DNA of 64,000 nucleotides, from assembly GCA_964016885.1 (NCBI GenBank), contig OZ024744.1:86490001-86554000 (forward strand). The letters are read 5' to 3'. Of the stretch, positions 1 through 64,000 are shown piece after piece (the stretch's first letter is position 1; every line of letters starts with the position of its first letter). This DNA is from Eledone cirrhosa (taxonomy: Eukaryota). The notes under the pieces are model-generated. The model ran no database searches, was not told the DNA's origin, and saw only the letters and a program-made list of their open reading frames with translations. The position numbers and the translations under genes were made by a program.

Positions 1-3000
1 CCCCTTCAAAAACAAAATTCAGAGGAAAACAAATAAACTATCAAACAAAAAAGTTAGGACAGCTATGCCACCATCCACACCAGCATCACCAACCCCATCA
101 CCACAAACACCAACACCATCACCATCATTAACCCCAGCACCACCATCACCAACACCACAAAAGTCACCAAAAAGCGTAACAGAAACAAACCCACAACAAA
201 CGCAATCAAAACAAAACAACCAAAACGATACACACTACACAGCATTAAATTTGAACAACAATACAATTATTACACTACATCCAACACAACACCAGCATCA
301 CAGAAAAAGACTACACAACAACCCAAATGTTCACACCACCTCCACACATACAAATCACACGCATCACACAGAAAACGACACTAAAACAATAATTAGTACA
401 CGACACTAAAACAATAATTCCCCAAAGACATCGGAGACTTCCGACAAAAACACTCCAGGAGGATTTATAAGGACATCCTTCCGGAGGAGGCCACAAGCAG
501 TGAAAAGGATGGAAAAACCGTCCTTCCTCTACGAGAAGTAAGGTAAGTGGTCTTTCCCATCTTTTCCACTCCATTTCAACATGACCTCACTCAGAATAGG
601 CAGCATAAATGCGCGTGGCTTGGGGTCGTCATGGAAGCAGGGCCACTTGCTCAACGACCTCAGGTCACTAAACATAGATGTAGTGGCCATCAGCGAGACC
701 AGAATCTCCGAAGAAGGGGCCTTCGCATCAATCTTCGACGGCTACGATGTGTTCGCATCTCCCAGCCTTCCGGGATCGGGGGGAGGTATTGCTGTGCTTT
801 TTCGGAGAGGTTTCGATCACGCCAATCGGGCCATCTTCCTGGACCCAGAAGGTAAGTTGGTGGTGCTGGACGTGACCAGCTGAGACGGGAAAGCTTTCAG
901 ACTAGTGGCAGTCTATGCGCCGACAGGAGCAGGGCGGCCTGATTTCTTCTGGCGTCTGGAGACCTTTCTTGGAACGTCCCGCTCTTTAGTGTTAGTGAGC
1001 GACTGGAACGGGATCTTAGATGCACGCTGGGACTGTGTGGGATTAGCGGATAGGGGAGGAGGCTGCAAGAGCCTCACCAACCTGCTCATGCATTTTGAAC
1101 TGTCTGCCAGGTACCGATTGGATATCCCGAATGTGGACTTGGACAAATCGCATAGGGTCATCCAGATCATATCTAGATAGAGTATTTTGTAGGGAAATAG
1201 ATAGGTCTAGCATAGGCTGTCTACAATTCAAGATAGTCAGCTACACGGACCACAAATTCGTGATCTGTGTGCTTGACTTAGATAGGTTTCATAGACGAGG
1301 ACCCGGCTACTGGAAACTAAACGCGTCCTTACAAGCGCGCAAGGCCTACAGAGAACGGATCAGCGAACTAGTTAAGCGGGCGTTGACGGGGGCCATCGTC
1401 AACAACATGTGGTGATTTGCTCTGAAAAGAGCGATTAGAATAGAGTCCATTAGGTTTAGTAAGACTTTAGCAATAGAGAAAAATAGAGCAGAGGGAGAAC
1501 TAGTTAGAAAAGTAGACGAGGCGCTTAGCAAAGACATCGCGACCGACATACTTGCGGCGAAATTGGCCCTTGACCAATTCTTCAATTCAAAGCACGAAGG
1601 CTGCGTTGTCAGAGCTAGGGTGAGTGCTCTCAGACACGAGGGGAGGAAAGCCGTTGAATGGGCCCGAGTGGCGGAGGCGCGTCGTGGCTACAAAGCCACG
1701 ATCCGGTCTATCGTGGACCACGACGGGCGCATGCTACTCGATCACGGGCAAATGTGTGAAGTTTTCAGCGACACTTCGCACAGCTGTTCGGGGTCATCGG
1801 CGGGCCGGGTAGAGGGAACGACTTTAGTGTCTACCTCGATGGACTGCCGCGGCTCTCGGCCACTGAGACGGAGTACTACTACGAAAAGCCGATAACAGCT
1901 GCTGAAATACGGGAGGCAATGATTGGCTGCATAACGGGTAAATCGCCTGGCTTGGATGGTCTGCCCTATGAACTTTACGTACATATGCCAGACTTGTTCG
2001 GAGGCCTCTTGGCGGACGTCTACTGCAACTGGCAACAGAACAGGAGAATTCCCAGCTCTGTGAGCCGAGGAGCTGTGGCGCTGCTGAGGAAGGATCCGAA
2101 CAAGGGGGATAACATAGATAATTTCAGACCCATGACTCTGCTAAACACAGAGTTCAAGATTTTGGCCAAGGTGTTAGCAAAGAGGTTGGCGCTGGTAGGA
2201 GAGGCGCAGACATGCGCCATTCGCGACAGATCCATCCACGACAACCTCCACCTCATGCGATACATCGTAGAGAGGGTAGCTAGGGAACCTGGCACGGGTG
2301 GGTCCTTGATCAATTTAGATCAGTCGAAAGCTTTGATATGGTCGACCACCGTTATCTAACGGCAGTCCTGAGGGCGGCTGGCTTTGGGCCCGTCTTCAGA
2401 GGCTGGATCGCTGCCATGCACAGCGACATCTGCTCTGTGGTGAGAGTCAACAGTCACCTTTCGGAACCGTTCAAATTCATGCGCTCGGTCCGCTAAGGGT
2501 GTCTCCTTCCGTCCCTCTTGTAGGTATGGACTCTAGAGCCTTTACTGCACAAACTGGAGACGTTGAGGGGGGTCCCGCGTGAACTAGGATGCGGAAGATC
2601 CGTGTCAGCATATGCCGACGATGTCATCGTAGTGGTGTCGAACGCCAAACACATCGAGGCCATCGGCACTACACTAAGAGAATACGAAGCGGTGACAGGA
2701 GCAATGATCAACCAGGAAAAGTCAGTGGGCCTGCAGCTCGGCACCTGGAGAGGCAGGTCCATGCCGTCCAACAGCGTCGTCGGACGCTGGACGGACGGAC
2801 CGGTTAAATTGCTAGGTGTCTGGTTCGGTCCGGATCTCCAGACGGACAAAAACTGGGACGAGGTGACGAGCAGGGTGGCTTCTCTCACCCAGAAATGGAC
2901 GGAGAGGAAGCTATCCCTGAAAGGTCGAGCGGAGGTGGCTAACGCGTACATCGCGTACGTCATCTACTACCGACTGACCGTCGTACCTTGTCCTAACCCC

Positions 3001-4230
3001 CGCCTGAATGCGATGGATCGTTTGCTCTTTCGCTTTTTTTGGAAGGGACGCGCTCCGATTATCAGCCGGGCCATCTGCTGTCAACACCCGCTACGTGGAG
3101 GGCTGGGCGTGCCGTGGCTGATGATGTGAAGACACGCGCTCAGGCTACGACATCTCCACCTCTTTCTCGACGGTGATCAGGTGTGGTCGCCGTTTGCTAG
3201 ACGCGTCTTTCTCCAGCCTCGTCTCCTTGACGGAGCTACAGTCTTGGGTCAAGCGAAGACCGAGAGGGAGCGCTTGGAGACTGGAATGTCTTCAGGCGCT
3301 CACTGCCCTCAACCAATCGGGCAATGTGATCGGTGGAAACTCCACCTTGGCATTCTATAGAGGATTAGTGGAAAGGATGAGCGAAGAAGTACTTAGGGGA
3401 AACTCTAGGCGTCGACGAAAATCAACTAGCCAATCTCTTCGGAAGAACTTTCTGGCCGAGGCCTACGGACAACTCTCAGAAATCTCTGGCCTGGCAGTGC
3501 TACGGAGGACCTTTGCCAGTTCGGGATAAACTCTACAGGCATGGTGGTGCAGTCAGCCGGGCATGTCCGAGATGCGCGCAGGGCGACGAAACCGTCCTGC
3601 ACGCACTCGTCCAGTGTCCGAGCATTGCTGAATTGTGGGTTTATGTCAAACACCTGCTGTCCCGTGTAGGACGGATCCAGCTATCAGCTGAGTCCATCGT
3701 GAGGATTGCCCCGCCTTCTTCCTTTAGCCGGGAAGGGCAGCCAATTTTTATCTGTCTGGTGGCCATGGTGAAAGAGATAGTATGGTGGACACGTTTGAAA
3801 GGGCTGAAGACGAGCACTTACCTCTTCAGTGATGCCCTGATTAACTTTTTCAAATTTCATTTTAAAAGGAAAATCAGGGTAGAGAGGGAAGTGCTCTCTT
3901 CTCAGCATTTTATTGAAAGATGGGTGACAGAGGCAAGAATGGCCCGAGTGAATGGGCCTACTCTGAGTATGTGTCTGTAAATTAAAGGTGGAAAACTGGG
4001 AGAGGGTACTTGCCCTGGTGGTCAGGGTCACTGTGGCTTTTTAATTGGCTTTCTCCACGAATGACCCAGAGAAGTCTCCCCCCTATTGGGGAATTTTTTC
4101 ATTGTTCTATTATTACACCTCTGTTTTTTTGTGTTTTTACATGCAGAAATGCCCTTTTGTACCGCCCTGTATTGTCCTGTACTGTCCTTAATGTCTACTT
4201 TGTGAAAAGCCTTGTGGTTAATAAAGAAAG

Positions 4231-4231
<1 letters not shown>
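1..4231 (+). mobile_element. Tx1/L1-clade non-LTR retrotransposon (ORF1 tail, ORF2, 3' UTR), running off the left edge and ending in (ATT)n
   Basis: APE endonuclease motifs (IGSINARGL, ISET, VYAP, TDHK), RT motifs (KSPGLDG, NFRPMTLLN, YADD), C-terminal CPRC..ETVLHALVQC; AATAAA then (ATT)n. Confidence 0.93.
581..3980 (+). pseudogene. Tx1-like ORF2 (APE endonuclease + reverse transcriptase + zinc-binding domain), multiple stops and frameshifts
   Basis: Collinear ORF fragments 581-883, 905-1180, 1095-1415, 1563-1895, 1919-2359, 2563-3129, 3513-3980. Confidence 0.92.
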
Positions 4232-4270
<39 letters not shown>

Positions 4271-4271
<1 letters not shown>

Positions 4272-4690
4272 TTTGAGTCTCAGTCATTGATGTTAGTTAA
4301 CTGGAAAGTCTGTTGAAATGAATATCAAGCCACTACCTGCAGCCTCAGATATTCAGGACGTATCGGAGGGTTCTTGCTGTTCCCAGCAAGCATGCCTTTT
4401 GAAGCGTTCCAAAAAGCGTGAATGGGCCAATTTTCTTTAACCATCCGTGGAAACTTGTTGATATAGTCCCTAGTGCGCCTATGACAATCGGGATCACTTT
4501 GACTTCATGGCAGTTCCAAATTCTTTTTACCTCCCACTTTAAGTCCTGGTATCGGTTAATTTTCTCCCTCTCCGGAGCCATTAACATTCCTTCTGTAGCC
4601 TTTTTAAGGTCTCCTCTTTTCAACCAGTTCCCTGTCTGTGGATATCTAAATTCAGTTTTCTCAAAGAAGGTACTATGAAGAGATTTTTCC

Positions 4691-4691
<1 letters not shown>
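4271..4691 (-). mobile_element. R4/Dong-like RLE non-LTR retrotransposon 3' fragment with internal deletion, bracketed by (TAA)n
   Basis: [17 protein letters not shown] joined to EKINRYQDLKWEVKRIW..VIPIVIGALG..LQKACLLGTARTLR. Confidence 0.85.
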
Positions 4692-4750
<59 letters not shown>

Positions 4751-4784
4751 ATATATATATACATTTTATATATATATATATATA

Positions 4785-4845
4785 TAAATGCAAGTATGTA
4801 TGTATACGTACATACATATATGTATACAGACGTACAGTAGCATGC

Positions 4846-4920
<75 letters not shown>

Positions 4921-5272
4921 CAGGTACACATTTTATTACAACTCATCGTTTTCGGTGCGCCTGACCGATTTAACTCACTCGATATGCAAATTAGGCTGTT
5001 CAGCCGTTAATTTTCATAAGGAAAGTATATACTTTCGAACGTTCAACCATCTGGCAGAAGGGTATACGGTGCTGATGATAGCTAACAAGCTTGAAACTAG
5101 TACATCGTTCCTGTGTCAGTGTTGAACAAAAAGGTGACGTGGTTGCCTTAACACCGTACGGCATAAAATTCAGGCTGTTGAGTTTGTTTACAAACGAACA
5201 AAGCGGGCGCTATAATAAGCATCCGCTAAACTGATACGTACATATATGTATGTGTACCTGTATGTATATATC

Positions 5273-5320
<48 letters not shown>

Positions 5321-5430
5321 TGCTACTGTACGTCTGTATACATATATGTATGTACGTATACATACATACTTGCATTTAAGTAAGTGGCGTATTAAGAGTG
5401 AGAAATGAAATTTCGTTTTCATTTTATTAC

Positions 5431-5434
<4 letters not shown>
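4785..5434 (+). mobile_element. Non-coding HHR element family A: inverted fragment plus one permuted monomer
   Basis: Terminal direct repeat CATTTTATTACAACT at 4929 and 5420; 4785-4930 is the reverse complement of about 5251-5378; homologous to 35470-36265. Confidence 0.85.
5066..5108 (+). ncRNA. Minimal type I hammerhead ribozyme (family A)
   Basis: ACGGTG-CTGATGA-TAGCT aaca AGCTT-GAAA-CTAG-TA-CATCGT; palindromic stem III ACTAGT. Confidence 0.85.
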
Positions 5435-5514
<80 letters not shown>

Positions 5515-5532
5515 TACGTATATATATATATA

Positions 5533-6577
5533 CTACCAGTTTAGGCCGGCGTTTCTCGGGTTTGTTCATTTGTTATGAAAAGTTACATACAGGTAAACGT
5601 GGCTTTAAAGCGAATAAGATTATCAATTAAGTGCATAAAGCTGTTGAACCTGTTATTAAAAGTTACGAACCAATCAGCATTTTGGACAATCAATGATGGG
5701 TTAATAATCTTCCACTACCGAATTTAGCAGACCAAAGTTGCAAGATGGTGGTCCTGATGCCGCTGGGTGTTAGATCCGTCCGCCATGAGTGACCCTACCA
5801 GGAAATATTTCTCCAGACGGCATAGCTCCAACACCTCCAACACCTGCACCAACATATATAGTACCTCTTTGTAGATGTCATCCCTTGAGGAGTGTAAGCA
5901 AAAAGTCAATACCTGCTCCCTACGCGGGAACAGGCAACATAACGTTGGCCATGGGAGAAGCATGGCTCCCCAAAATGGATGCCCGCCACTGGCAATGTTT
6001 GCCCTTGACCTGTTAATGGACATGGCAAAACATGGTCTCACTGGGAATTGGGATCGCCGGAAATCGAACGGGATATCGGACGCCGAGGGGAAAAGGTTCA
6101 TCCTTGGCAGTGTATTCGGCAGAATTGCCAGAAGTACAACACTATGGGTATTGTCATATTAATATTTAACCAATATTTATCGTAAGAAATAAATAATTTA
6201 AACATTCCGATTCATATGTCTATAGCATTAATCTGTTATATGAAGTGTTATTTTGCGGGTTGTTATTTGCAATAAGCCAATTTAAAATGCCCCAGAAAAG
6301 CCGAATGTCAATACGGAACTCCAATGACTCCCCAGCAGTTAATTTATAGAGAGGGGGAATAATGTATTATAGAGAGAGGGGAGAGCGATGGAGAGAGTAA
6401 AGCTAAGAAACTATAGGGAGGTTTGTAAAACAGTGTTCTCATATAGAGAGTGAAGAGCGACAGATAGTGTAAAGCAGTTAAATTATAGAGAGGGGGAGTT
6501 ATCTATTATAAAGAGGGGGAATGATCTATTATAGACAGAGGGTAGAGCGACGGAGAGAGTAAAGCTACGAAACTATC

Positions 6578-6580
<3 letters not shown>
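5533..6580 (-). mobile_element. Helitron, internally deleted
   Basis: Pif1 helicase C-terminus; degenerate 3' hairpin and CTAG-like end near 5533-5560; flanked by (TA)n. Confidence 0.75.
5858..6150 (-). pseudogene. Helitron Pif1-type helicase C-terminal fragment
   Basis: LPRMNLFPSASDIPFDFRRSQFPVRPCFAMSINRS, then frameshifted FSHGQ.YVACSRV and KEVL. Confidence 0.88.
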
Positions 6581-6609
<29 letters not shown>

Positions 6610-6612
<3 letters not shown>

Positions 6613-6865
6613 ATTAAAATAATTGATTAAAGTTCAAGCAAAGGACCGCTGCTTTCGCCCTTAACGAAATATTTACTTCTGCGTTCACAGATTGTTTTTT
6701 TCTTACTTACAGAAGATCGCGTTAAGAGTGGAAGCAGCGATTCTTTGGTTAAACTTTAATCTGTTATTTTAATAAATATATGCTCTAGGGTTCTTATATA
6801 TTGGATATATATTTATCCTTATCGAGCCCTCTTTGGAATTTAGTCTTCACATTTATTATTATTTC

Positions 6866-6870
<5 letters not shown>
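6610..6870. repeat. Fold-back fragment of Naiad pLTR (family D)
   Basis: Inverted arms; matches 24640-24812, 39060-39198, 50062-50260, 52280-52395. Confidence 0.7.
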
Positions 6871-6899
<29 letters not shown>

Positions 6900-6904
6900 G
6901 GGAA

Positions 6905-7270
6905 ATGTTTAACCCCGACGGCAGAGCTCAAGTCCTTTCGACGGCTATTTCTTTCAAACATGACATATTTCTTTCTTATAGTTTTGTATAGGGAATTGGA
7001 TTCTTAGCTGCTTCCATAGAATTCCTCTTTTGCATTTTTTTTCTCGTCGAAACGGCTTGGGCTCTGCCGTCGGGGTTAAACTTTACTCTAAGATGTGGTC
7101 ATTGGCGTAGAGTATTTCCAGGGCTTCAGCGGCGAAGAGGTCACATGGTCTTTTATTTCCATTATACGATCTAGCCTTAGCCAGCATCTCCCAGTGTAAC
7201 CTATATTGGGTGTGGTTGTACTATGGTGTGTTATGGTCCATTTGGTTCCTTACCACACTTCCTTCGTTAA
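6905..7270 (+). mobile_element. Family B fold-back element (3' half of an HHR) with an embedded Naiad endonuclease fragment (about 7088-7219, minus strand)
   Basis: GTC-GAAA-CGGC..GCCG-TC-GGGGT with an inverted copy; the insert matches about 51080-51210. Confidence 0.75.
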
Positions 7271-7275
7271 ATATA

Positions 7276-7963
7276 CAGGGTGTCCCAAAAGATTGACATC
7301 ATTTCGCAGGCCAATAATTTTGGCAATTCTTGTTAAAATAATCTTAAATTTTCACAGAATGTATAGAAACAGATCAAGATTTTATATTTATTGTTTTATA
7401 TTTTTATCTTTTCAGGTTGAGAAATGCCGTTCACTTCCAAAGAAAGGTCATTTTGCGTCTTGGAATATGCTCGAATAGAGCCACCCAAGATTGTGCAGTG
7501 TGCCTTCAATGCAAAATTTGGAAAAAAGTCACCAACTGGCAAACAGTATCCTCAGGATACGCCAAACCGTCATCGAGGAATTTGGGTTTCCAAACTTGTT
7601 CTCCTTACGGACTTCGTGGGGCTTCGCAAGAGTTTTTCACGAACTTGCTCGACCTTGCTCGAACTTGCTCGAACTTGCTCGACCTTCTCTGATGTTGATG
7701 GTGGTCTTCCAGATCTTTTAACCCTTCATAAGCAGCCTTCCTCTTTAAATTTTTGTTACCATGTCCAACTGTATTTGCCAGTTGGTGACTTTTTTCCAAA
7801 TTTTGCATTGAGTGACTGTGTTCGAGCATATTCCAAGACGCAAAATGACTTTTATTTGGAAGTGAACGGCATTTCTCAACCTGAAAAGAGAAAAATATAA
7901 AATATTAAATATAAAATCTTGATCTGTTTCTGTACATTCTGTGAAAATTTGAGGTTATTTCAA
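7276..7963. mobile_element. Tc1/mariner-derived fold-back: two inverted 5' transposon ends with an N-terminal HTH (DUF4817-like) fragment
   Basis: TA-CAGGGTGTCCC terminus; MPFTSKERSFCVLEYAR..AFNAKFGKKSPTGK on plus and a matching copy on minus. Confidence 0.75.
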
Positions 7964-9437
7964 CAAGTAGAGGTTGGAATTTGTTAATGAAGTACGTTTC
8001 CTTATTGGTACGATGGATGAAAAAGCATTGTGTATGAATTTGTAAATGGGGAAACATTTTTAAGTTTGGATTTTGGTTAGGTGTACAATTGGCGATATGT
8101 TTACTAAAAGCAATCTTTCTGTATTCCTGTATTTTGATTTGTGATTTATGGACGGTCATACGTGGTCGGAGCCTGTTTTTGTCTGTCTTATGCAGTGTTC
8201 TCGACAACCTCAGCAGGTCAAAACATAGATTAGGTTTTCAGATGCACATGTAAAGTTGTGCTTAACTGTGAAATGTTGTCCTTGTTTAAAGTGGAATGTT
8301 GAACCTTCTATTAGATTTATGAATATACTACAGTTGGGCCTTCCGCATTTTTTTACTGTAGGGTTCATTGTGAGGGTCGGTTGGATTTTGGCTTGTGGAT
8401 TTAGGTTGTCTTTTGCTCTTTATGATGTGTGTTTGGAGGATCTTGTACATTCCTGGGTCTCTTTTTAGTAAAGGAATGTTGTGGAGGATGGTGTCGAATG
8501 CCTCATTGTTGAGGGGGTTGTGCGTGGAAATGTATGGTAGAGTTTTCTGTTTCGGTTCATTCCTGGGTTTGGGGTGTCTGAGTTCTTAGATGTTGAGTTT
8601 TAGGGCACGTTGGAATCCATTGTTGATTAGGGATGGTGGGTAGTTTCTGCTGATAAGTGTGTTCTTTAATTCTTCTAGTCGTGTGTATCATGTGTATTTA
8701 TCTGAGACTATTGTGCAGATCCTTCCGGCTAGGTTATAAGGAATTGCCATTTTGGTATGGTGAGGGTGGCACGAGTTGAATGGAAGATATTGTTTGTAGT
8801 CTGTGGGTTTGTAGTATATGTCTGTTTCTATTTTGTTGTTTGTTTTCTTGATGAGGATGTCGAGGAAAGGGAGTTGTTCATGGCTGTAATCCATTGTAAA
8901 TTGTAAGTTAGTGTTGAGCTCATTCAGAAGGGTTTTAAACTCAATCAGTCTATCTATACTTTCATGCCAGAGGATGAAGCAGTCGTCCATATATCTCTTC
9001 CAGTTCTTTTCTATGTGTTGGCAGAAGTGGTTGCCGTATTTGTCTAGAACTTTGCGGTAGAGAGTGGTTTCCAAATATCCCATGACAAGGTTGGCGTATG
9101 AGGGAGCTACTTTCGTGCCCATGGCAGTCCCAGATTTCTGTCTGTAGTTTTTGGCATCGAATTCGAAGAAGTTGTTTTCCAAGATGAACTTGAGTCCCTC
9201 AAACACACATTCTTTAGGGATGCGCTGTGTAAGTTCAGTAGGGGAATTTTCAAGCCAGAATTGTATTGCCTCTATACCTAGGTTGTGTGGGATATTGGAA
9301 TATAGATTGATGACATCAAAGGTTACTAGTAGGGTATGTTCATTATTAAGTGTTTTAGGAAAGGTTTAAGCAGAATATATAGGAAGTTGCTTAGGTGATG
9401 GGTTTCACATGTGGTACCTGCTATTATGGGTCTTAAT
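7964..9437 (-). mobile_element. Penelope-like element, Neptune type (RT + GIY-YIG endonuclease), degraded
   Basis: GTAMGTKVAPSYANL, WKRYMDDCF, LPFLD, YYKPTD..YLPFNSCHP; downstream FTCASENLIYVLTC and RLRPRMTVHKSQI. Confidence 0.88.
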
Positions 9438-9455
9438 TTAAGGTCATCAGGAGTG

Positions 9456-9531
<76 letters not shown>

Positions 9532-9948
9532 CATATATATATATATATAACGAATTAAATAAAATTCAATTGAAGAATTTGGCAGTGAATTGTCATCCAA
9601 TTTTTATTAAAAGTAGATTCGTCTGACATATTTGATAACTAAAACGATTACAATCTGATAAAGCATAACGAAGTTTTCTTGCATGCAGATTGTCTTTACA
9701 TTATTAGTCTATGCAGTGTGTGTGTGTACGTTTGTGTATATGTGCGTGTGGGCTTGTCTTAAATTTGTTTTGTTGCGTTTAATTTATTTTCCCTTCTTAA
9801 CATGTTTTCTTTTATTTTTACCTCTAGTTTAATATTTGGATAGGATATTTTCTGCACGCAAAATATATATTTGTTTGTAAATATAGTTATGTCTTCCTGA
9901 TAATGATGATGATGATGATGATGATAAAATTAATAATGATAGTAGCAT

Positions 9949-10002
<54 letters not shown>

Positions 10003-10623
10003 AAGAAGTAGTAGTATTGATGGTGATTTCCTTTATTTTGCTATATGTATGATGGTTACCGTGCCATTGCAAAAAATGAAAAAAAAAATGCAAAAGAGGA
10101 ATTGTATTGAAGCTGCTCAGAAAGCAATTGCCTATACAAAACTATAAGAAAGAACTATGTCATGTTTGAGAGAAAGAGAGAAGGCGGTGGTGAGAATTAA
10201 ATAAATAAATGACTGAATAAATAAATAAATGAATGATGCGAATGAGAGCGATAGTAAGAGAGATTTTGTGATTCAATAAGGGACCTATACATAGATTATA
10301 TGCTGCTCTCTTTGCTTAACTAAATATGCTCTTCCAAAGTACAGCTAAGACCTACGGCCGTGTATTTAGAACTGTCTTACTCATTCATACGCTCACCCTT
10401 TCTTGTATTTTGAAAGCTTTACGTTTTGGCAGCACTTCACTCTACAGCTTTAGCTTCTTCATATTGAAGTAACACCCCAAAGACATATCGCTCTCCTCGA
10501 AACTCAAAACGTTTAGAAAACTATCATTATCTTGATATAATTAACCCAAAGATTCTACATCACAACACGGTTTTAACTACTACACTATTCACAAACATTT
10601 CAGAAAACATTATATGATATCTT

Positions 10624-10824
10624 AGCGGTGGATTGGCAGTATCGGTAGAAGGTCGGACGCCATGCTTTGAAGCATAGAGTTATGTCCCTTTACGGTCTGA
10701 GTTCAAATCCTGCCGAGGTTAATTTCGCCTTTCATCCTTACGGGGTTGATAAAATAAAGTGTCAGTAATGCACTGGGATAATTGCTGGCCTTGTGCCAAA
10801 AGTAGAAACAATAGAAACAATTAT
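10624..10824 (+). mobile_element. tRNA-derived SINE (octopod-type)
   Basis: A-box-like TGGCAGTATCGG, B-box GTTCAAATCC, core GCCTTTCATCCTTACGGGGT; about 11 copies in the window. Confidence 0.85.
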
Positions 10825-11469
10825 ATGAGATCTCCAAGAGGAATACTTTAGTCCAGGGGTTCCCAACCTTTTTCTTTTTTGCGTCTTTGTACACTTTCAA
10901 ATGGAAAAAAATTTTCACCACCCACCTTTATAGTAAATATTCAGAAGCATACAAAAATTGTTTGTTAAAAGTTACTGGTTCGTTATTCTCATTTAGCCTC
11001 CTGCTTTTTGTACAGGTTGTTTGCATAACTCTTTTGAATATTTCTTTTTGGGTAGCATATGTTGAAATACCTTCTTGATATTCAAAGTTCTATATTGTCC
11101 ACCAAAATTTCCAATCGCCCATATTTTCTACTCAGTTACTCATCGCCCGCCCAACAGTTGAAATCGCCCACCAATGAGCCATATCGCTTAGCTTAGGAAA
11201 CCCTGCTCTAATCTAAAGGAGATCTAATATGAACAAAGCGTGTCCATTACTTTCACCAGGTTGATTAAATAGACGAGGTCTACTCCTACAATATTTTCTA
11301 AAATTGTTCTAGAAAAGCATGATTCATATTAAGCTATAGCAGTTTTCTCCATTACTTACGTTCCATGATCTGAGCGTATCTCTAAATTACATAGTCTTAG
11401 TTGAATGAAGTGTTTTCTCGCTAAACAATAGTTAAAATTTGAGATTCCATTTGTATGCATCTGATTATG

Positions 11470-11740
11470 CATGTTTTTTAATTTTATATATTTTGACCAA
11501 TACAGAGAGAGCCGGTTTCTAACAGAAAAAATACTCTTTCATTACAATTACCATGAATTAGGTACATAGGGATGTTTGTCTGTGTGTAATTGTTCAGGCG
11601 TAGATGTTACTGCATGCATGTTTTGAGTTATACGTGTACACGTGCACATGTCCCTGTATCTATACTTGTGTATATGCAGTTATTAAATGGTGAATTTCTA
11701 TAATGTCTTATATAATTTTACAGTTCCATTAATATTATAA
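11470..11740 (-). mobile_element. 3' UTR fragment of an R4-like LINE
   Basis: Similar to 33001-33290. Confidence 0.55.
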
Positions 11741-11827
11741 TTATACTGAATCTCCATCGTAACTACAAACTACAAATGTCGAGAGCTTTCTCCTGCTTGC
11801 TCCTGTTTTTACCAAAACAATCTCTTC

Positions 11828-11881
<54 letters not shown>

Positions 11882-12219
11882 TGTATATATATATATATAT
11901 ATATATTTGTGTGTGTGTGCATGTCAGTCTATGTGTGTTTGTATGTGTATGATTCTGTGCATGTTTGCAAGTGGATATGTGTTCACATATGTATGAATTC
12001 TTGCATGTCCTCTCTTTTTCCTTTAGTGGCAAATGTCTTTCCTATTTCAGTAATTCTTTTATGTTACTTCGAGTCGCAGGAAGCAACATGAAATAACACT
12101 CAGTGTAAAAAAAAGTCAAAGAAATTTTATTTGATCGATGTTTTTCCTCGTGTCATGAGCTGAAATGTCCTTGTGAAGAGGTCAATTCGTGCCATGAACT
12201 CTGTGTATTTGCCACCTGC

Positions 12220-12282
<63 letters not shown>

Positions 12283-12475
12283 GGAGTTAGATAGATAGAT
12301 TTGTGTGTGTGTGTCTGTGTGTATATTTGTGTGTGTGTGTGTTTCTGTGTATTTGTGTGTGTGTGTATAAACATTTGAAGGAATGGCAGATAAAGAAATA
12401 AAATAGGTGCAAGAGGAAGAAGTGGAGTAAAAAGAACTACTTCTACTACTACTACTACTACTACTACTACTATTA

Positions 12476-12692
12476 ATGATTTCTAGGATATGCACAAGGC
12501 CAGTAATTTGGGGGTAGGGGAAAGTCGATTAAATCGACCCCGTACGTTACTGGTGCTTTATTTCATCGATCCCGTAAAGATGAAAGGCAAAGTTAACCTC
12601 GGCAGAATTTGAACTCAGACCGTAAAGGGCCGTAACTCTATGCTGCAAAGCATGGTGTCCGACTCTCTAAGGGTGCTATCAATCCACCGCCC
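12476..12692 (-). mobile_element. tRNA-derived SINE
   Basis: Reverse-complement match to the family; a partial copy follows at 12724-12824. Confidence 0.85.
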
Positions 12693-13067
12693 TTACTACT
12701 ACTACTACTACTATTAATAATAATAATTGTTTCTACTTTTAGTACAAGGCCAGCAAATACCTCAGTATATTACTGGTACTTTACTTTATCGACCCCGTAA
12801 AGATGAAAGGCAAAGTTAACCTCAACAATTATTTCTTACATAACAAAATATAATGTAAATAATATTAGTTATAAAATCTTACATTTTGCCACGAAGATCT
12901 GTGAATATCATTACTGAACATAAAGGGAAATTACTAAATATAACAGATACTAGAAATATTAGGAACATATATTTTTCTTTTTTATCTATTTACCTGATTG
13001 GGAGGGGTGGAATAAACAGACTTACACCGGTATCTGTTTAAATAATAACACATTGCAACAACTGCAA

Positions 13068-13102
13068 TAGTAGTGATGGTTGTAGTAGTAGTAGTGATGG
13101 TT

Positions 13103-13193
<91 letters not shown>

Positions 13194-13197
13194 TGGC

Positions 13198-13231
<34 letters not shown>

Positions 13232-13232
13232 A

Positions 13233-13268
<36 letters not shown>

Positions 13269-13540
13269 CAGCAGTAGTAGTATTAGTAGTAGTAGTAGTA
13301 GTAGTAGTAGTAGCAGCAGCAGCAGTAGTAGTAGTAGTAACAGTAGTGAAGGTTGTAGTAGTAGTAGTGATGGTTGTAGTAGTAGTAGTAGTAGTAGCAG
13401 CAGCAGCAGCAGCAGCAGAGCAGCAGTAGTAGTAGTGGTGGTGGAGGTGCTAGTAGTAGTTGTAGTTGTAGTAGTAGTAGTAGTAGCAGCAGCAACAGCA
13501 GAAAGAACAACAGTGGCAGTAAGAACAACAGCAGTAATAA
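13068..13540. repeat. (TAG)n/(CAG)n imperfect microsatellite
   Basis: Direct reading. Confidence 0.95.
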
Positions 13541-13757
13541 TGATTTCTAGTATAAACACAAGGCCAGCAATTACGGGGGAGGGAAAACTCTATTAAATCG
13601 AAACCAGTACATTACTGGTACTTTATGTTATCGGCCCCGTAAGGATGAAGGGCAAAGTTAAACTCGGTGGCAGTTGAACTCTGACCGTAAAGGACCGTAA
13701 CTCTATGCTGCAAAGCATGGTATCCGATTCTCTACCGATACTGCCAATCCACTGCCC
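13541..13757 (-). mobile_element. tRNA-derived SINE
   Basis: Family match. Confidence 0.85.
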
Positions 13758-13906
13758 TAACAACAGCAATAAAAATGACAAAAACAGCATCAGCAACAAT
13801 ATATATACAGAGTTAGTTATAAATGACAGGGCAGCCAATTCATTTTTATTGCAAGGTTCACTGACAACCTTTTTCAACATCCACTTATCTGTGTGTGATC
13901 AGCCAT

Positions 13907-14092
13907 GGTTTGGCAGTATCGGTAGAGGGTCGGACGCCATGCTTTGACGCATAGAGTTACGTCCCTTTACGATCTGAGTTCAAATCCCGCCGAGGTTGAC
14001 TTTGCCTTTCATCCTTACGGGGGTCGATAAAATAAAGTACCAGTAATACACTGGGTCATTGCTGGCCTTGTGCCTAACGTAGAAACAGTTAT
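13907..14092 (+). mobile_element. tRNA-derived SINE
   Basis: Family match. Confidence 0.85.
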
Positions 14093-14392
14093 ATTTTTTA
14101 ACTACTTTTGTTCGATACATTTATAATTTCATAAAGTATGACCAGATTTTTTGTAAATATCATTTGGAATATAAATGTTGGACTGCTCGGTTACTTATAA
14201 CTCAACCTGTATACTAGCAAGAAATAAGCGACAGGTGTAACTAGCTATAAAGAAAGAAAAGTAAAACAGTGATATAACTGCCAAATACCAACAATTGCGA
14301 TAAAGAGCCCGTCTTTTGACACATAAACCCGAATACAATATCAACGACGTGACCACTGTAAGAAAGAAAAAGAACAGAGGCTGTAATAAAAG

Positions 14393-15125
14393 GGTAAAGA
14401 TCCCCATCGGTCACGAATGACCATGGGACTTGCACCTAGAAAATTCCCCTGCTGGGCACAAGTTTGTCTGTAAGGTTGTTTGTGGAAGGCCATCTATCTG
14501 ACTCCCTTATATACCAGTCTCCCCGCTCCACACCACCAGCTTGATACCAGTTACGTCTCAACTCATTTCTACAGCTGAGTAAACTGGAACAACGTGAAAT
14601 AAAGTCTCTTGCTCAAGGACACAACGCATCACCCGGTCCGAGAATCGAAATACCTGATGTTCAAAAGAGATAGAAGTGCAGGATAAATGCATACTATTGG
14701 AAACGCATCCATGAGCAACTCTTCGAAGATGTCATCATGGTATGATGTAGTGACTAAAAGGCTATACAATATAATTCTTATAAGGGACTGTCCTGAAGAT
14801 AAAATATAAAAAAGGTTGCAGCGGGATCGAGGTCATATTTCCACTTAATATGAAAGATTACTGGAATGTTTCAGTTAAAATCTCAATACAATCTAGATAT
14901 ATCGACAGTCGATTGACTTTTGTCAAATCCAACCGATGAAACAATATTTCCATTGGTCTTTCCAATTTCCAATACTATCTATCGGTCACAACTCCAGGTA
15001 GAAGGAGCAATATGAAATAAAGTGTCTTGATCAAGGACATAACGCATCACCTGATCTGGGAATCGAACTCACAACCTTATAATTGCTAATCCAATTCTCT
15101 AGCCACTCAGCCACGCGCATTCACC
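14393..15125 (-). mobile_element. Second tRNA-derived SINE family, two fragments (14393-14650 and 14990-15125)
   Basis: Minus strand shows a tRNA head (GTGGCTGAGTGGCTAG..GAGTTCGATTCCC) and core CTTGAGCAAGAGACTTTATTTCAC shared by both fragments. Confidence 0.7.
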
Positions 15126-15139
15126 TAATGGATACAACA

Positions 15140-15490
15140 GCAAAATAAATGATATGGGACAAAGAAAAAAGATAACTGGAAGAGTAGTGCAATTCAGTTA
15201 AGTAGTTGATACTAGACATGTGTTAAAGAATAGTGAAGCAGAGAACATATATACCGAATTAATGAGGAACCAGCAGAAGCTCTACTGTGACTCCACCTTT
15301 AGATTATAACCTGTAATCATTAAAGCACTCGGAAATGTTACAAACACCGTCACTACAAATCCTGTGTAGCTTGACTTTACAGAATCTGAGAGAACATGGT
15401 AGTTAGGAAGTTACAAGTACAGTCGTTTATATAAAAATATTGTAAATCATTTATTTAACAAATTTTGCATGTTGTGACACATGTATAGAT
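15140..15490 (+). mobile_element. Degraded R4-like RLE LINE 3' fragment
   Basis: Homologous to 33240-33452 (TFR..PVII.ALG.V..VRKLQVQS). Confidence 0.6.
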
Positions 15491-15512
15491 TTAGAAACAT
15501 GTATGTATATAT

Positions 15513-15700
15513 GGTGGATGGCAGTATCGGTAGAGGGTCGGACGCCATGCTTTGCAGCAAAGAGTTACGTCCCTTGCTATTCTGAGTTCAAATCACGCCG
15601 AGGTTAACTTTGCCTTTCATCCTTATGGGGTCGATAAAATAAAGTACCAGTAATACACTGGGATAATTGCTGGCCTTGTGCCAAAAGTAGAAACAATTAT
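15513..15700 (+). mobile_element. tRNA-derived SINE
   Basis: Family match. Confidence 0.85.
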
Positions 15701-15769
15701 ATTTAGAGATTAAACTCATAGTCGTTTACAATTAATCAGCTCAAAGAAAGAGGCATTCTGAGCAGTGAA

Positions 15770-15885
15770 ATACAAGTTATATATTAATATATATGATAAA
15801 CACAAACGTGTTTGTATTGTATAGCCAACTTTGTCTCTTACAATACAAACACGTTTGTGTTTATCATATATATTAATATATAACT

Positions 15886-15920
<35 letters not shown>

Positions 15921-16078
15921 GATATTAACAAATGGAAACTATATTTATAAAACCATATTTATTTCATTATACATATTTCCTTTATTGTCGAGCGCTTTAT
16001 ATTATAACTGCCTTGAAATATGTATAATGAAATAAATATGGTTTTATAAATATAGTTTCCATTTGTTAATATCGTATT
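15770..16078. repeat. Two adjacent AT-rich fold-backs (15770-15890 and 15918-16078) separated by (TA)n
   Basis: Arms of about 50-60 bp read as reverse complements. Confidence 0.8.
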
Positions 16079-16159
16079 TTTACTCCAATTATTTGTTGAG
16101 TGCTTTATATCAGTTATAAAAATATTTGCTTGTTATATCCCCACAATTTAAATAGAATT

Positions 16160-21075
<4,916 letters not shown>

Positions 21076-21359
21076 GAGATTCTTCCATCACACGTTGAAG
21101 CACATACTTTTTACAACAGCTTCATGATCAGAATATGGACGGGTTTTGCCTCATTTTTACTGCTTCTTTTATTATAGGCAGATGTATTTTATGAAATTTT
21201 AGGCAGTTGTTTCTTCTGTGGCATTCTATTGGCTTTTTGCTCACCGAAATTTGAAAATAAAGTTTGACCGTCATATGTCACATGTTTATGACTTATGTAT
21301 GAAGTTTGTATGGTTAGTATTGTATAATATTTTAGTTTGTGTATTAATCCTTGCATGGT

Positions 21360-21590
21360 ATTGTAAGCTTGGCATCGTCTCCACAATTAAACGTCCTTTC
21401 CAGCACGTCCCCCTGACCATACTCTGGGGAAACGCCTTCTCCATTCTGTCCACCGGGGTTGTGGGGAGGCCAGTACGCGTTACCCCATTTGCTCACCATA
21501 CGGAGAAATGTGGGGTAGGCGAGAGAGATGGAGGCGATGACAGTGAGAGTTCGGCACTTCCAAGTTCGGACCATATCCTTATGGTTGTGT
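21360..21590 (-). mobile_element. Fragment related to a Tx1-like ORF1 region
   Basis: Reverse complement resembles 62740-62905 (ATGGTGAGCAAATGGG..CCCCGGTGGACA..AGAAGGCGTTTCCCC). Confidence 0.5.
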
Positions 21591-22299
21591 TCATTAAGCA
21601 GCTAAATCTTCCTTTTCTACTATCTTTCACTGTTTCAGCTTCAGTTGATAAAGATGTCCATGGGTCATAAACATGAACATCTACAAGTTCCTGGCAGAAT
21701 CAGAGTTGACACACGTATAACAACATCTATATTAAACGTCCATGTTTGTTAGAAATTCTTTATAATACGGATGCATTATAGTTAATATGTTCCTATTCAG
21801 CTTTGTTTTCTAGAGTGGTGTATTATGTTGTCTAGAAAATGGGAGGCAGTAAAATATGCCAACATCACTCCACATTCTAATACGAGCATGAAAATCTAGG
21901 AACGTTGAATGGATTATGGATTTAGGAAATTTCTTATGCCTATATCGCAGCAAATGACTCATAAGCAAATATATGATAAAAATTTAGTAAAACAATTAAA
22001 ACACGAATTTAGTAGTATCTTTAAACACACACACAACTCCCTAACACACACACACACACACATATATATATATTATAAAATGATAGGAGGCAGGACTGGT
22101 GTAATTCCTTTCAGTATGAATCCGGTGACATCATCAGGTATTCCAAAATTTATCCAAGAAAAGAATATAATAATAGACAGAATCCAAGGGGCTGAAAAGC
22201 AGAGAGAAATGCCCAAAGCGAGAAGGCGGCCCACAATTAGCAGTTGCTAGTCCTTTCAAGTGAAGAATCTACTTAATCTTGTCTTATATACATATATAT

Positions 22300-23777
22300 A
22301 TATTTCATTTCATTTCATTTCATTTGAGTTTGAGTCCATGCTCAGGCCAAGTCGAAGACTCCACCCTCAGAGTCTGGTGTGGTTGCCAGGTTGGATTCTC
22401 TGTTTAATTTTGACATGTGTAGGAGCGAGTTTCAGTCAGTTTGTGCTCGTTGTGTATATCCTGGGAGATGGGGTTCATCTCTAATGGTGCTTAAGTATCT
22501 ATCCAGCTGCAATTTGAATGATTCCACACTGCATCCTGATAGATTTCTGACATGTACCGGAATGGAGTTGAATAGTTGTGCCCCTCGAACCAACAGATTT
22601 GACTCTCGCAGGGTTTTTGCTGCCTGGCCAGCCCTTTTGTTGATTGGTGGTAGCTGGCAGCGGCTTCCGTGGCGCAATGAGTGGTAGGTTTTGATACCAA
22701 AGTTTAGCACCTTTTGCTCTATCATTTTCCAAATGTATATAATTCGGTATCGCTCAAATCTTTTTTCTATTGAGTACATCTTCAAGGTTTTGAGTCTTTG
22801 CCAATAGTCCAGGTCCCTTGTTTCTGAGAAGTATGAGGTAAAATTTCTTTGGAGCGATTCCATCTTAGATAGTTGGCCCTTTGTTGTTGGTGACCACAAC
22901 TGAGAACAGTAGTCAATCCTCGGAAGTACCATACTGTTCCAGAGGGTTTTCATTGTTGAGGTATCTCTTGATTTGAAGGTGCGCAAGATCCACCCGCTGT
23001 ACTTTCTTGCAGTAAGACAGACTGAGTCAAGGTGTTCTCTGAATTTTAGGCTGGTTCCCATGTGGATGCCTAAATCTTTCACACACTGTTTTTCCATTAT
23101 TTGTTGTCCTGATGGGTTTCTGTAGTTTGTTGTATTTTTCAGATCTTGATCTGTTCCGTAGCGGATTAGTTCAAACTTCTTATCATTGAACAACAAGTTG
23201 TTTGTTTCCTGCCATTTGTATATGGTGGTTAGGTCCTTTTGTAAGGCCTCTGTATCCACCTCGTCTTTGATTTGTCTCATGACCCTGGTGTCATCAGCAA
23301 AGGATGAGACGTTGCTGGTTGTACCTTCATCTATGTCAGAGATGAGGATGAGAAACAGGATCGGGCCGAGTACTGTACCCTGAGGAACACTGCTGGTCAC
23401 AGGTGATGGTGTTGAATGGGTTCCATTCACAGTGACTGTTTGAGTTCTATTTGTAAGGAACTCATGTATCCATGTACCAACTTTTCCTCCTACTCCTAGC
23501 TTTCGAAGTTTGTGTCCCAGGATGCCATGATCTACCTTGTCAAATGCCTTGGCAAAGTCGAGGTAAATAACATCTGTGTTGTATCCATTCTCTAGATTTT
23601 CTAGGATTTGGTCATGGTGTGCCAGTAGTTGAGAAAGACATGATCTACCTAACCTGAATCCATGCTGATTGCAATTCATCAGATTGTTGGATTCCAGGAA
23701 CTCAACCAGTTTTCCACGAACTATTCTTTCGAAGACCTTGATAATGTGTGATGTCAGTGAGATTGGTCGGTAGTTCT
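22300..23777 (-). mobile_element. 5'-truncated CR1/Jockey-group LINE with a (AATGA)n tail, in (TA)n
   Basis: RT ORF plus short 3' UTR and tandem-repeat tail. Confidence 0.9.
22432..23775 (-). CDS. LINE reverse transcriptase domain; reading frame uninterrupted but 5'-truncated
   Basis: NYRPISLTS, QHGFR, YLDFAKAFDKV, SVPQGTVLGP, FADD, KDLG. Confidence 0.85.
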   Translation of the reverse strand, partial: NYRPISLTSHIIKVFERIVRGKLVEFLESNNLMNCNQHGFRLGRSCLSQLLAHHDQILENLENGYNTDVIYLDFAKAFDKVDHGILGHKLRKLGVGGKVGTWIHEFLTNRTQTVTVNGTHSTPSPVTSSVPQGTVLGPILFLILISDIDEGTTSNVSSFADDTRVMRQIKDEVDTEALQKDLTTIYKWQETNNLLFNDKKFELIRYGTDQDLKNTTNYRNPSGQQIMEKQCVKDLGIHMGTSLKFREHLDSVCLTARKYSGWILRTFKSRDTSTMKTLWNSMVLPRIDYCSQLWSPTTKGQLSKMESLQRNFTSYFSETRDLDYWQRLKTLKMYSIEKRFERYRIIYIWKMIEQKVLNFGIKTYHSLRHGSRCQLPPINKRAGQAAKTLRESNLLVRGAQLFNSIPVHVRNLSGCSVESFKLQLDRYLSTIRDEPHLPGYTQRAQTD

Positions 23778-23849
23778 ATATATATATATAATCAATGAAA
23801 CAATTTTTAATACTGTAAATAAAACCGTTATTCTTCCCTCTTTCACTAT

Positions 23850-24017
<168 letters not shown>

Positions 24018-24264
24018 CAGTGAACTACGGTGCAGGCTTGAATGGGTCATTGTTTGGCTGAGAGGGGGAACTGACTAAGCGAATTTCGTTGAAATCTGCG
24101 GTAGCTAATGGTCAACTTCCCCCTGAACCTGCGCTTGCGCAGACCAGTGGGTGTGAATTGGTACTCACAGGGGAACGGAGAAGAACCCAAAAGTACATAC
24201 TTCGTCCGTTCCCATGTCGATTCAATTTGGATTGCCTCGGAAACATAACCTTATTATGTAACAA

Positions 24265-24338
24265 GCTGTCTGACGATGTCGCGAAACCGGCGCACAGAAC
24301 AGTGTGGCCACTTTCGCCATTGAAATATATATCACAGC
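24265..24338 (+). ncRNA. Type I hammerhead-like motif with extended stem II (family E)
   Basis: GCTGT-CTGACGA-long stem II (GCGAAA/TTTCGC)-GAAA-TATATA-TC-ACAGC. Confidence 0.65.
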
Positions 24339-24806
24339 ATTATTATTAAAAGACTTGAACATCTGAAACTACTTCGCTTTTCCTTATTCTCTCTCTCTCT
24401 CTATATATATATATAAATATAAGTATATAAATATAGAGTGAAAGAGTGAAGAATAACATGGTTTTATTTACAGTATTAACAATTGTTTCATTGACTAAGT
24501 AGTCTAAAAATTGATAATGAAGTTGTGTCACTCAATTTTAAATACAAATCTTCAGAAAAACTGATTAGAATTATACACGGCGTTTGTAATATACTAGGGA
24601 GATTCAAATTACAGCATCAGTAATAAAGAAAGAAACAAAAATATATTTATTAAATAACAGATTAAAGTTTAAGCAAAGAATCGGTGCTTTCACCCTTAAC
24701 GGGATCTTCTGAAAAAAATATTTGCTCTCCGGTTTTTATATATATTTATATATATATTATCCTTATCGAACCCTCTTCGGATTTTAATCTTCACATTTAT
24801 TATTAT

Positions 24807-24834
<28 letters not shown>

Positions 24835-24844
<10 letters not shown>

Positions 24845-25849
24845 AGATCAAAAGATGGTTAAAAGAGTTCCATGTATTTTATTATGCGCATTTCAAAAAC
24901 AAATATCATCATGCAATAACATTTGTGTTTTTATCAGATAAAAATAGGAAGACATGATATGAAGGTTAAAAACACTTGTGGATAGTGCAGTTTTAAATCA
25001 ACATATGAAAAGTAGTTTTAGATTGATGTGTAATATTGGTGAAAACATTTTTTGAGGGAGGGGGAGGTTGGAAAGGATGAAAAAGAGGAGATGAGAGTAA
25101 AAAGTGGAGGGGGAGGAGTATAATGAGGAAGGATGAGATAGGAGGAGAGATGGGTGATAGAGAGAGAGAGAGATAGCTTTTATAACTGAGAAAAATATAT
25201 TGTTTTACATTGAGAGGTTGAAAAACCGTTGGAAGATGATGTATAAATTAAAAGAATTTGAAAATTAACGAAGAGAAAAATAATGTAAAGTTAAGGTTTG
25301 TATATTGAAGGGTTTAATAATATGTGCGATGAAAAGAAATTGTTAATATGTATTAAGAATAATATTTAAGGGTTTAATAATATGTGCGATGGAAAGAAAA
25401 TGTTAATATGTATTAAGAATAATATTTAAGGGTTTAATAATATGTGCGATGGAAAGAAAATGTTGATATGTATTATTAAAAAAAAACAAAAGTAATGTAA
25501 GTAAGGATATATTGTGAGATGAGCATGAATAAGTTAGATGAAAGTGAGAAAAAAATAATGAATAGAGGATGAATAATCTAACGTCAAAAAAATGTTTATG
25601 TTTACGAAGGATTTTTTCAAGGTGATACAAAGTAAGAATATATTGTATTGTGTAATAATTGTTTCTATGTTAGGCACAGTGAGAAAAGGTACAGATTAGG
25701 GGTCAGAAATTAAAAGAAAAAGAAAAGAAAAAGAAAAGGAAGAAAGGGAAGTGATAAATAGGAGTGATATAGAATGAGTAACAAGTATTATATAATGTAT
25801 AATAAATAACTTTGAAATAAGGTAGAAAGATGGGTATATTTTTAAAGAA

Positions 25850-25902
<53 letters not shown>

Positions 25903-26190
25903 CCTTTGAGAAAAGGATTCTGAATTGATAAAGTTTAGGATATTAGCTGTATACTTTATGGAATGTTCTGTGGAATTTATGCAAGCAGAGAGAAAACAAG
26001 TCAGTGCGTCTATTTATTATAGAATCTAAATTAGATATAATGGTAAATTTTTCATTTAGACAGAGATTGCAAGTCTTGGATATAGAAGAAACCTTTTTCC
26101 AAGAGATGTTATATTTAATATTTTTGTCTTCCAAGGACCATATAATGAAATACATGGAACTCTTTTAACCATCTTTTGATCTTATATATT
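24835..26190 (-). mobile_element. Degraded Naiad-like PLE fragment bounded by about 45-bp inverted repeats; contains a 60-bp tandem repeat (about 25308-25478)
   Basis: [41 protein letters not shown] at 25943-26140; inverted repeat 24838-24885/26142-26190. Confidence 0.6.
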
Positions 26191-26279
26191 ATGTATACTC
26201 CAGTCCTACAATCTGTAGAGTGCTTCTTATCCGATATCTGCATTGCTTTATTGTACTACAATAAAAACTCACCTCCTAC

Positions 26280-26331
<52 letters not shown>

Positions 26332-26332
<1 letters not shown>

Positions 26333-26523
26333 GAACAAGTATGACCCCGACGGCAGAGCTCAAGCCGTTTCGACGGGTATTTTTGTCATGAAATAGCCGT
26401 CGAAACGGCTTGAGCTCTGCCGTCGGAATCATACTTGTTCCTATTACCCACTCTACTACCCTAAGTATTGAGTACTTTGGTGCGTTATGGTCCATCTGGT
26501 TCCTTACCACAATTCCTTCGTTA
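26332..26523 (+). mobile_element. Family B fold-back element (HHR 3' half + tail) in (TA)n
   Basis: Palindrome 26332-26440 followed by a conserved tail of about 85 nt. Confidence 0.8.
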
Positions 26524-26954
26524 TATATATATATATATATATATGAATAAAATTAGTCCTTCATCAGTGATCTTCCAACCTTCATTGGTATTTCTTCGCT
26601 TTAAAGTCATATACCTCTGTTTGGTGCGAGCAATAACTAAAGAAAGTTATTGGGACACGTAAAATAGGGTGAAGAGAGCGAGACTTGTAAACAAACATAG
26701 ATGGTAATGCAACGGAAAGAGAGGAAGAAAAGAGACAAGTCTTTGATATCTATGAACTTAAGCCCGGTGAAATCATAGACGAGAGGTAAAGACCATCCGA
26801 CCTGGGCGAGATATGAGCGAGAAAAGGATTTCACACAGGTCAAACTGGAGGAAGTGAGAGAGGGGGAGAAGCAGAGAGTGAGTGAGTGAAAGGGTGAGGA
26901 AGAGGCCAGCTGAGAGAGAGTGACTGGCTATACATCTGGTATACACACACACAC

Positions 26955-26991
<37 letters not shown>

Positions 26992-27802
26992 GACTAAGTT
27001 TTAACAAACATGAGACATACAGCTGTTAGTAGTAGTTTGAGATATTGCTGGTGGTTTAGAGGCTTTAATATTCATACTACCGATGTTAATCTTGTTGCTG
27101 TTTACCCAGTTTAAACCCTGGTCGGTGTAAATGAGCCAATATATGATCGAAAATATTCCGACTGTGACAATCCCGTTTTTATTTGTAGGGACTGGTTTAG
27201 TTGAGATTTGATAGCTATGTCGGTCGACTATGTGAAGCAACCACACAGAGGCTACGCCATGGTACGTCCTATTGTTTTTTTGGTGTTTGGTTATGTTGGT
27301 GATGTTGATATCGTTGTTGGTGTGTATGTGGTGGCTGATAGTGATGTTTTGGTTGTTATCATCATCGTTTTTACACATACTTATGACAGCGCTGATACAG
27401 ATAACGGTGCTCGAAATATTTTGTGTAGGAGGATGCTGATCAAAGAACTAGGCTCGGTATGTGAATAAGCAGGAGAATTAGGATGTCTTTGATTGGGTGT
27501 AGAAAGTAAATCTTGTATAGAGTGAAGATATTTGGGAAACTGGACATATCAAATTGTCCAAATGACTGACAGACACTCGCTTGCATCTGTCAGGAATCTG
27601 TTTCGCTTAGCCATTCAGTCTGAACACTATATACGATATGATAATTATCAATCATTTGATTAGGAAATAAGATAAGGTAATAGGCATGTTGTCACTTGAT
27701 ACGATAAACGCCAGCGTATGAAATGCACAAATCTACGCACATTCAAACATATGCACTCATACACACGTATATATATGTATATATATACATATATATATAT
27801 AT

Positions 27803-27918
<116 letters not shown>

Positions 27919-27984
27919 GTATATATATTTATATATTTATATGTACATGCATATATATGTATGTATGCATATATATGTATGTAC

Positions 27985-28020
<36 letters not shown>

Positions 28021-28042
28021 TTAAATAGTATATATGTATATA

Positions 28043-28152
<110 letters not shown>

Positions 28153-28218
28153 CATATACAAATATATGCATACATATAAATGTGTATGTATAAATGTATT
28201 TATATATGCACACACAGA

Positions 28219-28342
<124 letters not shown>

Positions 28343-28741
28343 TGTGTAATTCTGCGAATATCGATGAATATATGTATGACATTATTATAAAAATAATCCT
28401 TCATCTTTCCGAATCATGAATGCATTGCACAAGACTGTCAAATCTGGTAGAGTATTAAGATATTAGAGAAGAAACTGAAATACATATTACTAGATACGGA
28501 ATATATTTACGTATTCGGTGGTTTCCTAGTTGTCGATTCGTCTACGACTTAGAAAAAAGAAAAGATGAAGAACAAAAATAAAGTCAGAGTATTGTCGGTA
28601 GTTATGAATAAGTATTTAAACAATGTAGAAGTAAAAGAGGTATAGAAACTAATTATATTACTAGTACATATTCGGTTCTTATATAGGCGGATATTACCGT
28701 ATTATAAATTAGGGAAGATGGAAATAAAATGATCATATAAT

Positions 28742-28787
<46 letters not shown>

Positions 28788-29122
28788 CATATAATATATT
28801 TATAATATAATATAATATAATATAATATAATATAATATAATATAATATAATATAATATAATATAATATAATATAATATAATATAATATAATATATATATA
28901 TATGTATACATATGTATATATGTAGGGAAGTGATAATAAATATGAATACCAAAATCCGTAGAGGGCTTAATAAGGATTGTATATATACATATATAAAAGT
29001 ATATATATGTATATATAAACCCGTAGCTCAAATGTTTATTGGGTGAATGCTGCGATTTTTTGCTTAAACATTAATCTTTACTAATAATACACACACACAC
29101 ACATACACACACACAGACACAC

Positions 29123-29263
<141 letters not shown>

Positions 29264-29343
29264 AAACAATCAAAGAGCGCTTAGAACATTTAATCATTTA
29301 CGATCGTCTCACCGTTGTATATAATAAAGGTTAAAATATATAT

Positions 29344-29374
<31 letters not shown>

Positions 29375-29429
29375 CATATATATATACATATATATATACA
29401 TATATATATACATATATATATATATATAT

Positions 29430-29499
<70 letters not shown>

Positions 29500-29502
29500 T
29501 GA

Positions 29503-29551
29503 GATTCTACAGGACTAGAACTGTTTCATTCTTTAGAAATCATCAGGAATC
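29503..29551 (-). ncRNA. Type I hammerhead ribozyme (family C); mutated inverted copy at 29555-29608 (+)
   Basis: GATTC-CTGATGA-TTTC taaa GAAT-GAAA-CAG..CTG-TA-GAATC. Confidence 0.75.
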
Positions 29552-29824
29552 AGGAGAATCCTGTTGATTTCTATAGAATGAAACAGTTCTAGTCCTGTAG
29601 AATCTCATCTATATTAAAACTTTTATACGCTGCTATGTATTGAGTACCTTACTTACTGTGGTTACCTCCGATTCAACCCTGAATAACGTATATATATATA
29701 TATATACATATATACAGTATTTTCCGTTGTGTTGTAATATAAATATTACACACAGTAGATTATCAGCTCACGTAGAGTTTGCTCGACGGTTCCAGTTGTA
29801 GTTCCAAAAGTAATCCGGAGAAAA

Positions 29825-30460
29825 ATAGAAAGATTTGAATGGATACAGTTTAGTTGAAAGGAATTTATTGACACGTGTTTCTATAACAGTTACATAACCT
29901 AAAACAGCTATCTACAAACTTTTAGTTATGCAGACATTCAATATTTCAATGTTATTATTTACTGTCATTTCATCAGAATAATATTACTGAGGACCTATTT
30001 AGTTTTTATAGAGAATATTAGGAGGGAGGGGTGAAGTTGTTAGAAGAGTAGTTGAAGGAGTGGTTTTTCGATAGCAGTGAGAATTCTTGGTGGCAGTGAG
30101 TAATTAGATTCCCATCTGTTGTTTTGACATTTTTTATAATAATATATTCTATAAAAAATGTCAAAACAACAGATGGGAATCTAATTACTCACTGCCACCA
30201 AGAATTCTCACTGCTATCGAAAAACCACTCCTTCAACTATTCTTCTAACAACTTCACCCCTCCCTCCTAATATTCTCTATAAAAACTAAATAGGTCCTCA
30301 GTAATATTATTCTGATGAAATGACAGTAAATAATAACATTGAAATATTGAATGTCTGCATAACTAAAAGTTTGTAGATAGCTGTTTTAGGTTATGTAACT
30401 GTTATAGAAACACGTGTCAATAAATTCCTTTCAACTAAACTGTATCCATTCAAATCTTTC

Positions 30461-30463
<3 letters not shown>
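29825..30463. repeat. Near-perfect 640-bp palindrome (arms about 314 bp, spacer about 11 nt)
   Basis: Arms read as reverse complements with only about 2 differences noticed. Confidence 0.93.
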
Positions 30464-30504
<41 letters not shown>

Positions 30505-31469
30505 TATGTATTCTTTTTTCCAGAAGACGTAAGTGTTCGTGACTTGAAGAAAATAATATGAAATACCCCCACCCCTGACTTGAAAGCAGGTCCTCATATT
30601 TTCAGGTAAGAGTAGTCTGTTTGTGATATATCTGGTCGCTTTGGGGAGAATCAGTAGCTGTTCAGAGCTGATCTATTTCCAGGACCTGAAATACGAGAAG
30701 GGTATTTGGGATTCAATTCCTGCTGTTATGACTGTGGGTTGCCCTGTATAATTAACTGTGAAGGTCAAGCATGGTAGCGGTTTTGAGGATCTTAAATGCG
30801 GTTTTTCCAAGTGGGTTAGGAATACGTTTGGTTGATGTTTATTTGCAAGATTTGTGACTTAAAGCTGTTGAAATAGCTATGATAACATTTTCAAATATTT
30901 TCAATATCTTTGGTTATGGAGATAGAATTTTTGGCAATAGATTCTACATTGCTTATAGACGAAGCCTGTGTTGTGTGCTATGTCATGAGAAAAAAGTGAC
31001 ATAGCACATGTATACGATGTGGCAGTAATGATGTTGTTAATATGAAGTGGGTAGAGTGTTTATGAGGAGCATAACAGACCCATGTGTTTCAATATGGTTG
31101 GTAGTAAGGGAGTGCGGGAAAGCCCCGTTAGGACATGTTACCTTTGACAGCCTAGAAGGAAAGGTCACACCCAAACGATGAGACACGAATAAATCCTAAA
31201 AATCAATCAGCTAATTTATTTGGAGAAATGTACAGACGGCTGATAAGTTTAGAGGAACGAGGAAAGACATTGTTGACACATCGCTCCTGAATGTCTTTCT
31301 TGTTCATGTCTTAGTGGAAGACAGCTTGTTTATAAACACAAACAACAGCCTCCATTGCAAAGATTAAATATGAAGAGTAGCTTAGACAATGAGGTCATTA
31401 ATATGAAGTGGGTAGAGTGCATGAGGCGCATAAGCGAACCATGTGATAGAACATGAGTGGTACTGGTAG

Positions 31470-31870
31470 CATGTAACCCAGTACAATTTGTTGTAAGGTC
31501 GGGTCGTCGGTGACTAAACCGGCAACACCACCAAGTTTACTTGGTGAGGTGGTTGATTTTGGACACCCTGCAGGATAAAAAACAAAACCTGACAAAGGGC
31601 GGAAGATCTCATGCGGGTCAACGGCCATCTAAAAAAAGAAGAAATCCTGCTAAATCAATGGGTGGCAGTAGTTCCAGCTGCATGCATTAACAGCCTGGTG
31701 TAGTGGTTTTAAGACCCAATGTGGCTTTGCAGATGATCAATGCAAATTGAGTTAAAAGAGAACTATTGACCTTCAGGAGAATCAGCAACCCCTGATTGTA
31801 TTCAGCAACCGAAACAAATATGAAGTACACCAAATCCAATGCTCCTAGGGGCGGTCCTGGTTCTTCTTAT
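31470..31870 (+). mobile_element. Probable RTE-type LINE 5' UTR fragment; related copy at 33530-33685
   Basis: Shared GTAACCCAGTACAA..CCGGCAAC..TTGGACACCCTGC..GTCAACGGCCATC; family assignment from recall of RTE 5' ends. Confidence 0.45.
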
Positions 31871-32619
31871 TTGTGAGTGTAAACTCGGCCAGATTAGATT
31901 AGATATTAGATTTAGACAAAAGAGATGACCAAGCGGTAGCAGAATAATGTACTTGTGTATCATACATACATGAATTATGGGATAATGCGGTTGCAGTCGT
32001 TGCTCTTTAGATTCCAGAAAATCTTGTCAGGTTTGGGATACCTACACGGACATTATCTAATGTTTCCTACCATATAGTGTCAGCAGTCACAATTGAGCTC
32101 CTTCAAATGCTTTGCTTTATGGGATATCATTCACTAACTGGAGATGCATGGACAGAGAAAAATACGGAAATATGAACTTACCTATGAGTTTTATTCCCGA
32201 GACATTATCTGAGAAGACGTACATGTATTCCATATGGTGAGCAATGGGTTTACCTGTCAAACTATGTTACGTAACGGTAAATAGTCATATCCACTGAAAC
32301 ACCATTAAAGCCTGAAGGCTGACAATAAATTAAACTCTGCATCAGTCATCTAGGCAAAGAACGTGCAATAAAGTCACGGTTAGTGTGATAATTTTTGACA
32401 CCCAGTACGAGAAAGGTATAAATGCTGGGTTCCTAAATCCTCTCTTTGTATATGAAGCGAGCTACGGACTGTTGTAATTTAAGATGAGAACAAAATGTTT
32501 GATTCTTTGTTCAAAACAAGGGAAATAGATATATCAATAAATATATACATTCACATATTTTTATCCATTGAATATTTCACTGGTTCTAGTTATTGAGCTG
32601 AAGCCATGCTGGGGCACGA

Positions 32620-32895
32620 TCGTTGAGGGCGTTTAAACAACGTGCGTGATATGCAACAAATTGTGGAGAACCAATTCCGGTCTAAAAAAGAACACATGGT
32701 GGCACATAAAGATTGTGTGCCACAGGGTGGCACCACCGGCCCTGTGGAAAGCACAACTCTCTTCTGTCACTTGTGTCGTAAAGCATGCAGATCTACAGCT
32801 GGCCTATACAGTTATACACGAAGTCATGGACGTAGATGGGATGATAACGAAGAATCAATAAGAGATGGCAATCGCCTGTGAAGACGCTGCAACCC
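32620..32895 (+). mobile_element. RTE LINE 3' fragment ending in (TATG)n
   Basis: C-terminal FCHLCRKACRSTAGLYSYTRSH motif. Confidence 0.65.
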
Positions 32896-33000
32896 TTATG
32901 TATGTATGTATGTATGTATGTATGTATGTATGTATGTACGTATGTATGTATGTATGTATGTATGTATGTATGTATGTATGTACGTATGTGTGTATGTATG

Positions 33001-33452
33001 TTCTTCTGGTTTTATAATTTCACAAGTGTTTGCCAATAGAGAGAGAGTCGGTTTCTAACATAGTTACACGACTCTCTCATTGGAATTTACACAACATCAA
33101 CTAGGTAGATTATGTAAGCATGTCTGCATGCATGCATGTGTAGGTATGGATGTTATTATATGCGTGGATGTGGATGTTTTGAGTTGTATGTGTGCATGTG
33201 TTACGCTTTGATTCTGTACATGTGTATATGCAGTTATTAGATGCAGAATTTTTGGAATGTTTTACGTATTTATACTGTTCCATTAATGGATTGTACTTGT
33301 AATTTCCTAACTAGTTGTGTTCATTCTGTTCCTGTGAAGCCTAGCTTCTCAAGATTTGTATTGAGGCAGTTACTAACATACCCAGTGCCCCAATAATCAC
33401 AGGTATAAATCTGAAGGTATAGTCAGGCTGAAGTATCTGCAGATTTCTCTTT
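33001..33452 (-). mobile_element. R4-like RLE LINE 3' fragment in (TACA)n
   Basis: RNLQILQPDYTFRFIPVIIGALGYV..LEKLGF..LVRKLQVQSINGT. Confidence 0.75.
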
Positions 33453-34143
33453 AGTTCTGCATAAATATGTATGTGTGTATGTATCTAAGTATGTATGTAT
33501 GTATGAATATCACGTTGCTCTCGAGTGCTACTGGTAACCCAGTACAACTTGTCTCATGGTCGGTTCGCCGGCAACCCCCACCAATTTGCTTGGTGAGGAG
33601 GGTGATATTTGGACACCCTGCGGGATGAAATACAAGACTGAGCAAAGGATTGAGGAACTCAACAGAGTCAACGGCCATCCAAATAGTCTTTTCTTTTTTT
33701 TTCTTTTTTTACATGAGAGTGAAAGGACCCCAGTTGTTGTCACAACACCTTCCTAGGAGAGGGAAATTTTGAAAATGAAACCTGCGGCTTCGGGTAGTGT
33801 TTTCGATACTCAGATAGTGGGATTGGTCGAGTGAAAGACCTTTCTCCACATAAAAAGTCCTCAAAGAACAAGCATTGCTTGTTCAGGATAAAAACCTCAA
33901 AATACAACGTAAAATATAATTTAAAAAAAAAGAGGGTGCTTCTTGTGCAAAGGGGCGTCCAATAGAACTACAATTACCGTATATTCTTATTAATAATTTA
34001 GCATTAAATATATATATATATATTGCCACAAAAGAGCCATAAAAAATCTTTGAAGATATTTACGATTCCGCGAATATGCGGTGGTTTCCACGAACAATTA
34101 TTAGTTAGGTTCTAGGGAGAATTCATTGAATGCCGGCGGTACA

Positions 34144-34183
<40 letters not shown>

Positions 34184-34404
34184 GGGGTAACAAATAATAG
34201 TTAAATGCAGTCCACTTAGGTAAAGTCCAGTTAGGTATTCCAGGTAGTGGATGATATTAACGCTTGGCTTGGTTTGACTCAACAAGACGTTTTCATAGTA
34301 ATGCTGCGGGTATGCCGTAATTCCTATGTTGTAAACACTTGGAGTAATAATAAATCAGGAAAGAAGGTTGACATGGTTTGCTATACAAAAAAGGTTTTTA
34401 ATCT

Positions 34405-34517
34405 CATAGCTGACATTTGTTTCTCTGAACTGGTATGTCTAGAGATCGCTATTCGCTTATTTTCGCGTTACTCGATCGCCAATACAAAATTATAACCAGT
34501 CAGATCTTCGGAGCATG
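34405..34517 (-). ncRNA. Hammerhead-like motif with U4C core and long stem II
   Basis: Inverted copy of 35214-35326 within a ~190-bp inverted repeat (34350-34538/35194-35380). Confidence 0.65.
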
Positions 34518-34895
34518 CAAGAATGAAGAAAATACACAGGCAAGAAAAGAATATACAGGCTACTATATGAAGTAGTAATGGCATTCAATTAGAACAATAA
34601 CAACAATTACAACAATGCTATTAATAAATTATTTAAGGAGACCCTGACATTACTTAGGTGGGGGGTTTAATGTATCTAACGTTACGGCGTGTAAAACTAG
34701 CTGTCATGAGGCAAAAGTAAGCGTTTGGCATGTACAGAGTATCGAAGTGTATATCAATTTTAAATTATAAAGATAAGCTAGTTTTTACAGTCTTTCTCTT
34801 CATCTTCAATAGTATACATGAGTGGGACAACACTGTCAAAGCTAAATAGTTGTTGAGTTAATACAGAGGTTAACGAGGTAATATACGCATATATT

Positions 34896-34979
<84 letters not shown>

Positions 34980-35213
34980 CACATGCATGTGTACATAGAC
35001 ACATACATACACATCAATATACACTCGTACAAAAATATACATACATGCAAAGAGATAAGCGTGCTAATTGTAATTATGGCAAAAGGAAGGTAAAGTTACA
35101 TTGTAGTAGTGATATGAGAAAAACTAGGATTTAGGATCAAATGATGGCAGCAGCTGAGAAGGAATAAGTTTGTGGGTAGATGAGGTACCTACAGTGTATT
35201 TTCTTCATTCTCG

Positions 35214-35326
35214 CATGCTCCGAAGATCTGACTGGTTATAATTTTGTATTGGCGATCGAGTAACGTGAAAATAAGCGAATAGCGATCTCTAGACCTACCA
35301 GTTCAGAGAAACAAATGTCAGCTATG
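35214..35326 (+). ncRNA. Hammerhead-like motif with U4C core and long stem II
   Basis: CATGCT-CCGAAGA-TCTGACTGGT..ACCAGTTCAGA-GAAA-CAAATG-TC-AGCTATG. Confidence 0.7.
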
Positions 35327-35375
35327 AGATTAAAAACCTTTTTTGTATAGCAAACCATGTCAACCTTCTTTCCTG

Positions 35376-35466
<91 letters not shown>

Positions 35467-35667
35467 TATATACGTACATACATATATGTATACAGACGTA
35501 CAGTAGTATATATATATATACATACATGCACACATATATATATATGTACGGATGGGTTTACCGAACATTTATTATAATGCTCGGTTTGTTTGTAAACAAA
35601 CAGCCCCAATTACGCCGTACAGTGTTTAGCAACCATCGTTGCCCTTTTGTTCAACACTGTCAAAGGA

Positions 35668-35710
35668 ACGATGTACTAGTTTCAAGCTTATAAGCTATCG
35701 TCAGCATCGT
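35668..35710 (-). ncRNA. Minimal type I hammerhead ribozyme (family A)
   Basis: ACGATG-CTGACGA-TAGCT tata AGCTT-GAAA-CTAG-TA-CATCGT. Confidence 0.87.
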
Positions 35711-36205
35711 ATAACTTCCTGCCAGATGATTGAACATCTGAAAGTATATACTTTCCTTATGCATATTAACGCCTAAACAGCCTAATTTGCATATCGAGTG
35801 AGTCAGTCGGCCGGGCACACCGAAAACGATAAATGGAAAAAATGAAACGAAATTTCATTTCTCACTCTTAGTACGGCTGTTACTTAAATATAAGTATGTA
35901 CACGTACATACACATATGTATACAGAAGTACAGTAGTATATATATATATATACATACATGCACACATATATATATGTACGTATGGGTTTACCGAACATTT
36001 ATTATAATGCTCGTATACATACTTATATTTCAGTAACAGCCGTACTTAGAGTGAGAAATGAAATTTCGTTTCATTTTTTCCATTTATCGTTTTCGGTGCG
36101 CCCGGCCGACTAACTCACTCGATATGCAAATTAAGCTGCTCAGCCGTTAATATGCATAAGGAAAGTATATACTTTCAGACGTTCAATCCTCTGGCAGGAA
36201 GGTAT

Positions 36206-36248
36206 ACGATGCTGACGATAGCTAATAAGCTTGAAACTAGTACATCGT
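36206..36248 (+). ncRNA. Minimal type I hammerhead ribozyme (family A)
   Basis: ACGATG-CTGACGA-TAGCT aata AGCTT-GAAA-CTAG-TA-CATCGT. Confidence 0.87.
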
Positions 36249-36271
36249 TCCTTTGTTAGTGTTGACAAGGG

Positions 36272-36440
36272 GGTGAGGGCCGGACGTCATGCTTTAACGC
36301 ATAGAGGTACGGCCCTTGCCATTCTGAGTTCAAATCCCGCCGAGGGTGACTTTGCCTTTCATCCTTACGGGGTCGATAAAATAAAGTACCAGTAATGTAC
36401 TGGGTTATTGCTGGTCTTGTGACAATAGTAGAAACAATTA
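36272..36440 (+). mobile_element. tRNA-derived SINE
   Basis: Family match. Confidence 0.8.
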
Positions 36441-36451
36441 TATTATATTAT

Positions 36452-37405
36452 ATATTGTTATATTTGGGGAGGGTCATATTTGCGTAATATTGCCAGAATT
36501 AATAACAGAACACACTCACTGTTTGGTTGGTTTTCGCTTCTCGCTGTCTTTTATATCTGCGATCTAACTTACTCGGTCCTCAATGTTGCCATTGACTGAC
36601 CGGCGGTCAAAAATAATACAGATACAATATAGACACAAACACATATATATAGTTTACATAAATCTTTCGTTGCACATCTGCAACATCATCAGTGGTGTTA
36701 TATTCATTGTTCCTCCTGTTGTGTTGTATGTCTACGCCATTTTTTATTCAGTCTGTCTATATATTTATTTATTTATTTGCTTGTTTGTTTATCTTATTTT
36801 ATTTTGTATTCTTTGCGCATGCGTTTGCGTGTGTGTATAGTGTTATGTGTGATGTGTGACTAGTGTGCATAGTGTTGTGTCTGCTGGGTGACTAGTGTGT
36901 GTTTATGTGCTTGTTGTTATTTTGCTTGTGTATGTATTTATTTATCTTATTTTATTTTATTTTATTTACTTATTTATACTTCTCTTAGGTCAGTGTTGTT
37001 TGTTTGGGTGTTGTTGTTGTTCCACTCATTCTTTCTGTTTAGCTTTGGTCTTCTAATTTCTATTTCACTGGCCTCTCTGATTTGCCTATCTGCTGGGTCA
37101 TTCCTATGTTTAGATATTATTCTAATTTCTATGTTGTCTATGTTACCGTCATGTTGTTGTCTAGCATGTTCGTATAGTACTGACCCGTTTTTTCGTCCTT
37201 TTAGTTCCCCCCAGTGTTGGTCTATCCTTTCACCTATGCTACGAGTAAGTTAGATCGCAGATATAAAAGACAGCGAGAAGCGAAAACCAACCAAACAGTG
37301 AGTGTGTTCTGTTATTAATTCTGGCAATATTACGCAATTATGACCCTCACCAAATATAACAATATCTGTTTCGACACACTATTTCATATAAAAAACCTCG
37401 CTATT
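36452..37405 (+). mobile_element. PLE-like 3' stub with inverted pLTR fragment
   Basis: Inverted repeat of about 123 bp (36452-36575/37242-37365); DRRSKIIQIQYRHK resembles the Naiad C-terminal tip. Confidence 0.6.
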
Positions 37406-37419
37406 ATATTATATATATA

Positions 37420-37563
37420 AGTTTATCCCGGGTTCAATCGGTAGTAGCCAAAGTAAGTTCTATAGTATTAGAACTGTTTCATTCGGGAGAAATCATCAGG
37501 AATCCGGGTTCCTGGTGATTTCTCCCGAAACAGTTCTAGTCCAGTAGAAGCCTTTCTATATTA
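37420..37563. repeat. Degenerate family C head-to-head HHR fold-back
   Basis: Matches 29496-29690 and 57145-57325; cores and stems mutated. Confidence 0.65.
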
Positions 37564-37644
37564 AATGTATATATATATATATACACATATACATATATAC
37601 ACACAAACACACACACACACACACACACATACACACACACACAC

Positions 37645-37762
<118 letters not shown>

Positions 37763-37947
37763 TAGAAACTGAGGTTGTTTTTACAAAATGAAAAACAACG
37801 AATTGTCCTACACAAGTATAAGGGAAAAGGGTGAAATCGAAAATGCAACTGGAGTCTTTTTTTTTTAAATATATATTTATTTTGTCCCTTGACCGGTATT
37901 GCAGTTCTCGTGTTTTTCAAAAGTAGAATTGAGATGGAGGATTTTTG

Positions 37948-38097
<150 letters not shown>

Positions 38098-38201
38098 TAT
38101 TGAAGTTTCCGTTGAAAATTGAAAAAGTCATAGGAGTAAGGAGTGCTCTATGTAGGTTACAGAGCTAAATATAATGTATAATAAACAATACAATATAATT
38201 A

Positions 38202-38270
38202 CCTCATTACCAGAGGTTTCCCGAATAAGAAAAAATACAAGAAAGGTCCGCATTCGTTCGTCAGACAAGG
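38202..38270 (-). ncRNA. Type I hammerhead ribozyme; inverted copy at 38291-38358 (+, G8A)
   Basis: CCTTGT-CTGACGA-ACGAAT..ATTCGG-GAAA-CC tct GG-TA-ATGAGG in palindrome 38189-38371. Confidence 0.75.
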
Positions 38271-38469
38271 CAATTTTTAGGAAAACATTGCCTTGTCTGA
38301 CAAACGAATGCGGAAGTTTCTTGTATTCGTCTTATTCGTGAAACCTCTGGTAATGAGGTAATTATATTGTATGATTTATTATACATTATATATATATATA
38401 TATAGATATGAATATAAATATGAGTATATATATGAGTATACATGTGAGTATATATATGTATATATGTAT

Positions 38470-38598
<129 letters not shown>

Positions 38599-38793
38599 AT
38601 AATAATAATTGTTTCTACTCTAGGCCAGCAATTACCCAGTGCATTACTGGTACTTTATTTGATCGACCCCGTAAGGATGAAAGGCAAAGTCAGCCTCGGC
38701 GGGATTTTATATATATAATAATAATAATAATAAAAACAAGATGGCGTAGGACAGAACAAAGGAGAGGCACAAAAACAAAGAAAAGAATCCCCA

Positions 38794-38836
38794 GTCACTG
38801 AAGAGGTCACAGAATGTGTGACGAAAGAACTTTGAC
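38794..38836 (+). ncRNA. Minimal hammerhead-like motif
   Basis: GTCA-CTGAAGA-G-GTCAC agaatgt GTGAC-GAAA-GAAC-TT-TGAC. Confidence 0.6.
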
Positions 38837-39196
38837 ACTATATGAACAATCGTATGGTTGTGGAACCAACGACCAACCGGAAATTTATAAATTCCTAAAT
38901 TTATAAATTTAATTTATAATAAATTGAAGTGAAAGCAACTGGTGCGTGTTTTTCTTATTGGCAACATGACCCTCCCAAAATATAACAATATCGGTTTCAA
39001 CACACGTTTTCAGATAAAGAATCTTGCTAAACAAATTCAGAAACGAAATATATATATATATTAAAATAACAGATTAAAGTTTATTTAAATTTGATTTAAT
39101 ATTTAATAAATATTTGCTCTTCGGTTCTTATATATTTGATATATATTTATCCTTATCGAGCCCGCTTTGGATTTTAGTCTTCAAATTTATTATTAT

Positions 39197-39241
<45 letters not shown>

Positions 39242-39495
39242 ATACATATAATCATATATATACTCATATGTATACTCATATGTAAATTCATGCTTATATT
39301 CATATCTATATATATATATGTGTGTGTGTTTGTGTCCGTGCGTCTATGTATATATTTGTCATAGGTTGTGAGAAAATCACTGAAGCAGAGATGTTGATAT
39401 TCAATACACACACACACACACACACACAACCGCACGCGCACATACACATACACACATATAAATATATATATATAAATATATAAATATATATATAA

Positions 39496-39530
<35 letters not shown>

Positions 39531-39929
39531 GTGTAGGCGTGTGTGTGTATATACCCGTGAATGGTTAATGTATAGGATATGAATTTAATATTTTACAGTT
39601 AATGCGGGAGAACAATAAATCGCAGCAGATGGGAGTGACTGCTTAAACACAACGGTATCAGAGAGCTAACACAGAGAGTTGTACTGAAATAAAGCAATCG
39701 GGGGCGTGTCGGCTGTTGCCTGCTAAATTTGTAACAGAAGAAAAGAAAAAAAAACGAACAAAAAGATAAAAATACAAAACAGAAGAAAAAAAAGAAGACA
39801 TGCGTTGTAAAATAACGACGAAATAATTCAAATGTAAAGAGAATTTAAAACATATAATAAAAAACAACAATAATTTTAAAAGTAACACCATGTCTATAAT
39901 AATAATGATAATAATATTAATAAAAATAA

Positions 39930-40119
39930 TAATTGTTTCTACTTTTGGCACAAGGCCAGCAAATACCCAGTGTATTACTGGTACTTTATATTAACGACCC
40001 CGTAAGGATGAAAGGCAAAGTTAACCTCGGCGGGATTTGAACTCAGAATGGAAAGGGCCGTAACTCTTTGCATCAAAGCATGGCGTCCGACTCTCTACCG
40101 ATACAGCCAATCCACGGCC
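39930..40119 (-). mobile_element. tRNA-derived SINE (partial copy also at 38607-38706)
   Basis: Family match. Confidence 0.85.
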
Positions 40120-40398
40120 TTAATTAATAATAATAATAATGGTTTCTTTATTGGCCACAAGGGTTGACATGAAGAAAAACATTAGAGACGGCACAGTACT
40201 GTACAGGACGATACAAATGGGTTTTGGTCGTGTAAACAGGTTATAACAAGATAGAAATATCAAACAAATTCAAACAACAAAAATTCCCCAAGAAGGGGGA
40301 AACCTCCGAGGGTCACTCGTGGTGAAAAGCACACAAAAGACCACGGCCACCCTGACCACCAGGGCAAGCGTCCTCTCTCACTTTTCCCACTCCTCAGT

Positions 40399-43300
40399 CT
40401 ACAGGCGTATACCCAGAGCGGGCCCGTTCATTCGGACCAGACTCAACACTTTCACCCACCTTTCAACAAACTTACTAGAAGACAGTACTTGCCCCTCCAC
40501 CTGATTTTCCTCTTCAAGTGAAACTTGAAAAAGTTAATCAGGGATTGGCCGGAGAGGAAACTCTTCAACCCTTTCAATCTTGTCCACCACACAATCTCTT
40601 TCGACATGGCCACCAGGCAGATGAAAACTGCCTGCTCTTCCTCCTCTTTAAAGGAGGATGGCGGGGCTATCTGCACAATGGACTCAGTCGATAACCGGAT
40701 CCGTCCTACACGCGACAACAGCTGTTCGAGATAGCTCCACAATTCAGCAATCCTCGGGCACTGAACGAATGCATGCAAGACGGTTTCGTAGCTCTGTGCG
40801 CATCTCGGACAGGCTCGGCTGACAGCACCTCCGTGCCTGTAGAGCTTATCCCTGTCAGGCCAGGGATTTCTGGAAGTTGTCCATAGGCCCCGGTCTGAAG
40901 TTCTCTTGAAGAGAGCGAACAGCTGATTGTCTTCGACGCCCAGGGTCTCCCCGAGAACGTTGTCGCTCTTTAACTCCAATAGCCCTATATAGAACGCCGA
41001 GGTGGATGTTCCACCGATACTAGTGCCCAGCCGGTAGAGGGCCATGAGCGCTTGGAGACATTCCAGCACCCATGCGCTATCCCTCGGTCTTTTCCTGACC
41101 CAGGACTGCAGCTCCGTCAAGGAGACGAGCTGTGGGAAAACGTACCTGGCGAACGGCGACCACACCTGTTCACCGTCAAGGAAGCACCAGAGATAACGCA
41201 GCCTCAGCGCATGTTTGCGCATCATCAGCCATGGCATGCCCAGTCCTCCACGCAACGGTTCTTGACAGCAAATGGATCGTCTGACCATGGGAGCACGTCC
41301 CTTCCACAAAATGCGGAAGAGAAGGCGCTCCATTTTGGTGAGAGTTGGGCAGGGGCAAGGTGCAATTGTCAGGCGGTAACAGATGACGGACGTTATGTAC
41401 TCATTCGCTACCTCCGCCCGACCTTTCAGAGACAACCTCCTCTCGGCCCATTTCTGGGTGAAGGAGGCCACCCTGCTCGTCACCTCGCTCCAGTTTTTCG
41501 CCATCTGGAGGTCCGGACCGAACCAGACCCCAAGCAATTTAACCGGTCCTTCCGTCCAGCGCCCCACGACGTTGTCGGACGGCATGGACTTGCCTCTCCA
41601 GGTGCTGAGTTGCAAGCCCACCGACTATTACTGGTTTATCTTTGCTCATGTCACCGCTTCGTATTCCTTGAGAGCGGGCTTCGTATTCCTTGAGAGCGGT
41701 GCCGAGCATCCGGATGTGTTTGGTGCTCGTCACCACCACGGTGACGTCGTCAGCCTGAGCTGACACCGATCTCCCCGCATCGCAGTTTGCGTGGGACACA
41801 CCTCATCGTCTCCAATTTGTGGAGTAACGGCTCTAGGGCCAGTACGTACAAGAGGGACGAGAAAGGGCAACCCTGCCGGACCGAGCGCATGATTCTGAAA
41901 GGCTGCGACAGATGAACATTCACCCTCACAATCGAGCAGATGTCGCTGTGCATCGCAGCGATCCAGCCCCTAAAACCGGGCCCGAAGCCGGCCACCTCGA
42001 GGACCGCAGCCAGGTACCGATGGTCGACCCTATCAAATGATTTAGATTGATCCAAGTTGATCAGGGCTCCACCCGTGCCAGGTTCGTTAACCACCCTCTC
42101 TATGATGTATCGCATGAGATAGAGGTTGTCGTGGATGGAACTGTCCGGGCTGGCGCACGTCTGCGCCTCTCCCAACGGATCACCGACGACAAGCGCCAAC
42201 TCTTTGCTAACACCTTGGCCAAAATCTTAAACTCTGCGTTTAGCAGAGTTATGGGCCTGAAGTTGTCTATAACGTCCCCCTTGTTCGGGTCTTTTCTCAG
42301 CAGCGCCACCGCTCCCCGGCTCACAAAACTGGGAATGCTCCCGTTCTGCTGCCAGTTGCAGTAAACATCTGCCAAGTGGTCGCCGAACAAGTCTGGCATA
42401 TACGCATAAAACTCGTAGGGCAGACCACCAAACCTGGCGATTTACCCCTCGTGCAGTCAGACGTCGTGCGCCGTATTTCAGCTGCTGTTATCGGCTTTTC
42501 GCAGCAGTGCGCTGCGGTCGCGGCAGTCCGTCGAAGTATGCACCGAAGTTCATACTCCGATCCGACCCGCTGCTGCTCCCGATCAATTGAGCAAAGTGCT
42601 TTTAAAAAGCCGCACACATCTGCTCGGGTGGGAGCAGCTTGCGCCCGTTTTGATCAGACAAAGAGCGAATTGTTGATTTGTTGCCGCGTCGCGCCTTCAC
42701 AACCCGGGCCCATTGAACGGCTTTCGTCCCCTCGCATCTTAGAGCACGCGCTCTAGCTCTGATACGCAGCCTTCATGTTTTGCGTTGAAGAATTGCGCGA
42801 GTGCCAATCTCGCCGCAAGCACGTCGGTTGCGATGCCTGTCTTGAACGCCTCTTCTAGCTTTCTAACTAACTGTCCCTCTACTCTATTTTCCTCTACTTG
42901 ACAGATCACAAATTTGTGGTCCGTGTAGTCGACTAATTTAAATTGTGGACAACCTACACTAGCCTTCTCTGTTACCCTACAGAATACCCTATCTAAATAC
43001 GATCTGGATGACTCATTGTGGTTTGCCCACGTCCACATTGGCACATTCGGATAATCCAGTCTATACCTCTCAGACAGTTTAAAACGTCTGAGCAGGTTGT
43101 TGAGGCTTTTACACCCTCCTTTTCTGTCTACCAGACCCACATAATCTCAGCGTGCATCTAAGATACCGTTCCAGTCGCACACCAACACTAAAGAGCGGGA
43201 CGTTCCAAGAAAGGTCTCTAGACGTCTGAAGAAATGTGGCCGTCCTACCCCAGTTGGGGCGTAGATGGCTACTAACCTGAAAGCATTGCCTTCGCTGCCG

Positions 43301-43595
43301 GTCACGTCCAGCACCGCTGACTTACCTTCTGGGTCCAGGAAGATGGCCCGTATGGCGATATCCATGCCTCTCCGAAAAAGCACTGCCACTCCTCTCTCCG
43401 ATCTTGGACGGCTGGGAGATGCGTATACATCGTAGCCGCCGAAGATCGGTGCGAAGGCTCGTGCTTCAGAGATTCTGGTCTCGCCGATGACCACCACATC
43501 TATGTTTAGTGAACTGAAGTCGTTGTGCAAGTGACCCTACTTCCAAGATGACCCCAGGTACGTACATTTATACTGCCTATTTTAAGTACGGCCAT
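40399..43595 (-). pseudogene. Tx1-like ORF2 (APE-RT), frameshifted, with an internal deletion near 42895
   Basis: MAVLKIGSINV.., IYAP, TDHK, NFRPITLLN, RQGCPFS, ADD, CPRC. Confidence 0.92.
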
Positions 43596-43629
43596 GTTGG
43601 ATGAGAAACGGGGCAAGTGAGAAAGGGTC

Positions 43630-45460
43630 ACTTACCTTGATTTTGTGATGAAGGGACAGTAGAACAGTCCCTTTGGCTGGTCATGGGTGTTTTCAAGAGG
43701 ATGTCAGTGTATATCATCTTGGTAACCGACCCGCTGAAGTCTCCAACTGCGTTGAGGAATTTTTGTTTTAGAAGTTTGTACTGTTCTATTTTGATTTCAA
43801 TAATGCTTATGTTTGTCGGGAGAGTTCTTGGTGTTGGTGGGGTGTATTAGTTTTTTTTCTGTGATGTCTGTGTGCTGCTTTATATGTTGTATGTGTTCTT
43901 TATTTGCCATGTTTATGGCTGTTTACTTTTTGGGGGGAGGGGTGATTTTGTTGCTGTTTTCTTGTTGCTGTTGGGTGTGTGTTTTGTTGTGTTTGCGATG
44001 CTGGTGTTTTTGGCGATGCTGGTGGTGGTGTGGTTGTTATTGGTGGTGATGCTTGTGGTGGTTGTGGTGATGATGTTGTAGGCAAGTCTCCTAGCAACCT
44101 TTACCCCTCTTTGTCTGCCTTCTCTTTTGGAGGGTGAAGCTAACGGGTTTTTTCTCGCTTGTTTTTTTGTGACAGACCGTTTGCCACCTCCCTCCCGCCT
44201 CATAGTCCATGTCAGATTCCGTGGCGTCTGGGAGGGGTATGAGTTCCACTGCTGTTGGTGGTGGTACTGGAGCCCTCTCCGGCGATTTTGCCGCCGGTGT
44301 GGCTACTGCGACTGTTGGTGTTGCCGCCCCTGCTACCGCTGCTTTACTTGTCCAGGCCTTGGTATGGGTGCCACCGACGTTGCCCTCATAGTCACCATGG
44401 AAGTGTCTTCTGCCTCTGTTGCCTGCCCTGCTCTTTGTAGTAGCAGATCAGGCGTCGGACGGAGGGTAGTCCTCTTCTTGGCTTCCTTCTGCGGGCAGAA
44501 AGCGCTGAGGTGACCCTTCTGCCCACAGAGATAGCACTTTTGGCGACTTCCTTCCACGCTTATAGGGAGTTGGAGCCCTTCTTCGAGGTCTATGATGCCT
44601 GGGATGGCCTCGATGCACTCCTGGTCAGTCTGTATTAGCATTTGCATGCCTATTCCTGACCAGTTCTCTCTTCCCATTCTCTGTTTTTGCAGTATGGTGA
44701 TCTTCTCCTCGATTCCAGCCAGTACAGACGAGGCCAGCCAAGGTATGGACACGGCGGGCGGGACCTGGGTCACTTTGACCCTCAAAATTTACTGTCCGCA
44801 GTAGGAGGGCACCAAGACAATCTCCTCACTATTTAGGGTTTCCAAAGAGTGAGACTTCGCATCTTGGAGGGGGGGGGGTACGTCTACTGTGGCGTACTTT
44901 CTGCCTCGGGTGATGTGGTTTTGCGCGCCCAGACGCACCCCATGTGAAATTTTGCTTACGGTGCGGTAAGTCACCGTCCGTAGGTGCTGGCCATTGAAGA
45001 AATCGGGTGGAGGTTTCAGGGAAAATCTATTGGCGTTTCTTGCCACCATGGCACTTGCGACTGCCATCTCCTCCTCTGTGACTAACACTGTCTGGATATT
45101 TCGGGGCAGACCTGCAAAAGAAGTGGTCCCTTTTTCAGCAGCACCACTATTGCTGCCGCTACTGGTGCTGCTGGTGGTGCTGAGATCCCTATTACAGGTA
45201 TTACTGTTGCTGTTGTTACTGTTATTGTGGCTGTTGTTATTATTGTTGTTTTTGTTGATACTGTTCCTACTATTATTGTTGTTGTGGCTGTGGTTATTGT
45301 CATTGTTATTGTCGTCCTCGACCTTACCGCTGTTATTTTTGTTATTGTTGGTGTTATTGATGGTTTTGTTGTTGGTGTTATTGTTGGTGTTGTTTGTGTT
45401 AAAAATATTTAGTAATTTTAAATCTGTAACAATATCATTAAAAAGGATATTGTTCCTCAT
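43630..45460 (-). pseudogene. Tx1-like ORF1 with Asn-rich N-terminus and gag-like zinc knuckle
   Basis: KCYLCGQKGHLSAFCP (CX2CX4HX4C); in-frame stop near 44789. Confidence 0.8.
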
Positions 45461-45822
45461 TTCCTTCGTAATATTTCCTTTATTACCTTCGCTAGTACGC
45501 TGTCTTGTTGATATGTTGACAGATTCTCTCTCTCTCTCTCTCTGTTGTCTGACAGCGCTCTCTCTCTTTCTTGTGTTATCTATGTTGAAAGAAATTTTTT
45601 TTTAAATAATATTTTTACACAATACGACACCCCGTAAAGGGGTGCTGTATTATTCACGAGTGAACCCCTGTATTAGGTGGGTCACTTCTTTTAAACTTTT
45701 ATCAAGTTTAAAACTTGAATAAAAGGTTTAGAACGGTTGAGAACGAGGTAAACTGTTGAAAAAAACTGGAGGCGATAAGAAGCGTGGCTTCACCTTCAAT
45801 AATAATAATAATAATGATAATG

Positions 45823-47172
45823 ATTTCTTTATTGGCCACAAGGGCTGACATCAAGAAAAACATTACATACCGCACAGGACGGTACAGGACGGTACGATGT
45901 GGGTTTTGTGTGTGTAAATATTTTTATTATACACGCACAAAACCCACATCAAATAATAATAATAAAAATAATTTTATTTATTAGCCACAAGGGCCGACAT
46001 GTAGGGTACAATACAAAGACACAGACAGTGGGGGTTTACAATAAGGTCGAGTAAAAGTGCACAATGGCAAGACTAATTTAACAATGAAGATATAAATATA
46101 TAAAATAAACTATGCATAAATATAACAAAATAAATTCCCCTATAGGGGCGGACGACCCTGGGGTGACTCACGTACCCCACCAATCCTGAACCACCCTGCG
46201 ATCTAGGGCACCAGTCTCTCCCTCTCAAATTAGCTAGCCTATAGGCACATGGCCATTCTCGCCACCTTCATCCACGTTTTAGCAAATGTACTGGGGGACA
46301 GTACTTCTCTTTCCACCCTCACCTTCCTTTCCCGGTGAAACTTGAAGAAGTTGATGAGGGATTGGCCGAAGAGAAAATTGTCTGTCTTTTGTCCTTTCAA
46401 TCTGGTCCACCATATAACCTCTTTCGCAACTACCACCAGACAGGAAAATTTCCTGCTTTTCCTGGCCAAAGGAAGGCGGCGGGTCGATCTTCACTATGGA
46501 TTCTGCCGATAGCCGGATCCGTCTACACGCGACAATAGCTGATCGACATAACTCCACAAGTCAGTAATGCACGGACATTGGACAAGTGTCGTCAAGGTAG
46601 GTACTGAAGTCCGTTACTGTCTCTGACCCGCCACTCTCCCCGAACAGCCGAGCAAAGGCCTCACACATATCCGCTTGGAATCGTTTATCTCGTGTCCTTC
46701 TCGGTCCGCCAAAGACCGAATTGTGGTTTTATTACCACGATGCATCTCCTCAAAGTGGGCCCATCGAACAGCTGGTTCCCTCGTTTCTCAGAGCACGCGC
46801 CTTAGCTCTGACAATGCAACCTTCGTGTTTCGCATAGAAGAAATGGTCTAATGCCATTCTCGCCGTTAGCACGTCCGTTGTAATGCCACTACAAATAGCC
46901 TCGTGTCACTTAGCTACCAGCTCCTCCTCCTTTCTAGTCTTCTCTAGCGCTACTTCTTTGCTGAACCCTATCGAAGTTACTCTAATCTCTCTTTTGAGAA
47001 CCCCTCACCACCTGTTTTTGACGATCCCCCTTGTCAACTTTTGCTTAACTAAATTGTTAACCCGGTCCCTGTAAGCCTTACGTGTCGGAAATGACATGTC
47101 CAGCTTCCAGTAACCAGGTCCTAACCCACGCGTCTTATCTAGGTCGACCATACAGATCACAAAATTGTGATC
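45823..47172 (-). mobile_element. Tx1-like 3' stub (45823-45945) and an internally deleted copy of a diverged subfamily (45975-47172)
   Basis: AKEVIWWTRLKG..LINFFKFH..VRVEREVL; HEGC region; GYWKL. Confidence 0.85.
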
Positions 47173-47197
47173 TGAATAATAATAACAATAATAATAA

Positions 47198-47458
47198 TGA
47201 AGGTGGAAAACTGGGAGAGGGCACTTGCCCTGGTTGTCTGGGTCACGGTGGCTTTTTAATGAGCTTTATTCACGAGTGTTCCTCGGAAGGCTCCCACCCT
47301 ATTGGGAAATTTTCCTTTGTTTCTTTTTTCTTGTTATTTCTTTGGCTATTTTCTTTACACGCAGAAATGCCCATTTGTACTGTCCTGTACCGTCCTGTGC
47401 TGTCCTTAATGTTATACTTTATGTCTACCCTTGTGGTTAATAAAGAAAACGAGAAAAC
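47198..47458 (+). mobile_element. Tx1-like 3' UTR-only stub between (AAT)n tracts
   Basis: Matches 3985-4230. Confidence 0.85.
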
Positions 47459-47617
47459 AATAATAATAATAATAATATCAATATTAATAAGAGCAACAAG
47501 AAAACCAAAAAAGCAAGAAAAGAAAGGATCTGAGGCAAAGAGTAGAAAAGTAATATGCCGTGACTTGTGACTTTGAAGAGATTTCATACCTCACCACACA
47601 CATATAATTGTGAATGA

Positions 47618-47704
<87 letters not shown>

Positions 47705-47761
47705 TGTGTGTGTGTGTTTGTGTGTGTATATATGTATATATGTATGTACACACACACACAT

Positions 47762-47800
<39 letters not shown>

Positions 47801-48139
47801 CGTGTATATATATATATATATATACGTGTATATATATATATTATAGTTGAATACATTTTGAACAATAGGTCAAGGTGTTTCGTATTTTTTTCTCTTATTG
47901 CTGTACGTGTGCCTGGGACCATTTAAAAGTTATTAAATAACAATAAACAATAACAATAGCACTAACAACTGCAACAACACCATCATCAACAACAATAACA
48001 ACAACAACTACTACTAATTCTTTATTACTCACAAGGGGGGGGGGGTTGACGCTTGAGACAATACAAGGACGAAGAAAAGAAAAACTTACTACGTGTAAAT
48101 TAAAGGGGTCATCAGCAAAAGGAAACAAATAAATATAAA

Positions 48140-48512
48140 TAATTGTTTCTACTTTTGGCACCAGGCCAGCAATTATCCCAGTACATTACTGGTACTTTAT
48201 TTTATCGTCACTGTAAGGATGAAAGGCAAAGTTAACATCGGCGGAATTTGAACTCAGACCGTAAAGGGACGTAACTCTTTGTTGCAAAGCATGGCGTCCG
48301 ACTCTCTACCGATACTGCCAATACTAGTATAGGCACAAGGCCAATAATTTTGGTGGGGAAAGTCGATTAAGACTGGTACCTTATTTTATCGACCCCCGTA
48401 AGGATGAAAGTCAAAGTTAACCTCGGCGGAATTTGAACTCAGACCGTAAAGGGACGTAACTCTCTGCTACAAAGCAAGACGTCCAACCCTCTACCGTTAC
48501 TCCCAATCCAGT
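48140..48512 (-). mobile_element. Two tandem tRNA-derived SINE copies
   Basis: Family matches at 48140-48322 and 48327-48512. Confidence 0.85.
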
Positions 48513-49908
48513 GTAAAAAATAATAGTAACAACAATACAGAATTATAATATAGTCTACAAGAAGGCATAACTCGCAAAGGTAAATCCTTGTGATGACCAA
48601 CACAATACACCCGCTGACGCTGTAGCATGAAAGGTATTAAAAGTATCCTCTCTCAAATTCATTCCTTCTGTCTAGAAAAACATAGTCAGACAAGATCCAC
48701 GAGGCCTCGACAATCTCATTGATCTTACCCATCGTTCATGAAATACCCTAGAACAGGCATGTCACACATGCGGCACTTTACAAGCACATTTGCGGTCCAC
48801 ACAAAGGTTTTTACAGTGCAAGCGTGTTTTATCTTGGTAAAATTTGTTGTAATGTGCGCAATTATTTGTCGTGTGTGGTCCTCAGACAACACAACACATA
48901 TGTGACCCATCTGGCCCTCGGGAGACCCGCAGTTTGACATTTCCTGTTACCCTCACCTTCATCCAAACGTATGATACGACACAAATGTCACTTGAAAAAA
49001 AGCTCTAGTATCCTGCTGGTATTCTTCCAGTATTGGGCCGACTGTCCAACACTATAACAATGACGTCGGTGGTGTACAGACACGGGTCTCCTGCGGGCCA
49101 GTTCAAATGGAATTCCTCTCACGATTTCTATTCTCAACAATAAGACAGGCAACGATAAAAACTAAAGAAATGGCGCCCTTGATTGACCGAGCGTTCGATG
49201 CGAAATCAACTTCTCTTACGACAGCATCCATTTCGACTCTGTCGAAATCTTTGAACAGTGATCGATTGACCATTTATTCAACAACGTATTTCATTTAGGT
49301 GAAAATTGTCATGCAAATAGCTATGTCAGGGATATCTAAGGTATTTGGGTTTCCGGCTACAATATCAATGACAGGCACCAATTTCTTGTCGGACACTTTT
49401 CCCAAAATCCTCAGTTGTATTCAGTAGAATTTAGGGCCCGAAATCCTCCATCACTTCCCAGGCTCCTGGAATATGGCGAGAAATGTTTTCACTCTGGTGC
49501 CAGATATAGTGGACAGCTACTTGTGAAGACAATAGCAAATTAATCTGGCATGTTAATATAAAGATCACAGGGCAACACATAAAAACGTGAAAATGTGTAC
49601 TTTTACACCGGCTCGACTCGTCCGTATTTTTATCTCCTAAGAACAGCTTTTTTCAGCATCCTGGCTCCTTGGCTGATAGTTGCAGCAGGACATTGACATA
49701 GACATCGAAGTACGCCGATTGAAGTGCATCAATCCTTGCAAAACCTTCGGCAATCTACTCCTGAAAAGCCGCGCATGCTTTCTAATAATCTTATCCTGTT
49801 GACATGTTGTTTTTAAATTACTCCCGAGTAAACAGATCCACCTTCGCACTATGTTGAGTGCTGTACCCTGCATACTGAAGTGTCGGTAACTAACCAACAC
49901 ATACGCAA

Positions 49909-49985
<77 letters not shown>

Positions 49986-49988
49986 CAT

Positions 49989-50023
<35 letters not shown>

Positions 50024-50061
50024 CATCTATTTTGTCGTTTCCTTGATATATATATATATAT

Positions 50062-52395
50062 ATAGTAATAATAATAAATTTGAAGACTAAAATCCAAAGA
50101 AGGCTCGATAGGGATAAATATATATCAAATATATAAGAACCGTAGAGCAAATATTTATTAAAATAACCGATTAGAGTTTAAGCAAAGAATCGCTGCTTTC
50201 ACCCTTAAGGGGATCTTCTGAAACTAAAAAAATCAATCTGTGAACGCAGAAGTAAATATTTCGAAAAACGTTGCACCCACGAAGACGATACTTTGGTTCG
50301 TGGATATGTACCCTGGCAATGAACGGAAAACAAGCGAAGATAATACGTCACTATTTGGAGCGCCGAGAACAATTACACGCGAAGACAAATCCACGTTTAT
50401 GGTATAAAAGAAGTTGTAGACTATTATTCTATTTAAGTGGTTCGAGGAGACGGTCCCTGGTAATGAATGGGTTTCGGTGAGGCTTTCCCGTCTATCGACA
50501 AACGAGCATATTTTCACCGACCATTCCACATATTACAATGAGCCTGTTGCTCGGAGTGGATTTGTCGATAAGGTAGCATATACTGAGTATGAGCATAGAC
50601 CTAGGAAAAATAGATCCCGACCAGTTATATGGTATAACCCACCATATAATATGGAGGTGGCCACACCATTAGCTAAGATCTTTCTCTCCCTCATTAAGAA
50701 GCATTTCCCTCAAACACATAAATATAATAACATTTTTAATAGAAATACCATTAAAATGTCTTACTCTACGACTCCTAACCTTGCACATAACATCACTGCT
50801 TCAAATTTAGCTAAATTATCTAGTCGTAGGAACACATGCACCCCTGTAGCTAGTACTAACTGTAATTGTAGGAATCGGGTTGACTGCCCCCTATCCAGGA
50901 AATGCCTCTCCAGAAACATTGTCTACAAATGTAAGGTTGAAACACCCACGTCCCGTAGGGCTACATAGTGTTAACCGCCAATAGATTGAAGCAGCGTCTT
51001 TACATGCATACCCATTCTTTTCTTAACCCTTTAAGAAGGAATATGACGTCACTTTCAGCTTATATCTGGAGTCTAAAAGACAACCACACCCAATATAGGT
51101 TACACTGGGAGGTCCTAGCTAAAGCTAGATCGTATAACGGAAATAAAAGACCATGTGACCTCTGCACCGCTGAAGCCCTGGAAATACTCTACGCCAATGA
51201 CTACATCTTAAACAAAAAATCTGAGCCAATTTCGGCTTGTAAATATAATTGCATAAAACTTTCCTGTATTACAGCCCCACATTATACCCTAACGGATAGT
51301 ACGAACAATACGCGGATAATTTACGTCTTGATGTGGTAGCTCAGTATATTTTATGTTTATACCATTATTTATTTGTATAGGTATGTATATATTACCCATA
51401 TGTTTTGTGAAGGTACGTATACTTTCTCGTACGTATATTTGCTTGTATTTGTTATAGGTGTATATATTATATTATATATACTGGTACATGCATATATAGT
51501 TATGTGTATACGTGTATTTTGCTTTTGTGTGTGTAGGGGGTTTCGCACGTATATTGGGTGTGTATATGTGTACTTTGTGTTTTGGTTGACGTAGTTTAGC
51601 GAACATATGTGTATTTACCTGTAGGTGTGTGTGTGCGTGAGTCATATACGTATTTATGTGTGTCTATTTATATACGTTTATATAATTATATGTATACATA
51701 TACATATATTTTATATATTTTTTTATGTGTATTTCGTGTACACGTTCGTATGCGTGCGAGTACAGGTCTTGCGCGGGTTATTGTATGTGTGCGCGTGTTT
51801 TGGGGAACGTGCTTGTATATGGTTACCATGGCGGGTGTTTTCGCGTATGAATGTGTATGTACGTTTATGGATGCGTGCACGTATATATTTAATTATTGTT
51901 GATTTCAATAACCTCTGTAATTTATTTACATTATTCTTAACTCTGAAGCCGAAAATCATTCGTTTCCTAAGTAGAATATTAGTCTACGACTTCAGTTATA
52001 CCATTTACGTTGTCTTGTCTTTGAGTGCAATTGTTCTCACGTCCACACAATAACGTATTATCTTCGCTTTTTTCCGTTCATTGCCAGGGAACGTCTCCTC
52101 GAACCACCTAAATAGAATATTAGTCTACGACTTCTTTTATACCATCAACGTTGTTTTGTCTTTGCGTGTAATTGCTCTCACCGCTCCAAATAAAGAGGTA
52201 TTATCTTCGCATTTTTTTCGTTCATTGCCAGGGAACGTTTCCATGAACCAAAGTATCGTCTTCCTGATTGAAACTTTTTTCGAAATATTTCCTTCTGCGT
52301 CCACAGATTGATTTTTTTAATTTCAGGAGATCCTATTAAAGGTGAAAGCAGCGATTCTTTGCTTAAACTTTAATCTGGTATTTTAATAAATAAAT
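50062..52395 (+). mobile_element. 5'-truncated Naiad-type Penelope-like element with inverted pLTR on its 5' side, in (TA)n
   Basis: About 50150-50470 is the reverse complement of about 52075-52392; coding remnant between; tandem duplication of about 142 bp in the 3' region. Confidence 0.85.
50477..51260 (+). pseudogene. Naiad PLE RT thumb/linker + GIY-YIG endonuclease, frameshift near 50962
   Basis: VIWYNPPY, KHFP..IFNRNTIKMSYS, CNCRNRVDCPL..CL, IVY..YI(V)LT, LSAYIWSLK, CDLC..E, LNKKSE. Confidence 0.87.
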
Positions 52396-52422
52396 ATATA
52401 TATATATATTCATGTGTATATA

Positions 52423-52522
<100 letters not shown>

Positions 52523-52554
52523 CGTGTATATATCTTTTTCCTCTCTAGTATATG

Positions 52555-52623
<69 letters not shown>

Positions 52624-52831
52624 ACAAATAGTAGAGAGGAAAAAGATATTTTCAGTAGAAAATGCTGAACAGATTCTTTCAGTTGGATGATATCTGCAGC
52701 CAACAGAGAAAGAAGGACAAACACGGACATAGATATAACTCTCCTCTCTAAATATGTATGTGAAAACTAAGAATTTTTCTTTTCCTTTGTATTATTCGTA
52801 AAAATATGCAACATAACTACATTATGCATAT

Positions 52832-52880
52832 CTGCAGTTGAAAAAGCATATAATGCTGAAACCGGTATTATTAAATGCGG
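52832..52880 (+). ncRNA. Hammerhead-like motif, U3-A8 variant
   Basis: TTGAAAA-AGCAT ata ATGCT-GAAA-CCGG-TA; stem I weak or bulged. Confidence 0.55.
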
Positions 52881-53277
52881 AAATATCCACTTACAAATAA
52901 ATGTTTTGATATCATACTTAAAGAATCTCTTCAGCATTTACATCAGGAAAAAATCTTTTTCCTCTCTACTATTTGTTTTTATATATATCAACTCGTGTGT
53001 TACTTTTCTACATTCCATATATATATATATATTATATATATATATATATTAGAAAGTGAGGTATTTTTTACAAAATGAAAAATAACCGAGGTGTCCTACG
53101 CGAGTGAAAGTATAAAGAAAAAGAGATGAAATCGAAAATGCAACTGAAGTCTTATTTAAAAAAAAATATATATATTTATTTGGTTCCTTTACCGGTTTCG
53201 CAGTTCTTCTGCTTTTCAAAAGGTGAGTTGAGATGGAGGGTCTGTGGTTTTTCTCACAGACCCTCCATCTCAACTCA

Positions 53278-53315
53278 CCTTTTGAAAAGCAGAAGAACTG
53301 CGAAACCGGTAAAGG
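53278..53315 (+). ncRNA. Minimal hammerhead, U3-A8 variant; identical inverted copy at 53186-53223 (-)
   Basis: CCTT-TTGAAAA-GCAG aagaa CTGC-GAAA-CCGG-TA-AAGG in palindrome 53113-53388; decayed copy near 37885-37925. Confidence 0.7.
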
Positions 53316-53622
53316 AACCAAATAAATATATATATTTTTTAATAAAATAAACTTCAGTTGCATTTTCGATTTCATCTCTTTTTCTTTAGATATATATATA
53401 TATATGTAGGTGTATGGTTGCAAGAAAAAGATTGTGTCCGTAGGCGGTATGCCTAGTGAGCACTCAATGCTCACGCAGAGCAGAGTATAATATTATTAGA
53501 TTAAAGGAATACAGATTCAGTGTTGCATCATAACATATTTAATAACATATTACATAACTTTCTTATGTGATTTCGTCTCCGATTCTATAGATTCATACAA
53601 TCGGAGACGAGATCTCATAGGA

Positions 53623-53716
53623 AACATACCTGATGATCTTTCGATTAAAGAGTCAGGTTTGGTCAATAATAAGTCGTCCCTCGAACTGATCGATAGTGAA
53701 ACATATGTAATATGTT
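53623..53716 (+). ncRNA. Type I hammerhead ribozyme with long stem II
   Basis: AACATAC-CTGATGA-TCTTTCGATTA..TGATCGATAGT-GAAA-CATATG-TA-ATATGTT; downstream flank inverted at about 53495-53555. Confidence 0.75.
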
Positions 53717-53775
53717 ATCAAATATGTTATGATGCAACACTGAATCTTTCTTCCTTATTTCTAATAGTATATATA

Positions 53776-53876
<101 letters not shown>

Positions 53877-54818
53877 TTGTGTGTGCGTGGGGGGGGGGGG
53901 GGGGTACATATTTTATTTGAGAATATTTCGGCCTTGAAAACTATTTCCTACAATGTACGTGCAACCCAAATTGGATCGCGTACCACCAATGCAAACGTTT
54001 TGCTTTCCTTCCCTGCTTTTCAAAAAAAGAAAAACGGAAACAATTATAGTAATAATAATGACAAAAAAAACAAAACTAACAATAGCAAAACCAATAACAA
54101 ACACAACAGCAGCAGCAAAAAAGTATAAAAATTAGCCAATGTAAACAAAAACAAACAAAAAAGTATACAAGTTATTGCATTGTACAGTTTCTATTTAATT
54201 TATTTTTCAAATAAAGTTCATGTCAATTTAAAACTTCAAAATCTTAGAATCCAATCTGCTAAAGAAGAAGAAAATAAAAAAAATGTAATTTAAATAAAAT
54301 AAAATTAGAAATCCGTATTTTAGGAACCTCTCATAAAATTGATCCCCCACTCACACACACACACACAAACAAAAATGACATGCCAAAATCATCTTTTAAT
54401 TTTTTTTAATTAATTAAAAGTGTGGTATTTAGGGTTAAAGTAGCTGCATATCTTTTTAAGGACGTGTACAATTTACAAGAAGGGTTAAAAGGATGTTAAA
54501 TTTAGAGGGAATTTATTTAAAATAAAATAAAAAATAAACAAAGGGAACTAACAGAAAAATAATAAAAACGGAATGAAAAAATTAATACGCTCCTTAAAGA
54601 CATGGTCGTTCTATCAACAGACTTGAGCATATGACATTTAATCAGTCACTCGTTAAGTAAGAAACAAAAATCTGTCATCTTATTCATTTATATCTCATTT
54701 ACAAGGATTAGTTCGCTGCACCAGATCTCTACACCCCACGAACCGAAATACAAGAACAATATCAAGAATAATAATTAAAAAAAAATAAAAAAAATATATA
54801 TATATTTTATTATATTGT

Positions 54819-55096
<278 letters not shown>

Positions 55097-55775
55097 TGAA
55101 TATAAAAGAAAGACGAACACAGATATATATATACATATATACATATATGTGTTCAAATCGTAAGGGACCAGATTCGCTAAGGTGAAAAGAATACTAACTA
55201 GAGAGTATATACTAGTGCTATTTTATTGTAAGAGACTATTTTTAATTTCTAACTCAATATATTTTGATATATTCGGCTCCGTTAATTTTTTGTGCTAATT
55301 CAAATGTTGAATAAACCTGGCTGTTATTTTTAGTGGTGTAAGTTTGTGAGACGCGTTAAGTTCAGATATCATGTGCGTTGTTATATATACGCACACTATT
55401 CAGTTACTTAATATACTTAGAAGTGTCTAGGATACTAATTCTTCACCCACTGATGAGCAAGAATTGGCATTCCTGTTCACAATAAATTTTGCGAAACAGC
55501 AGTACCAAAAGCTGTCTGGGTGATTGGTAGTTACCACAATTCCGGTTTGTATTTAGTTTCTTGATGTATTCTTAAATTGAGTCAGGCAAACCCTATTGTC
55601 TATAGTTACTATTCTTATAACCTTAGCGAATCTGGTCCCTTACGATTTGAACACATATATGTATATATATGTGTTCGTCTTTCTTTTATATTCACTTATA
55701 AGATACGGCTCGGAAAAATCTCTTTCCTAGAGCTATTTTATTGTAAGAGACTATTTTGAGTTTCTAACTCAATAT
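55097..55775 (+). mobile_element. Retrozyme-like element family F: inverted fragment + 515-nt monomer with terminal direct repeats
   Basis: Direct repeat of about 49 nt at 55212 and 55727; 55097-55200 is an inverted copy of about 55600-55694. Confidence 0.82.
55443..55523 (+). ncRNA. Canonical type I hammerhead ribozyme
   Basis: TCACCCA-CTGATGA-GCAAGA..TTTTGC-GAAA-CAGC agtaccaaaa GCTG-TC-TGGGTGA. Confidence 0.92.
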
Positions 55776-55780
55776 ATACC

Positions 55781-55833
<53 letters not shown>

Positions 55834-56192
55834 TAAATATGTTTTGAAACAGTGAGCAGGTTTGAAATTAGAAAATAGAATAGCTTTCGCCGTATTTTTT
55901 TACTAAAGAAATTTTAGTCTGATAATGGGGTTTAGAACCCTCAGATAAATGGAAAAAGATGAGTATTGACGTACATGGGCGTCGAACCCACATCTTTGGT
56001 TATCAGAACACTGTGCTACCATTTACACCAACACATCACCCATCTCCTTCTATTCAAATTTCTTTAGTCAAAAATACGGTGAAAGCTATTCTATTTTCTA
56101 ATTTCAAACCTGCTCACTGTTTCAAAACATATTTATTTGTCATTTATACTCGCTATGAATGTAGCTTCTAATTGGAATGGAAGGAGATGGGT

Positions 56193-56264
56193 GATGTGTT
56201 GGTGTAAATGGTAGCACAGTGGTCAGGATAACCAAAGATCTGGGTTCGACTCCCATTTACGTCA
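56193..56264 (+). pseudogene. tRNA-like sequence with irregular anticodon arm; inverted copy at 55967-56037
   Basis: A-box TGGTGTAAATGG, D stem GTGT/GCAC, T arm TGGG-TTCGACT-CCCA, T5 run about 10 nt downstream. Confidence 0.65.
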
Positions 56265-56345
56265 ATACTCATCTTTTTCCATTTATCTGAGGGTTCTAAA
56301 CCCCATTATCAGACTAAAATTTCTTTAGTAAAAAGATACGGTGAA

Positions 56346-56389
<44 letters not shown>

Positions 56390-56743
56390 GGTTAAACATT
56401 CATTTAATTCAATTCGAAAACTCAACGTGCATTATATACATAGGAGTGACGGAGTAATTTTAGATTAAGGAAAGTTTAAATGATAAAGTCCTTAATTGAT
56501 AAGGCCATCATACATATTTCGATGATGTCAGTGACCACGCGATTTAGCGTAGTACTCATTGCCATGATCTCATCAGACTGTTGTACAAATCTAGCTAGTA
56601 ACAATTCTCTATGAAGTTTATGAAGTTTAAACGGCCACCTGACCTAACTTGTCTCAAATGAGACAACCGATCTAACCCATAATATCGTCGAAGATGGACG
56701 TTAAACGATCAAAATTGTGACCCAATCTTGAGGCACTTACGAG

Positions 56744-56825
<82 letters not shown>

Positions 56826-57108
56826 ATATATATATATATAAATTAATAAAAACAATGAATAAAAACAAAGAACAAGTTCATTATATTAAAAAATTCATCA
56901 TTTTACGATCGTTTCTAGGATGTATATGTGTGTTGGTATGTATATCATATAGATCTATGTAAACATTTTACAATATAGATCTATGTATCTGTTTTCCTGT
57001 GATTATCATCGAAAGTGTTTAAATGCATCTTCTCTTTTCATGATATTTGGATTACATTGAGTTCTTCATACGGATTGGACACTACCGTATATTTTGGTAG
57101 ATTTATCT

Positions 57109-57139
<31 letters not shown>

Positions 57140-57148
57140 GAGAGAGAA

Positions 57149-57204
57149 GAGCTTCTACAGGACGACTAGAACTGTTTCATTCGTGAGAAATCATCAGGAA
57201 GCTC
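57149..57204 (-). ncRNA. Type I hammerhead ribozyme (family C); overlapping inverted copy at 57200-57249 (+)
   Basis: GAGCTTC-CTGATGA-TTTC tcac GAAT-GAAA-CAG..CTG-TA-GAAGCTC. Confidence 0.8.
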
Positions 57205-57320
57205 CTGATGATTTCTCACGAATGAAACAGTTCTAGTCCTGTAGCAGCTCTTCTATATTAAAACGTTTTATACTCTGCTATCTTACCTACTGTGGTTACT
57301 TCCGATTCAACTCGGAATAA

Positions 57321-57366
<46 letters not shown>

Positions 57367-57480
57367 TATATAAAGAATTTCTTTTGTTCTTTTCTTCTCT
57401 TGTTTCGTCCATATTACCATCTTAAACTTTGTTTACAGTAACCACACAGCTCCTTTCGTCTGTAATAATTCTCTCTCTCA

Positions 57481-57639
<159 letters not shown>

Positions 57640-57690
57640 ATGTGTGTGTGTGTGTGTGTATATATTGTAAATACATTGTACACAAGTGCG

Positions 57691-57723
<33 letters not shown>

Positions 57724-57989
57724 CCGACTGCATTCAGTTTGGCTATACTTAAACTCAAGCTACGCTTGCATGTTATACATACGCGTGGATATACATGCAT
57801 GTGTGTGCATGTATGTGTACATATGCGTATACTATTCGGTGTCATTCTCACTCGCACATTTGGAAATGTGTGCGTCGAAACACGTGCTGCACCGTGCCAG
57901 CGTGCAGACGCCAATAACTATATATTAATTACTTTAAAATTACTGTTGGCGTATCTCTGTTTCCTCACTTTCGTCAATATTTTCAAACA

Positions 57990-59856
57990 TCACTAATACC
58001 ACAGCCAACCCTGCCACCACCACCACCACCATCATCATCATCAACAAGACAGACCAACACCACCACCACCACCACCACCAACACCACCACCAACACTACT
58101 AACACCAACACCAACACTATCACCACCAACATCACCACCAACACTACCACAACCGACACCACCACCACCACCTAAAACACCACCAACACTACCACCACCA
58201 CTAGCATCACCACCATCACCACTACCACCACCACCAACAACAACAACAACAACAATACCACCACCAATACCACCACCACTACTGCCACCACCACCACCAC
58301 CACCACCACCACCACCACAACCAATACCACCACCAAAACTACCAGCGCCGCCACCACCATCATCACCACCACCACAACCACCACCACCAACACTACCACC
58401 ACAACCAATACCACCACCAACACTACCACCGCCACCACCATCATCACCACCAACACCACCACCACCACCACCAACACTACCACCACCTACACCAACACCA
58501 CCACCAACACCACCACCACCACCAACACTACCACCACCACCACCAACACTACCACCACCTACACCAACACCACCACCAACACCATCATCACCACCAACAC
58601 CACCACCACCACCACCAACACTACCACCACCTACACCAACACCACCGCCACCACCATCATCACCACCAACACCACCACCACCACCACCAACACTACCACC
58701 ACCTACACCAACACCACCACCAACACCACCACCACCACCAACACTACCACCACCACCACCAACACTACCACCACCTACACCAACACCACCACCAACACCA
58801 TCATCACCACCAACACCACCACCACCACCACCAACACTACCACCACCTACACCAACACCACCGCCACCACCATCATCACCACCAACACCAACACCACCAC
58901 CACCAACACTACCACCACCTACACCAACACCAGCACCAACACCACCACCACCACCAACACTACCACCACCACCACCAACACTACCACCACCTACACCAAC
59001 ACCACCACCAACACCATCATCACCACCAACACTACCACCACCACCACCAACACCACCACCAACACCACCACCACCACTACTACCACCACCACCACCAGCA
59101 CTACCACCACCACCAATAACAACAACAACACTACCACCACCACCACCAATACCACCACCAACACTACCACCAACACTACCACCAACACCACCACCACTAC
59201 CACCACCACCACCACCAGCACTACCACCACCACCACCACCACTACCACCACCACCACCACCACCAGCACTACCACCACCACCAATGACACCACCACTACT
59301 ACCACCACCACAAACACTACCACCATCACCAATATCACCACCAACACTACTACCACCATCACCACCTCCACCATCACTAACACTACCACCGCCATCACCG
59401 CCAGCACCACTACCACCACCGCCATCACCACCACCAACACTACCACCGCCACCACCAACACCACCACCAACACTACCACCACCACCACCACCACTACCAC
59501 CACCGCCATCACCACCACCAACACTACCACCGCCACCACCAACACCACCACCAACACTACCACTACCATCACCGCCACCAACTTTACCACTACCACCGCC
59601 ATCACCACCAACAACACTACCACCACCACCACCAACACTACCACCACCAACACTACCACTACCACCGCCATCACCGCCACCAACACTACCACTACCACCG
59701 CCACCACCACCACCAACACTACCACCACCGCCACCACTACCACCACCAACACTACCAGCACCACCACCATCACCGCCAGCAACAGTACCACCACCACCAC
59801 CACCACCACCGCCACCACCACCAACAACAACAACAACCACAACAACAACAACAACT
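57990..59856. repeat. Degenerate (CCA)n tract with a 216-bp higher-order repeat
   Basis: CCGCCACCACCATCATC at about 58429, 58645 and 58861. Confidence 0.9.
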
Positions 59857-59964
59857 AAAAAAACATCGTTTGTTAAATTTGAAAATCCTCAAACCGTTTA
59901 AAGTTCGAAATTAGGCGAGAAATCTTACAAATGTTCTCTCGACGTTTTCTTTTTATGACCATCA

Positions 59965-60310
59965 ACCTCAAACATATCGCTTGATATAAGTTTCCTGTTC
60001 ACGCCGGTCACCGGCGAGACCTCGAGTGTACTTGGACTCTGTCAGTGGAGCTCCTCCACAAGATCGGAAAGTCTGTGGCCCTTCTGAGGAAGGAGACCCG
60101 TGGGGTGGGGTGGCTGTTGAAGCGGGTGTCGCTGGCCATTGTTCGCAGGAAGGCTTCAGCAGTCTTGTCCGCGGAGCGCAGCCCCTCTACAACCGCGCCC
60201 TAGACCCAGAGCTCATTCATTCTCCCTCTTCTCCCTTCCAATTCTTCTGTTACCTTAGAGATCTTGCCATTCCCTCTCCTTCCCGTTTTTCTCTTTTTTT
60301 TTCTCTATAA
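59965..60310 (+). mobile_element. CRE-like RLE non-LTR retrotransposon 3' fragment
   Basis: FLFTPVTGETSSVLG..ELLHKIGK..WLLKRVSLAIVRRKASAVL resembles the F.P.A.ET.G..QRISIA.QRGNA RLE tail. Confidence 0.6.
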
Positions 60311-60493
60311 TTTTCTATTTTATATTCAATTCTTCTCAATTTGAATTTGCCTTTTTTGTTTTTCTACTGAATTGTTTTTTCATGATATATTCTATAAGTA
60401 AAAAGAAGGAAAAAAAAAGAAAATGTTCGATTAGACACTACTTGGAGTTATTCTTATAAGCAAATCACTTTGTTATTTCAGTGTATTATGAGC

Positions 60494-60782
60494 CATAGGC
60501 TGACCAAGATACTCTCATGGAATGACCAATGAGGTATATTTTTCCACATACTTCCTGGAAAGAAACAATGCAGTTATTAATAAGAAGAGTTGAAATTAAT
60601 GCATGCAAGATTTCACATCTCTAGCATCACACCTTCATAGGCTGACCAAGATACTCTCATGGAATGACCAATGAGGTATATTTTTCCACATACTTCCTGG
60701 AAAGAAACAATGCGGTTATTAATAAAAACAGTTGAAATTAATGCATGCACGATTTCACAGCTTTAGCATCACACCTTCATAG
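60494..60782. repeat. 142-bp tandem duplication
   Basis: CATAGGCTGACC.. at 60494 and 60636. Confidence 0.92.
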
Positions 60783-61499
60783 TCAGTACTATTTCAGCCG
60801 ACTTTCGTATGTAATGGCTGAATAAGAAACAGGATACCTTCAACGTAAAGACATTTGATCAATTGATTTTTGGTTGTAGTTACATGTATGAAATTATCTA
60901 TATATGTTTAAGTACTATATACGTACCTTAGCGATTTATGAAAAATAAACTAGTGGTACCCTACATGCACAAATACATACACATACACACATTGATGATG
61001 GCTGCCCCCTCGTTTTCGAGTATGGCCATTTGAAAAAAAAAATAACACACGTATATATTAATTAACGGTGCTGCGTGGACTGTCGCTTTTTTAGCCCAGC
61101 CAATGATCTAAAATGTCCTGCACAGAGTTGGTAACACATACATAAAAACATAAATGCATGCATACATACATAGATACATGCAAATATACATACATATGAC
61201 TGAACTTAGATATGTGGAAAAGAGCACAGTTTCCTAATTCATAGACTATAACTGGCTGCGATAGCTGGCTCCTTCAAAATTTCCAAAACATTCTTGCGAT
61301 TGAAGAGATGACAATTTCTTTTTTTTAACAACCTTGCCACCAGGATGGTTGCTGGTAAAAAATGTACTCGAAATTAAGAGAAAGAGAAACATACATACAC
61401 ACATACACACACACTAGACTCACCTGATCAACGAAACAATTGTCAGTACTTGAAGTAAAGCCCCTTATTGTACAGCCACTATATATATATATATATATA

Positions 61500-61687
61500 T
61501 AGGAACAAGTAAGACTCCGACGGCTGAGCTAAAGCCGTTTCGACGGCTAATTCCCAGAATTAGCCGTCGAAACGGCTTGAGCTCAGCCGTCGGGGTCTTA
61601 CTTGTTCCTATTACCCACTCTACTACCCTAAGTATTGAGTACTTTGGTGCGTTATGGTCCACCTGGTTCCTTACCACATTTCCTTCG

Positions 61688-61690
<3 letters not shown>
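61500..61690 (+). mobile_element. Family B fold-back element in (TA)n
   Basis: Palindrome about 61500-61610 plus tail. Confidence 0.8.
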
Positions 61691-61757
<67 letters not shown>

Positions 61758-61803
61758 AGAAAAAGCGAAGTAGTTTCAGATGTTAAAGTCCTTTAATGAT
61801 AAT

Positions 61804-61878
61804 GCTGTGATACATATTTCAATGACGATAGTGGCCACACGGTTCGGTGCGTCCAGTGCCGTGACATCATCAGACAGC
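61804..61878 (-). ncRNA. Hammerhead-like motif family E; inverted copy at 62153-62227 (+)
   Basis: GCTGT-CTGATGA-long stem II-GAAA-TATGTA-TC-ACAGC inside inverted repeat 61755-61955/62075-62278. Confidence 0.65.
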
Positions 61879-62400
61879 TCCTTACATAATAAGGTTATGG
61901 TCGGAGGCAATCCAAATTGAATCGACATGGGAACGGACAAAGCGTGTGCTCTTGAAGTCTTCGCCCGTTCCCTTGTGAGTACCATTTCAACCCCACCGTT
62001 CTGCAGAGGCGCAAGTTCGAAGGAAGTTGACCATCAACTACCCCAAAGTTCTACGAAACTCGCCTAGGCAGGATTCAAGAGCACACGCTTTGTCCGTTCC
62101 CATGTCGATTCAATTTGGATTGCCTCGGAAACATAAGCTTATTATGTAAGAAGCTGTCTGATGATGTCACGGCACTGGGTGCACCGAACCGTGTGGCCAC
62201 AGTCGTCATTGAAATATGAATCACAGCATTATCATTAAAGGACTTTAACATCTGAAACTACTTCGCCTTTTCTTATTCGATATATACTCCGTCACTCCTA
62301 TGTGGAAAATATACGTTGAGTGCTTGAATTGAATTGCGTCAATATTTACCTTAAGTAAACAGATTAGAGCAAACATCACGGGCGCTCTATCTCAAAATTA

Positions 62401-62436
62401 TTTTTGAAAAGCATTAGAAATGCGCAACCGGTAAGA
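62401..62436 (+). ncRNA. Decayed U3-A8 hammerhead-like motif
   Basis: TTT-TTGAAAA-GCATT aga AATGC-GCAA-CCGG-TA-AGA. Confidence 0.45.
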
Positions 62437-62586
62437 ACTTAAAACCCAAACTGAATACTAACCAATACTTATTACTAATTTTTACTTATTCCTAATTAAA
62501 CTATTTTTCACTGGGAACAATTTGTCAGCATTTTCTTTTCCTTTTTACTAATATATCACAACTCGTGTGTTACACCTCTATTCTTT

Positions 62587-62621
<35 letters not shown>

Positions 62622-62699
62622 ATGTATTAGTGAATAGCTATTTTGTAAAGTGACATCACATAATCACCTTTAAGTATAGAGAGTTAATGTGTTGTGGTA

Positions 62700-64000
62700 A
62701 ATAAATATATACATAAGTACCAGGAACGAACATAATGGAACCAAACTCCGACTGTCACTGGCTCCGTCATTGACGCTTCCCCCATCTCCCACTATGGTGA
62801 GCAAATGGGCGTCCCGTGGCCCCGGTGGACACGATATAGAAGGCGTTTCCCCCGGAGGATTGTGGGGTTACGCGTTGGAAGAGCCATTCCAGCTCGTGTG
62901 GATCACACCTTGGGAGGTGGCCCTAGTGCCAAGGACACCAGAAGCTTCCACTGTTAAGGGCTCGAAGGTAAACATGTCGGAGAGCGACGGATTTATGGAG
63001 AGTTTACCAACATCGGGCAGAAGTGCAGCACAGCGTGGGTTATTCTAAGACTACCAGGTTGTCCCAGGAGATTGTGTGTCACTGTATGTGGCATCCCAGA
63101 TTAGAGATTTACCACTGCGGAACGGGAATATGGTCATGCACTCTCATCTTTTGCCGTTCCGGCTCGAGCTGGGAGGGGAAGCCTGCAACATCCAGCCCAT
63201 GCTTTATGACCTTGTTGAGAGCAGCATGGCGCGGATGGCAGCCGGCACTGCAGCCTCATGACAGCGGGTTATCCAGCTGTGGTGGTCTGGGACGCGAATG
63301 GTAGTGAAGGTGGAGCTTTCAGACTGGGACATCGCGACCAGAGTTATTCATGCGTCTGGAGTCATTCCTGGGAACGTCTCGCTCCTTAGTGTTAGCGGGG
63401 GACTGGAATGGCATCTTAGATGCACGTTGGGACTATGTAGGAGCTTGTGATAACAGAGGGGGTGTAATAGCCTCATAAACCTCATCAGCCAATTCCAACT
63501 GGCTGATAGATATCGACTAGACTTCCCAAGTGTACCACTGTGGACGTGGAGCAACAGTACTGGGTCTTCTAGATCGTATTTAGATAGATTTTTAATTAGA
63601 CAGAAAGATAAGGAAACATTAAGCTGTCCACAAATGCACATGGTTGCCTATTCAGACCACAAATTAGTCACCTGCGTAGTCAACCTTGATAGAACACATA
63701 GACAGGGACTCGGATACTGGAAGCTAAACATGCCGCTTCCGGATTAGCACCTTAGTTAAGTGCCCGTTGACGGGGGCGATCGTCATCAACAGGTGGTGGA
63801 GCTCTCTCAAGAGAGCAATTAGAATAGAATCGATAGCATTTAACAAGGAAGTAGCTTTAGAAAAAGACAAAACCGAAAAAGAAATGGTAGCTAAAGAAGA
63901 AGAGACCCTTAGGAATGGCAGTACAGCTGACGTGCTAGCTGCGAGAACGGCACTAGACCAGTTCTTCAACGTGAAACACGAAGGTTGTACTGTCAGAAGT
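62700..64000 (+). mobile_element. Deleted Tx1-like LINE: probable ORF1 fragment joined to the ORF2 endonuclease region
   Basis: WTWSNSTGSSRSYLDR, YSDHKLV, GYWKLN, KHEGC. Confidence 0.8.

Follow-up and report, generated by a model that had tools for sequence, protein, structure and literature searches.

Background

The closest described systems are the metazoan non-LTR retrozymes of coral, mussel and axolotl (Cervera and de la Pena 2020, PMC7229834). These are tandem repeats with hammerhead ribozymes that yield circular RNAs, with Penelope-like elements (PLEs) proposed as their motor. As described there, each unit carries a type I hammerhead, and the tandems are short, low in GC and devoid of ORFs; they occur in thousands of copies together with co-resident PLEs and are predicted to form compact circles. 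Vertebrate retrozymes are likewise reported to depend on PLEs and to occur as monomers, dimers and multimers (bioRxiv 10.64898/2026.07.22.740005). The sampling given in the main part of that preprint covers vertebrates, three insects and a coral, with no mollusc. In the text of both sources the motor enzyme of animal retrozymes and the circle as a template are still hypotheses.

PLE insertions are truncated at the 5' end, have an inverted copy upstream and carry a tail on one side (PMC8557442 and its preprint). In vitro, the sequence between two internal start sites of reverse transcription makes up the tail (PMC11167929). Members of the Hydra clade, according to section 11 of PMC8557442, have RWR, DKT and CxCx5C motifs, insert into (TA)n and carry hammerheads.

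Here we analyze a window of 64,000 nucleotides from the 3.0-Gb assembly of the octopus Eledone cirrhosa (contig OZ024744.1, positions 86,490,001 to 86,554,000) and the repeat family to which two insertions in this window belong. By every feature that can be tested in the sequence, the element behaves as a metazoan non-LTR retrozyme that appears to be moved by PLE machinery, its cleavage and its circle being predicted. The genomic traits by which such retrozymes are recognized were found: a hammerhead in each unit, tandems of a few hundred bp, GC content below 45%, absence of coding capacity and co-resident PLEs. The class is already known; the value of the family lies in its clear insertion footprint and the hints of rolling-circle copying.

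The U-U at the base of helix II recurs in one axolotl ribozyme of PMC7229834. The element is unrelated in sequence to the retrozymes of that paper and its monomer is slightly longer (430-470 nt). Circles and cleavage were shown for those retrozymes, whereas this family is known from the genome. Two RT-start ends, paired long and short inverted arms and (TA)n targeting, all seen here, are not described in the consulted sections of PMC7229834. The case made in the preprint is based on co-occurrence and pLTR homology; ours is based on the insertion footprint, and pLTR homology was not found in the Hydra-type families compared.

With the Hydra-clade and other EN+ PLEs (PMC8557442, PMC11167929) the copies share 5' truncation, an inverted upstream copy, (TA)n targeting, a hammerhead, and a tail on one end produced from two RT start sites. 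However, they lack the RT/GIY-YIG ORF, their tail is 56-69 nt rather than 30-40 nt, and they form seamless full-monomer tandems where these PLEs have partial ones. Non-autonomous Chlamys PLEs such as MRC1 (PMC8557442) are similarly non-coding, with pLTR-like redundancy and multicopy head-to-tail insertions, but they are green algal, have 3' sequences in common with autonomous partners and mostly lack a canonical hammerhead.

In the literature outside subscription papers, supplements, Repbase and Dfam, we found no description of a cephalopod retrozyme, nor of retrozyme tails or RT start sites; the word "ribozyme" does not occur in the main text of the curated Octopus vulgaris repeat paper (PMC13282606). 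The family makes both hypotheses named above testable, as it provides predicted RT start sites, a target repeat, young identical arrays and intact Hydra-type ORFs.

Two insertions in the window

The main insertion contains 1.3 units of a non-coding 430-nt monomer on the minus strand with an intact hammerhead (Table 1). Monomer coordinates are counted from the base right after the predicted cut site (c1). The copies of the terminal redundancy are identical in 120 of 127 aligned columns. The first-pass annotation had reported a direct repeat of about 113 nt with a period of 430 nt; the period is correct, and the repeat is somewhat longer. It had also described the single enclosed hammerhead, which is indeed present, as minimal. 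This designation does not hold: minimal hammerheads (min-HHR) have no helix III, a long helix II and a short helix I according to PMC4209133, whereas helices I, II and III have 6, 4-5 and 2 bp here. The adjoining inverted partial copy with its own intact hammerhead was confirmed, being 93% complementary to the main arm. It ends 23 nt past its own cut site, beside a SINE-like insert, a non-canonical end. As previously stated, the copy has no ORF; no sense ATG-ORF longer than 47 codons was found in it.

At 35829, corresponding to the long 3' end of the family, 57-67 independent contigs per run (three runs of one sample) switch to (TA)n; these contigs are uninformative on RNA ends.

The second insertion, at 4.9 kb, belongs to another subfamily. 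Its plus arm has 80-83% identity to the main insertion and is paired with a minus arm, which had been missed before, giving a long and short pair. This copy was earlier placed at 4929-5434 and said to begin and end at a different point of the same sequence. The end does differ, as the second member of a pair of fixed 3' ends and not through free permutation.

Table 1. Features of the two insertions (positions in the window)
Feature	Position	Strand	Comment
Main arm, subfamily A1	35455..36013	-	c91-c430, then c1-c217; terminates at the "short" fixed 3' end
Terminal redundancy, 5' copy	35885..36013	-	about 129 nt
Terminal redundancy, 3' copy	35455..35583	-	430 nt downstream of the 5' copy
Type I hammerhead, core intact	35668..35710	-	predicted cut between 35674 and 35673
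"Long" 3' end position of the family (tail end, ~c273)	35829..35831	-	internal in the window copy
(TA)n microsatellite target	35379..35455	.	3' end of the main arm enters (TA)n
Inverted 5'-truncated arm	36007..36265	+	head-to-head with the main arm; 93% complementary
Second intact hammerhead	36206..36248	+	predicted cut after 36242
Second insertion, plus arm, subfamily A2	4945..5432	+	terminates at the "long" 3' end, then (TA)n
Hammerhead of the second insertion	5066..5108	+	within the plus arm
Inverted arm of the second insertion	4785..4930 (approx.)	-	terminates at the "short" 3' end

When the window was scanned on both strands for hammerhead cores whose helix III is short, seven matches emerged, three of which have the full 6-bp helix I: 35710 (minus), 36206 and 5066 (plus). 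Rfam produced no hammerhead match, either at the gathering threshold or among the 55 matches at E<=10; below the threshold it listed AT-hairpin miRNA look-alikes only.

A repeat resembling a tRNA-derived SINE occupies 36266-36440 and is frequent in the flanks of the copies; we take it to be similar to octopus SINEs.

Ribozyme and monomer folding

The family A hammerhead has a helix I of 6 bp, a helix II of 4 bp standing on the U-U, and a palindromic helix III of 2 bp. In family B, described below, helix II has 5 bp and a G-C pair replaces the U-U. The core is kept at invariant positions in 93-100% of the aligned copies. By its sequence the motif conforms to the canonical metazoan type I form, which requires dimerization (PMC4209133). 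The LTR retrozymes of plants, which carry type III hammerheads in LTRs, PBS and PPT, were considered and rejected, as the topology here is type I and the redundancy is variable in length.

When 11 distinct sequences are aligned, both partners differ in 6 of the 16 pairs, and 94% of the cells are paired, compared to 31-52% in slid controls. This covariation is mostly a single contrast between families A and B, that is, essentially two lineages; an extra helix II swap is seen inside family B. The isolated hammerhead is no more stable than its shuffles (z from -0.3 to -1.6) and its minimum-energy fold differs from the active one. Whole monomers are predicted to fold into compact circles (z of -5.9, -9.1 and -8.2, 40 shuffles each), these z-scores being inflated in part because of AT palindromes. 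The sense fold is 24-35 kcal/mol better than the antisense one.

Family size and tandem arrays

The genome matches the 26-mer across the cut site exactly at 16,475 places, and the 22-mer downstream of it at 19,450; the reversed control of each has none. Thus the hammerhead repeat is not due to chance. These totals count units and not insertions, family A comprising at least 16,475 of them. Measured from cut to cut, the monomers are about 420-540 nt long; 37 distinct ones fall into two subfamilies that are 83% alike. Subfamily A1 (about 430 nt, 93% identity within) includes the main insertion, and A2 (about 465-480 nt, 96%) the copy at 4.9 kb. Family B, first met adjoining an A1 copy, has a homologous 467-nt hammerhead monomer with 67% identity to family A; its hammerhead pattern has 9,604 matches, and the first 100 are all B. 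Families A and B add at least 26,000 hammerhead units to the genome annotation; as a repeat family alone, this is ordinary. Family B is very young (loci L136:3385-3945, L188-L208, L259-L308) and, with its long arrays, is the best material for experiments.

Tandem hammerhead units, which the first-pass annotation named as a trait of metazoan retrozymes, are formed by both families. Arrays reach 31 hammerheads in family B and include one of 13 in A1; they are seamless across the cut site, and past the long end re-enter the hammerhead without a gap. The monomer has a GC content of 36%, and the longest sense ATG-ORFs in three copies have 47-58 codons. An antisense frame of 112 codons in A2 traverses a microsatellite. 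The RT and GIY-YIG ORF of an autonomous PLE is absent from the retrozyme copies.

A search for additional hammerheads with an identical helix III yielded 77 matches; the 30 loci fetched from them comprise 24 diverged A-type copies and 6 unrelated sequences, with no PLE pLTR.

Copy ends and insertion footprint

The survey of ends covers 57 loci, picked by their order in the genome among the 26-mer matches and all spanning the cut site; a few "arms" are alignment fragments, and the counts are therefore approximate. Out of 100 arm 3' ends, 45 are long, 42 short and 13 other, so that 87 coincide with either of two fixed sites, which are separated by 56-59 nt (c217 and c273 in A1, c249 and c308 in A2). 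The 5' ends are scattered across the whole monomer. Among 30 head-to-head pairs, 20 combine a long and a short arm, two are short with short and none is long with long. Directly beyond 53 of 63 canonical ends lies (TA)n. The same two-end anatomy is repeated in three family B arrays at c234 and c303. The earlier idea of a circularly permuted family has to be abandoned, as only the 5' ends vary.

Two fixed 3' ends, (TA)n and head-to-head long and short arms constitute the PLE "tail" footprint. Since this footprint is common to the copies and to PLEs, the element is very likely a non-autonomous retrozyme mobilized by a PLE.

Co-resident Penelope-like elements

The genome contains many candidate motors. 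A first look for the PLE endonuclease region gave 61,489 candidates, with many open frames of 758 codons, and PLEs that have RWR/RWK, DKT and CxCx5C motifs are abundant; Pfam matches to GIY-YIG are weak. An initial assignment of these PLEs to Neptune was dropped, as the motifs match the Hydra clade. The protein of Hydra-type PLE family A has 713 aa with RWR, DKT and CxCx5C. At 16 of 20 ends this PLE stops at one of two positions 72 nt apart and is followed by (TA)n, a footprint like that of the retrozyme. The earlier proposal of Penelope-like machinery is supported by this match and by the two fixed 3' ends and (TA)n of the retrozyme copies; on balance, the Hydra clade seems to provide the motor.

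PLE family A is young and high-copy, its intact ORFs being 98% identical (e.g. L075:3140-5921), and a hammerhead of its own lies about 175 nt upstream of the start codon. The other PLE families are B-E, D2 and D3. That the retrozyme is the pLTR of PLE family A is ruled out by the different hammerhead and UTR of the latter. Within the Hydra-type families, to which the UTR comparison was confined, the monomer has no homology to the UTRs of six families (A, D, D2 and D3 by BLAST, C and E by reading UTRs and hammerheads). About 135 loci screened with a PLE protein contain no ORF after the monomer at a recurring point.

At four loci (L027, L123, L141, L151) a retrozyme arm directly joins a piece of a Hydra-type PLE without an intervening microsatellite. 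The composite at L027 has the PLE short end on one side and the retrozyme long end on the other. Three joined pieces of the position-sampled set form one related group (71-91% nucleotide identity, family C type), while family E pieces are separated from retrozyme arms by (TA)n. For the joint at L141, simple insertion into a PLE may be the cause, and the direct joints may be chance adjacency via the common (TA)n target. At 3 of 8 loci copies lie close to PLE family D, which was dismissed as a link because the same target explains it.

Other PLE-related sequences were noted. A 5'-truncated family E element with an inverted arm lies at 50066-52392 in the window; (TA)n follows both its long end, near 50066, and its short end, at 52392. 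Hammerhead motifs like that of PLE family A, some head-to-head, occur at 29552, 37460-37560 and 57197-57203 and are likely pLTR remnants. Another family of tandem hammerheads (L036:1740-2052, L173:2236-2546), which repeats about every 310 nt and resembles PLE family A in its core, is possibly a retrozyme with an identifiable partner. An RT fragment of a different PLE type, presumably Poseidon-like, is found at L031:282-635 (minus strand).

The repeat at 36445-37366 was rejected as the 3' UTR of a partner; it is a separate element that also resides in (TA)n at L123. Its sequence inverts at about 37243 and its ends lie in (TA)n, and a near-identical stretch (L123:7885-8680) runs on into possible coding sequence. 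A genome search with this region gave no match, which is uninformative for a common repeat.

Template and mechanism

Most arms run through the cut site: 73 of 101 cross it at least once, in a sample picked for spanning it, and mostly without a scar. Thus the template was a circle or an uncut multimer, as the first-pass annotation had suggested. A cut linear monomer as the main template was rejected, since there is no clear peak of 5' ends at c1: four of 100 arms start at c2-c4, and about 13 of about 65 truncation-type 5' ends, counted by eye, fall at c-1 to c2, compared to about 15 expected from a flat distribution.

In young A2 insertions the difference is 0.7% between tandem units, 1.4% between arms and 5.0% between loci. 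Variants both fixed within and private to one insertion were found at only 6 of 20 A2 and 5 of 33 A1 loci. At the A2 locus L307:1716-4550 (G000:C1:184.44 Mb), all five 465-nt units are identical, and so is the 260-nt inverted arm; the ends are the canonical long and short ones. At all five crossings a 7-nt deletion directly abuts the cut site on its upstream side and destroys the ribozyme; no other A2-type locus has it. In its sequence this pattern fits rolling-circle copying of one circle. In L292/L293, 18 full family B units are identical over both arms, the nearest sampled locus being five differences away.

Other arrays are heterogeneous, with 11 of 18 (L289), 11 of 14 (L291) and 7 of 9 (L303) units distinct and with recurring unit variants, so that multimeric templates or later DNA exchange are needed. 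Unequal exchange between terminal repeats is a possible source of array expansion. L307 is one of five loci with such deletions; at L315, L321, L322 and L326 one crossing has a deletion and the neighboring one is intact. Deletions of at least 3 nt just before the cut site are not enriched (15 events, and 15 in a control window).

The reading that we consider probable as a whole is a retrozyme that would cleave itself, circularize and be copied into (TA)n by a PLE, most likely of the Hydra clade; that the circular monomer is a template seems rather likely. Arrays would be transcribed, every hammerhead in the transcript would cut, probably as a dimer formed via the palindromic helix III, and the monomers would be ligated into circles. 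The PLE protein would nick (TA)n and, on both strands, start cDNA at two sites 56 nt apart within the RNA (c217 and c273 in A1). The reverse transcriptase would read past the former cut site and keep going round until it falls off, making from 0.5 to more than 10 units per arm, and the two 5'-truncated cDNAs would be joined head-to-head. The window copy would be the product of 1.3 turns. More tentatively, a Hydra-clade PLE may read the ribozyme-made circle by structure and not by sequence, prime both strands and roll many times; L307 might then be the fossil of a circle trimmed by 7 nt at its end before ligation.

If circles are not templates, the copies would be non-autonomous PLEs made from linear uncleaved multimers only, or by RT jumps over the terminal redundancy, and long arrays would grow later by unequal DNA exchange, with the hammerhead retained. 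This is in line with the anole PLE, for which PMC11167929 reports uncleaved RNA as the main substrate in vitro and normal insertion of ribozyme mutants, with the heterogeneous arrays and their periodic variants, and with the lack of an excess of either 5' ends at the cut site or junction deletions. However, L307 would demand a ribozyme-dead source array, absent from the assembly, or a perfect expansion after insertion. The 18 identical units of L292/L293, spread over both arms, and the retention of hammerhead and compact fold between families merely 67% alike also speak against it, and we regard copying from linear RNA alone as unlikely.

Two further explanations concern the nature of the element itself. 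The copies have the end anatomy of PLE pLTRs, vertebrate retrozymes are often pLTR-homologous according to bioRxiv 10.64898/2026.07.22.740005, and the search for a partner took in part of PLE diversity; the copies might thus be solo or truncated pLTRs of an autonomous PLE. This is very improbable given the gapless return to the hammerhead past the long end in arrays of 13 (A1) and 31 (B) and the lack of a recurring ORF behind the monomer at about 135 loci, as a pLTR master should leave ORF-linked copies. Still harder to credit is that DNA recombination or transposition spread a minisatellite or a MITE-like DNA element whose hammerhead is a relic. This would account for the inverted arms, the tandem arrays and the AT microsatellite inside the copies, but not for strand polarity (3' fixed, 5' ragged), unequal arms of variable length, the absence of terminal inverted repeats and a fold specific to the sense strand, and the end survey largely refutes it. 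The first-pass annotation took fixed ends, attachment to a coding PLE and missing tandem junctions as signs against a retrozyme. Fixed ends do occur, at 3'; no attachment to a coding PLE was found and tandem junctions are present. Fixed ends are compatible with the retrozyme reading because they are a PLE signature that coexists with true tandem junctions.

If this more tentative reading of a circle copied many times is true, the families preserve a direct genomic record of a cycle so far only proposed. The writing of multimers into (TA)n by a PLE reverse transcriptase, with a small RNA circle as template, would be of interest as a gene-writing mechanism.

Other features of the window

Fragments of a LINE reverse transcriptase, which we assume to be L1/Tx1-like, lie at 40452-42226 on the minus strand, with an inverted partner near 2680-2993. 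Two inverted tRNA-like matches at 55967-56264 are just above the Rfam threshold and are probably SINE heads. A perfect 314-nt inverted repeat with an 11-nt spacer (29825-30463) probably stems from a head-to-head insertion of very recent date. Microsatellites are abundant in the genome, and a CAC/CAA-rich tandem array of 1.8 kb occupies 57981-59855.
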